DNA from: Chlorokybus atmophyticus
Taxonomy: Eukaryota; Plantae; Mesostigma and Chlorokybus algae
Direction of reading: 5' to 3'
DNA length: 64,000 nucleotides
Assembly: GCA_009103225.1 (NCBI GenBank)
Contig: RHPI01002438.1
Location: 490,750-554,749 of the forward strand
Shown here: in pieces, positions 1-64,000 of the stretch
Layout of the letters: the number at the start of each line of letters is the position of its first letter
Numbering within the stretch: the first letter of the stretch is position 1
The notes under the pieces: generated by a model
The model's input: the letters and a program-made list of their open reading frames with translations, nothing else
Databases searched by the model: none
Told to the model about the DNA's origin: nothing
Program-made: the position numbers and the translations under genes

Positions 1-784
1 CTCGGCGTTCCTGAGAAGACCAAGCAGGAACTCGCAGGACTTCACTGGCCACCGGCCCTGGCCGTTGGAGTGTCCAGCAGCCTTCGCCTGCGCTGTGCGC
101 CCTACACCGCCGTTGAAGCGCCTGAATGGAATTGCGCGCTTGTGGCCAACGACGTCCTCCAAGTATTTCTTGGCCTTGCCAACCTGCATCTTCCTAATCG
201 CCATGGCCGTCTCGCGCGTGTTCTGCAACCACACGGCATTACAGACAGTAGTTGTGCAGTGAACTGTTGCGGCAGACGCTACACCACTACCGTCGACAAT
301 AAACGGCACAAAGCTTGGGCTCTATGCATGTTACCTTGAAGTGGACGCGCAGATCTGAGCCCCTGGCCTTGCAGGACTTTGTGGCATCATCGGGCTCGCG
401 CGCGTACTTCACCTGCAAAGGTTGGGAACGAAAGTCATACAACGCTTTGCACTTGATGAAGTGCATCTCAACAGCAGGCTCTTATGCGTAACCACTCAAG
501 CACCAAACGCTCAGCTCGGCATTGCTGATCACTGCGACCCAACCTACAACATCCACTCTCTTGTACAATCACCATGCACCAAGGGCCAGCTAACCAAGAT
601 CCCACTGGAGTAGCATAATCTTCGTGCCGCATAAACACAAACGAGGCCACACTGCTCCCAGACCACACCCAACCCACAGAACCAGTACTCCGCAGGCGCC
701 TCATTGCCAGATCCAGCACAGCTCCCACCCCAACAACTCCCCAACTTAACCCTGAAGAGCTGCTGACATACACACACTCACCAT
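1..784 (-). CDS. RPL17: 60S ribosomal protein L17 (uL22), 5' part; continues beyond the left window edge
   Basis: Exons 782-784 (ATG only, then GT), 335-412 ([26 protein letters not shown]) and 1-222 ([47 protein letters not shown]...[19 protein letters not shown]). All introns are GT-AG and the sequence matches eukaryotic L17. Confidence 0.96.
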
Positions 785-879
785 CGTGCCGGCGGACGAC
801 GGCGCCGCGTAACCCGGCGGCGGTGGCGGCGGCGGCGGCGGCGACAGCGGCGCCTAAGAGACCGGTGATGGAGGCTGAG

Positions 880-888
880 TTAGGGTTT
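880..888 (-). promoter_or_regulatory. Telo-box (AAACCCTAA on the minus strand) upstream of RPL17
   Basis: TTAGGGTTT on + at 880-888, about 100 nt upstream of the RPL17 ATG. Telo-boxes are established elements of plant ribosomal-protein gene promoters. Confidence 0.55.
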
Positions 889-1533
889 GGCCCGCCGCCG
901 CCGGAACTCACCACGATATCTGCTGCAGAACCGATATCGGCACGGCGTGACGCCCGCCTGCGCGATCCGCCCCTCTTGAACAGCGCGCGCCTCCGCTTTG
1001 CACAGCAGCGCAGCGGCTTACACGAGTAATGACCTGCCGCGCTGTACAGAGTGTTGTAGTAGCGGCTGGCACGTGATGCGGGAAAGTGTGGTGCGGAGGT
1101 CAACGCTGAGCAGTGTCCTGGTATTGCTGGGGCAAGGTGACAGCGCTTGCGGCTTTGAAAGAGTGACTGGTGCGCGTGGAGAGCTGGTTCTGAGCTGCGT
1201 GCAGAGAAGAAGGCGAAAGGTGCGTATGCTTTGTACGACCAGCTAGCTATTGATTGGTGTGAAGGAACTGCTGTTGGGCTTTCTGGTGGGTGCCTTCTGA
1301 GGTGTACAAAAGATGCAAGAGGCAATGTATTTTCTTGCCACTCTTGTATAGTGTGGTTGAGTTATTGAGATCAATCGTAGTCAAATCTGTGCTATGATAT
1401 CATGGGTGCTGGTAGATTACGCTATGGGTAGATTGGTGCAGATTGCGCTTAAACGCAACTGCATGCACTGCCTGTAAACTCTATGCACGTTTGTTCATAC
1501 TGACTTTGCACTTGTAGTGACCTCTGAGGGGAC

Positions 1534-1802
1534 ATGGACCATCCAGGCGGAGAGCGCAATGTCATTGAGTCGTATGCGTACAGTTTCGAGGTGCAGAGCT
1601 TACTGTCCAACATGGTGCACTCCCTCATCACGCACACGCCTGACGGTATGCCTTGTTTTACTGTGTAACATGACGACATTGCATTTACAACTGCTGATGA
1701 GTATGTTTTTGCTCTGCAGATCCAGTCAAGTATATGATTGAGTGGCTGCAGCAAGAGGAAATCAGACGAAAAACCACACCGCAGGCACAAGTGGCGAATT
1801 AA
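1534..1802 (+). CDS. 64-aa protein consisting almost entirely of a Dpy-30/RIIa-like docking-dimerization (D/D) domain
   Basis: Exons 1534-1645 and 1720-1802 with a GT-AG intron give MDHPGGERNVIESYAYSFEVQSLLSNMVHSLITHTPDDPVKYMIEWLQQEEIRRKTTPQAQVAN*. LxxMVxxLIxxxPxDPVxYMIEWL fits the D/D pattern. An in-frame TGA lies just upstream of the ATG. Confidence 0.7.
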
Positions 1803-1994
1803 CCCATTCTTGCCAACCCATCTGACTGACTAGTAAGGCTTTGTACCCTAGCATATTGTATATTACAATGGATATCTATTGCGCTTCTGCTACAAACCGC
1901 CAATTACCTAGTTTCAATTGATGTGGCTGTACCACACCCAACGGACATGTTGCTGCGTCCCTTGGTCGGCTCAACAGTATGACTGACACTTGGC

Positions 1995-6351
<4,357 letters not shown>

Positions 6352-6559
6352 CGCTGCCCTCCTACTTCTACTGCCCACTTGGCAACACAACCACACAGCT
6401 CCACCTGAAGCGCTGCTGCCAGCAACTTCAGCTTAACGTCACGCTCCAGCTTGAAGCAAAGCTTAGAGCTCAGCGTTCATCCCGCCGCCGCCACCAACGC
6501 CGCAAACGCTCCCGCCGCCGCCCAGCCAACACCATGAGCAGTGCAATGCCTCTGCTTGG

Positions 6560-6596
6560 GCGGGAAACCAGCTCTGCTGAGAAAACGCGCGGGAAA
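6560..6596 (-). promoter_or_regulatory. Two E2F consensus sites (TTTCCCGC) upstream of MCM4
   Basis: GCGGGAAA on + at 6560-6567 and 6589-6596, about 210-245 nt upstream of the MCM4 ATG. E2F control of MCM genes is established. Confidence 0.7.
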
Positions 6597-7081
6597 GCTA
6601 AGCACTATGGCATGCATTGGCAAGTAGCTTGCAGGCAGAGAAATAGGGTTTGTTAGGCCGCTGAGGTGAGCGGGCGCAGAGGAAGGAGGAGGAGGAGTTA
6701 ACAAGGGAGGCGGGACGGCCGTGGGCACGTCTGTGGTGTGGGTCGGAATCTGTGTGCGTGTGTCTAGCCGAGCTGGCTGCTTTCGAGCTGAACATGCTGG
6801 CTAGACGACATTGCAGACGCCTGCTTGAGCCAGATCAGGGCAGGCTTGACGAGCAGTAGGCCTAAAGTTGGGGAGGCAGACATTGCTGGGCCGCTGGCCA
6901 TTGCGCAGCCTCCCCATACCGGCTTGACTGAGCTTCCTTCCGCTATCGCCCAGCCATGTTCGCTTGACACACAACACCGGCGCTTGAACATCTTGAGTGT
7001 GCACGCGGCCGTGGCTAGCGCGACGGGTCTTGTTGTAATTGCGACAGACCTCTTCGTGCGGCCACCCGCTTATCCGCTACA

Positions 7082-8518
7082 ATGGTAATGTGTTTACATG
7101 CATTCCTATAAACGTTGATGGTGTTAAAACGCTGGCATTTGTGCGCTGTGGGTCCGCTGGCACCTTGAAGTCACAAGTCACTAACTTTGCTCTGCTCAGA
7201 ACTGGCTGGGGTTTGGCAAAGGGCAGGAGAAGCAGACGTCGTTACTGGCGGAATGGAACAAATATGCAGCAACTTCACAGGTTTGGATCTGGCAATGTGA
7301 TGCATCGGCAGCATAGCTAATAGCAATGCCGATGCAAACTGTTCATCTTCCAAACAGGCGCATGGCGAGGATTATGCGCCTGTAGCGAAGTCTGACATTG
7401 AGCTGGGCAATGTACCCTCAACATCATCGTCAACAAGCATGATGCCTTTCCTGAGCTTTCCTTCAGCAGGTCTGCTGCATAATTGGTCAATGCTAGTTTC
7501 TGCTAAGCTGGTAGTCTGTGCACTCTCTTGCCGTCTTTTCCCACAAAACGTAATATATCTGCACAATCAAGTTGTTTGTGACAGAATTTCTGTGTTCTAG
7601 AAACAGTACTCAACACCTGCGACCACTGAGCACTCATATTGACCATGTAGCAACATCTCCATCCTGCGCAGGGTTTGCCCGAGGGGCGATCACCCAACAA
7701 ACGAATACAACAACATCTGCGCAATCTGGCAGTGATGCCTTCGCTGGCGTCATGCGTTCAGTGATGACACGAGTGCAGGTGGCGTCTTGTTCTACCTGCT
7801 TGTTTTGTACGTTACATAGGATCCACTGACTTGATGTGTTGGCAGACCGGAGCCGCTGGTGTCCACACCACAGTAACAGGGAGTGTGTCCCTGATGCCAA
7901 ACCAGCGCCAGCTTGCTATGTTTGTCGGAATGGAGCTAGCAGGTGTTTTCTTCCTGGTTCTAGCGTTTACTGTAGCCCTGCCTGTGCTGGTGTTGGCGCC
8001 ACAGAAGTTTGCCCTATGCTTCACCATAGGGTGCATGCTGATATTGGGTGGCTTTATGGCTCTTCGCGGGCCAATGCAGCAGCTACAACATATGCTTTCA
8101 AAAGAAAGGCTTCCGTTCAGGTGAGGTTGCAGTTGCCCCTTCGATCAAAACACTAGACACCTGCTGCGTTTGTACAAAGACTTGACACTCTGATTGCCCT
8201 GGCAGTGCGGCTTATCTAGCAAGCATGTTTATGACCTTGTATGGCGCAATGGTGGCCCACAGCTACGTGCTTTCTGTGGCGTTCTCCGCGATCCAGGTAA
8301 GCACACACTTGGGAACACTCCAGTTGCGTGCATGCTTGGTGCTGGTCCTGCCACGCATCTGACTTTGGCTTTGTCGATCGCAGGTGCTGGCACTCTTGTA
8401 CTATGTGCTCTCGTACTTCCCAGGTGGCGCGGCAGGCGCACGGATGTTGACTAGTGTTATCTACTCCGTTACTTCTCAATTATTCTCTCGCGCTGTTAGT
8501 GCCATTACAGGGCGGTGA
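7082..8518 (+). CDS. Got1/Sft2-family vesicle transport membrane protein
   Basis: ATG at 7082 is followed by an intron, then NWLGFGKGQEKQTSLLAEWNKYAA (plant-type SLLA-W--Y motif), LPVLVLAPQKFALCFTIGCMLILGGFMALRGPMQQLQHMLSKERLPF and a last exon VLALLYYVLSYFPGGAAG...TGR* (TGA 8516-8518). Confidence 0.88.
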
Positions 8519-10483
8519 TGGCATTAAGCGTGTAGCAAAAATGTGTTGCACATAATCTTCTCAACAATGCAATGACAGTATATGTAACATGTACCTTTCC
8601 ATACTACGAGGAGCATTGGGTTGTTGTGAGTATTCAAGCACTAATTGCTCAGAATGCTACAGTGCTAAGGGTATCAATTACTGATTTGTTTGCTTACAAC
8701 GTGCATACGCAATGTGGAACACGCGCGCTAGTATGAGCCATGCAGCATACTTGGACACATGCCGCCACAGTTAGCTGGCCACTCGTGGCAGTTGCTAACA
8801 CGTGGCGCTGTCAGTTCAGGTGGGCTGCTATGCAAATTGGTTGCTGCCGATGCCCGCCTCCCCTGCCTGCCTTGAGTTCCTGTAGTTGTTTGCGTGAGTG
8901 TTGGCAGTTGTGTTTGAGTTTGCAACCGTTGGGGGCACGGGCCCCTAACTTGACTTGTTGTTCTTGCTTGTGTGCTATTGGTCGGGTCCGTTATAATAAC
9001 TAATGCTTTCATTTGCGTGGTTGAGCTCCGTGTATTGTTTTCTGTGCATGCATGCAACCAACACATCAGCCCCCCCCACAAATGCATACATATAGCATAC
9101 TGGTTGGTTGTGCTAAAGATGGTGGAGGATACTCCGACAACCCCTGCCCTCTCACGGTCCCGATCTCACAATGTGCATGCTTTGCACATTGTGCTGGGCA
9201 CAGTTGAATGCATGCGTTGTTGAAATTAAGCGCGTAGTAATGTGGGTGTTTTGTTGTGCGCTTGGCATAGAGTGTCATCTTGGAATCATGTACCCTATGC
9301 GTTGCCGATGTTGTGGCTGTTGGTTACTTTCTTACGCATAGGTCACGCGCACACCCTTTTGCCCACACAAGTAAGTGACCGACATTGGATTGTTTTAGCT
9401 AAGGTTGATTGCTGATCAGCTTGTTCCAATTGCAGCAGCCGGTTCTTCCACAGTCTTTGCGTATGCAAGTCAACTTGCAACGGTGTGCCCCGAAGTGGAC
9501 ACAGCAACAACCAAACCGCCAAGCAAGCAGCTTTGCCGATCTCGTGCCTAGCAAGCTGCTTGTAGTCGTGTAACCTCAGTGCTTTCACAATGTAATTACA
9601 CACTTGGCGACACCATCAGCACCAGCAACTTGAAGCAGGCGGCTGCAACAACCCTTCCATCAACAAGAGTTGCTTGCTCACTTTCTCCACGACAATGAAG
9701 ACGCTGCGTGCCTGTCTCATTGAATCACGCGCTGACTCACTCACTCACTCATTCGCCTCTCTGCTGCCGCCACACTGTCGCTGCTGCTGCTGCTGCTGCT
9801 GGCACACAGGCGGCAGCGGTGCAGCGGTAGGAGCGGGGGAAGGAGCGCGGACGACGGCGGCCGAGAGAGAGTGGAGTTGTGCAGGGGGGAGGGGCTCATT
9901 CTCTGCCTATACGCAAACCACACTACACCCTGCCCTCCTCCAAAGGCGGCATGGTGGAGGGGCAGAGCACAGCACATCCACCATGACCCCCACATGAGGC
10001 AAGGCAAGGCGCTGTCTGCTGCTGGGCTCTGGTCTTGTCGCGAGGGCCTAGCTCTCAGCTGATGCGCATTACCCTTGCCGCGATACTAAGCACAACACAC
10101 GCACAGTCTGCTACTGTACAACAGCAACCTGCAATCTGGTTATTGTGGAACGGAAGCAGGGAGCAACTTTTGATGCGATTCTTCAGTCAGTGCGCTAGTC
10201 TCTGCGGTTGTTGCATGCACTCAGACTCTAATGAAGCGTGCATAGATGTCGTTGATACACAGACAAAAGAGAGAGCAAGACCTCGTTGCTATGCACCTCT
10301 CCAAATGCATGCAAGAGAGAGCATAATGTGGCCGTGGAAAGAGCATATGTGCAACGTCTGTCTTCACGCACAGGTCTTCGCAAATCACGAACATGCAACT
10401 GTAACACCACACGTCCCCGAAGTGCTTCAGCGCACATGTTATGCGCGTGTTGACTGGGGGCATGTATGTGTGTGTGTACAGGC

Positions 10484-11733
10484 ATGGCAACGGGTGGGCT
10501 TTTACGGACGTGTGTATTACTAGCGCCTGTCAACCGGTCGGTGAGAACCTGTTACTGCCGCGCTGACAACATGGGGTTGGGCAAGCGCGCAAGGCGAGCA
10601 CTTGCCCAAACTCCTCAGGAAAGCTCCGACACTACTGCTGGAAATACGTGCGAAGCGGATGACAAGGAGCGTTTCCACGCAGCGACGGTGGAGGAGTGGG
10701 GAGCATGGCTGGAGCGCAACCACCGCGACCGAACCGTGGGCGTGTGGCTCGTCACGTGGAAGACATCCGCTGGGCCCGGCCGGCCACGTCTCGCCTACAG
10801 TGAGGCAGTGACAGAGGCCCTGCGCTTTGGCTGGATCGACAGCAAACCGCGCAAACTCGATGAGCACCGCAGCATGCTCTGGTTCTCACCCCGCAGGTGT
10901 GTGTGCGTGCGTGTCTGTGTCTATGTGTGCCAGTGCACGTGCATTTGCATGTGCGGATACAGCTGGCTAGCTACGCATATATGTATGTGCCAACGTTACA
11001 GCCTCCGTGTTGCCTTTGCACTGCAAGAGAAAAGCATGGCACTAGATGTGAACGCCAGTCACAGCTAGTGTGCTAATCGTCATTGGTGCTGCATGCATGC
11101 ATGCATCGCGTCATGAGGTTGTCAATGATAACCTAGCTGCTGCAAGTGAGACGGTTGCTGTGTGTACACTGCGCAAACACCCATCACTCTGCATTACACA
11201 GGCCATGCAGCGCCTGGTCGGCGGTAAACAAGGCGCGCATCATGCAGCTGGAGGCCGAAGGGCGCATGCAACCGGCGGGAGCGGCAGTGGTAGCTGCGGC
11301 GAAGGAGAGCGATGCGTGGAGTCGGCTCGATGAGGTGTGCCAACCATTGCATGTGTTGATGATGGGTATGCATGTGCAATGACATGCATGCGCAGGTGGA
11401 GGCGCTGGTGGTGCCCGCAGATCTCGCCACCGCGTTTGACACCCAGGTGCACCAGCGCACGAGAATCAACCCACTTACATGCCCACACAAGGCCTTATCA
11501 GCGCTCAGACTATCTGCACTGATTTGTGTATGCACGTAACCGTTCTGTTCTGCTGGTAGCAGGGGCCGGCCGCATGGGCGCATTGGAACGGTTTTCCGCG
11601 ATCGGCACGACGCGGCATTCTTGAGTGGATTATGCAAGCGAGGCTGGCTGAAACTCGGCGGCGGCGGGTGGAGGAGACGGCTGAGTGCGCAGCAAAGGGA
11701 GAGCGGGCGAATCGGTGGCCGCGACGGCAGTGA
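10484..11733 (+). CDS. YdeI/OmpD-associated (OmdA, 'bacteriocin-protection') family protein of bacterial type, 4 coding exons
   Basis: Exons 10484-10896, 11202-11334, 11396-11446 and 11563-11733 join in frame: EEWGAWLERNH..GVWLVTWK..LAYSEAVTEALRFGWIDSKPRKLDEHRSMLWFSPRRPCSAWSAVNKARIMQLEAEGRMQPAG..AAKESDAW..LDEVEALVVPADL..FPRSARRGILEWIMQARLAETRRRRVEETAECAAKGERANRW. Alternative start at 10571. Confidence 0.88.
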
Positions 11734-12667
11734 TGGCGGTTGGTGGTTACGTGCGTGTGCGTATACAAGTGCTTGCTCGTGCACCTAGGCGCTTCTAGTA
11801 GTAGTACCGTAGCTCAAGCTACCAGAACCATTACAATAGGTTAGCAAACCATCAAACTATGCAGTGCGTTTAGCAGGCTACTACATAATCTGCAACTCAC
11901 ATTTACCGGATGCTTTTGCACGCACGCACGCACGCACGCACGACAGTCAATCCCTAGAAGGTTGATTGGTACAGCCTTCACAATCCTATTCGGCACACTA
12001 CTGACACAACTAGCAGTTGTAGTGAACGAGACAATCACTACCGTACTGATGTATGCACAAAGAGCACAACCAATGGTGTTCCAACCCTGCCTATCCACAC
12101 TACACGTACCAATCAACGCACGTTTCTGTCTCAGCTGCGAAAAGGCCTCCAACATCCGTCCATGGCCATGCCATTCCATGGGGATCACCACAAAACACAA
12201 ATCTTACAAAACCACATGCCATCATATTTCTTTGGTCAATCATAGTAGTCAAGTAGTTCAAGTCAGTAAACCAGACGGAGTGCACACAACTCTAGTGGTG
12301 CGGGGAGGACCCAGACGCGCAAAGAGCCAACACACAAGGCGCACTGACTAGGCCTAAAGCAGCTTGGCTTTTGCCTTGCAGCAGCAGAATTCTGCGCTGC
12401 GGCAAGGCTAGAAGCATGGCGACGACGGGGCGAGTGCCTTACCCCTAGGTAATTTGCCCCAACGTTTGGTCCCGCGTAAATCTATTGATCTATTGTCGCA
12501 TTCATGTTACGCGTCACGCATCACGAGTCGTCGTGATTCACGACGACGCGCGACGCACCTCCTGGTCTGGAGCCCTGACAGCATCAAGCAGCCTGCTATT
12601 CCGGCCTAGAGAACTACTTACGGGAAGACTAGCTTATGCTTCATCACCTGGTTCTCACGGCTCTACC

Positions 12668-15600
12668 ATGGCTTGTTTTGGTATATGCTAGTGCATCATG
12701 AGGCTCGCTTCGCGTCGTGTGCCTATAACCAGGCGCATTGTGCGCATGTCGCCTCGCTTGCATGCGCTTGTGTTGGCGACTGTGGCGGGGTTGGTGGTAG
12801 TGCCAGCCGTTATTGGCAGGCTTTGACCTAGTGAGCGGAAGGGCAAACGCCTTCGTCCGCACTTCCCTGGCCCCCAAGCGAGCAAGTGGTCGAGAAGGTC
12901 AGCAGGTTGTGTTGGGGAGGATGCTCATTGTCATGGTTGTAGTTTTTTACGTTGATACTGGTCGTACGACAGTGGCTGCTTGCACAACATTCGCCTTGAT
13001 GAGACTGGTTGCTGTTATCATGGCCGAAGGGACGACTTTGCATGCCTGTCACATATGGTCTTGGTCAAGTCAGTGCTAGTTGTGCGGGCATGTTAACTAC
13101 TTACTCGCTGTCTATAGTCCTAGCGCCTGACAACTTACTGAAACCTTGATGTACATGCCAGCTGCTAACCTGTTACATTGATCAGATGTTGCCAGTCAGC
13201 TATGTCGTTTGCCCTTGCATTATCCAAGTGACAGCTTGCTGCACGCTGTGACTCGACACATGCGTTTGTGGCTAGCCAACAGTTGCAATGCTGCATTCCG
13301 CAGCCATCATGATCATTGACTGCACACAGCTGAATCCTGTCTTGCAGCTCGGTCAACATGCCGGTGGGTCCGGAGCCTCTGTCCATCAGAGCGCGCACAA
13401 AGATTGTCGCCACTGTGGGCCCGGCTTGCGCCAACCGCCTGCAGGTAGCATTTACAAGACATCGAAGTTATCTTCATGCTGACAACTGCTCTCGGTCGTC
13501 AACATGCTAGTGCTACTCATGCAAGTCACAGCTATGTTGTCTGCTATGATGAGCGCAACACACATTGTTGTTGTTGCCTCGTCCAGGAGCTTGTGGAAGC
13601 TGGCGTGGACGTGTTTCGTCTCAACACGGCGCATGGTTCGGTTGAAGAGCGCACAACTCAGCTTGCGGAGATTCGCCGCATAAGCAAGGAGCTCGGCAGA
13701 CCAATTGGGTAAGACACAGCCAATTTGAGTTGTTCTTGACAAGACACCAGCTGTGTCAAGCTGTCGGTAATGCTTAGCCAATACGTCTTAACTTGGCTGT
13801 GTGTCTTGAGTTGGAGGTGTCGAACCATACTTGTGTGAACTGTCAGGGTACTGTGTGATCTTTCTGGACCTAAGATTCGCCTCAAGAAGCTGGTTCAAGA
13901 CCCAACGGAGTGCAAGCGCGATGAGATTTACACTTTCATGAACGGTACACCTCAAAAGCCGACAGAGCTGGCCAGCAATTACGGTACAAAGATAAATCCA
14001 GTCGTTTGGCTGCCTGCACTTGGCATCTTAGCTGACACTTACACGCATACGCTGTGTTGCCCACAACCAGAGCCTCTTGTTGACGAAGTGCAAGTTGGAG
14101 AAAACATTGCCCTTGTTGATGGCACCGTCAACATGGAGGTACATTATGCAATGCTGTTCGCAGCACAGTACCACATGCTAGCGCATCACATGAAGACATG
14201 TGGTCATACAGATTGCATATGCACATGGTTGTGTGCGCACGTGCTGCAAGCATGCATTTAGTGTCACTCCTGCAGGTGATTGAGAAAGGTGATGGTTACG
14301 TCAAAGCCAAAGTGACTGGGCCTGGCCCCATCAAGAGCAATCAGGGCATCAATCTGCCTAACACCACCTTGAGTGTGCCCTCGCTCACTGAGAAGGACAT
14401 TATGAATGCTGAGTGGGCCTGCAAGCACGAGGTGGACTTCATCTCACTTAGCTTTGTCAGGACTGCGGATGACATCATCCAGCTCAAGAAGTTCATCGCA
14501 GACCGGAAGTCACAGGCGTGGGTTATTGCCAAGGTAGGTGTGCACATGCACGCGCACACGTGCGCGCGCGCGCCTGCGCACATATGTGAAGCTGTGCACG
14601 CACATTGCATCTTTAGCGCTGCACAACTTGTCATTCATTACTTCTAGATTGAGATGGCAAAGGCGGTAGAAAACTTGGAGGAGATTGTCAAGGCCACCGA
14701 TGGAATCATGGTGGCTCGCGGCGATCTTGGTGTTGAGATAGACATTGCACGCGTTCCAATCGTGCAGAAGCAGCTTGTCGGGCTGTGCAGACGCTATGCC
14801 GTGCCCTGTATTGTTGCCACACAGATGCTCGACTCCATGACACACTCGCGCATTCCCACCCGTGCAGAGGTGAGTTCAAGGCATCACATTCCAGGTCGGT
14901 CATGTGGCTGACAAGTTCGGGCCATTATTTACTGAAGGAAAGGAGAAGCGTGTCAACGGCATGCTGTCACGGTCTGACTGCTTGCTCGGTCAAAATGACA
15001 AGTTTTAGCTTGCTGATGATAGGCGACAGATGTTGCTAATGCATGCCTTGATGGCACGGATGCGACCATGTTGTCTGGTGAGAGCGCGTCTGGTGCGTTT
15101 CCCGTGGAGAGTGTGGCGATGATGACACACATCCAGCTGCTTACAGAGCCGCTGCTCAAGGTACGTGAGAGGTGCAGGAGCTGACCGGCTGGTTGTTGAT
15201 GTTTGTATAAAGGGATGTTGGCGTGAGGTGTACATGCTGTTGTCAGGAACAAGATCTGCCGCCACTTGTGCTTGGTGTTGGTGGAGTCAGCAACATCACC
15301 GCCGCTTGTGTACACGGTGCATCAAAGATTGCAAGGCAGTTAGGTGAGCTATTTGTATGGAACAGTGTACACAAGAACGTCGAGGGTGTTGGCTGCGTGC
15401 AACGCATGCGACACATAGCACACATGTCATAGCATAGCTGGTAGCTGCATGCTACCAGCTAGCGCAACATACGGCACAGGGCAGTGTCTCATCGCTGGCT
15501 TCCAGCATGTATCTCTCTTTGCACATGATACCACTACAAGTGAAGTGCATAGTGGTTTTTGCAAACAGTACAAACATGCTTTACGCTGAGATGCCCGTGT

Positions 15601-16151
15601 ACTTCAGATGCCAAGCTCATTGTTGTGGCCACCGCCAGCGGTCATACAGCCATTCTGAAGGCCAAGCAGCACGATTTCATTCCAACCATTGTCGTGAGCA
15701 AGAACCCTGGAGTCCTCCGCCAGTGCAACCTGTTGTGGGGAGTTGTGCCTCTAGAGGTGACAATACAACACACTACCACCCTGTCATCACACAGCAGCAA
15801 ACACGCATGCGCACTGAACCCAACTTTACCTCAGCAGTTTTTGCTCGAACTCAACAGTGCAGACTTGTCTATCAACTTGAATCTCTAACCGGTTGTGGCT
15901 CATACGGCTTCGAACAGGGAGCCCCTGCTGATGACCCAGATGCATTGCAAGCGTTCATTGAAAAGTGGGGCCTGGAGGATGGGTGCTTGCAAAAGGGAGA
16001 CTCGGTTGTGATGGTCAGCGGCAAAATGGGCTCAGTAAGTGGATATTCAATGCTGATTGTACTGTCAACAGAAGTTAAAGCTATCTGCACGCAAGGAACT
16101 GATGTTGCTGCTCCCCGCGCAGGGTATCCACAACGCGGTGCGCGTGCATGA
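12668..16151 (+). CDS. Pyruvate kinase, bacterial-like sequence type, about 10 core exons plus a putative N-terminal extension
   Basis: [116 protein letters not shown]. The catalytic core starts near 13348. The start at 12668 (MACFG|[20 protein letters not shown]) is tentative. Confidence 0.93.
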
Positions 16152-18226
16152 GGTTGGTTCTGACTAGTTGACAACCGGCGTTATTGAAGGCCTTCGTGCA
16201 ACCAGGTGCTGGTAACCCATGTAACGTGCAACAGCTGTCCACCATCAAAGTGTGTATACATTGTTTTGTATAGGTATAGGTAAAGTTTTGCGGCTAGCCC
16301 AATTATCCCGCAATGTTTCCAACCTTGGCTGTCACTATACCACCGTTGCTGGAAAGTCGTGGTGACTTCTTGTTGTAAGAGAGTGGAACACGCTCTACGT
16401 TAACGCTTGCTGTACTATTATGTACTCAAATGCCTTGAGTATGCTTTAGCAACCGGCAATGTGGTGACATAGACAAGTGATCAGCAGTTGTACTTGTAAC
16501 CCGCTTTTGCACAATTGCATCTTTGATGACTCAGCATGCTTCATGGCAACTGCCAAAGGTCGGTGCACATATGACTAAAGCATAAAGCATAAAGCAAGTC
16601 ATAGAAGCTTGGGTATACTTGGCCTATAGCCTATAGCCTATAGGCTTTAGGCCAAGATGCAGGCTCTTGTTAGCTATCCATATTCCGCCCAGTTTATCCT
16701 AATGTGAGGAAAACATATATAACATTGGTCATGGTCAGCCCAAACGACCGGTGTCCACCCCGGCATTGCCGCCACTGCTCCTCTCTTTATGGCTTGCGCA
16801 CGCTGAAATGCACAGGCGACTTGCTAGTGGGCCAGGTGCACAAACCCCTCAGATTGCTGCGCATGATGTTCCGACTTTGCACCATGTCATGATGTAACGC
16901 GCACACATGCGCAGAATGTGCGGAAAGTCTTCCCCAAGCATGTCATGCGTCTCCATCGCCATCGGGTAGAGGGAGTCGTCGGGTGGGTGGCAAATTGTGT
17001 GGCATATGAGCGTACACCAGCATTAGTGTTGAGTGCACTATGCATCACCAGTCCCACATCCTATTGTTTGTAAACACACACACCGCGCCACACACGCACA
17101 CGCATGCAGCCACTTGCACACAGACACAAACCAGATTAACCCCTCCCCAGCTGTAACCTCATAACAACACTTCAAACCTCATACATAGAAGGACCATCCA
17201 TGTGCATTGCACACTGTAACACGTAATGCAACACAGGCAGAAGCAACAACATGCGATGTGGAATCAATGCAAGGAAAGGCTCCCCCCCATCTACAGCGGC
17301 GCAGAACAGAGGAGAGGAGTAGATAAAGATTATCATGTGTGAACGTTGTGTACCTTACAATATTGTGCTACTATATGCATGATATGAAAAGCTCATGTCA
17401 GCACATCATTACGACACACATGTTGTACACTTAATGTTCTTTTTTCTGACAAATGCCGTATGTATGCAATTACGCTTGTCTCTCACATGTTCATATTAAC
17501 ATACAATTCATGTACGTGCATTTTTACGCATATGTGTACATGTAACACATTTATAAAGTCTCGTCATGACTTATATATGATTCAAAATCACATTTGATTC
17601 ATGACGAGTTTATAGTAGATTATGCATACATCATGTTGATGTAAAAATATTACGCTCATTGTAGACAAATGTGCTTGAAATCAAATTGAAGTCGCCGGAT
17701 TGAACGCTGCAGATGTTGTGATAACATGTGTTTTAAACGTTATGGATAACCTATATATATGTTGTACACTCTTGAAAGGATGATGCTGAAAGTAATGCAC
17801 TAATTCTAAAAATGTCAATTTCACACACTATAAATGTAGTGGTATCTACCAACTTCAAGACCCATTGAGAATGTGGAGTCCCCCCCCTCCCTCCCGTCCC
17901 TGCCCTTGTAAAATTGTAAACATGCGCCGCAGATTATTGCTCTCAGAAAGTATGACGTCATCAAGTACGCCGCGGGATACCCAACACTGTAGGACCTTCC
18001 AGCACAGACGGAAACGCTTGCAGCAGCATTCGTGCGCAGCCTGCACGGCGGCGGCAGCAGCAGCGTCGGCGGCGGCGGCGGGGTGTTTAAGCCGCAGGCT
18101 TCTGGAGTCAGGGACGAAGGCCAGTTGTTGGCCAGTCGTACTGCTGCGGTCGGTTCTTGCCAAAAGGGACGGTATCCGGTGGAGGGCAGCGCAACCAGGC
18201 AACCCGGCAGGCTGGCGGCCGCCGCC

Positions 18227-20696
18227 ATGGAGTACAGGCTGCAGCAGCAGACCCCGGGCCAAGTGTAAGCTGCGGGTGTTGCGCATGGTTGACGTTTGGT
18301 GGTGTGCAGCGCTAAGCCTTGGTGTTGTTTGCTCTTGCGCTTTGCTGCAGCCCTGCCTCGTCGGGGCGTGCATGTGACATAGCTACCAACATGTTGCTCC
18401 GTCCTGGCAAATCTTGTTTGCAATCAATCCAGTTCTCAGTTGCACATGGTCAAGCATAAGGGACTTGAATTTGCTAAGCAGATAGATTTGCTGGCTTAGT
18501 TGAGTCATAGTTTGTGGTATAGTAGCTTTGCTTCGCTGTGCATGCAGTTGAAGCTGGGTGGCTTGTGCAGACTATGTTGCCTGTGCGGGACGCCTATTGT
18601 TTCAAATCCGGCGAACATGTGCGTGCAGTGCATACGCACGCAGGTGGACATCACAGAGGGCATCAACAAACAGGTAGGTTGATTTGGTCTGCCTGTATGT
18701 GTTGCAGATTTAACCAAAGCAAGCTGTTGGCAAGGTAGTTACGCTGATATTCTGCCTACGTTACATGGCGTGTATTTGGAGTGTTTCGCCAATCTGCCAA
18801 CATTTGCCAATTCGCCAAAGTCCTGCTTACTTCTTCGTTCGCCAAGCTGTTGTGGATTTCGCTGTTCCTTACTTGCGCACATCATGTGTGTGTAGGCTGT
18901 TGTGCTCAACTGTCAAGAGTGCAACCGATGGCATACACCACCAAAGGCTTGGCTCAAAGCTGAGCCCGAGAGCAAAGAGCTCCTCACCTTGTGCTTGAAG
19001 AAGTTGAAAAACCTGAACAAGGTGAGCTACGAGCAGCTTCTCACTCTTGTGCATGTGCATGCTTGCGCATGTTTATGAGTAAAGCGTCAACTTTGGTACT
19101 AAATTGCAGGTCATGGTTGTGCATGTCGTGTTGTGCATGTGTTTGAAATAGTTGTTCTGGTTATCAGGTCAAGCTAGTGGATGCGGGTTTCATATGGACA
19201 GAGCCGCATTCAAAAAGGCTGAAAGTGAAGGTGACAATACAGAAAGAGATATTCAATGGGGCCATTGTACAGCAGGCGTTTGTCGTTGAGTATGTCGTGC
19301 AGAACAACCTGTGTGATATCTGTCAAAAAGCAGCCGCCAACTCGGACCAGTGGGTGGCCGCAGTGCAGGTATCGCCGATATGATGCTGGCTATGTTGGCC
19401 TTGTTGGTGATGCAAAACTGCTGCGTGCAGCAATTTTTCTGTAACGTGCTTCAAAGACATTAATTATGTATCTGTGGTGCAGGTCCGGCAAAAGGTTGAG
19501 CACAAAAGGACATTTCTGTTCTTAGAGCAGATCATTCTGAAGCACGCAGCTGACGCTTTCACGGTCAACATCAAGGAGATGCATGATGGCGTGGATTTCT
19601 TCTACGCGAACCGCAGCCACGCCATGAAGTTTGTGGAGTTTCTCAACGCTGTTGTGCCGGTCAAATCGCGCCATGACAAGCAGCTCATCTCTCACGACTC
19701 GCACTCCAACACGTACAACTACAAGTACACCTTTTCTGTTGAGATTGTGCCGGTAAGTGAACATCTTATGTTTGCCCTGTTGGTTGGCAATTGTGCACTG
19801 ACTTCTTCTGACTGTGTAGTGTTGTTGACGTGGCATGTTTGTGACAGGTTTGTAAAGACGACTTGGTTTGCCTTTCAGCTAGAGTGTCGGCGGCGCTGGG
19901 TAACATCGGGCAGCTGTTGCTTGTGACAAGGGTGTCGAACGCGCTGCTGGTATTGAACCCGCGCACGCTGCGCACGGCGTATGTCGATGCGACTACATAC
20001 TGGCGTTATCCTTTCCGCCCGCTGATGACGAGCAGGCAACTCATTGAGTACGTCGTGCTGGACATTGAGCCGATGGACACGGTTGTGACGGCGGGATCAA
20101 TGAAGTACGCTCTAGCGGAGGCCACTGTTGCGCGCGCATCGGACTTTGGCGTGAACGACACACAGTTCATCGCCAGGACGCACCTCGGACACCTGCTGAA
20201 GCCTGGCGACCTTGCCATGGGCTATGATGTGGCCGGCATCAACTCCAACGACGAGGAGTTTGAGAAGGTTCTCGCCAAGTCCGCCGGCGACCTCCCTGAC
20301 GTTGTCCTTGTCAAAAAGAGCTACGAGGAGAGCCGCAAGAAGAACCGCGGGCGCAGGCGGCGCGCGTGGCGCCTCAAGCGCCTCAATGCCGAGCAGGCGG
20401 ATGTTCCCATGAAGGGCGAGGCCGACAAAGACCAGAACGACTATGAGAAGTTCCTGGAAGAGCTCGAGGAGGATCCGGACATGCGTTCCAGGATCGCACT
20501 GTACAAGGACCCTGAAGCTGTCGCCGCCGCACAGCAGCAGCAGCAGAAACAGCCACAGCAGCAGCCGCCGCCTCAAGCGGATGAGGGTGATGCTGAGCCC
20601 TTGCCTGAGGTGCCCCTGGAAGAGCTTCTGGATGCGATGACGCTGGCTGAGGATGGCGAAGACGATGATGATGATGTTGAGAGCATGGACACCTGA
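18227..20696 (+). CDS. NMD3: 60S ribosomal export adaptor NMD3
   Basis: Exon 1 (18227-18264, MEYRLQQQTPGQV) joins LCCLCGTPIVSNPANMCVQCIRTQVDITEGI. Later exons give DAGFIWTEPHSKRLKVKVTIQKEI, AVQVRQKVEHKRTFLFLEQIILKH, KQLISHDSHSNTYNYKYTFSVEIVP and an acidic C-terminus ending at 20696. Confidence 0.96.
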
Positions 20697-22048
20697 GCAG
20701 CGGCAGAAAGAGTTTGATGCTGTTATTGCCGCGTGGTACCATCTCGGTACCTGGGCAATGACTTCGTATAGGGTGGGGCTGCCCGGCTTGGTCGTCGGCG
20801 TGTTGGCGTGCTGTTGCGTGCAACCTCAGCTGGCTGCTTGAGGTGTACCGCAGAGTGCACCACTACTTCGCAACAGAGGTCTGCTCCTCAGTGCCACACA
20901 TGTCCTATTGTGGAGGCCGGTGAAGCCACTTGGTGTCATTGAGCACATGTTGTGCTGATGACGAGCTGCCGGAATATTGCCTTTGCCATTGGCAAGGAGC
21001 TGTACCACTTTGCCCACCATCTGCACGCGGTACCAATGAGCACCGGCTAGCGTTACTGCATCTCTCTTCCTGATTGTCGCAGGCTGGCTTGCAGGGAGTG
21101 TTCAGGATGCCTGGGCTTGAGGATTGTCATGTTTAGCTGCCATCAGAGTTTCTTGGATTGCTGATCAGCATCGTGTGGGTCTCAGGCCGTAGCAGCTTAG
21201 CATACCATGCATTGTGCAGAGATAGTCCATCTCGCTGTCATGGCCGCGTCCTACCTAGTGTCTGACTGATGGCGTCGTCAATTGATTGAGAGAACAGATG
21301 CATTCTACACTGTGTAGTGGCTCGGTAAACCACTGTTTCCACTTTTACCCAATACTCAGCTGCAGAGTAGGTGGAAGTTTACTCTGCTGATGGCAAGGGT
21401 ACCTTGCCTGTTAGGGCCTCATTGTGCAATGCTTGTGTTGGTTGGTGACGATGTGCTTGTGAGTCCGCCGGTCACTCAGTTGTGCTGTGAATAGCATATC
21501 ATACTGTTGCAACAACATGAAACCACAGAACGAGCAGTGCGCCGCAGCAATAACACATGCTTTCATGATGGATCGTTGCATTGATAGCATCAACAGCAGC
21601 TACAACCAGCAAACCTACGCCAAGCAGCTACAGTTACAGCTACAACTACAAACCAAGTTGATGGTACAATTCCTCGAGAATCCTGTCAAATGAGCCCGTA
21701 ATCACACAGGCTGTGCTGCAATGAAAGTAGCCTGCAATTAGCACATGCATACTGTTTCAACATCACAAACCAGCTTCAGCTGCAGGAGGCACTCACCTCT
21801 CCCATCGTTAATGTTGCTTGCAGTTTTTGCATGCGCGTGCTTGCATAATCATTGATCACCTGGGAGCTACCCTGACATTGCTTTTGCTGCACATAGCCAG
21901 AAATAGCATGGGCTTAGGGTTTTTCTTATCGTCACCTGTCGTTAGCAAGGATATCGCATTGCATATGAAAACTGGTAGTCGACCAACTGTAATCAAGCAT
22001 ACTGTATCTTGCTATAACTCACATCTTGCAGTCACATTCGCCTTTCTC

Positions 22049-22200
22049 GTTTGACACCTGGCACGCACAGAGCTCATCATCACCCCTGCCCAGCCATTAC
22101 GCCCAATCACTTACGGGCACACTTGTTTGACACCTGGCACGCACAGAGCTCATCATCACCCCTGCCCAGCCATCACGCCCACTCACTTACGGGCACACTT
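22049..22200. repeat. Near-perfect 2 x 76 bp tandem duplication
   Basis: GTTTGACACCTGGCACGCACAGAGCTCATCATCACCCCTGCCCAGCCAT(T/C)ACGCCCA(A/C)TCACTTACGGGCACACTT at 22049-22124 and 22125-22200, differing at 2 positions. Confidence 0.95.
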
Positions 22201-22555
22201 GTTGAAAAAGGGTAGGTGCCGCTCTAGTACTGTACTTACCATGTTGAAGACTCTGATGCGTTGAGTTGGGCTCTTGCTCGTTAGGTTTGTGCTGTCCACC
22301 GCTCGACTCCAAAGTATTGGATTCATGGCTTCCTTCAATGGCTGCTGCATCAAAGGCCTGTTCACTGATTACGTCAGTGTAGACATCAGCATGATGGCTT
22401 GCGCACAAGCCAGTAGAGTTGCACGTATACCCACGCACACGCACATGCTTGTGACAGTATGTAACCTGTGTGATGTGCAGCACTCAGCGAAGGTCACCTG
22501 CTGTGGTTGCAAATGTTGCTCATTGTGAGTGGCTGAGGTGACTACAGTGGCATCG

Positions 22556-24440
22556 CTAATGCCTTGAGAAGGGAAAGACGCACCCGTCACCCTGCCACTT
22601 GTTGTGGTTGATGTTGGCAGCGTCGGTGTAGCGATTGGGACAGTTGTGGTTGCCGCAGAGGTAGCAAAGGGTGGCATCGGACTTGTGCTTAGTCTGAAAC
22701 CCAAGCCCCTGTGCGGAAAGTCCTTGAATCGCTCTGTCAAGCTTGGCAGGTGAGGAAGCAGAAGTGCCAACTGAGCCCGAGGCAGGCTCAGTTGCTGCTG
22801 AGGGTGGCGGTGCGCTTTGAAACAGACTTGCAATGGTTAGCGTTGATGCGGGTGTCCTTAACAAAGGTGGATTTGACGTTTTGGTGGGTGCTGAATTCGT
22901 CAAGGGAGGAGTGCTTGGAAAACTGAAACTGAAGCTTTGGGCAACTGTTGAGACTGATGGAGCTATGCTGGGACAAGACGCCGTCGATGCGGGAGAAGGG
23001 CTGGTGTTGAACCCGAAGGGCTGCGTGCCCTGTAAGGCACTTGACCCAAACTTTGGACTTGGCACTGGTGCGCTGAAAACTGGCATCGACTGTGGCATAA
23101 AAGCAGCAACAGTTGAGCCCGATTTTGATGGAGAAACAGGTATGCCGAACACTGTGGGCGCAGGTGCATGCGAAGGTGTGGCTTTCGAGGCTGCAACTAA
23201 GTCTGCAAGAGTGCTGCTTCCGAACGCTCCAAATCCGTTAGGTGGAGAACTGGTTGGGAGCGGTGCACTAGTGGTTGTGGTTGCATCAGACACCTTGATA
23301 GCTGGATTGGTGGCTAGACCAGCGGGCAGCGTAGTAGTGGTGGATATACTAGGAGTAGTAAAAGTGGCATTGATGGTCGAGGTCTGAGACGTCGCATCAG
23401 GGTCATTAGTAGTGGACATGGTTGCTGGGCTGATGGCAGGTGCAGTAGTACTGATAGTGCTTGAGGTGAGACCGGTAGTGGCAGTAGTAGGGATGGTGTT
23501 GGTGGATGCACTGCCTGATACGGCTGTACCAGTTGGAGCTCGAGGGCCGAACTGGCTAACAGTTGCAGGAGGTGTCGCAGCAGTGTTGTGTGGTGTTGTC
23601 AATATAGTGGTTGTTGCTGATGGTGTTGTTGTAGTGGTTGTGGTTGTTACTGGTGACGATGTGGTAGTAGTGGTCGTGGTGGTACTTGTAGTCGTTGTTG
23701 TTGTGATTGTACCAACGCTGGTAATGGTTGTGGTAGTCGTTGTAGTAGTAGAAACAGGCGCACTTGCAGGAGCATGGGTGGGCAAGGAGCTGGCGAGGAT
23801 TACTGGGGTTGGCATAACCGGCTGAATGTTGTTGAACCAAGAGGGCGTTGGTGGAACCTGAAAAATGGGCACTCCAAACACATCTGCAGCAACCATGCCA
23901 GGGCTAACCACACATGTACATGAAACAGCATCTCATCTGATCAACAGCAAACGTACTGCGTGCAGCTTGCCAGTCCTCCCAGCGCACTTCCTCAACGGAC
24001 TTGTTGACGTATTGAGGCATTGCCGAGATGGACACATGTCGCCCCCACGCTGCCTGTGAACCATTATCATACACCTGCAATGAAGTATCCACCAGGAATG
24101 GTCAGGGATCCCTGCCATACCATTTAAAACTATGATTGTTGGAAGCAACCATGGCACAACAAAAAACAGTGTGTGGCGAGCGTACCCATGTCTCTGTGTA
24201 AGGCGTTCCACGTGTCCCACTCGGCTGCCAAGTGCTGGCTTGAGCAAAGTTGGTGGCGCCGCAACCTGTGCCAATAGAAAGCGACTTGGACTATGCATGT
24301 GCGTACATGCGTACTGAAACATTCGTTGCACAGGACAGCTGCACGGCAAAGCCTCTGGACTGTAGTGCTGCTGATCTGCTGTAACTGACCGACCATACAT
24401 GCACAAGTGCAACTCACCCTGCTGCATAGATGGCGGAGCG
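22556..24440 (-). CDS. Nup98-like GLEBS (Rae1/Gle2-binding) motif protein with a long Thr/Ser/Pro-rich, sparsely FG-containing region; both ends uncertain
   Basis: Exons 24418-24440, 24186-24265 and one starting at 24074 give GTRGTPYTETW|VYDNGSQAAWGRHVSISAMPQYVNKSVEEVRWEDWQ, which matches the plant Nup98 GLEBS pattern (SISAMPxYxxKSxEELRWEDYQ). The large exon (ORF 22556-23911) is T/S/P-rich with scattered FG/FS motifs. Confidence 0.6.
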
Positions 24441-25387
24441 CTAAAGCAGAGCTGAGTGAACTAAAGCTAAACATGGATGTTGTCGCTGTTGCAGAAAGAT
24501 TCGGGGTGCTGGCGGGCGTGGCAAATGTTGCCGTCACAGTTTCAATAAGACGGCTCTTGCATGAAGGCAAAGTCATACGTGGCAACCAGCTGGACCCAAT
24601 TCACATCTAAATGCGCATAACATAAGACCATAGCAACCACAGTGGCTATGCGCTTGTGTTACCGATCCATAGCACTTTCCTGGGTACACGACAAGCATGA
24701 AGCATACGCACTGCATGACACACGCATATCACATTGTTGCCATCAGCATTTGCACGCATTGGTTCTTGCGCATCAAGCCAACTACCTGGTCGTTGCATGT
24801 CAGTACAACAACCAGTTGGTCCGCTACATGCAAACAGTTCAAGAAGTAATGCGGGTGCCACAACGGCCATGGCGCCCAAGCACAGCACGAGCACACTTGA
24901 ACGGCTAGCTCACCACAACTCTGGCCAGCAGGAGCAGGAGGGGGCGCCCAAGAGCTCATCGCTGCTACCAGCGCAGGCCCTGATCCTCGACTACTACAAC
25001 CCTCCACTCTGCCGCCTCCCAATGCACTGGCTGCCCGTTGCTGTAGCTGTCTACACAACGCAGCTTGCTGAGAGCGCAGCGAATGCAGTTAGGTGGGCAG
25101 CTCAACTTAATCCCGGTCACGACTGCGGTTGACGGCGTCAACCCAACGATACGTTTGCAGCGGGAGCCGTTAAACAACAACTCTTGCGCGAGCGCGACTT
25201 TAACTACAGACTGTAGACTGCAGTACAGAAGGTGCGACGGCATTGCTGTGCGCGCAGTTACAACTTCAGTTAAGGCGGACAAAATAACCCGGTTGTAACG
25301 GCGCCAGGGTAGGGAGGCAAGTTATAGCTATAGTTCTGGCTAGTTTCATCGCCGCCGTCGTCGCCGCCGTCGCCGCGGCTGGCCAGG

Positions 25388-28300
25388 ATGGCGGCACTGG
25401 ACGAGCATGCGTACCTGGAGGAGGCTCTAGAACGGGTGAGTTGGCTGGGCCTGTTGTTGGCGCGGCTCGCGCTGCGTGGTATGCAATGCTTGCACCGGCG
25501 AGCCGCCTTAGGGTTAGGGTTTCCTACGCTAGGTTTTGCTGGTCTTGCTGGTAGGTTGACGGTGATTGCTGCCGGCGTGGTGGTTGCCGAAGACGCTTGT
25601 CGCTTGTGGTCTTGGTGTCGTGCCGGCGTTGCCACATTGCAGCTTGTGCAGCTACAGCGGCAGAAATTGTTTTGTCGCGTTAAGCTTGTCTCCTGTTGCA
25701 GGGTGTAACTGATGCCGGGAAAGAAGCCAACGGCAATGGCAAGGAGGCTCGCAATGCTGAGGATGTACAGAAGAGCGATGGCGCCTCCAAGCGCAGCAAG
25801 GAGGGTGAGAGGGAGCATGGGCGCGATCGAGAAGGTCGCGACAGGGAGCGGGACAAAGACAAGGAGAAGGACAGGGATGGACGGCGGGACAAGGACAAGG
25901 ACAGGGAGAGGGACGGGCACAAAGATCATCGAGAACGGGATCGTGACCGAGACCGAGATAGGGATAGTAATAGAGATCGCGAGGTGCGCAGGAGCAGCAG
26001 AGATGATAAAAGGGAAGGCAAGGACGATAAGGCTGTGCGTGATGAACGCAGACCTGATCGCGATCGCGACAGAGAGCGGTCCAGGTCAGACCGCGATCGC
26101 CCCAGGGAAGAACGGCATCCCCGCGACGCTAAGTAAGTGCAGCACATGTTAAACTCGCTGCTTAGCTTAGATCACTAGATTGATTGGTACTGCACTACTT
26201 AGGCCGCGATCTCGGTCTCCTTCACGACCGCACCATCGCTCTAGGAGTAGAGAACGCAACAGATCCCGTAGCAAAGAGCGATCGCGAAAGAGGTATGCGA
26301 TATTCAAATGTGGTTTTGAAAGTGCTTTCAGATTGGCTTACGTTGCAGTACTTGCCTCTAAATTTGGATTGATGCTGAACATGTGTGTATAGAGCTGAGG
26401 AAGAGGAAAAGGAACGGCTCCTTCGCGAGAGTCAAGATCCAATCCTGATGGCACAGCGCGAGCGAGGTAAGTTATTGCAATCAGGATTTGCATTCATGTG
26501 TTCTCTATCTAGGCTGCTGTTGTGTGCTTGATTGGTGTGCAATACTTTGACGTGGTGTTGGTGATGTGTGGCAGAACGGGAGATGGAGGAGTTGGAGCGC
26601 ATGTGCAAGACTGTGTATGCTTACAATCTCAACACCAAGGCCGATGAGCGGGACCTGTTTGAATTTTTCTCACAAGCGGGCAAAGTCATGGATGTATGTT
26701 GATAATGCCAGTGGTGCTATTGCATATGTGTCTGGTTGCATCTATGCCTCTTTAAGGGACCGCATGCTCGCAGTCAACCAACTCCGTCCTGAACAGGTAC
26801 GCCTGATCATGGACCGGAACTCGCGGCGCTCAAAGGGGTAGGTTCCTCTGGCATCAATAAAGTTGTGGATGGACCTTGCTTCATTATGGTTGCTTGGTGA
26901 ATTTTTGGAGTTTCGGGTCAATGTTGGCTGCTTGCATTGGTGCAATGCTGATAGCCGCTTTCACTCTGCCGCAGGCTGGCTTATATCGAGTATGCTGAAA
27001 AGGAGTCTGTGCCGCTTGCAATTGCACTATCCGGTCAGATGTTCATGAACCAGCCAGTGATGGTGAAACCTTCCGAGGCTGAGAAGAATGTGGTCGCTGC
27101 CGCTTCAGCGTAAGTCAACAGTTTGGACTGCATGTTGTGCGTGCATGCTGATGGACTTGGAGGCACATTCTTGATGTACGTGTGCTACTCATCAGATTAT
27201 GCTACGTGGAAGTGTATACGCTTTTGGCGGGCTTGATCAGCCACGATGCAGCAGCTTGTGGTGATGGGGATGCACATGAGACTGCGTGTTATATTAACTC
27301 TTGTTTTCTGGGTGCACTGTGATGGTGCTTAGCTTTTACTAACATACACCGGGCTTTACCTCCCTGTTGACCGATGCCAAGGAACTGACACGCATGCGAT
27401 CTGTGCCTTGGCAGGGCCATGCCATCTGGGCTTGGAGCGTTTGGGTTTGCCTCTGGTGGTCCAGTCAAGCTGTTTGTTGGCAATCTGCACCTCAACCTTA
27501 CAGAGGCAGATCTGCAAGGTGTCTTCGATCCTTTTGGTACAATTGATTTCATCCAGCTGGCCATTGATAATGACACCAGACGGTCCAAAGGCTACGCATA
27601 TGTGCAGTAAGTGCGCCGTCTCCTTTTATGATACACATCCTTCATAAATGTAGGCAAGGAGTTGGTCAACTCGTCAATCGGTTGGCTGTGTTGCGCAGAT
27701 ACCAGAATGCATCAGATGCTCAGCAAGCCATCCAGCAGTTGAACGGCATGGAGCTTGCAGGGAAGCAGGTGCGTGGCAAGACGCCTAGGCAATGGCAGTA
27801 TGCACCTGGCTTGCATCCATGGGGCAGTGCCGCCTAAAGTCAAAAACGGTTCTGGATGAATAGCTGATTGGTTGCGCGTGTGCTGTCTAACCAGGTGATG
27901 TCTGTTGCAGATGAAGGTTGCTGTACACACTGAAACTTCCAACATGAGCGGCATCAATCTTGGCGAGCTTGATGATGATGGTGGGTGATCTGCTCATTTG
28001 TGTTCATGTTGCATCTTTTGCGCCCTTTGTGTGACAAGGAATCTTGCAGAGGGTGGTGGCCTGGCGCTTAATGCTCAGTCAAGAGCAGCACTGATGGCCA
28101 AGCTCTCTGGCCAAGCAGTTCCCGGGGTCCCAACGCTGCCAGGCGCTCTACCGTCATGGATGCCTGGCGCAATGGTAAGGGAGAACCTGTGCAAAGTGCA
28201 TATGCACACCTACGCGCTATTTCTGTGTGGCTGCATGGTGCATTCCTATGCCAATCTGCTCTTATATGTACAGGCTGCCGCTCCTGCTGCCGCTCGACCG

Positions 28301-29045
28301 CAACAGCCAGCTACACCTCCTACGGCAACAGCGTCCCCTGTGCCGACGAATTGCATCTTGCTGAAGAACATGTTTGATCCCACGCAGTAAGTATTACAGC
28401 ACTTGTGATAAAATGTGGGTGCCAATTGGGGTGTGCAGCTAGCGTGATGATCCTACACTTTTGGACAGCACCAGTGCAGTGAGTCTTACCACACGAGATT
28501 TCTGACTAGCTGGTCTACCCCTCATTTGGTGCACACGGAAATTTGCATCAACCTCGGTTACACATACCATTATGGGCGGCTTGACTTGTAGTAACTGGTT
28601 TTGCTGGCATGCTCAGGGAGACCGAGCCAGAGTGGCATCTTGATATTCAAGATGACGTTCGTGACGAGTGTTCCAAGTATGGCAAAGTGAAGCACTGCTT
28701 CGTGGACAAAAACACCCAGGTGCGCTTTCAGTGGTAACATGGCTTCATTCCTATTGCTTCGTCTACTAACTGACGTGATTGTGGTCTTGTTGCAACTGCC
28801 ACAGGGCTATGTCTGGATGAAGTTTGAGACAGCGGCCAGCGCTATCCAAGCCAAGCAAGCACTTGATGGCCGCTGGTTTGCAGGGCGACAAATAACTGTC
28901 GAGTTCCAGGTATTGTCACGCGCTGCGTTCAGTTATGGCTGAACATGCAATAGCTGGAGTCAACCTGTTGCGTGGTTGAAATCTTGACTGAGTCATTGTT
29001 TTGCAGAACACAACGGCTTACGCGTCCAAGTTTTCGGACTCATAA
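25388..29045 (+). CDS. RBM39: RBM39/CAPER-like splicing factor (RS/RD domain, two RRMs, C-terminal UHM)
   Basis: RD/RS-rich N-terminus; RRM1 KTVYAYNL..ERDLFEFFSQAGKVMDVRLIMDRNSRRSKG; RRM2 KLFVGNLHLNLTEADLQGVFDPFG..SKGYAYVQY; linker GGGLALNAQSRAALMAKL; UHM CILLKNMFDP..DIQDDVRDECSKYGKV..GYVWMKF..LDGRWFAGRQI. Stop TAA at 29043-29045. Confidence 0.93.
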
Positions 29046-31171
29046 ATCAGGGCTCATCCGTCCAGGGGGGCTGCCATAGCAAACCCCTGCATACATGGGC
29101 CGCAGAACACCAAGCAGTTTCAGCAAGCACTGACACTGGTGCACGTCTGAAGGCTGTCTTTCTGCCTCGGATGTCCAACTGTGTATGAAGTGTAGATATT
29201 GCAGGCATGCACAAGGTAGCCCAGCGTGCTCATCCGGTTTCTGAACTGCAGGGGATGCGGTGCATGTGTTGAGCAGCAGCTATGGTAATGACTTGCGGGG
29301 TCTTTTGACCACTGCAGTGTCTGTTGCCTATCTGGGTGATTGCGTGTTATGTAGCCGTAACGTATGGTGCTTACTGGTCTCTCACCAGACTGCCTGTGCT
29401 TAGGGTGGAAGCACCTCTCGTTGTGGCGGCCACCACAACCTCTTGGTCAGGTGTCCAGAGTTTGTCTCTCAGTGATCAATCACAACTGAACCTGGTCTGC
29501 ATGCCTTGAGGGTACAAGCATGTAGTGTCTGTACTTGCGGGGTGTAAAGATGGAGTGCTGATAAGCCCGCGTGCATGGGGTCATAAGCATGAGACATGCA
29601 TGTATGTTCCATTCTCATGTGTTGTTGTGACGTATGAGCATTCTACTGTTAGAGCGCTTGTATGTGAATTTCTGGACGAGGTTGGTGTGTGTGTAGAACC
29701 TATTCTCTGAACACGCAGCAGATTAGGAGTTGACGTGCACAGGAAAGTACTTTGCAATCAACTGTGCTGTCTGCATAGGGTAAATAGAGGCATGAGCTGC
29801 GTGTGGCTTGCACGGTAAATGTCAGCAGGTGCACGCTCTTGTTCCTGAATTTCTTTCTTGTCCACCTCTTGTCCCAACATGCACATAACAAGATTGACGT
29901 GTAAACTTTGCAGTTCAATTTATTGTGTAGTGTTTATATGTCCGCCAAAAATGAGCAATTGCATTTGCATTGTTAGAGTTTGTCTGAGGTCTTACCTGCA
30001 ACAGTGCGTGCACAGTATCCATTCGATGGTCACCTGTCTGACAATGTCAACTCATTGGGACTAATTTGTTGAAGTTGGTCACGTAACAGCTGCTAGCACA
30101 TCACATCAGTTTTGCAATGTGATTGCCATTTGCGTACGGTGCACAGTTGTCAATAACGTCATGCGCAAGGCGAGTCACGCATGCGGCGCGCACATGCCGT
30201 GTACACGCGCCGTCCGTTGTGCGACCGTTCACGTTACGCCAATACTCGTCAGTGACGCCAGCCGTGGCAGGCGAGTCACCTGAGGCGACGCAATCAATCG
30301 TCATCAAGTTACGGTGTTTCATTCTTTTAGTTCACTGCGAGGTAGGTTGTTGGGTACTGTTCCGAACAAGGAGATTGACTCAAGTTGAATCACTGACTAG
30401 ACTTGCACATCACTCAACGTTGGCATTTGCCACGTGCATGCGGTCAGCGGCGGCGGCGGAGCTGTCTTTGTGGGTGTTGCCGGCGTTGCAGGTGTGCTTG
30501 TCTGGCTGCGGCCGCCTGTCGACCAGGCTTCTTTGGAGTGTTGGGCGCTAGCGGGCAGCTGAGAAGCGTACGTTGACGCTGGGGCGGCATCAATTGGGGT
30601 AAGTGCTTAAGTGTGCGTTTTGCTTGCATGAAGCTGTCCTGGCGTTTCTCGGCTGCTGGGCTTTCTTCTAACATCACAAATGCAGTAGCTTCGGTAGCAT
30701 GTACGAAACGCACTGCTGCACGCGGTCAACATTCTTTAGCGATTATCAGATGGTAGATTCAGCGCTGCTGTCTTTCCGCGTCTTGCGTGTTACAGCTGGG
30801 CTGACAACAGCGTACATGTCTTCTGCCTCTCAGTCAGGATGGCACTAGCAGCCAAATCTACAGCTTTGGTTAGCTATTGTAGAAACGGATGCTTGACTTG
30901 AATGGCTACACTGTCCATTCATAGCGTTTGGTTTGTCGCAGTCGGCACAAAAGCAGCTAGCTGCTTAATTTATGAACTATCAGCCCTTACACCTGCATAA
31001 TCACAATCACGGCATGGTTATCTCTTTTGATTTCAGAAGCTTTTGCTTAGCAGTTTGCCGCACTTTGGTAATCAATTTCCATATGCTTCAGCTTTGGGCA
31101 GTGCGCCACCTGGGAGCTTAGTCAACATACGCTGCTGCCATACCCTTCGCTGTCTTGTGAGAACGACAGTC

Positions 31172-33546
31172 ATGACGCGTGCAGCAGTAGCGCCCAGCAT
31201 AAGCTTGGCGCTACTGCTGTGTCTGAGCTTATATGCCAGTCATTGCGCTGCTGCGCTCCCTTTACAAAGGCGCCGGCTTCTCCAGTCAGGTAGTGTTGGT
31301 CTGCCAAATGTGTCAGCAACTGCGGAATCTTCGAGTTGGGTTTGTGTTGACTTCTGTCGTGTAATTGCAAAAACTGTGCAGATTCATCCAGCGTGACAGT
31401 CGCAGCTTTCTATGATCCTCCTTTCATCAACTTGCTGCCCACCGATCTGGCGGGCACCACCGATAATGGCCAGACTGGAATTGTGGCATCAGCTGACCTC
31501 CGCGACCACGCCTTGTAAGTGCACTGTTGTTGCACAAGGATTGTGTGCAACCTTCATGCCATTGTCATGTTCAACTTCATTGCTGACTGTGTGCATAGGG
31601 CGATGCCAAAATTCGGGTATGCTCTGGCCTTGTTTGATCTCGTTGCGCTGCGTTCCAACATGCCCTACCTATTCAACATGACTGGTAAGTCCTCAATAAA
31701 CACTCTCAGCTGCTATAGTAAAGTTCATAAATAGAAACTGTTTGCAGTTGGAGTAGTTGACAATGAGTTGTCTGTGTTTGCCAGGTCAGGGCATGTCGGA
31801 TGTCTGTCAGTATGTTGGCGAGACGACAAGTGATCTCGTAAGTAGACGCATACGCAATGCAGCGGCGGCGGTTTTCTGTATTGTGTTTATGCTTATGTGC
31901 TCATTGTGCAGCGAGTGGCGCTGGTGCCACTTCCGCGGCTGGCAGATGTTGATTATGTAAACCCCTGCGATCACGACCTTGATCTGAAGGTAGTGCACCT
32001 GCGTTCTTAAGTGAGCTTCATCATGATGTCTATGCACGCACTTGGATGTGAACGCAGATTTGCGAGCATGCTTGCACTGTGCGCTCATTGGGGTTGCTAT
32101 CTAACACCTCTCAAGTGGTAATTCTGCAGAGAATCCCTATGTACGAGTCTGGAATGGTGATGATGGTGCGGTTGGCGTCGTTTGAGGAGACTCAGGTATG
32201 CGCATGTTTATATGTTGGTGGCTTGTATGCAACTTGTAGAGCTGCTGTCATAGGTTGAACGTACCAAAAAGCACACAACAAAATGTTGCGCTTGTTTGCT
32301 GCAGACGTCTCCAGGCGCAGCCTTCTTGCATGCGCTGAAGCAGCCGAGCTCCATCAACGCTATGTGCGTGTTCGTGATCGGTATCATCCTATCGGGCCAC
32401 GTGATGTGGATGCTGGAGCGCAACAGCAACAGCGAGACCTTCCCTAAGCCATACCTTGAGGGCCTGGATGACTCGTGCTGGTGGTCGGCACAGACGGTTA
32501 CCACGGTGGGTTATGGAGACAAGGTCCCCATCACCCTTCTCGGCCGCGTGTTTGCGTTCGTGTGGGCCGTGGCGGGCCTCTTCATCATCGTGTTCTTCAC
32601 GGGAACCATCACGTCGGAGATGACGCTCAGTCGCAAGGGTGCCGAGCTGCAGGGGCTGGCGGACATCACGTCGGGTACCAACGTGGGCGTGATGTCCAAC
32701 TGGATGGACGCCACGTCCGCCGTCATTGGCGGCATCGGCGCCAACCTCATCGCATGCGGCAGCGGCAACGACATTACGTCTTGCGCGGACATGCTCAAGA
32801 AGAAGCAGGTTCAGGTGGTCATCGGGGACTACCCAACGGTTGTGAACTTCGTGTCCAACACTGTCGGCAATAACGGCGAGTATGACATCATTGGAGACGT
32901 GTTCAACGAGGGCAATGTGTACGACTACAACATCGTAGTTAACGTCAATGCGCCAGGCGGTGCCGATCTTTACGATAAACTGCTCTCCACGCTTGAATCT
33001 GTTGAAGGAGGCGGCAGCTATGATCGCATCACCTCGCATTATTTTGGGGATGCTCGTCGCAAGGCCCTTGCTGCGCAGCGCACGTCCACAGTCCTCAGCC
33101 TCAGCTCCCGCGAGAACTCGTACAACTGGTGGCTGATTGTCATCACCCTGTCCGTGTTCTTGTTCTTCATCCTGCTCAACATCTACACGTGGGCACGCGA
33201 AGCTCAGCGAACAGGCGAAATCCATCTGCCCAGGTGAGAGACACATATGTTCCTTACATCTGTGACATTGATCAGCTTATGGCGCGTCAATGTATGTCGT
33301 GATGCACACGGCACAAGTGTTGTCCGTTAGATTTCGCAGACCAACAGGGTATTGTGTTGCAGACTTGGGCGGTGGATTCTGCGGCGTCTAGACACCTTCC
33401 ATGGACGCAAGTGGGTGTTGGAACCCGTGCCCGAGAACATCCCGTTAGAGAGCGCTCGCAGCCGGTTGCGGGGGCCTTCCGATCCGGATTCGTGCGCTCC
33501 CAATGGGCAGATTGTCAACTCTGCTCCCAGCCATACCTTATTGTAG
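31172..33546 (+). CDS. GluR0-like ionotropic-glutamate-receptor-family channel with K+-channel selectivity filter, signal peptide, S1/S2 lobes and an extra C-terminal TM helix
   Basis: Signal-peptide-like start (MTRAAVAPSISLALLLCLSLYASHCAA). S1-like exons VTVAAFYDPPFI, KFGYALALFDLVALRSNMPY and IPMYESGMVMMV. Large exon: M1 ..IILSGHVMWMLERNSNSETFPKPYLEGLDDSCWWSAQTVTTVGYGDKVPITLLGRVFAFVWAVAGLFIIVFFTGTITSEMT, then S2, then hydrophobic YNWWLIVITLSVFLFFILLNIY. Last exon 33362-33546. Confidence 0.85.
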
Positions 33547-34431
33547 GTTAGTTGCCTTGGAGAGTGAGAGACATTCCTTCACTTGTAGTGTATTAACCCA
33601 ACTAGTGGTCCCTTGCTGCTTGTTAGTTGGTGGTTGTGCCGGCACTCACGCAGTCAAAGTGCCTTGTTTTTTTTGTATGCAAGTGCGGTTGATTGCTGTG
33701 TTGTAGGCATGAGTCTTGTGTACACTTGATTATGCTAATGAATCGGTGTGCTTGGGGATATATCACATCATGAGTCTTGCTCGCAGATTTGTACATCCAA
33801 CTGAAAATGTGGCTGAGTTTGCAATCTCATGCAATCTCGTGTAGAGTGCACGGTGATACATCAACAGGAAAGTGATACGTCCGATAGGGCAGAAGAAGAA
33901 AGATAGGGCGGATGCGCTGCTTCCTCATACAGCTGTCACAACTCTCAGCGCCTTGGTGTTGACCGTCTGTGTATACCTTTTGCTGTTTATATCTTGTGCT
34001 GTAAGTAGTAGTGGAGTTTATTAAGTCAGTGGTTGGCCAAAGCATTTCCTGTCTCATGCTGGGTCGACAAGTCTACAAGGCAACTCAAAAACGGTGTGTA
34101 CTTGCAGTTGCGTTGCTCTTAGGGTTCATTGTTACTAGTGAGGCATTCCCCTAAGGCCTTTTCCTTCCAACGCTTGCTTGGGTACAGCAAGCACCTCCGC
34201 TGTCTGATTATTGTATGCATGCATAAGTCACACCTTGTCATTGTTGGTGGCATACACATTGCTGCGTCATGCATTCTCAGTTTGTGCATGCTGCGACTTT
34301 GCATCCCAGTGCATGACCCTGTGCATAACAGAGAAACGAGATCAACGACAACACGAATCCTCAGGGCAACATGAGACAGCGCACACATGTGCGTGCGTGC
34401 ATGCGCGTGTATGTTCAGACAACATTGTGTG

Positions 34432-36845
34432 CTACGGTCGGCGAACCCAAGTACAACTATCTAGTAGTGCCGCAGCTGTCGCGTTCAGTGCTCTGCATCG
34501 GGAGACCACTTCTGCGGTCACAAGATGATACGAACATCAGAGTACGTACACAAGCACACATCCGTTGCACACACTTGCATCCTCGCGACTCACACCTTGA
34601 AACCTTGCCGTTGCTCCTGGTAGAAACTGGCTGGCTGCTGGCAGTTGTTTCTCGTCCCAACTGTAGCCTGTATGTCAATTACGCACATATAAGTGAAGAC
34701 TATACTGTTTTGTCAGTCAACCAAACAGGACATATACTTGGAGACATGCACACACTCATGCAGACACACACACACATGCACAAACATGCATGCACACCCG
34801 CGTGAACGCGCACACGCAGACACGCGTAAGCGTGCACATACATGCACGCACCCGTACTCACTTTCACATGCACCCGCGCACGCACATGCCCAAGCCCACA
34901 TACCTTCAAGCCACTTCGCAGGCATTGCAGCGTACACCGCAGCCCCCACCCCACCTGCACATCCAACCCCAATGACTATCACTCACCATCACTCTCCCCC
35001 CTCCCACCCACCCCCCGCTCCCCCCACCCCCACCCCAACTCACCTCCTCCTCCTCCTTGCACCCCGAAGCACCCCCCGTTGCGCGACCGGCTCCGCAGGA
35101 GGCTGGATGCGGGGCTGCCGGCCGCGACGAAGTCGGGGAGCTGCAGGGGAGACGGGCTGCTGGAACGAGAGAGGGAGAGGGAGTCGGTGGAGTATAGGAG
35201 GGAAGTGAAGGCTGGGAGATGTGGATAGACACAGTTGTGAGTAGACAAGAAGTAGAGCGTTTCTCAACACGTGCGTGCTGATGTGCATGCGTGCGTGCGT
35301 GCGTGCGTACACCCGTGCACACGCACGCATACTTGAAAAGTGCGGCATAGTCAGCAATGACTGCCAGTGCGCTCGTGGTAAGGGTGTGCTTGCACACGCT
35401 CGTACACCCGCGTGTGCACGCACACGCACGCACAGGCAGATACAGATACATTGAAGACGTATGTGTATCTGTATCTGCCTTGCAAGCGGTGACAACAGTC
35501 AGCTCTTTACCAAGCTCATCACCTGCTCTGTCGCTCATCTGAGGCTGGTCAGCGTCTCGATCAGAAGGTGTGGGTGCAGCAGTCGAAGGTGCATACTGTG
35601 TTGCAGTGGGTTGTGTTGGAACGGTGGGTGCTGCGGGTGCTGCTGAGGTGCTTGAAGTGAAGCGGAGCCTGCGCACACATGAATTGGCGCACAGAAGAGT
35701 AGAAGCATAAGGGCACACGTGTGCGTGCGTGTGTGTCCACACGCATGTATGCCGCTTGGGAATTAAATGTGAGCTTAGGCAATCGTAGACTTGTGCAGTA
35801 GAACTCGGGCTTTTGATTGGTTGTGCACACTGGTGTATGCACTTATCGTTTGTGCAGGTCATGAGTGCGCATATGCTTTCAAGTGCGTGCGCGCATTTGT
35901 CGGTTGGCACGAGTGTTCACATGCGCGTGTGCGTTTTGGTGCTCAGGTGTGTATGTGTGCACCTCTCTCCATCAAGGTTGCGCAAGCCCGGCAGCTTCTC
36001 CACAATATAGGCTCTGTATCCCCGCACATTGCAAACTGCAGCAGAGAATAATAACCACTCACTCTCTTGCAAAACTTGCAAACACAGCACACGCTTGTAC
36101 GAATCAATAAACGCGTTCTCACCTGGGTTCTTCAGCGTGCCGTCAATGTTCTTGAGATACAAACTGCGGAATAGGGGCAGCCCTTGCTGCACGAAGTATC
36201 CATTTAGCAACCCAAAGTTTCATAGCTGATTACAACTCTTGTGTGACCTAACAACAAGTGCGTAACTCTCTACAACTCACAACTCACCAGGCAAAGGATC
36301 TCCTCGAGACTTGTCACTTGGTTGCCCTGTAAAAGGAGGTGCTCAAGGGACGAAAGGGAGCTCAGCCAGCCTGCATTGTGCATACAAACTCAACAGGGAG
36401 GTTAATAGTCTTTGCACAGTGTACGCAATGTCACTCAGTGGCTTACCCAACTTCTGCACGCGGTTGCGCGTAAGCACGAGTTTCCTCAGCTGCGTCAGTC
36501 CCTCGAGCCCCTGTCATGTGAAACCCAAACAGAACAGATGTTATTGGAAACGCAACCTACGGAGCAAGCCAACGTGTTTTATTATGTATAAAGTCTCTCA
36601 CCTCGCACCTTTCAATGGCATTGTCAGATAGGTCAAGCTCGACGAGGTTAATGCACCGCGCGAGACACGCCACCTGAGACAAACCTGCCGTGTAACAAAG
36701 CCACAGTCGTAAAGGTAAATTATAGGTTCATGTTGGAGAGCAGGCTGTGACTTGGGTGCGCATCTTCTGAAGTGGATACGTAGTAACACAATGGTACAAC
36801 AAATCACAAACGTACACAAACACACGCACGCGCACACACAGAGAG

Positions 36846-36919
<74 letters not shown>

Positions 36920-36928
36920 NNNNNNNNN

Positions 36929-36986
<58 letters not shown>

Positions 36987-37291
36987 CTCTTGGCCACAGG
37001 CAGCGTCCCGTGATGACTCACCTCTCCCTGTGATTGCCAGCCTCGACACAGATTCAACATGAAAGGTTCCAGCGGCATTCCTTACAGCTTCTTCAGTCAA
37101 AACAGCCTCATCAGACTGTCAAGCAAGAGAAAGCTTGATCAATCCATCACTAGATAGCGTTGATTGGCCACAAAAAGCTAGCGAATCCACACCGTCGGCC
37201 TCACCTTGTGCGCCAACTCCGGCGGCAGCGGCGAGCGCCTGATAGCTCCACCGTCTAGACTCAGCCGTCTTGCCAGACCAACTTCGACCAT
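34432..37291 (-). CDS. Leucine-rich-repeat protein, LRRC61-like
   Basis: Exons: MVEVGLARRL..ELAHK | SDEAVLTEEAVRNAAGTFHVESVSRLAITGR | ARCINLVELDLSDNAIER | GLEGLTQLRKLVLTRNRVQKL | LSSLSSLEHLLLQGNQVTSLEEILCL | LYLKNIDGTLKNP|VCNVRGYRAYIVEKLPGLRNLDGER (LRR cap). The C-terminal ATARFQEVVSRCRALNATAAALL resembles the LRRC61 tail. The 3' exons are tentative. Confidence 0.7.
36841..36985. repeat. (GA)n microsatellite in an LRRC61-like intron, containing an assembly gap
   Basis: Long GA run with 9 N bases at 36920-36928, so the true length is unknown. Confidence 0.98.
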
Positions 37292-38228
37292 GTTGTCCCG
37301 CACACCGCCGTTGCTGCCGCCGCTCCTCGCAACAAGGAGGACAAGGACAAGGAGAAGGAGGTGCAGTCACGTGATGCACAGCTATTGTGCGCCGCACAGT
37401 CTCTGTGCGCAAAGCGCACAAGCCAGAACGAAACCGGTTTTGCAGCCACTACCGTTGCCTCCTACGTGTAACAGGCTGCCGTTCGAATGTTGCGCGGGAA
37501 ACAGAAGAGTTTGCCAGTCCGTGTCGTATCCAGTGTCGTATCAGCGCGTTTGTGTTGCATGCGGCGCCCACGTAGCGCGCGGCAGGCGGCTCTACCTGCC
37601 ACGTTGGCGCACTTCGTACGCAGTTGAGCCCCTTCCGACGCAGATCTTTTATATCGCACGGTCCGCCGTCCGCCACGCTGCAGAGCTGGCACCTGCGACA
37701 CACTGAATCCGTATACCATTTACGTCCCCACTGTACTAAGCTCCATGAAAGGCAGCAATTGGTGTCATTGACCACTGTTGTGCGCTAATTGCTCCATATT
37801 GCATGAACTTGAGATGTGATGTCACGCTTTCTGTAGGTAACCACAGGAGTCGTGCTCATCCTGTCAGCAAGCACGGCTGAAACCCGCGGCTGAAAAAACC
37901 TGAGCGTGCATCCCAACCTTACCGCACGTCACCCGCCGTAACGCACGTTTGAACTGCGCGGGCAGCCGCTGGCTGCAACGTTAACGTTACGGTAGCCACA
38001 GGAAGTTGACTGTGTCATCGGCGAGGAGGGAGTTAGGGTTTCGGGCGGCGGTGTGGGCGGCGGTGTCGGCGGGGTGGTCGCTGGCGTGTGGTGGACGCTT
38101 GTGGAGGTGCTGGAGACGTAGCTGCCTGGTCAGGTTTGGTGGGAGTTGTGTGGCGATTGGCAGCTGGGGCATGGTAGCATGAGACCTGTGCAAGTGAGGG
38201 GGAAGGTGCTGCTAGGCTGGGGAGAGTG

Positions 38229-41200
38229 ATGCTGGCGGTTGCGGGTGTGACGGCGGCGGCGGGAGCTCTGGCGGGGGAAAAGAGGCTCAGGGTGGCTCGG
38301 GATGGGGGAGAGGCCGAGCACCTCGAGGAGGAGGATGCGGAGCAGCAGGCTGGCTCGGAGGATGAGATGATGGGCAGCTGCCCGCGCTTATCAGATCAGG
38401 AGGAGTATGAGGCCATTGATAAGGACCTCGCCTGCCCTATTTGCATGGGCGAGATGCGAGACGCATTCATGACGTCATGCGGCCACAGCTTCTGCTATGG
38501 TTGCATTGTGCAGCATTTGAAATCCCGCTCCAACTGCCCCTGTTGCGCGCAATTTATTTCGCAAGACCATTTGTTCCCAAACTTCTTGCTCAACAAGGTA
38601 TTGCATTTTAACATGTGTGATACACTGGAATAGGATGTTGCAAGCTTATACCCACTAAGTCTATGCCTGTTGTGCATTCAATAAGTGCGGACAAGGTTGC
38701 TTTTCGTGGGTGCCAGCAGCATTGTGCACATCCTTCAACTTTGTATGCTGTATGTCTAACAGTTGTTGAAGAAGACAAAACTATCAAGTGGTGGCTCGAA
38801 GGCGCTGTCCCCGGCGCAACAGCTCCGGCACGCCTTGGCCTCAGTGCGTCCTTTATTACAACTGCTGCTGGCCTACCGTGTGCTTTTGTGGGATGCTTAT
38901 TCTGTGCCTACTCAGGGATCGGATATCTCTTCCGATGAGATTGAGGCGCTGGTTGGTCTGCTGCAGGAGCGAAGAAAAGTCATGGAGGTCAGCAAATGGA
39001 CCCTGAAGTTGTTTGCTTGCTTGCTTGATAGCTTGCTGTGTGCAATGCATGCTGAAAGTGTCCTGAAGTTGCTGTGCTCGTGCTCTTTCTGCTCCGGTGG
39101 CTATATTTGCATGATGTGCATTGTGGACACAGGACGCAGTGGCTTTCTGCATTTGCCAGCATGTTGTGCACAGCTGCACACCTACATTGAGTGCACACGA
39201 ACAGTCTGGTATGCTCGTTGCGCCTGAGCACTTGAGGATGTGTTATCCTGCACACAGTGGTTGTATGCCTTGCTTTCTCTCTTCTCGAGTTACTAACGAT
39301 CAGGCTACACAGGCGCAAGATGCTGAGAGCTCCCTTGATTTGGTGATGGACTTCATGCAACGCTCGCGAGCGCACAAAGCGCAGTTGCTGGCAGAGGTAA
39401 CACTACATGGATGATTACGAGCACGCTACTAACACATCAGCACAGTCTCCTTACACAACCTAATTGTGTCTGCAGCTGCGCGCTGATCTAGACTGCTTAG
39501 AGATTGACCTCAGAGCCATTTCTTGCAATCAAGCATCAACCACTGCGCCTGCCACCTCCGATCAGCAGTCTTTTCCACATTCCAGCAGTCTTGTACAGAG
39601 CAACCTGCTTTTTTCAGTCCCTCCCAGCCCAAAAGCATCACAGCCGGTTTCTGGTGTCAGGTGGCCCGGGTCACAGAGCGCTTCCAAAACAGCTCACAGC
39701 AACTGGGGGGCGGTAAGTCCTGTCCTCCAGTCCAGAAAGCACACACCCATACCAGCAATACCAGCTCCTACAAACCGCTCTATGGACTCGGCTACTGTAG
39801 CAAAGAAGCGGCGAGTATTTTCGCAGTTTGAGGATTTGCAGCAGGCCTACTTGAGGGCCAGACGCAGGCGGCGTGCAGCTGAACCAACTGTAGCGAGTAG
39901 AGGCGTAGATCAGGGATGGCCTGATGTTGGCGGTGCTGAGCCTGGCAGCTTGGTAGGCCCACATACCACAGTACGCATTGATGCAAGTGCCGGTGCACCT
40001 GCTGCAACAGATGCAACTGGACTAGCAGAGTTCCGGCGGACACTTGCAGCAGTCACGCGGTATGGGCGAATGCAGGTCATGGCAGAGTTGAGACACAACG
40101 ACCTCTTTCATTCCAACATTGTGTCGAGTATAGAGTTTGACAAGGATGACGAGCTGTTCGCAACAGCTGGAGTTTCGAAACGGATAAAGGTGTTTGACTT
40201 TGCCTCCCTCGTTGGGGACTGCCAGAGTCAAACCCCCGTCACAGAGATTTCCTGCAGAAGCAAACTCTCATGTCTAAGCTGGAATAAAGCTGAGAAGACG
40301 CACTTAGCAAGCTCTGACTATGAAGGCGTGGTCACACTCTGGGATGTTGCTACCTCACAGGTATGGCGTTCTACTATTATGTGCGCATGCCACCATTCTA
40401 TAGTGAGACAGGATACACATTCAAGATGCACAAAGCTGCTTAGTCCGCTGTACTCTCATAATCCTGGTTGCAAGCACGCTGCGTTACTAGGTTCTGATTA
40501 GACATGCAGTGCTGTGCAGGTTGCTGATGTGCTGTGGTTTCTGTTGCAGAGTGTCATCGAGTTTGAGGAGCATGAAAAGAGGGTGTGGAGTGTCGACTTT
40601 TCGCGCACGGAACCAAATTTGCTGGTGTCTGGCAGTGATGATGGTAAAGTGAAGGTTTGGTCGGTGAAGCAGGAGAACAGCGTCTTGAATATTGACACCA
40701 AGGCAAACATCTGCTGTGTCAAGTACAACCCAGGCTCTTCGCATCACATAGCTGTGGGTTCTGCTGATCATCACATCCACTCATACGACCTTCGCTGCAC
40801 ACGGGAGCCTCTGTATGTGTTTGCTGGTCACCGCAAAGCTGTATCGTATGTGAAGTTCATCAGTAGCACCGAGCTTGCTTCAGCCTCCACGGATAGCACA
40901 CTGAGGTTATGGGATGTGCGGGAAAACTACCTGGTAAGTTTTCAACTTGTACTAGCATGTTGCCAAACATGCTAACTGCTGTTGGCCTGTTTGCTCACAA
41001 GTTGGTTGTCATTACAGGTGCGCACGTTGAAAGGCCACACCAATGAGAAGAACTTTGTTGGGTTGGGTGCGAACAGTGACTACATTGCCTGTGGCAGTGA
41101 GACCAACGAGGTCTTTGTGTACTACAAGGCGATGTCCAAGCCAACGTGCACACATCGGTTCCAGTCCAGTTCTGACTCGGATGCGGAGGTGGAGGATGAC

Positions 41201-41302
41201 TCGTCACAGTTTATTTCTGCGGTTTGCTGGAAAAGCGACAGCCCCATGATGCTCGCTGCAAACAGCCAGGGCATCATCAAAGTGCTGTCTTTAGCACCCT
41301 AG
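38229..41302 (+). CDS. COP1: E3 ubiquitin ligase COP1 (RING, coiled coil, WD40)
   Basis: RING CPICMGEMRDAFMTSCGHSFCYGCIVQHLKSRSNCPCC..LFPNFLLNK. WD40 NIVSSIEFDKDDELFATAGVSKRIKVFDF, EFEEHEKRVWSVDFSRTEPNLLVSGSDDGKVK, GHRKAVSYVKF, LKGHTNEKNFVGL and YIACGSETNEVFVYYK. Confidence 0.96.
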
Positions 41303-43067
41303 TTTAGGCATGTTAGCTCGTAGCTGAGGAAAGCCGGGATGTATCATGTAGTGTCTAGTGTTAGCGTGTTGATTGCTGCGCTTAGGTCAATGATTGAGCT
41401 GAATATATTGCTGCATACTGTTCTCTTGAGTGAATATCTTGAGTGACTACATGACGGTTTGCTGGTTGTGCGGCATTCATTGATTGTCCAAAAATGACAA
41501 CACATGTGGCCTACACTGTTGGTTGCTATGCACTATGTGCATGCCGCCAGTTGTGCCTAAAATTTTCACACACAAGCATGACATCCAGCGAATATCCCTT
41601 GCGCTGCAGGTGGATTCTTGTTGGGTGGTGGAGTGCATTTGCCTTTGGTCAGGGGCCATGTCACTTGACGGGTTCTAACTAGATAAATTTACATTCATAC
41701 ATGTTCACTGCCTGGCAAGGTGCGCACATGCTGCCACCGTACCATACCCCTTATATACAACCAGGGTGTCGGCACACAAGCATTCAAGCTCAGACCATTG
41801 CAACTGATCACCCAGGTCCTCGGTTGCAAACCATACCTTGTGCGCGCAGGTGCTGTTGTCACAACCCCAGCCAGCGCAGTATGCATGTGGCCGTCGCATT
41901 GGTGACATCAAAGCCGAGATTTGATGACTGCATCCTTTTAACACGTGGCAATAGTGTTGGTGAGTACAGAATATGCTGCCAGTAGTGTGCGGGAGCCGCT
42001 GCACGTTATTCGGAGCAAAACAAGTGTTGGAAATGGTTAGGTATGCTGGCAGCACTGACAGCCAACACTTGCATTACAATAATAGAGGGGTTCCATGACC
42101 ACCCCCATGCGACATGTACTTGCCATTGGCAACGGAGACCCACGGTGCATTGGGTGAGGACTTCCACAATACGCACCACCTCTGCGCGAGAAGAGCGGTA
42201 ATTGGCTGCGGGCTGCCACTGCGCCGGTTAAGCAGCTTCATCACGCTGTTTCAATGTCGTGCGCACTTCAGCGTGCACGGGTGCGGGCGCTAATGGAGCG
42301 AGGTGCAGCGGCACTAGTGGCCATGCCGGGATGGCGCCGTTGACCACGGAGGCGGACGTCACTTTGGCAGCAGCGGGCTGAGGTGATACGCGCAGCACGA
42401 CGTAGTGATGTGAGGTTGTGTATGTTTGTGCGTGGTGCTAGGTATTATGACAGCGCTCATAGCCAAACCTTGTACAGTTGCCGTAATAGAGTTGATGATG
42501 AACACTAAAAACACCGTAGTAGCTGCAGCACAACTACTTGGGCACTTTAGTTGAAATATTAGCTTGTGTGTGCACAGGGCACCAGGGTCGATGTGCCGTG
42601 CACGCAATGATAGCGTGACCAGGGTCAGGCTGTGCCCTTTTTTCATAGTGCAGATTACCGTGTGCGTGTGCAGATGTTACCTGGGACCATGCTTAGAAAT
42701 CGGTGATAGAAACCCCTGCAGGTGTCTTGAGACCCGCAAGCAAGGCACATTGGTAGAGGTGCAATGTGCACAACTCATATGCACATGCATCAGGCAGGGC
42801 ATGATGGCATCTGTTTGCAAACCGTGCACACATCTGCGTGTTGGTCCCCTGCGGCATTATCAGATTGTCCAAGACACTTTACCTATTGTTCTGGAGCAGG
42901 CTGCGTACGCCAATGGATGAGGGTAGCTTGGTGCTACTCTGCTACGGTGATAGCCCTTGCGACGGCGGTTGCGGGTCCATCCATATCTGCTCCGCTTTGT
43001 CTCCTGGCCTGGGTTTCACGACCACAAAGACATACTGAGTTTCTGTGCGAGCAGCGCAACAAAGAAG

Positions 43068-46000
43068 TTATACCTTTCCGCCATTGGCTTCTTTGCTCCT
43101 GCGTGCAGCACGAACCCTCTCAGCTTGAAGCGTCGAGTCATACTTGCCGCCCATCTGCGGCTGCTGCGGTAATGAACCTCTGCCTGTAGTAACACATTGC
43201 TTGTAATGTTCACGGCTTTCTGCAACAACCGCCTTCAATGCATGCTGCATGTGAGAGCATGCACAATGCAAGCCTCTCTATCGCTGGCATCATGAAGCAA
43301 CATTTGATGCTTTTGCAAAGTAACAGTACAGTACCATCATTCAGTGCCGACCGAAGCGCTTCTGCATCCTCAAGCACGTCCATGAGGTCCTGCTTGAGTG
43401 CTGCACATTCGATCTGCTTCTCCCTAGAGCCACACAAAAGATAAGTCAGGTCAAGTCAGGTGGCATGACACATAATGTGCATGAACGCACCCACCCACGC
43501 TTACTCTAACAATTTAAAGGCATTCCCTCACGTACTTGAGAGCAATGTCACAGGCTTCAAGGCGCTCAAGTAAGTACGTGTGCGGTTGTCGAATGCCCTC
43601 CGCACGCCGTTTGGCCACACTCAACTTCTCTTCCATCTGATGATGATGACAAGAGGACTTCTAATGTTGTACTCTTCTGCACTCAGGACTGCAAGCTAAC
43701 TCTGATGCATACTCACCTCTTGGAGGCGCGCATTGCTGGTGTTTAGCTGCTGTGTTACAGCATCGCGCTCCCGCTGTAGCTCGTCTAATTGCGCAGCAAC
43801 CTGACAGACACAGTTCAAGTTCGCACAACAAGCTGTTGCACTGCAGCTCAAAACTCAACTGCACGGTACCTTTTGAGTGTTGTCTTTGTTGGACTGTTTC
43901 CCTACCGCTGCACACAGGATTGGCACACAACATAGCAGTCCGCGGTCAACATGTGTCCAATCCAATGTCAAACCGAACAACAATAACCAATGTGTTCACC
44001 TTCGTTTGATCTGCCTTCACTGAGCTCGTTGTATAGCTTCCGTGCTGCTTCCAGGGCTCCCTCAAGCTCTGCAACCCTCTTTGATCCCTCAGCTTCCACC
44101 TCCCGACACCTCTCAGTCAAGACAGACACCTACGCAACCACAAAGCGTCAACAACAATAACGACAACAATAAATACAGAAACAACATCATTTCATAAGAG
44201 AGGTAATGCATCCGTGCCTTTGCTTCGAGGACAGAGCAGCGGGCGTCTGCGGCGCGGCGAGCTTCGGAGCTGTCAGCGAGGAGGGCGGAGGCGCGGTCGG
44301 CCTCGAAGGCGCGGAGCCGCAGCTGCGTGCGGGACTCCGCCATCTCGCTGTCCCACGCCGACTGCGCATCCCGCATCCTGAGAGTAGCAGCAGAACAACC
44401 GTGTCAAGAAACACATCATGCTTGAACAGAAAGTGACCACATTCCCTACTTACCTCGCGAGGATGTCCTCGCGGTCACGCTTGGCCTCACGCAGTTGAAC
44501 CGTGAGGGCCTGCGCTTCTATGATGGCGGCGTCCCTCGAGTCCTTGATAATGCTGTTGCAAATGAATGTAGGCAACTTTAGTTCTAGAATGGAGCACTGT
44601 GTGCCAACCAAGTATATGTGGCAATGTAGTAAACACACTGGGGCGTAAGCATCGGGCCAGCAAGAACATGAGTCCTTAAACCCACAAACCGTAGCTCGCG
44701 CTCAAGGGCCTCCCCGGCCTCCCTCCGAACGCGCTCCAAGTCAGCGGTCGCTGCTTCTCTGATCCTCGCAATCTCGACCTGAGCAAGAACAGAGCATTCA
44801 TGACCAACACCATGTCAGCTTCACAATTCATCATCTTCTATGCACTCACGTACGCACGCACACCTCAAGCTTTTGCTCATGGTCAAGGGCTCTCTCGTCC
44901 CTGGCCTTGCCGAAGACCTCTTCGGCAGCCTTGGCAGCGCGCTTGGCATCGGCGGCTTTGATCTTCACGCGCTCTAGCTCGCGCTCGGTCTGCAAAAGGG
45001 ACTCCTGCAGCGTCTTCACCTCGCGCCCAAGGTACACCTGGTGTGAAGAATAAGTTCACATGATTGGGGTTGCACCCACACAACATGTGCGCGCGCACGC
45101 ACCCACTGTTGGCATCACATTGTGCATGCCTTATCGAGGTGGAGGAGTTCAGCAGCGTGTGTGCGGTCGGCTAGGCGCGTGGCGAGGCGGTCGCGATCCT
45201 CCTGAAGGGCTTTGATCTTGACATCCGCCCCGCCCGCCTCAGCGCTCAGACGCGCGCACTGGGCCTCCAACGCATCCGCCGCCTTCTTCAACTAGTAAGG
45301 ATGTGGTGGTCAGAAGCTTGTTTGTTACCTCCACCACCCAACATGATGTTAGCGCTCACCTCATCGTACATTGCGCCCTTGGCGGAGAGGACCTCCTTCT
45401 GCATGATTGTGTCCTCGAGGTCACGCTCCAGGCGCTCCACCCTTGCCTGCATGCATCACCATATGAATAAGGCATTGACACGTGAGCATACGTACACGCT
45501 GTGTGCATGTGTACCTGCAGCGTGGCGTTGGTGGCAAGGACGTCGCGCGCAGTGGCAGTGGCCTCAGCCGCCTCCCTCTTACCCTCCCTTTGCGCCCTTT
45601 CCGCCTCCCCCGTGGCCCTCGCCTGCCCCTCCCTGGAGCATGCACATGCACACTTGTATAGAGTGTGTATGCCAATGCATACAACACAAGGTGCTGACAA
45701 TCCTCTCGGCCCCACCTTGCGGCGTCGCGCTCGGCCAGTGCGGTGCGCAGGAGGGCTTCGGTGGCCTTCAGCTCCTCGAAACCGCGGAGCGCAGCCCAGT
45801 CGGCGGGAGAACGATCCCCTGGAGCCAGTGCATTGGCCTCATCATACCTGTCAGCACATGCAAGCAAGCATAAAGCAGAGCCTACATGTAATAATGGACC
45901 TGTCAGCACTTGTTTGTGTATTGTGTTAACCCAGCATGCGTGATGAATCAGGGCTCACCTTGATTGAGTGCATCTGAGCTCCTGGATCTGTTCGATTGCG

Positions 46001-47362
46001 TTAACGAGTGCTCGCTTGGCGGCCGAGGACGCGCGGCCCTCATCGTGCTGCTGGTCAGCATGACGCGCCTTGAGGTCCGCCAGCTGCTGGTGTTGCAGGG
46101 CGTCGATACGGGCTTGCAACCTGGAGGGGAACGGCTTGCTTGTGTGCATGAACGTCATAACAATGTGTGGCGACTGTAGCGTGCATGAGCAAAGGGACGC
46201 TGCTGGAGTGAACACTCGCGCGTGTGGATGTATAACAGTGACAGCACGATGAAGAGAGGAAGTAATACATGGACGTTTGAGTGACAACATAAGCATCAAC
46301 TGTGACGGGTGCACTCATACAGAGACAATATCAACTGACTCATAGTACAAGAGTATTTGAACTAGCAGTGTTGCCTTGCCTTTGTGTTTCAAGAACGTGC
46401 TGCGACTCCAGCTGCCGCTTCCCACGCGTCAAGGTGGCTAACTGCACGCACATGCAACTCCGGCACGTCAACATTGCATACCACATGCATACAGGTCCAT
46501 CCACCTGTCCTGCACAGCACCTGTTCCTGGAGCAGGGCAGTGCGGCGACGGAACTCCTCCGCCAGCTTGCGCGTGGTATCAACCACAACAGATTGGCCAT
46601 TGAACTCACTTGACTCACTCCCTGCACAAGACATATGCACAACACTTCGCTATACTGCATGCGGTTGGGGTTTGGTCCAGTTGTGTACGCACGCGAGTCT
46701 GATGGTGTGTGAGCCGAGGAAGCCTCATCCTGCTCCCTGTCCTCGCTTCTACCGGCAAGCATGGCGATTGGCTCTTCTGAGGCAGCATACTGCAGCATAC
46801 ACGCTCACGTAAGCTTGAGTATATTGATGTTGTTGTTGGGGGTGACCGAAAAGGGGTATAGCAAGTAGTGTATGTGCAATGTTCAACCAGGCAACAGCCA
46901 TGTGCATGCTTGACACTAACACGTACAGCCAGCCTGCAACTGAGAGAGGAGCGGTTGCAAGCATGGTTGTGCATCGCATGTTGACTGACCGTTCCTCCTG
47001 CTATCTCTACCGTGCATGATTGTGCATGCTTCAGGAAAGACGTGTGTCCACATTGTGGGATGTGGAGTGTATACGCATGGTAAGCACACGATTCTGCTTG
47101 CATGCATATAGTACAGAACAACCAACCGCGGTGAAACAGTTATGCCCACTTGAAAGCACGCGCAAAAGGGGGGGGAAGGGGGGGGGAAGTTATAACGTTA
47201 TGTATGGTCATGATCTCAGCGTACCTGATCATCGTTATCGCTGCCGTCCTCACCCTCGCCCACACCGAGGTCCTCCTCGTCGTCGTCAGAGGCGGAGGCG
47301 CGCAGGTCGCGCAGCAGCCGCGTCAGCCTCTTCTTCGCACTGCTACCGCCGCCTCCGCTCAT
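43068..47362 (-). CDS. PIBF1: Centriolar coiled-coil protein PIBF1/CEP90-like (multi-exon)
   Basis: Coiled-coil exons ALDHEQKLE|VEIARIREAATADLERVRREAGEALERELR|GLKDSRDAAIIEAQ, RLRAFEADRASALLADS and IRQPHTYLLERLE parallel the PIBF1 segments YENKL..[36 protein letters not shown] and QQPYRYLIES. Start MSGGGGSSAKKRL at 47362. Confidence 0.75.
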
Positions 47363-48837
47363 TCCCTTACCTCTCACTCTGTTTAAACAAACACCGCTTG
47401 CACCAGCTGTACGCTAGCTTATGTCGCTGTGTTTCAACCCAATATGTGTGACACCGACACTCACCAATTACCAATCACACTTGCAAGCTGTCTCTTTCGG
47501 CATCAAGCTGGTACTGTAATATGTAGTTACGCCTCTCTGTGCTGGCCTTTCAAGCATTGCAAACTGGCAGCGGAGCGGTCACAGAGGGCAAAACACTCGT
47601 ACGTCAAAGCTTCAAGAATTCGTGCTGTTTAACAGCGCCTGTGCATTGCGTGGCAGTTGTTTCGGTGCGCATTGCAATTCTGTCACATATAAGCTAACTA
47701 CACTTGCTGTGACATAAACAATGCTTGTAGTTCGTGTCACACTGCAAGCAAGCGAAGCAGTCTGCTTGAAGCAAGTTGTTGCTACAAGCAGACAGCACAA
47801 AGGGCGGGTACAGAAACGCAAATGCGCGCAATTGCTGACATCTCTCGTTACCGCCACGCATCGACGTCAGCCCTCGGATCCGAACTGCCTAGTTAATCGG
47901 ACGGTCCCGATGCTCCCGTGCGATCCGTGCAACGGGCAGACTGCGCGATATCGGCGTTATGCGTCGCGTTTAGGGACATCATCCGCGTGGTTGGTGGAGT
48001 CAGCGTTGTTGGCGGTGTGGGCGGCAGCGAGGTGGAGAAGGGAGCTACTCGAAGCTTGTGGCTTGACGCTGTCTTGTACATAGCGTTTGGGGGATCTGGC
48101 GTTGCTGGTGTGTTGGTTTATGGGCTGGAATTGAGCTGGTGGAGGGTGTGTGATGGCCCCGGAGGACGCTGGGGCCGGGGCGGCGGCTGCGGCGGCGTCA
48201 GGAACGAGGTGAACGTTGTTCAGTGTTGTTTTCTGCGCGCTAGTCTGTTTGTGAAACAGGACCGCCAGCATCATCTTCCTTGGATCTGGTCAGAACGGCC
48301 CTGCACGGTTAGGGTTTGCTCGCAGCAGCATGAAGCTGTCCGCACTATCACTTTTGTTGGCGAGATGTGTGACAATTGTGCCTAAGCTTCAGTCTTGACA
48401 GACGCAGTATCCGTTCAGCTGCCGAAATAGCTCGTGGTGTAGGTGTAAAACTTGATCGTACACTGCCCAAGTGCTAGCCACGGCCAGCGTTCGCTTGCTG
48501 CATAGCCCAATTTGCAAGTTGTGTGACTTTCAGCTGTTTCAGTGATTGCTGGCTGGTGGTGGGCAATAAACAGTCGCTCAAGGGCAGCTATGCTTGGTGG
48601 CTTTGGGGTAACTTGCAGTTCATGAAGCAATGTGGTGCAGATCACCGCAGGGTTGTACATTTGTTAGGTAGATGGTAGCAACTTTGCTACAAACTGAATC
48701 AGGTGTTTAGTTGTCAGTCTGCATACTGTTGGGATTGTGGTGAAGTCAACCAAGTCATCAACACTTGGTGTTAGTGGCATTGCCCGTGAGGTGTCGTGTT
48801 GTGCTTGCGAATGCAGTCCTTATGGTGCGTTGTGCAG

Positions 48838-51800
48838 GGCAAACAGGAGAATACAACATACACGCGAGGAGCTCTTGTCGCTAGGAAAACGGGCAGCTTG
48901 CCAGCAGTGTCCACCCGGACTGGACACAAGCATTTTCAAGTAAGTCATGGACCTTGTCACATATGCCTGCCATGAAAGTGTTCCGTATGCTGTCCACTTT
49001 ATCATGCTGGGATGAGCAACACCGTGATTGACAACTGTGGCTGCTGCCGTTGCTACGCGCAGAGAGTTGTCATCACGAGATGCGCAAGATGTTTGGCTTG
49101 GAACTGGGCGAGTGCCTGCCAGGTACGTGCGTGTTGCATAGTGCAGATTAGAGCAGTCCATGTCGCTATTAGGGGAGCGGTCTATTTGGTCTAGGCGCCC
49201 ATTCCTCGTTTGTTCCATGGGTCAGTCATTCCCTTTCAGCCCGCTCTCTATATTGTGATGATGACTGAGGCCGATTGAAACGGGCAGCAGTCGAGGGCTG
49301 CTCTCAACTAGTTGAGCTTTGCTTGGGTTGCAAGTCCTGACTATTGTCGTTTTTTTGTTCCGCAGTGAACCCCGTCAGGCGGAAGTTATTCCGGCATGGC
49401 GACGAAAGGACGTGCCTCGTGAGAATGGAGATGTGGACTCGGTTCTCGCAGGTTACGAGCCACGCTCTTGGGATCGTGAAGCTGGCAAGGACCGTCCAGT
49501 TCTGGGCAGGCCACTCGTCCAAGGGCCGCCGGTTGGCGCACGGGATTTTGACAGCGCAGGCGGCCAAATACGAGTAGCGCAGTTTGGCAGCCGCAGTTTG
49601 TCGAGCAGAGACAGCGGTGAGCAATGCTGGTGATGCCCCTTTTCCTTACTGTACACTTCATCGCTTAAGTGGTATGCTTCATGCACTTTGCAGTGCAAAG
49701 CTATATGCACAAGCTATGTGCATAAGCGTTTGCCAACTCTTAATGGAACTTTATCCATGGTATGTTTGTTGGATGCCAGGAGATTCTTTGCTGTTCAGCC
49801 CTCCAAAGAGCATGCTGTCGTCGTCTCCTGCATCCTTGCGACCACGCTGGGGTCAGGATGAACGGCCAACCATGCGCGCTGTTAACGGAACCGGTGAATA
49901 CTCGCCGCCACGAGGGCGTGGAAGGGGAATGCCATTGCGCGCTGAACGCCATTCGGTATGCTCACAATGTAACCATAGACAAGCTGCGCATGCTCAGTGC
50001 TTACGATTGGCCACTGACAGCTGGATGTTCCGCGACGCCCTCGTGTTGATGACGGCCCCGTCGCTTTTGCTGGTAGAGGTGGTCGCCCGACAATGCCTGG
50101 TGCCAGGGTGCCTCGTGATAGTGCGGAACGGGAGTGGGACAGGGATAAGGACCGTTTTGGGCCAAGCAGTTGGGATCAATCACGCGAGTATGATAGGGAC
50201 TGGGACCGTGGGGGCTCACACGAGAAGCCAGCATGGAAACCAGAGTGGGACCGTGTTGATGCAGGCTTAGATGGGGCAGCAGAGCAATCTGCGCAAAACC
50301 GCAAAGGTATTCAAGAGGAAGCTAGAGCTTTAACCAACATCGTGGATGGCAGGCTACAGCTGGGATTGGTTGTTGTCTAACACATCCTCTCACCAACCTG
50401 TTGCACATGGCAGAGGCGTTTGAAGCAGAACTGGCGAGGTATCGAGAACAGGCACACCGTGAACGCAACACAGCATCATCATCAAAGCCGGACACAGCCA
50501 AGCCTGATGATAGAGCAGATGTCAAACAAGCTCAGGCCAGTGCTCCCGTTGAGGTGCGCAAGCCAAATTACATTGACGCATGACCGTTGCTTACCAACCA
50601 GTTGCAGGTGCTGACACTGCTTTTGCAGATCCAGCAGGCAGATACACCTCAGAAACAAAAACAGGAAGATGGTGCTGGCAGTGTCCCACAACGTGCTGCC
50701 TCGCCGTGGAATGTAGATAAGCTGTTTGACCCGTCGGCAGGTCTTTCTTCACTTCTAGGCATAGGTTCTGGAAGCCCTGCACCAAGCCAGGTGCGCACAG
50801 CATGGATGTTTGCGGAACACGTGTTTAAGCAGGGAAACTGGTTGCTAATTAGCATTGGCGCAGGATGAGACCCGAAGCGCTGACGAAGTTGACGGGGGCA
50901 GCGAAAGTGGACTGTCCAAGTTTGCCCGATGGTTCAAGCAGGATAGTAAGTTGGATTGTGGTGTGAGTTTGCTGGTTGCTACAGTTTGTCAGGTTGCTGG
51001 CCTCTGGCAACCTGCCTGGCGACTTGCACGGACCCCTATGATAGGGTATGACCCTTCTTGTTGCATTGTCAGGTTCAGCAGAGCAGTCAAGCTCAGCAGC
51101 ACCTCCTGAAAAGGGCAAGTCAAGGGCATCCCCAGCATTAGAGGTTGCAGTTCCAGCACCCACACAAACTGGACAGTCGCGGCTATTCGCTCTGTTTCAA
51201 AACATGGGAGCCACCAGCGCTTCAGCAACACCTCCAGCCTCCACCACCCCGCCACTACCTGTGGCTGGTGGGAACGTGTTGTCATTGGATGAGCTGGAAC
51301 GCTCCCTGTCATCGCAAGCGGACGACAGCCGTGGCAACAAAGCGGGCGCAACACAGCAGCAGTACAGTGAGAGTTTAAGATCGCCTTCTGGCGGCCTGGC
51401 AGAGATGTTTCGCAAGGCGGCGGAAACGCCACCGCCATCACAGGCGGAACAAACAGCCCCGCCAGCTTCATTGCCAGGCGTGCCCGCAAACTTCAGGACG
51501 CTTGATGACATCGAGCGCGACCACTACAAGGAGCAGGACCGCATGCCGGTTGGACCGCCTCAAGCTGCAGGGGCAGCTGCACAGCATCTGCTGTCGCTGC
51601 TTGCAAGCGCTGGAGCCCGCCAGCAAAGCCCCGCACCTCAGCTCAACCTTCCGCCAGAGCTGACCGGCGCAGCGCCGCTTTCTGCCGGGCGTGCAGACGA
51701 ACGCGTTGCTCCTGGCAAGGCAGCGAAAGCACGGGTAGGTTCTGCAGGGGGAAAGGAAGGGCGACCCCAAGCCGCCACGGCCCAGCCTAGGAAGGGTTAC

Positions 51801-52727
51801 CCCCAAGGAGGCGACCCGGCATTGTCTGGTGTGGGCTTGGATGCAATGGATGCAAACCTTCTGTCTTCATTTGCTGGCAGCGGACCACTGCAAGAGCCAC
51901 CGCGCGTGCCAAGCAGGCAGAACGAGCGGCCACCGTCACGGTTGACTGCTTACATGGAGCAGCAGTTGCCTGACACGCTCATTCCAGATGTATGGCCAGG
52001 GAACGGCCGCATGTCCAGTCAGTTTGAGGCGCCGCCGCAGCGAGCTAATGGGCCGCCCCGAGTCTCACCTGCATCGTTCTCAATGGATGGGCTTTTCATG
52101 CGCGGCAACGAGGTGGTCGACTTTCCTCAGCAGTTCGTGCAGCAAGAGCGCCACAGGCGACGAGCTTCCTTTGACGAGCAGAACCTCTTCCAGACTGCGG
52201 GCTTGCAGGGCTACCAGGCCCCACCTCCAGCTTACGAGGACAAGTTCCAACGTAACAAGTACCCGCAAGATGCTGCTGTACTCAACAACCAGTATTCTCA
52301 CCTCCAGTACCCCAACCCTGCCTATGCACCCTCGGCACAACCTCCTCCCCAGTTCTTTCAAAGCCCCAATGTCCCGCCCATGCGAAGCGCCAACATGGGC
52401 TTCTTCAACGGGCCGGCGCCCCCGCAATACATGCCTCCACAGGCGCAGTACATGCCACCGCCTCCGCCCGTGCACGGCGGGTTCCCCGGCCAACGCAGCC
52501 ACCATCAGGGGTTCACGCCTCCACCCTTCGTCCAGCAGCAGCAGCAGGAGCTCGGCTTCAACCCATCCATGCGACAGTTTGGGGTGGAGAATGCACCGGG
52601 CATGGGGCGGCCTCGCCCGGAGTGGTTCGCGGATGGGACGGGACACGGCGGTCCAGCGGGTATGCCGATGCAGATGACGGAAGAGATTGAGCGCATGCTG
52701 CATGCCGTGCGCCTGCAGCACGGGTAG
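48838..52727 (+). CDS. Largely disordered protein with an N-terminal eIF4E-binding-like motif, CBE1/4E-T-like; start codon not resolved
   Basis: An exon from 48838 gives RIQHTREELLSLGKRAACQQCPPGLD, similar to the YxxxxLphi motif followed by a basic/Cys segment in plant CBE1. It is followed by RD/W-rich exons, AEAFEAELARYREQ and a long P/Q-rich terminal exon (VLSLDELERSL, RTLDDIER) ending at 52727. Confidence 0.55.
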
Positions 52728-54503
52728 TGCTTGCAGTGTTTTCACTCTTTGTCTTGCCATGAATGCAGACAGTAGCCACATGCGAGTGCAGCCTTCATGT
52801 AGTGTTGTATGGTAGCTAGCATCAGTACCCAACAGCATCATCGTCACCAGTGGTAGGCGATTTTGTTAGGTTTGTATAGAACTGTATGTTTGTAGGTGCA
52901 GGTCAGTTATGTCAGGGTGCCCTGTGTAGCGTTGGGCAACAAGCAGTTGAACACAGGAATGACCCACTAACGCAATTCCCTGCTTGGTAGCAGTAGTTCT
53001 TCAGTGTGATTCGGTTTGTTAGGCTTGCAGTGTTTGCAGCCACAGTTGGAGTTGGTGGCCTGAAGTGAAGTTTGTGTGATGTCAGCCTTGCTGAATGGAG
53101 TCCAACTGGTGGGTGTTGCTGATATACATCAAATGCAGGACATGCATGCGCATGCACAACGTGTCCAGTCAGCACGCAGCAACACATGCAAGGTGTCGTA
53201 CAAATGACATCTAGTTGACCACCGGGCTACAACTAGCACACTAATCTACTGCCTCTACCCGGTTAGACATGCAGCAGTCAGTATGCTTGTGACAGCATCT
53301 TTCGCTGGTGGCAGACTGTGCTATAGCGTGTAGTTCTGGGCCTCAAAATTACACAATTTGGTGCGCTGTGTTGATGTCTTTGAGTTAGTTGCAGCCCACG
53401 CAGCTGGGGTCAGGTTGCTGAAGTGTATTTTATTTGCATGACAGTGCTTACACTAAGTGCGCAACCCTGCATGCGTGTATGCCTTGGCAGTGGCTGTCAC
53501 TCTGTTGATTGCATAGCTCGCATAGGTTGGATAAAACTGAGCGCGGTTCTTGCCATTAAGTCTTAAACATTGTATAAGAACTGGTACGCTAGGTAGGCTG
53601 CATGCAAGTGTCACACGCATGTCATGGCAACGTGTCAAGCTCATGCCGCACGCAAGTTCACCGCCCATACTCCATCATAGTTAACCACCGGGCTGTCTAC
53701 CACGCTACCTAGCACACTACCTACCCCGTTAGCCATAGCAGCATGCATGTCAGTCAATCACCTGCATGGGTGCAGTTCACAGCGTCAGACACGGCGAGCT
53801 CAGCGGTTGACACAAGCAGTTAGCAGTGTGCGCATGCAGCATCCCCGCCCCTCCCTCTCTCCCCCCCCTCCCACTCTCCCTCTCCTCTCCGCCCCTCTCC
53901 TCCCCCACATCCTCCCTCTCCGCTGCGTTGGCAGTCGCATGGCGCTGTAACCCTTGGTGCTGCGCACCGAGCAGGGCACTTCTGCCCCGCCCCTCCTCCC
54001 GGCCCTTGTGCAGGGCCCTTCCCCTCGTCTTCAGCGCTCACTGGTCGCTGTCATTCGCACCGCCGGCGGTAGCAGTGCTGCTGCTGCTGGCAGTTCGGCA
54101 GTCTGGTACCGCTGGCAGTTAGGTGCTGCTGGTGGGGCTGGTCTTCTCCTCCGTCCGCACGGCCAAGCCGCCTTACCAGGCAGCCTGCTCCCCGCGCACT
54201 TGATGCTGTTGCTGCGTCTTCAGTGATGGCGCTGTCGTTGCCACGATGCCTGCAGTGTGCAGTGGTGGCATCCTAACATACAGTGCGTGAAAACAGCAAT
54301 GCAAAACGGAGCTGCATCCCGGACACACCCGCTGTGGTGGCGGTCGCAAGATGCAGCTTGGCAAGCCATCAGGCGCAAACCATGCAGCCTGGTTGTGCCA
54401 TTCAAGCAGCAGTTAGCATGCTATGCAGTACAAGGACAATGCACAACCATCCACATGAGCTGCGCCGTCACAACACATTCATGTGCGAAAACCACAGCAA
54501 CTC

Positions 54504-55861
54504 TCAAACGCTCTCAACACCGACATGTAACCGTTCTTCCTGCTGTCCATATTTCCCCCATCCCCTCTCACCACCAGCCTCCCTCCCATCCCCCGGATCT
54601 AATCTCCTCAACAACTTCCCAATCGGATAGAAGAAGAAGCTGACCGGTAAGTACTTCACGAAGCGGTACCAAGGGCGGTAAGGCAGCGCGAGGCAGTGCA
54701 GGTGGAGGTGAGGGACACTGTACCACGGAGGCGCGTGGAAACCGAAACGCTGAGGGGCGCCGGGGGCGTCGCGGGAGAGGAGGGAACGACCCACCTATAT
54801 GGGATGATATGTTGGGTGTTGGTTAGTGGGTGGTGGGTGGGGGTTGGTGTGTGTAGGCAGCAATGCGCGAAGACGGTGTTAGTGTCGTGCGTGCTCGTGT
54901 AAGAGTAAGAGAGAGAGAATGAGACACCTCGTGCATGCGGCGGGCCAAGGCGAAGTCGGACTCGCTGCGCTTGAGATCGCGGACGTGACGGATGTGGGAC
55001 ACCGGAACAACCTGTGTGACAACAACTGTCTCTTCGCTGTGTGTGCGCAAGCACACAGCACATAAGCAGGCAATGTGGTGCGATGCGGTGACTCGGGCAT
55101 TGTACCGATGTGTGTGGATGGCAGTGAAGTGTTTTTGTGAACATGATAAATGACACAAACGCGTCATCAACAGCGCTGAATGAATCTGTTTAGCAGCTGG
55201 AGTCGATCAATCCAAACTTGCGCAAGTCAAGTTTCATTAGCTGATGGTTCGCCACTAGCGGGCTTCACTATATCTGATGCAACGTGAGACAATGACGTCA
55301 CTGGCATAGACCACCAATAACAACTCTACTATAGAAATGAAGGCATCTCCCAATCCTGGTACTCTGCACAGACTGCTCCACTTATGCTGTGTGGGTTCAT
55401 CGCTAGCTCTGCTTCTGGAGAAATTGTTTGAGCGCAGGTACTTTTCTAGCTGCTTACTACTAAACAGTGCTTGTTTAGCTGCTTCATCATCAGATAGTAG
55501 AGCGCACTCGAGCTTGTATTGTGAAGCCAATCAACACACTACTCAGCATGGTTCCGTGCGTTTTCCACACCTGGTAGTGCTTTCGTGCGGCCGGCGATCT
55601 GTCCTCGAAAGCGACAACCAGCTCGTCCCGGTAGAGCACGCGCGAGGTGAGGCGGCCCACACCCACACCCACACCTACACCCACCCCCACCCCGCCCCCT
55701 TCCACGCCGCCCTCGCCTCCTCCTCCTGCGCTAACCGCTGCGCTCACGATAGCGCAGAAGGGGCAACCCGCCCGCGGCGCTCTCCCACCACCGCCGCTGC
55801 CGCTGCTGCCGCCGCCGCCCATGGACGTCCACCCGTCCACCCACAAGCAACGGGGCCTCAT
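54504..55861 (-). CDS. Histidine-triad nucleotide-binding protein, HINT3/plant HINT4-like
   Basis: Three exons: GCPFCAIV...RVLYRDELVVAFEDRSPAARKHYQ | VVPVSHIRHVRDLKRSESDFALARRMHE | VGRSLL..RFGFHAPPWYSVPHLHLHCLALPY, containing the HxHxH triad. Start at 55861 or 55822. Confidence 0.88.
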
Positions 55862-57177
55862 GCACAGGGACGCCTCTCTCCAGGCGGCGGCGGCGGCGGC
55901 GGACGTCGTGGATTGCGTCAGACAGAGGTGTAGTAGCAGTTGATACAAGGCAACACGCTTTCTGCTGCTGTTGATGCGTGGCGTGGAGGTGAGACTTTGA
56001 GCTTGCAGCAACAGCACCCAATGTGGTGGCTAACTACCTCCACCCGGGCATGGTGTGTTGACGGTGTCGCGGTTGTTGGGGAGAATGCAACTGTATGACG
56101 GGCAATGCTGCACGCATTTGGCAGATGTAATGTGTGCAAAAATGCGCATGTGCGTGCGCGCATTCGTGCGCGTGTTTGTGTGTGCGTGTCTGCCTGCCGT
56201 GCACGTGCGTGTGTGCCCACACAACCGTGCGCATGCATGGAAAGCAGGGAAGGGGTGCGTTGAAAACAGAGGCCAGGAGCTGAAGTTTCGATCCAGACAG
56301 CTTCGCGCACACGCACAGCCACACGTACGCACTCGCTATGCTGAGTGCCTCTGTATGTCTTAGCTAGGACTTGCATGATCCTGCATGTTGTATACTAGAG
56401 CGCACATATGCGCGCAAGCGCGAGCAGGCACGCCCACAGCGAATTGCGATGTAGGCTCTCCCAGCCGAGTGCAGCTTCCTTGTTACGTTGTGATTGGAAT
56501 GGGTCAGCAACTTGCTGCGTTCACCCGTTCATTGTTGTTGTGGGGATACTGCGTCGCCATTGATATGATAGCGCTGGACATGAGCAACATCTGCTTCATG
56601 CGCTGACATTGCTAGTCAAGCACTGCTAAACAAGTTTGCCGACGGCCTCAGGCGCAATCAAACCACTGTCCAACGCGCATGCGATCTCTTACTGCAATGG
56701 TAATCAAGCCTTCCCTGTCCAAGCACTCGCTCACTCTGACACAGTGTCTGTTGAACCATCGAACAGTCACTCTCTCTCACCTTGTGTGTTGCGGTCACTG
56801 ACGGTCATCAACCATACCAACAACAAAATCGAGAAACATTTCTTAAAGCGGGGCTCAGGTGTGGCAAAGGTGTGGATAACATGGTCTGTGGGTCAGTCGG
56901 CTGAGCCCTTCTACACAAAGGCGGCAACCTTAGAGTTCAAGCTAACTGTGACTGTGCAATACATATGCGCGCACTCGTGTGTGCACGCGCGCGCGTACAT
57001 ATGCATAGATTCTCCCCCCGTTGTGCAGCGTAATCTAACGGTTGGCAACCTATGCACCAGTATAAAATAGCGGCTCAATTGGGTTAGAATAACTTTTAAC
57101 CTCTTAAAGTGGAAGTGGAGTCTTCGAAAAAGAAGCTAGTAGCAACATAAATAATTAGCGATCCGATTTAAAAAAAA

Positions 57178-57251
57178 CGGGAAAAACGGGAGTTGAACCC
57201 GCGACCCCTGGCGTGACAAGCCAGTACTCTAACCAGCTAAGCTATTTCCCC
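57178..57251 (-). tRNA. trnD: tRNA-Asp(GUC), organellar (mitochondrial-like) sequence type
   Basis: GGGGAAA-TA-GCTTAGCTGGTTAGAGT-A-CTGGC-TTGTCAC-GCCAG-GGGTC-GCGGG-TTCAACT-CCCGT-TTTTCCC-G forms a complete 74-nt cloverleaf with anticodon GTC. It has no intron and no encoded CCA. Confidence 0.93.
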
Positions 57252-58099
57252 TCTAATATACGATAGTCTTGCATATGTATGTGCGTGCGCACGGGGGGGC
57301 GCGCAAATGTGGCGCAGCAGGGTGGCTTGGCAATCCTGGCATAGAAGGTGTGACGGCCATTGTGAGACGTAGGGCGTCTGGCAGAACAGTTGTTTTGTTG
57401 TTGCGGACATGAGTGAGTACCGAGGGGGAGGGACACCTCAAGACAAGATCCAACAGATGCGCGCGGGAGATAGACGCACGCAGAAAGGGGAGAAACACAG
57501 CCGCAGTTGTCGCAACGGCAAGCCAGCATCCAACTCATCTGCTGCCTCTGTGGCAGAGGCCTTTGAACCTATATACCTATAGTCTGTGCACGGCACACTT
57601 GTGTCATTGTTTGAACAGCTGCTAAAAGGTATGCACCCACGCCGCCGCTGCAGCTAGCATGCATGCAGTCACTGCTATAGGAAAGGAGCTATGCGAGAGT
57701 ACGTTAGCCCAACCCTGTACTAGCAAAGCTAGCCCTCTACCGGCAGCAGCTGGTTGGGGCGTGCACTAGCGGGGGCGTGTGTGGGCGTCCCGTCTTGCCG
57801 CCTGTGTGTGTGAGGCGGAGGCAGGCACTGAGGATCGGGGAGGCGTCCATGGCCATCGCGGGTACACACTGTTTTGCAGCCACCCTCTGGTAGTGGATGT
57901 GTCGGCAAAAGTCGTCAGTGGAGTGGGAGGGGGTTAGAAGTTAAATCTGCACGCAGGAGAGTTGAGATGGTCGGTTCTGCTTTGGGTGTGCATGCATGTG
58001 CGTGTGTGTATACACCAACCGAACCGTTCATCCACGTACTGTACCCGGCGCTGCCTCGGGAAGCACTACACTAGCTTCCTGTGTTTGACACGTCAAGTT

Positions 58100-60700
58100 G
58101 CAGGCCACATTGAGGATAACGGGGGAGGCGGCGCAGCAGGCGGGAGCTCGCTGGCGCCTGTGGTGTGCAGGCTGAGTCTGCTGCGCATACAGCAACCAAC
58201 CAATCAGAGGGTTGGTGCATGTCAGCTGGACATTTACACATAAGCTATGAGGCAGTAGTAGTTTCGGGGCTGGCCATGCAGGCAACTCGCAAGGTGCCAA
58301 GGCGGCTTCCTGCTGCGTCCAACGCTTTGTTCTGCTGGTTGAGCGTTGTTGTCAAGCAACCTCAGGTGGCAGTATGCTGGTCACCACGGTGACTGAAGGT
58401 GATCATGGACGGGTTGTTGTCTAGAGGAAAAGCGGTGGTAGTCATGTGCCTTCGTGTGCAAGCCACCAGGTGGTTTTCGACGTTAGTGGTCAGCTTCTGC
58501 ATGCGTGCTGAAAAGCTTGATTGCTCTGCCAGTGCTGTGACACAGCGTTGCCACGGCAGTGCGACATGTGGCCGTCAACAAAGATCGCATTCGGTAGTTG
58601 AGCGTGTTGCACCTTCTCGGCCAGAAGGTGCCAGTTGTGCAGTCAAGTCACCTGAACACACCCTTACAACGCTGTAGCTAACCTTGTTACACGTAGCAAA
58701 GTTGCCTTCTCTATGGCTGGTTGCTGGTTGCTCTTTGAGCATCATCCTGTGCAGGCAGTATCCAGCTTGAGCTTGTTGCGGCCACGGGACTTCTGTGCAC
58801 ATCAAGTACTACGCACCTACACTGCAGACAACTTCAACTGGCAATCCACAGCCTTGGAGGCTACTTTGCCACGATGAAGCTAAAAACGGCATTGCAGCTG
58901 CTGCAGGAGAGACAAGCCCTCCACATTCAGCTGTGTTTTTCAAGATCTGATGACCGAGCAGCGTGAGCAGATAGCTCATTTTGCAACGCAAATGCGCGTG
59001 ATGCTGTTGGAGAGGCAGCGGGAACATAGCGCGAGACTGGAAGAGCGGCTGCAAGCAATGCATGAGCTGGTGCAGGCATCGACTGAACAGGGTGACTGCA
59101 ATGCTCTGCAGGATGCACACAATTACACGCATTGCAAGAAAAACAAGACGAGCTACAGTGGACTTGGCCACCTCTGACGAGCATTTGCCGCAGAAATCTG
59201 CCACGGAGCAGCAGAAGCACAATGCGCAAAGGCTTGTTACCTAAGCTTGTGCAGAGTGTTATACAGTCTGTACGGGAGGAGGGGGCTCAAGTGAGCGCAC
59301 TGCAGGAGCTCTCACAACTGCAGAAGCTCAACAACTTACTGAGAAAAAAGCTGCAAGCAGACCTTGGTGCTCAGTTGACTGACCAGCTGCAAGGCATGCA
59401 CGCAAAGCAGGTGCAACTGCAGGTCGTCAAGTTCAGGAGGCTGAAGAAGCCAAAAGAGGATCAATTCGCACTTGATTTGTGAGTTTCAACCCCTGTTTGC
59501 ACAATATCAAGGGACTGCTCCGAAGCTGTTTTAATGCACTGATGCCGCAATGCGAGTGCACAGGTCCAAGCAAGACAATTACGCTGATGTCATCAAGAAG
59601 CTGGCTTACAAGCTGAAGGTGCCTGACTCTTCAATAGGCTCACTGCCTATGACTGCCATTGGCATTCACCCAAGCCCAATCCCATCAAGTATTGCACAGT
59701 GGACACGCTCATGGACTGGCTGGTTAAAGACAACCAGGTGTGTTTGCTCCATACGTCAGGACTAGAGCTGCAAACCATGCCTGTCTCACATTACGAATGC
59801 AAATGTACGTTGGACCCCACCTCGATGTTGTTGGAATACAGACAATAGACATTCTTTACCATGGAGTGACAGATACCCCGCTACCAGCACTTGTAAACTG
59901 GAAGATCTTGACACTGTTTATCGCAAAAATCGGGAGGTTCGTCTTGCTCTGTATGGGTGTTACTGCATGTTCTTCTCGACCAATAAGCTCTGTGCACTGA
60001 TTCCATTATCCAACAGAGGCAAGTGCTGAGCATTCGGACACCCGAGATAAGCACCATGGGTGATATCGTTGCTGAGTTGAAAACAATGGTCAGTTGTTCA
60101 TTACTCCGTGTGCACTGCCCAACTTGCAGGGCGTTGATACCGTACAGAGTGTGTGTCACTTCTTGCATTCTTCATGCTGCGGTTTGCACCAGATGGACTC
60201 CCAGCCGGACACAGAGTTGAGAATTCCACAGATCTGCTGCGGCCAGATCAACAGGGTCTGGCATGAGTTCTCGCCAGTCTAAAGCTGTGCCGTGAGGTAT
60301 CTCTTGTGACGTACTAACCCACCGTTGTAGCAGGTGTTCGCACATCATGAAAGAATTGACCACATGTTTTGGACTTTGCACGCGGAAGAGGTGTGGGCAT
60401 GACGGCCTTGATGGACCGTAGTAAGGAATTGATGCATTTGCTGCCAACCATTGTGTGATGGTTGGCATGCGCGCCAGATCCCGGAAGATGAGAAAACCAT
60501 GGGCCCCAATGATAGACTGATTCATGTGTGCCACTTCACCAAGGAGGCGCGTACAGACTTGGTGCGTCAAGTGTGACGCACGCTCATTGAGTGGCTTACG
60601 GTGCAGTCCTGATGGGTTGTGTCCTTTGTCATGCGCGAGCATGTAGTGTCATGTGCATGATGCCCTCGGGGCTGGCGACATGGATGGACCTTGGGGTTTT
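58100..60700 (+). mobile_element. Degenerate transposon-like coding relic, possibly an L1/Tx1-type LINE fragment
   Basis: Chains of short same-strand ORFs are broken by stops and frameshifts and lack clear splice structure. They include a coiled-coil-like stretch (58950-59482) and RCSRCS / frameshift / HHERIDHMFW..AEEVW at about 60324-60400, resembling the zf-RVT motif. No RT or endonuclease motifs were recognised. Confidence 0.3.
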
Positions 60701-61452
60701 GGCTCTCATAGCCATTTTACAGGGTTTATGTGTTGGGTTTTCATTGAGAACTCATGTTTGGGTCCTCATGGACGTGAGGGAGGTGTGTTCGAGGCGTATC
60801 TACAGTCAGATACGGAGCTGACAGCATATCTGGGTCACTATGGTATCTCGCACAGCTGTTTCGGAGTTGTGACTTTGAGAAGCCGTAACTTACAGTTGGA
60901 GTGGCGGTTTGGCCATGGGTTGGCGTAAAAAGATGCGTTCTGAAGTGTACTTGAAGAGGATGAGCTTGGATAAGCCTTTCCTAACTGTTTACCGTTACTT
61001 ATCAACGCCACCATGACTGTTACTATGCTGATGCAGATTGACAGTTAGGGTAGTTGGAGAGTTGGTTGGGCTTGAGCTCAACGGTGGTATATAAGGCTTT
61101 GCTAGCCTGTTTCCTAGTTTGGTTGGATGCAAGTTGGCCTACTGGAGTGCAAGCAACACCTTTGGGAAGAGGTTCTTGGCTGAGCGGATGCGTGTGCACA
61201 TGCTTGCATGTATGGCGTGTGTGCACGTGTTCGTTGCTGTGCGTTGCTGTGCATGAAGGGGTGTGTGTCACTGTTGCGACTTTGATGCACCGTATGGGCT
61301 GCCTTAGCATGTACTTTGAGTGAGGATTGAGTTGGGACTGCTTTACACAAGTGAACGGCTGATTGCAAGTCAAGTTGTGGTCTACTTGCCTACCTTTTGC
61401 AAGGGGACACGCATCTTTCACTTGCATCAAATGAGTTGATTCAGCTTCAACC

Positions 61453-64000
61453 ATGGATAGCACACCGAGATTCAGTGGGAGGCCCGGCACGGCGGACCTA
61501 CGCGACTTCATCGACCGCTTCGACTCCGAGATGGTCAAGTGGGAGTATCGGGACAAGTCGGGGTGGGACGAGCACAAAGCCTTCAAGATGTTGCCTCTAT
61601 ACCTCAAGGATGAAGCCCTTGGCACGTGGAGAGAGTTCAAGGAGCAGCTGGAGGTGAGGGAGAGGGCGTTGCGGCTCGGCGCACCGGCTGCGTTTGAAGC
61701 GGAGTGGAAGAAGGAGCAGCCCGTGACTGAGTTCAAGGCGCTCTTGAGGAAGACCTACCCACAATCAACACCCGCCAAGGTTCGTGAGCTGAGTTTCTTC
61801 AAGCGCAACGCCGGGGAGACGGCGAGGATGATGTATACGCGCATGCTCAAGCTCTTGACGGACACGGACTACAAGGTGATGACGGATCAGACCGCGGCGG
61901 TTGTGTACCTTCAACAACTAGAGGCGGACTTGAGGCTGAAGGTGGAGACCATGTTGACCACTCAGTCCGAGTTTGGCACATACACGCTTGCGGATGTCTT
62001 CAAGGTGGCCGAGACGGCAGAAATTCAGCATGAGTACCTCAAGAACATTGACCGACAGCGTCGGGGGTTGAAGTTGCTTGAGATTTCGGAGGAGAAGAGC
62101 TCTTCCAAGCCCGCGGCAACATCGGCGGCAAGCAAGGCAGCTGGTGGGAAGCCAAAGGAGTTCAAGCATGCCAACAACGCGGTTGTGGAAGGTGTGTCGG
62201 GTGCCAAATGCTGGTCGTGTGGAGAGCAAGGCCATATTGCAAGGGATTGTGGGAAAGGCAAGAAGGTGGTGTGCTCTCATTGCAAGAAGGGTGGGCATGT
62301 TGATGCCAAGTGTTGGAGTAAGCATCCAGAGCTGCGTCCACAACAAGGAGCGGCAGTCGGAGCTCACTCGAGTGTGAGAGCGGAGCCATCAATGTCGGAG
62401 GTGACAAAGGCATTGGCGGCAATGCAATCGGAGTATGCATCGTTGAAGAGCATGCTCGAGCGAGGGAAATGGCCCGAGAGAGGAGCGGAGGATAAGCCAA
62501 GCAGCTCCGGAGGTTACCTCGCGTATAGTGCGCTCTCCGGAGGCACTAAGGTGGCAGCGGTTGCGACGACGAGAGCGTCGGCACGCCGAAACGCTGCACC
62601 AGCTCCCCCGACTAGGATGGTTGAGGAGGAGGCCGCGCCCGTCCGCGAGGAGGGTGTGGATCATGATAGGATGCGGGCACCAGCTGCACGCATGCCTATG
62701 TCATTTAAGTTGCTGCCAACAACCCCGTTGGAGCAAGAGAGTTCGCGCTCGGAGGGTGCGAAAGTGCAGCCGACTGCTACGGCAACGGCGCGACATGATG
62801 TCGGCGTCGGTGGCGGTGGTGAGCACAAGAGAGTGGGGGAGCTGCTACAGATGTGTGTAAAGCTTCTCGAGGGTGCCAAGATGCTTTCCCAACAGCCCGC
62901 AACTCAAGCCAATGAAGAAAACTTGGAGTTGACGGCGCCGTTGGAGAGCGTTGCGGCGGAGCTGGTCGGGCAGCCGCTTGTTTGCTTGAAGGACCTTGGA
63001 GTCAGCAAGGAACACGTGATGGAGCTGTTGCAAAGTGCTCTAGACACCACTAGGACTGCCTCGACAAAGTCTCATGACCATATGAGCAAGTCTCATGAAG
63101 ATATGGTGGCGCAAGCAGGCCGTATGGTTGCGCGCGCGGAGCTGGCGGCGCCCGAGGGGTCCGCGTCGGCGTCGAGTTCTCTCACTCAGCTTGAAGACAA
63201 GCTGGAGGAAGGTGTGGGGAGTGTAGGAGGGATGTTGGCAATGCTTCCCGCCACTCGGCCGGCCTTGAGAGAGAAGATATCGCCGAATGTGGCGATGGTG
63301 GACAACCGTGGGGGGCACATCAGCCTAGACGGCTTCGTGCCAGATGTTGTCTTGGTGGATACAGGTGCACAACCTGTCATTTTGGGTGCTAGAGCTGTCA
63401 AGGGGATGGGACTCAGCCCCAAGGAGTGGGAGCCATGCCCGGTCATGATCAATACCTCGGCGGGGACCGTAGAGGCCGTGTGCGGCATAACGGTGCAGCC
63501 GGTGGACATATGCTTGACTGCGGTGGGAGGTGCTACCACGTCCTTCAAGGTTCGATGCCTCATCACGGATGCAAAGGGGTACGATGTGCTGCTCGGACAA
63601 GACTTCTTGTTCCCCGTCGGCGGCGGCGTTGACAATTGGATCGAACAAGGGTTCTTTCGGCCGCGTTGGCGTGTGGGTGGAGGGGAGAAGGCCTATTTTC
63701 CGTTGAGCATCACACAAGGGGGTCTTGAGAGGTCTCCAACCTCTGCATCTGCTGTGTGGGCGTGCTTGAGTCGCCGTTCAGTCAAGGGATGGCTTGGTGA
63801 CAGCACCGACATGTACTATGACCATGTGGAGGAGGGGGAGAGTGTCCTCGCACACATGGAGGAGGGGAGACCTCCGGAGCTGGTCTATATGGCGCAAACT
63901 CAGTCACAAGAGCTGGAGTTGGCTTCACAACATCGTGCTCAGCGGCAACAAGAGGCTCAAGACAAGGTTAGCCAAGCATGGATGAAGGATGTGATGGCAT
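61453..64000 (+). mobile_element. Ty3/Gypsy-like retrotransposon gag-protease polyprotein, open to the window end
   Basis: Intronless ORF from ATG 61453 with no stop through 64000 (849 codons; absent from the ORF track, presumably because it runs off the edge). It contains a gag N-terminus PRFSGRPGTADLRDFIDRF, two CCHC knuckles (CWSCGEQGHIARDC, CSHCKKGGHVDAKC) and a retropepsin LVDTGA (63352-63369)...YDVLLGQDFL. Confidence 0.88.

What the first reader, a model, noticed from the sequence alone, without database searches (positions are those of the whole stretch)
31172..33546. Eukaryotic GluR0-type channel: K+ selectivity filter plus an added M4 helix, with no ATD
Seen: the gene is spliced and encodes signal peptide - S1 - M1 - pore helix with TTVGYGD (32500-32520) - M3-like helix (FFTGTITSEMT in place of SYTANLA) - S2 - a further hydrophobic helix - cytoplasmic tail. 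Established: cyanobacterial GluR0 has this K+ filter but no M4 or ATD; plant GLRs and animal iGluRs have ATD and M4 but lack the filter; the rotifer AvGluR1 is a known eukaryotic case with both filter and M4. Inference: this is a ligand-gated K+-selective channel in an alga, distinct from plant GLRs, and either an intermediate architecture or a domesticated bacterial or cyanobacterial gene. The usual S1 carboxylate-binding T-x-x-R motif is not recognisable (the region reads RVALVPLPRLADVDY), so the ligand may not be glutamate.
Basis: partly seen in the sequence, partly recalled or inferred. Interest (0 to 1): 0.75.

Follow-up and report, generated by a model that had tools for sequence, protein, structure and literature searches.

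The report
Algal glutamate-receptor-like potassium channel gene
This is a real, expressed gene of the alga Chlorokybus for a receptor-channel that joins an amino-acid-sensor domain to a potassium-channel pore plus one extra membrane helix, and it belongs to a widespread but unstudied eukaryotic family that may sit between bacterial and animal/plant glutamate receptors.

Summary
Window 31172-33546 (+) holds an 8-exon gene of Chlorokybus atmophyticus, identical to JGI model Chlat1/763 (548 aa). Transcript contigs from two studies show all seven GT..AG coding introns, plus a 5'UTR intron.

The protein reads: signal peptide, S1, M1, pore helix with TTVGYGD (32500-32520), M3 (FFTGTITSEMT), S2, M4, cytoplasmic tail. 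There is no amino-terminal domain (ATD). M4 lies in the same exon as the pore and S2.

Two AlphaFold models, one built without any bacterial sequences, give a periplasmic-binding-protein clamshell (Z about 20, rmsd 2.4-2.6 Å over about 220 residues). They also give an iGluR-like LBD-TMD-M4 layout.

The gene is not a lone oddity, and nothing points to a recently domesticated bacterial gene.
- Its closest relatives are two Mesostigma genes (41-43% identity).
- Next come a TARA metagenome protein and a Guillardia protein.
- A larger M4-bearing eukaryotic group follows (Tetraselmis, Platysulcus, MMETSP).
- In an unrooted ML tree these form clans separate from the bacterial 3-TM GluR0 homologues.
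- They share derived Cys149 and Cys338, and M4.

The ligand is unknown. The S2 Asp is kept, an Arg sits two positions off the canonical column, and the Ser/Thr contacts are lost.

Verdict: a new variant of a known kind, uncharacterised. K+ selectivity and gating remain inferred.

The parts
30568..30598 (+). 3' end of a non-coding 5'UTR exon. The exon start was not determined; the transcript contigs carry about 135 nt upstream of the junction.
   Evidence: Loose 5' end of transcript contigs X1 and X2. Its last 30 nt are found once in the window, at 30568-30597. A GT donor follows at 30599.
30599..31091 (+). 5'UTR intron (GT..AG, 493 nt)
31172..31289 (+). Coding exon 1. It holds the start codon and a signal-peptide-like hydrophobic N-terminus (aa 1-27, 31172-31252).
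   Evidence: First ATG of the transcript, with an in-frame stop upstream. Hydropathy. Joint seen in transcripts.
31382..31514 (+). Coding exon 2. S1 begins at aa 41, and the exon includes a eukaryote-type loop insertion.
31599..31684 (+). Coding exon 3 (S1)
31785..31837 (+). Coding exon 4 (S1). Cys120 is at 31805-31807.
31912..31989 (+). Coding exon 5 (S1). It holds VPLPR (aa 135-139, 31924-31938) and the insert with Cys149 (31966-31968).
32130..32195 (+). Coding exon 6 (end of S1, IPMYESG strand)
32305..33233 (+). Coding exon 7. In order it holds: pre-M1; M1 (32344-32418); pore helix (32452-32499); filter TTVGYGD (32500-32520); M3 (32536-32640); S2 (32656-33060, with Cys338 at 32782-32784 and Asp353 at 32827-32829); linker; M4 (33127-33213).
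33363..33546 (+). Coding exon 8. It holds the cytoplasmic tail with the conserved LRRLDTFHGRKW motif (33379-33414) and the stop codon.
   Evidence: Joint seen in three transcript contigs. The motif is conserved in both Mesostigma proteins.
33547..33653 (+). 3'UTR, as far as the transcript contigs reach
   Evidence: X1 ends at 33653, X2 at 33630

Best explanation
The locus is an expressed nuclear gene of Chlorokybus atmophyticus. It encodes a subunit of an iGluR-superfamily channel with the minimal architecture LBD + K+-channel pore + M4.

Shown here:
- the gene structure and the transcripts;
- the domain order;
- a canonical K+-channel signature (WWSAQTVTTVGYGD);
- a predicted bilobed periplasmic-binding-protein fold split by the pore module;
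- a fourth TM helix, followed by a basic cytoplasmic tail;
- membership of a eukaryotic clan distinct from the bacterial GluR0 homologues.

Inferred, not shown:
- After signal-peptide cleavage, S1 and S2 face the outside. Four subunits form an inverted K+ pore, with the P-loop entering from the cytoplasm as in GluR0 and iGluRs.
- Closure of the clamshell around a small ligand pulls on M3 and opens a K+-selective path, driving the membrane towards E_K. The ligand is most likely an alpha-amino acid, because the S2 Asp and a nearby S1 Arg are kept. It is probably not glutamate, because the Ser/Thr side-chain contacts are replaced by Asn-Trp-Met and Pro-Leu-Pro.
- M4 packs on the outside of the pore, as in iGluRs.
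- The conserved LRRxD(T/S) juxtamembrane motif may be a regulatory, kinase-type site.

Evolution. The gene was inherited from at least the common ancestor of Chlorokybus and Mesostigma. It belongs to a broad, uncharacterised eukaryotic family.
For: - Gene and expression.
- Pore: Ion_trans_2 6e-14 and Lig_chan 1.1e-8. The best PDB sequence matches are K+ channels across the filter. T245, G247, G249, D250 and W237 are invariant across 49 homologues.
- LBD fold, first model: AF2 mean pLDDT 80.9. VIA-align gives Z 20.2, rmsd 2.6 Å over 218 of 222 residues against an amino-acid SBD, and Z 18.5 against the GluR0 cores 1ii5 and 2pyy.
- LBD fold, control model: built from eukaryotic homologues only, pLDDT 77.5, Z 20.4, rmsd 2.4 Å over 224 of 227 residues of glutamine-binding protein.
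- Whole LBD-TMD-M4: Foldseek matches AMPA receptors at E about 1e-14 over about 470-500 columns. VIA alignments reach model residues 478-484 on GluA, GluN and GluK chains.
- Sequence continuity with GluR0-type proteins over S1-pore-S2, for example query residues 90-426 against a Cyanobacterium aponinum protein at E 2e-34.
- The S2 segment alone aligns D353 with the ligand-binding Asp column of glutamine-binding proteins.
- Phylogeny: Chlorokybus + Mesostigma 100/98. Clan A 100/98, clan B 97/93, bacterial clan C 98/92.
- Shared derived Cys149 and Cys338.
- The tail motif is conserved.
- GluR0 topology and its K+ role come from PMC13099474. The GluR0 and AvGluR1 background comes from PMC11479355 and PMC12332018.
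Against: - There are no functional data. K+ selectivity, tetramer formation, ligand gating and location at the plasma membrane are all inferred.
- S1 and S2 do not reach any Pfam SBP_bac_3 or Lig_chan-Glu_bd threshold. S1 alone finds nothing meaningful in the PDB by sequence.
- The canonical Arg column holds Ala in this protein in the MAFFT alignment, with the Arg two residues upstream. The 'GST' loop of S2 is replaced. Ligand binding of the classical kind is therefore not assured.
- I could not inspect model coordinates, so the pocket geometry and the proposed Cys149-Cys338 bridge are untested.
- The tree is unrooted and has no canonical iGluRs, GLRs or AvGluR1. The relation of this family to them is open.
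Confidence: 0.75

Rival explanations
1. A bacterial or cyanobacterial GluR0 gene was acquired by horizontal or endosymbiotic transfer and domesticated in this algal lineage, gaining introns and M4 afterwards.
For: Outside clan A, the best-scoring full-length matches over S1-pore-S2 are bacterial 3-TM proteins, including a cyanobacterial one at E 2e-34. The M3 motif (FTGTITSEMT) is of the bacterial FTxxxTSxLT type and not SYTANLAAF. The tree is unrooted, so an ancient bacterial origin for the whole eukaryotic family cannot be excluded.
Against: - Clan A is separated from the 26 sampled bacterial sequences by supported branches (98/92 and 100/98). The named cyanobacterial protein lies deep within the bacterial clan.
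- M4, the S1 insert with Cys149, and Cys338 are shared with eukaryotic group B and are absent from the bacterial sequences.
- The gene has eight introns and GC3 of 0.71 in ordinary nuclear surroundings, with NMD3 and WD40 genes as neighbours.
- Orthologues exist in Mesostigma, so any transfer would be very old.
Confidence: 0.1
2. The clamshell no longer binds an amino acid. The protein would then be a K+ channel that is constitutive, or gated by something else such as an ion, pH, another small molecule or a partner protein, with the LBD kept as a structural or regulatory module.
For: There is no SBP_bac_3 or Lig_chan-Glu_bd hit. The S/T-x-T-x-x-R motif is replaced by VPLPR, with the Arg out of register. 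The GST loop is replaced by SNWM in Chlorokybus and by APAPLL / APAALL in Mesostigma. The nearest non-streptophyte relative, P0035, has even lost the S2 Asp.
Against: VPLPR and the Asp are conserved between Chlorokybus and both Mesostigma proteins at only 41-43% overall identity. The bilobed fold is predicted with high confidence. The LBD is kept in all family members.
Confidence: 0.15
3. A secondarily simplified plant-type GLR or canonical iGluR that lost its ATD, working as a non-selective or Ca2+-permeable cation channel like plant GLRs.
For: It is a streptophyte gene with M4 and a Lig_chan hit. Algal GLR surveys count all such genes as Ca2+ channels (PMC11085791).
Against: - The filter is the complete K+ signature TTVGYGD with the WW pore-helix cuff. 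Plant GLRs and animal iGluRs lack this (PMC3483616, PMC11479355).
- SYTANLAAF is absent.
- The nearest relatives by score all carry the K+ filter, and none has an ANF_receptor domain.
Confidence: 0.05

Closest known systems
GluR0 (Synechocystis slr1257) and bacterial GluR0-type channels (LBD structures 1ii5, 2pyy)
   Same: - The order S1, M1, P-loop with TXVGYGD, M3, S2.
- No ATD.
- An FTxxxTSxLT-type M3.
- LBD fold match at Z 18.5.
- Continuous sequence homology over residues 90-426.
   Different: - It has a fourth TM helix and a 67-residue cytoplasmic tail.
- It has eukaryote-type S1 inserts and conserved Cys149 and Cys338.
- There is no SBP_bac_3 Pfam hit, and the ligand-contact Ser/Thr residues are replaced.
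- It forms a clan separate from the bacterial proteins.
- It is a spliced nuclear gene.
[quoted passage not shown] 2011, as described in PMC11479355 and PMC12332018)
   Same: A eukaryotic iGluR-family subunit that combines the K+ signature sequence with M4.
   Different: The reviews describe AvGluR1 as having the full modular eukaryotic architecture, ATD included. The Chlorokybus protein has none. I could not bring the AvGluR1 sequence into the tree, so the relationship is untested.
Plant GLRs and animal iGluRs (e.g. GluA2)
   Same: The LBD-TMD-M4 layout. Foldseek E is about 1e-14 over about 470-500 columns, and VIA alignments run through M4. A profile of the family matches GluA2 through its M4 region at E about 1e-18.
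   Different: It has no ATD. It has a K+ filter in place of the Q/R/N-type loop, and no SYTANLAAF gate motif. Judging from the family consensus printed against PDB chains, the S1 insert and the Cys pair look specific to this family.
Uncharacterised eukaryotic proteins of the same architecture: Mesostigma viride Mv02118 and Mv07645; Guillardia theta XP_005840214; Tetraselmis astigmatica and Platysulcus tardus transcripts; Atlas clusters of about 470-550 aa labelled Eukaryota
   Same: - SP-S1-M1-P(T[VIT]G[YF]GD)-M3-S2-M4.
- No ANF_receptor domain.
- Conserved Cys149 and Cys338.
- 41-43% identity to the Mesostigma proteins, with the tail motif included.
   Different: Group B proteins carry a longer, four-Cys S1 insert and match the Chlorokybus protein mainly in the pore region. 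The Guillardia pair has an N-terminal EF-hand region. None has been studied functionally, as far as I could find.

Membership tests
iGluR superfamily (Pfam Lig_chan PF00060; interrupted-clamshell ligand-gated channels) | Lig_chan profile match above the curated cut-off | tested here: met
   35.4 bits against a cut-off of 30.8, residues 202-327
iGluR superfamily (Pfam Lig_chan PF00060; interrupted-clamshell ligand-gated channels) | S1 and S2 form one bilobed type-II periplasmic-binding-protein fold, interrupted by M1-P-M3 | tested here: met
   This is a predicted structure only. Z 20.2 with rmsd 2.6 Å over 218 of 222 residues. The control model without bacterial sequences gives Z 20.4 with rmsd 2.4 Å over 224 of 227 residues.
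K+ channel pore (Pfam Ion_trans_2 PF07885) | Pore helix plus the TXVGYGD selectivity signature between two TM helices | tested here: met
   52.1 bits against a cut-off of 22.5. TTVGYGD is at aa 244-250. It aligns to the filters of Lmo2059, KcsA and Kv channels. Actual K+ selectivity cannot be tested with these tools.
Prokaryotic GluR0 type | Only M1, P and M3, with the protein ending after S2 (no M4, no ATD) | tested here: not met
   M4 at aa 450-481 and a tail to aa 548. 'No ATD' is met.
Prokaryotic GluR0 type | LBD recognisable as SBP_bac_3 / Lig_chan-Glu_bd, with the S/T-x-T-x-x-R and G-S-T ligand contacts | tested here: not met
   No such Pfam hit at E <= 1, while bacterial relatives score 1e-20 to 1e-28. 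The motifs are replaced.
Prokaryotic GluR0 type | Phylogenetic placement among the bacterial homologues | tested here: not met
   A separate clan; the bacterial clan has 98/92 support. The tree is unrooted.
Canonical eukaryotic iGluR / plant GLR / AvGluR1 architecture | N-terminal ATD (ANF_receptor / LIVBP-like domain) | tested here: not met
   S1 begins at about aa 41, after a 27-aa signal peptide. There is no ANF_receptor hit in this protein or in its relatives.
Canonical eukaryotic iGluR / plant GLR / AvGluR1 architecture | M4 helix after S2, followed by a cytoplasmic C-terminus | tested here: met
It aligns with M4 of GluA, GluN and GluK chains. A basic tail follows.
Canonical eukaryotic iGluR / plant GLR / AvGluR1 architecture | SYTANLAAF gate motif in M3 | tested here: not met
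   The sequence reads FFTGTITSEMT.
Eukaryotic 'GluR0 + M4' family (unnamed; clans A and B of this report) | K+ filter, M4, no ATD, a Cys in an S1 insert after the Arg position, and a Cys in the S2 helix | tested here: met
   Cys149 is present in 4/4 of clan A and 20/22 of clan B, and is a gap in the bacterial sequences. Cys338 is invariant in alignment A2, while 21 of 23 bacterial sequences have Ala.

The most novel reading that the evidence does not exclude
The Chlorokybus/Mesostigma genes and their protist relatives may be surviving members of the missing intermediate grade of iGluR evolution. That grade would be an LBD fused to a K+ pore that had already gained M4 and extracellular disulfides, but had not yet gained the ATD or lost K+ selectivity. 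If so, M4 was acquired once, before the ATD, in an early eukaryote, and AvGluR1 is not the only living link. The family would also mean that some algal 'GLRs', which are counted as Ca2+ channels in genome surveys, are in fact ligand-gated K+ channels.
Probability: 0.3. Interest if true: 0.75.

Novelty: new variant of a known kind. Interest (0 to 1): 0.55.

Why it matters
The accepted account of glutamate-receptor origins rests on two K+-filter proteins. One is bacterial GluR0, which has no M4 and no ATD. The other is rotifer AvGluR1, which has the full architecture. That is how reviews from 2023 and 2025 present it (PMC11479355, PMC12332018).

A eukaryotic family with the K+ filter and M4 but no ATD would allow direct tests of three questions: the order in which M4, the ATD and non-selective permeation arose; what M4 does for a K+-type pore; and what such receptors sense in unicellular algae.

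It also bears on genome surveys. These count every algal 'GLR' as a Ca2+ channel (PMC11085791).

The limits are clear. This is one already-annotated gene, the family is visible in public protein sets as hypothetical proteins, and nothing about its function has been measured.

Tried and rejected
- Alternative exon 4. An acceptor at 31748 with a donor at 31784 looked possible by eye, but the transcripts use 31785-31837.
- Word-index search with the full protein. It returned only 6 proteins and none of the Mesostigma relatives. The exhaustive HMMER search was needed.
It was repeated.
- S1 alone against the PDB by sequence gave only chance hits to designed TIM barrels.
- The Mesostigma gene locus is not on record, so intron positions could not be compared.
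- Canonical plant GLRs, animal iGluRs and AvGluR1 could not be put in the tree. No tool gave them as usable sequence ids, and I did not type sequences from memory.
- Model coordinates are not exposed. The R139/D353 pocket geometry and the Cys149-Cys338 distance could not be measured.
- Viral origin. Giant-virus-sized IMG/VR contigs do carry GluR0-like genes, but these are only 20-25% identical and their matches end before M4. I rejected them as a source.
- Literature searches found no description of this architecture in algae. De Bortoli et al. 2016 and Stroebel & Paoletti 2021, which I recall as relevant, did not come up in those searches and were not read, so prior mention cannot be excluded.
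Full report
**What is there.** The window comes from Chlorokybus atmophyticus. The large ORF at 32296-33237 matches the JGI model Chlat1/763 (Chrsp104S01238, P0001, 548 aa) at 100% identity. I rebuilt the gene from GT..AG sites. The eight coding exons are 31172-31289, 31382-31514, 31599-31684, 31785-31837, 31912-31989, 32130-32195, 32305-33233 and 33363-33546. They give 1647 nt, and the translation is identical to P0001.

**Transcripts.** Public run contigs from two studies (X1 of 2013; X2/X3 of 2021) lie on the exons only. They carry all seven joints, each GT..AG, with no differing letters. Their share of sampled words, 0.55-0.58, is close to the exon fraction of the stretch searched. The run type is only guessed as RNA; the spliced contigs are what indicate transcripts. 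The contigs continue upstream into a 5'UTR exon that ends at 30598, which defines a 493-nt UTR intron at 30599-31091. The ATG at 31172 is the first in 216 nt of known leader and follows an in-frame stop. The 3' end is near 33653. Exon GC is 0.51-0.60, intron GC is 0.38-0.49 and GC3 is 0.71. The neighbours are ordinary nuclear genes: an NMD3 fragment at 19.9-20.7 kb and a WD40 protein at 39.5-40.5 kb.

**Anatomy.** Hydropathy and the AlphaFold secondary structure agree on the following layout.
- A signal-peptide-like N-terminus, aa 1-27.
- S1, aa about 41-180.
- A pre-M1 helix.
- M1, aa 192-216.
- Pore helix and filter, aa 228-250, with TTVGYGD encoded at 32500-32520.
- M3, aa 256-290, with FFTGTITSEMT where iGluRs have SYTANLAAF.
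- S2, aa about 296-430.
- M4, aa 453-481.
- A basic tail, aa 482-548.

Only the tail depends on the last intron, and three contigs show that joint.

Pfam gives Ion_trans_2 (6e-14; 52.1 bits against a cut-off of 22.5) and Lig_chan (1.1e-8; 35.4 against 30.8). It gives no SBP_bac_3, no Lig_chan-Glu_bd and no ANF_receptor hit. Bacterial relatives hit SBP_bac_3 at 1e-20 to 1e-28. There is no room for an ATD, since S1 starts about 14 residues after the signal peptide.

**Does the LBD fold as a clamshell?**
- The first AlphaFold model used a 49-sequence alignment and has mean pLDDT 80.9. Over residues 41-428, skipping the pore module, it aligns to amino-acid-binding proteins. The best is Z 20.2, rmsd 2.6 Å over 218 of 222 residues, and the GluR0 cores 1ii5 and 2pyy score Z 18.5.
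- That alignment contained bacterial GluR0-type sequences. I therefore repeated the prediction with 29 eukaryotic M4-bearing homologues only. The secondary structure is the same, pLDDT is 77.5, and the best match is Z 20.4, rmsd 2.4 Å over 224 of 227 residues of glutamine-binding protein.
- The whole model matches AMPA-receptor LBD-TMD chains in Foldseek at E about 1e-14 over about 470-500 columns. VIA alignments to GluN1/2B, GluA4, GluK2/5 and GluA2 run to model residues 478-484, that is through M4.
- A sequence profile of the eukaryotic family reaches GluA2 through its M4 region at E about 1e-18.

**Ligand site.** In the MAFFT alignment, the Arg column is conserved in 21 of 22 group-B proteins and 23 of 23 bacterial proteins. 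In Chlorokybus that column holds Ala141, and the Arg (R139, in VPLPR) lies two columns upstream, next to an insertion. VPLPR is identical in both Mesostigma proteins. The Ser/Thr residues of the S/T-x-T-x-x-R motif are replaced by Pro and Leu. The S2 'G-S-T' loop reads S-N-W-M. The S2 Asp (D353, VVIGDYP) is kept. In a search with the S2 segment alone, it aligns with the matching Asp of glutamine-binding proteins at E 0.009-0.05.

The backbone-binding pair may still survive. I rate an alpha-amino-acid-type ligand as plausible, glutamate as doubtful, and loss of classical binding as a real alternative. I could not measure the pocket because model coordinates are not exposed.

**Relatives.** An exhaustive HMMER search of 1.84 billion representatives found 7223 hits, with 8 at E <= 1e-30.
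- The closest are two Mesostigma viride genes: Mv02118 at 41% identity over residues 42-527, and Mv07645 at 43% over 86-529.
- Next is a 989-aa TARA metagenome protein.
- After that come bacterial 3-TM GluR0-type proteins at about 28-33% identity, including one from Cyanobacterium aponinum.
- Among the best 150 hits, many proteins of about 450-690 aa have the same SP-S1-M1-P(TVGYGD)-M3-S2-M4 layout. The ones that carry names are eukaryotic: Tetraselmis astigmatica, Platysulcus tardus, Guillardia theta, and MMETSP or EukProt transcripts.
- None has an ATD. The Guillardia pair has N-terminal EF-hands instead.
- Atlas neighbours by features and by shape include clusters of 470-550 aa carrying Ion_trans_2 and Lig_chan that are labelled Eukaryota (Cnidaria-labelled, Chlorophyta, Bacillariophyta). 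One is a 547-aa cluster aligned over residues 40-539.

**Tree.** I built a careful ML tree of 53 rows and 356 columns under LG+C20+F+G4, with 33 of the 86 rows of the first tree left out to save time. It gives three clans, each on one side of a branch.
- A: Chlorokybus plus the two Mesostigma proteins (100/98), together with the TARA protein and the Guillardia pair (100/98).
- B: 21 other M4-bearing proteins (97/93).
- C: 26 bacterial 3-TM proteins (98/92), with the cyanobacterial protein deep inside.

The 86-row quick tree agrees. The tree is unrooted, so it shows only that the algal clade is not nested among the sampled bacteria. It does not show which clans are sisters.

Shared characters help here. 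Cys149 lies in an insert after the S1 Arg position and is present in 4/4 of A and 20/22 of B, but is a gap in all 23 bacterial sequences. Cys338 in an S2 helix is invariant in the 29-sequence eukaryotic alignment, while 21 of 23 bacterial sequences have Ala. M4 is found in A and B only. The insert is also absent from the solved binding proteins and the GluR0 core aligned to the family profile, which polarises these characters as derived. I therefore read A and B as one eukaryotic family. The reading 'domesticated bacterial or cyanobacterial gene' is not supported, although an ancient bacterial origin for the whole family cannot be excluded.

**Tail.** The first part of exon 8 carries LRRLDTFHGRKW. 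The pattern L-R-R-x-x-(T/S)-x-x-G-R-x-W is conserved in both Mesostigma proteins. It fits a basophilic kinase-site pattern (hydrophobic at -5, Arg at -3). This identification is from my own knowledge and is only a lead.

**Mechanism (inferred).**
- The subunit enters the secretory pathway, and S1 and S2 face outward.
- Four subunits form an inverted K+ pore. This N- and C-terminus-out topology was shown experimentally for GluR0 (PMC13099474).
- Ligand-induced closure of the clamshell opens the M3 gate, and K+ flows down its gradient.
- M4 packs against the pore as in iGluRs. The tail couples the channel to regulation.
- In Synechocystis, GluR0 acts in the rapid response to high external KCl and in cell-volume control (PMC13099474). 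A comparable role, or a role in sensing external amino acids, is possible in a subaerial alga.

**Comparison with what is known.** Reviews from 2023 and 2025 name only GluR0 and AvGluR1 as K+-filter members of the family (PMC11479355, PMC12332018; also PMC3483616). A 2025 eukaryote-wide iGluR phylogeny does not discuss such forms in the sections I read (PMC12226733). A diatom survey counts GLRs simply as Ca2+ channels (PMC11085791). I found no description of the ATD-less, M4-bearing, K+-filter architecture in the searchable library. Two papers I recall as relevant did not come up in those searches and were not read, so prior mention cannot be excluded. The gene itself is already an annotated model, and its relatives sit in public sets as hypothetical proteins.

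**Verdict.** The locus is a new variant of a known kind: a member of an unstudied eukaryotic 'GluR0 + M4' family. It is neither a singular intermediate nor a recent bacterial import. Function and selectivity remain to be measured.

The scan also holds a second first-stage note on this same stretch (s1-079575).

Noticed in passing
window 30599-31091: There is a 493-nt GT..AG intron inside the 5'UTR. The transcript contigs start in an upstream non-coding exon that ends at 30598, and no upstream ATG occurs in the known leader.
   Followed up: partly
window 33379-33414 (aa 494-505): A juxtamembrane cytoplasmic motif, LRRLDTFHGRKW, is conserved in both Mesostigma homologues as L-R-R-x-x-(T/S)-x-x-G-R-x-W. 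It looks like a basophilic kinase site or a trafficking signal.
   Followed up: partly
P0038-P0164 (group B proteins), alignment A1 columns after the S1 Arg: The other M4-bearing eukaryotic proteins carry a 25-30-residue insert with about four Cys (R..C..C......CC.DFS) at the place where Chlorokybus and Mesostigma have a shorter insert with a single Cys. Together with the invariant S2 Cys, this suggests family-specific extracellular disulfides.
   Followed up: partly
P0175 (Guillardia theta XP_005840214; locus L083 1001-6316) and P0179: These relatives have EF-hand domains in a 400-580-residue N-terminal extension, at the position where iGluRs carry the ATD. An EF-hand region ahead of an extracellular LBD is odd, and its topology is unexplained.
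   Followed up: no
L003, L006, L007, L008, L012 (IMG/VR contigs of 264-548 kb): Giant-virus-sized viral contigs encode GluR0-like S1-pore-S2 proteins with the K+ filter. They are 20-25% identical to the Chlorokybus protein, and the matches end before M4. An Atlas cluster of 372-aa proteins labelled Nucleocytoviricota points the same way.
   Followed up: no
window 32389-33246 (-): A 285-aa ORF lies antisense to exon 7. It is most likely a shadow of the GC3-rich coding strand and not a gene.
   Followed up: no
window 34700-35900: A stretch rich in CA/TG-type simple sequence gives long His/Thr/Arg/Cys-rich ORFs on both strands. The 334-aa minus-strand ORF tested has no Pfam hit.
   Followed up: partly
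window 19863-20693 (+) and 39464-40498 (+): The neighbouring ORFs are exons of an NMD3 homologue (OB and SH3 domains) and of a WD40-repeat protein, which is ordinary nuclear gene context.
   Followed up: partly
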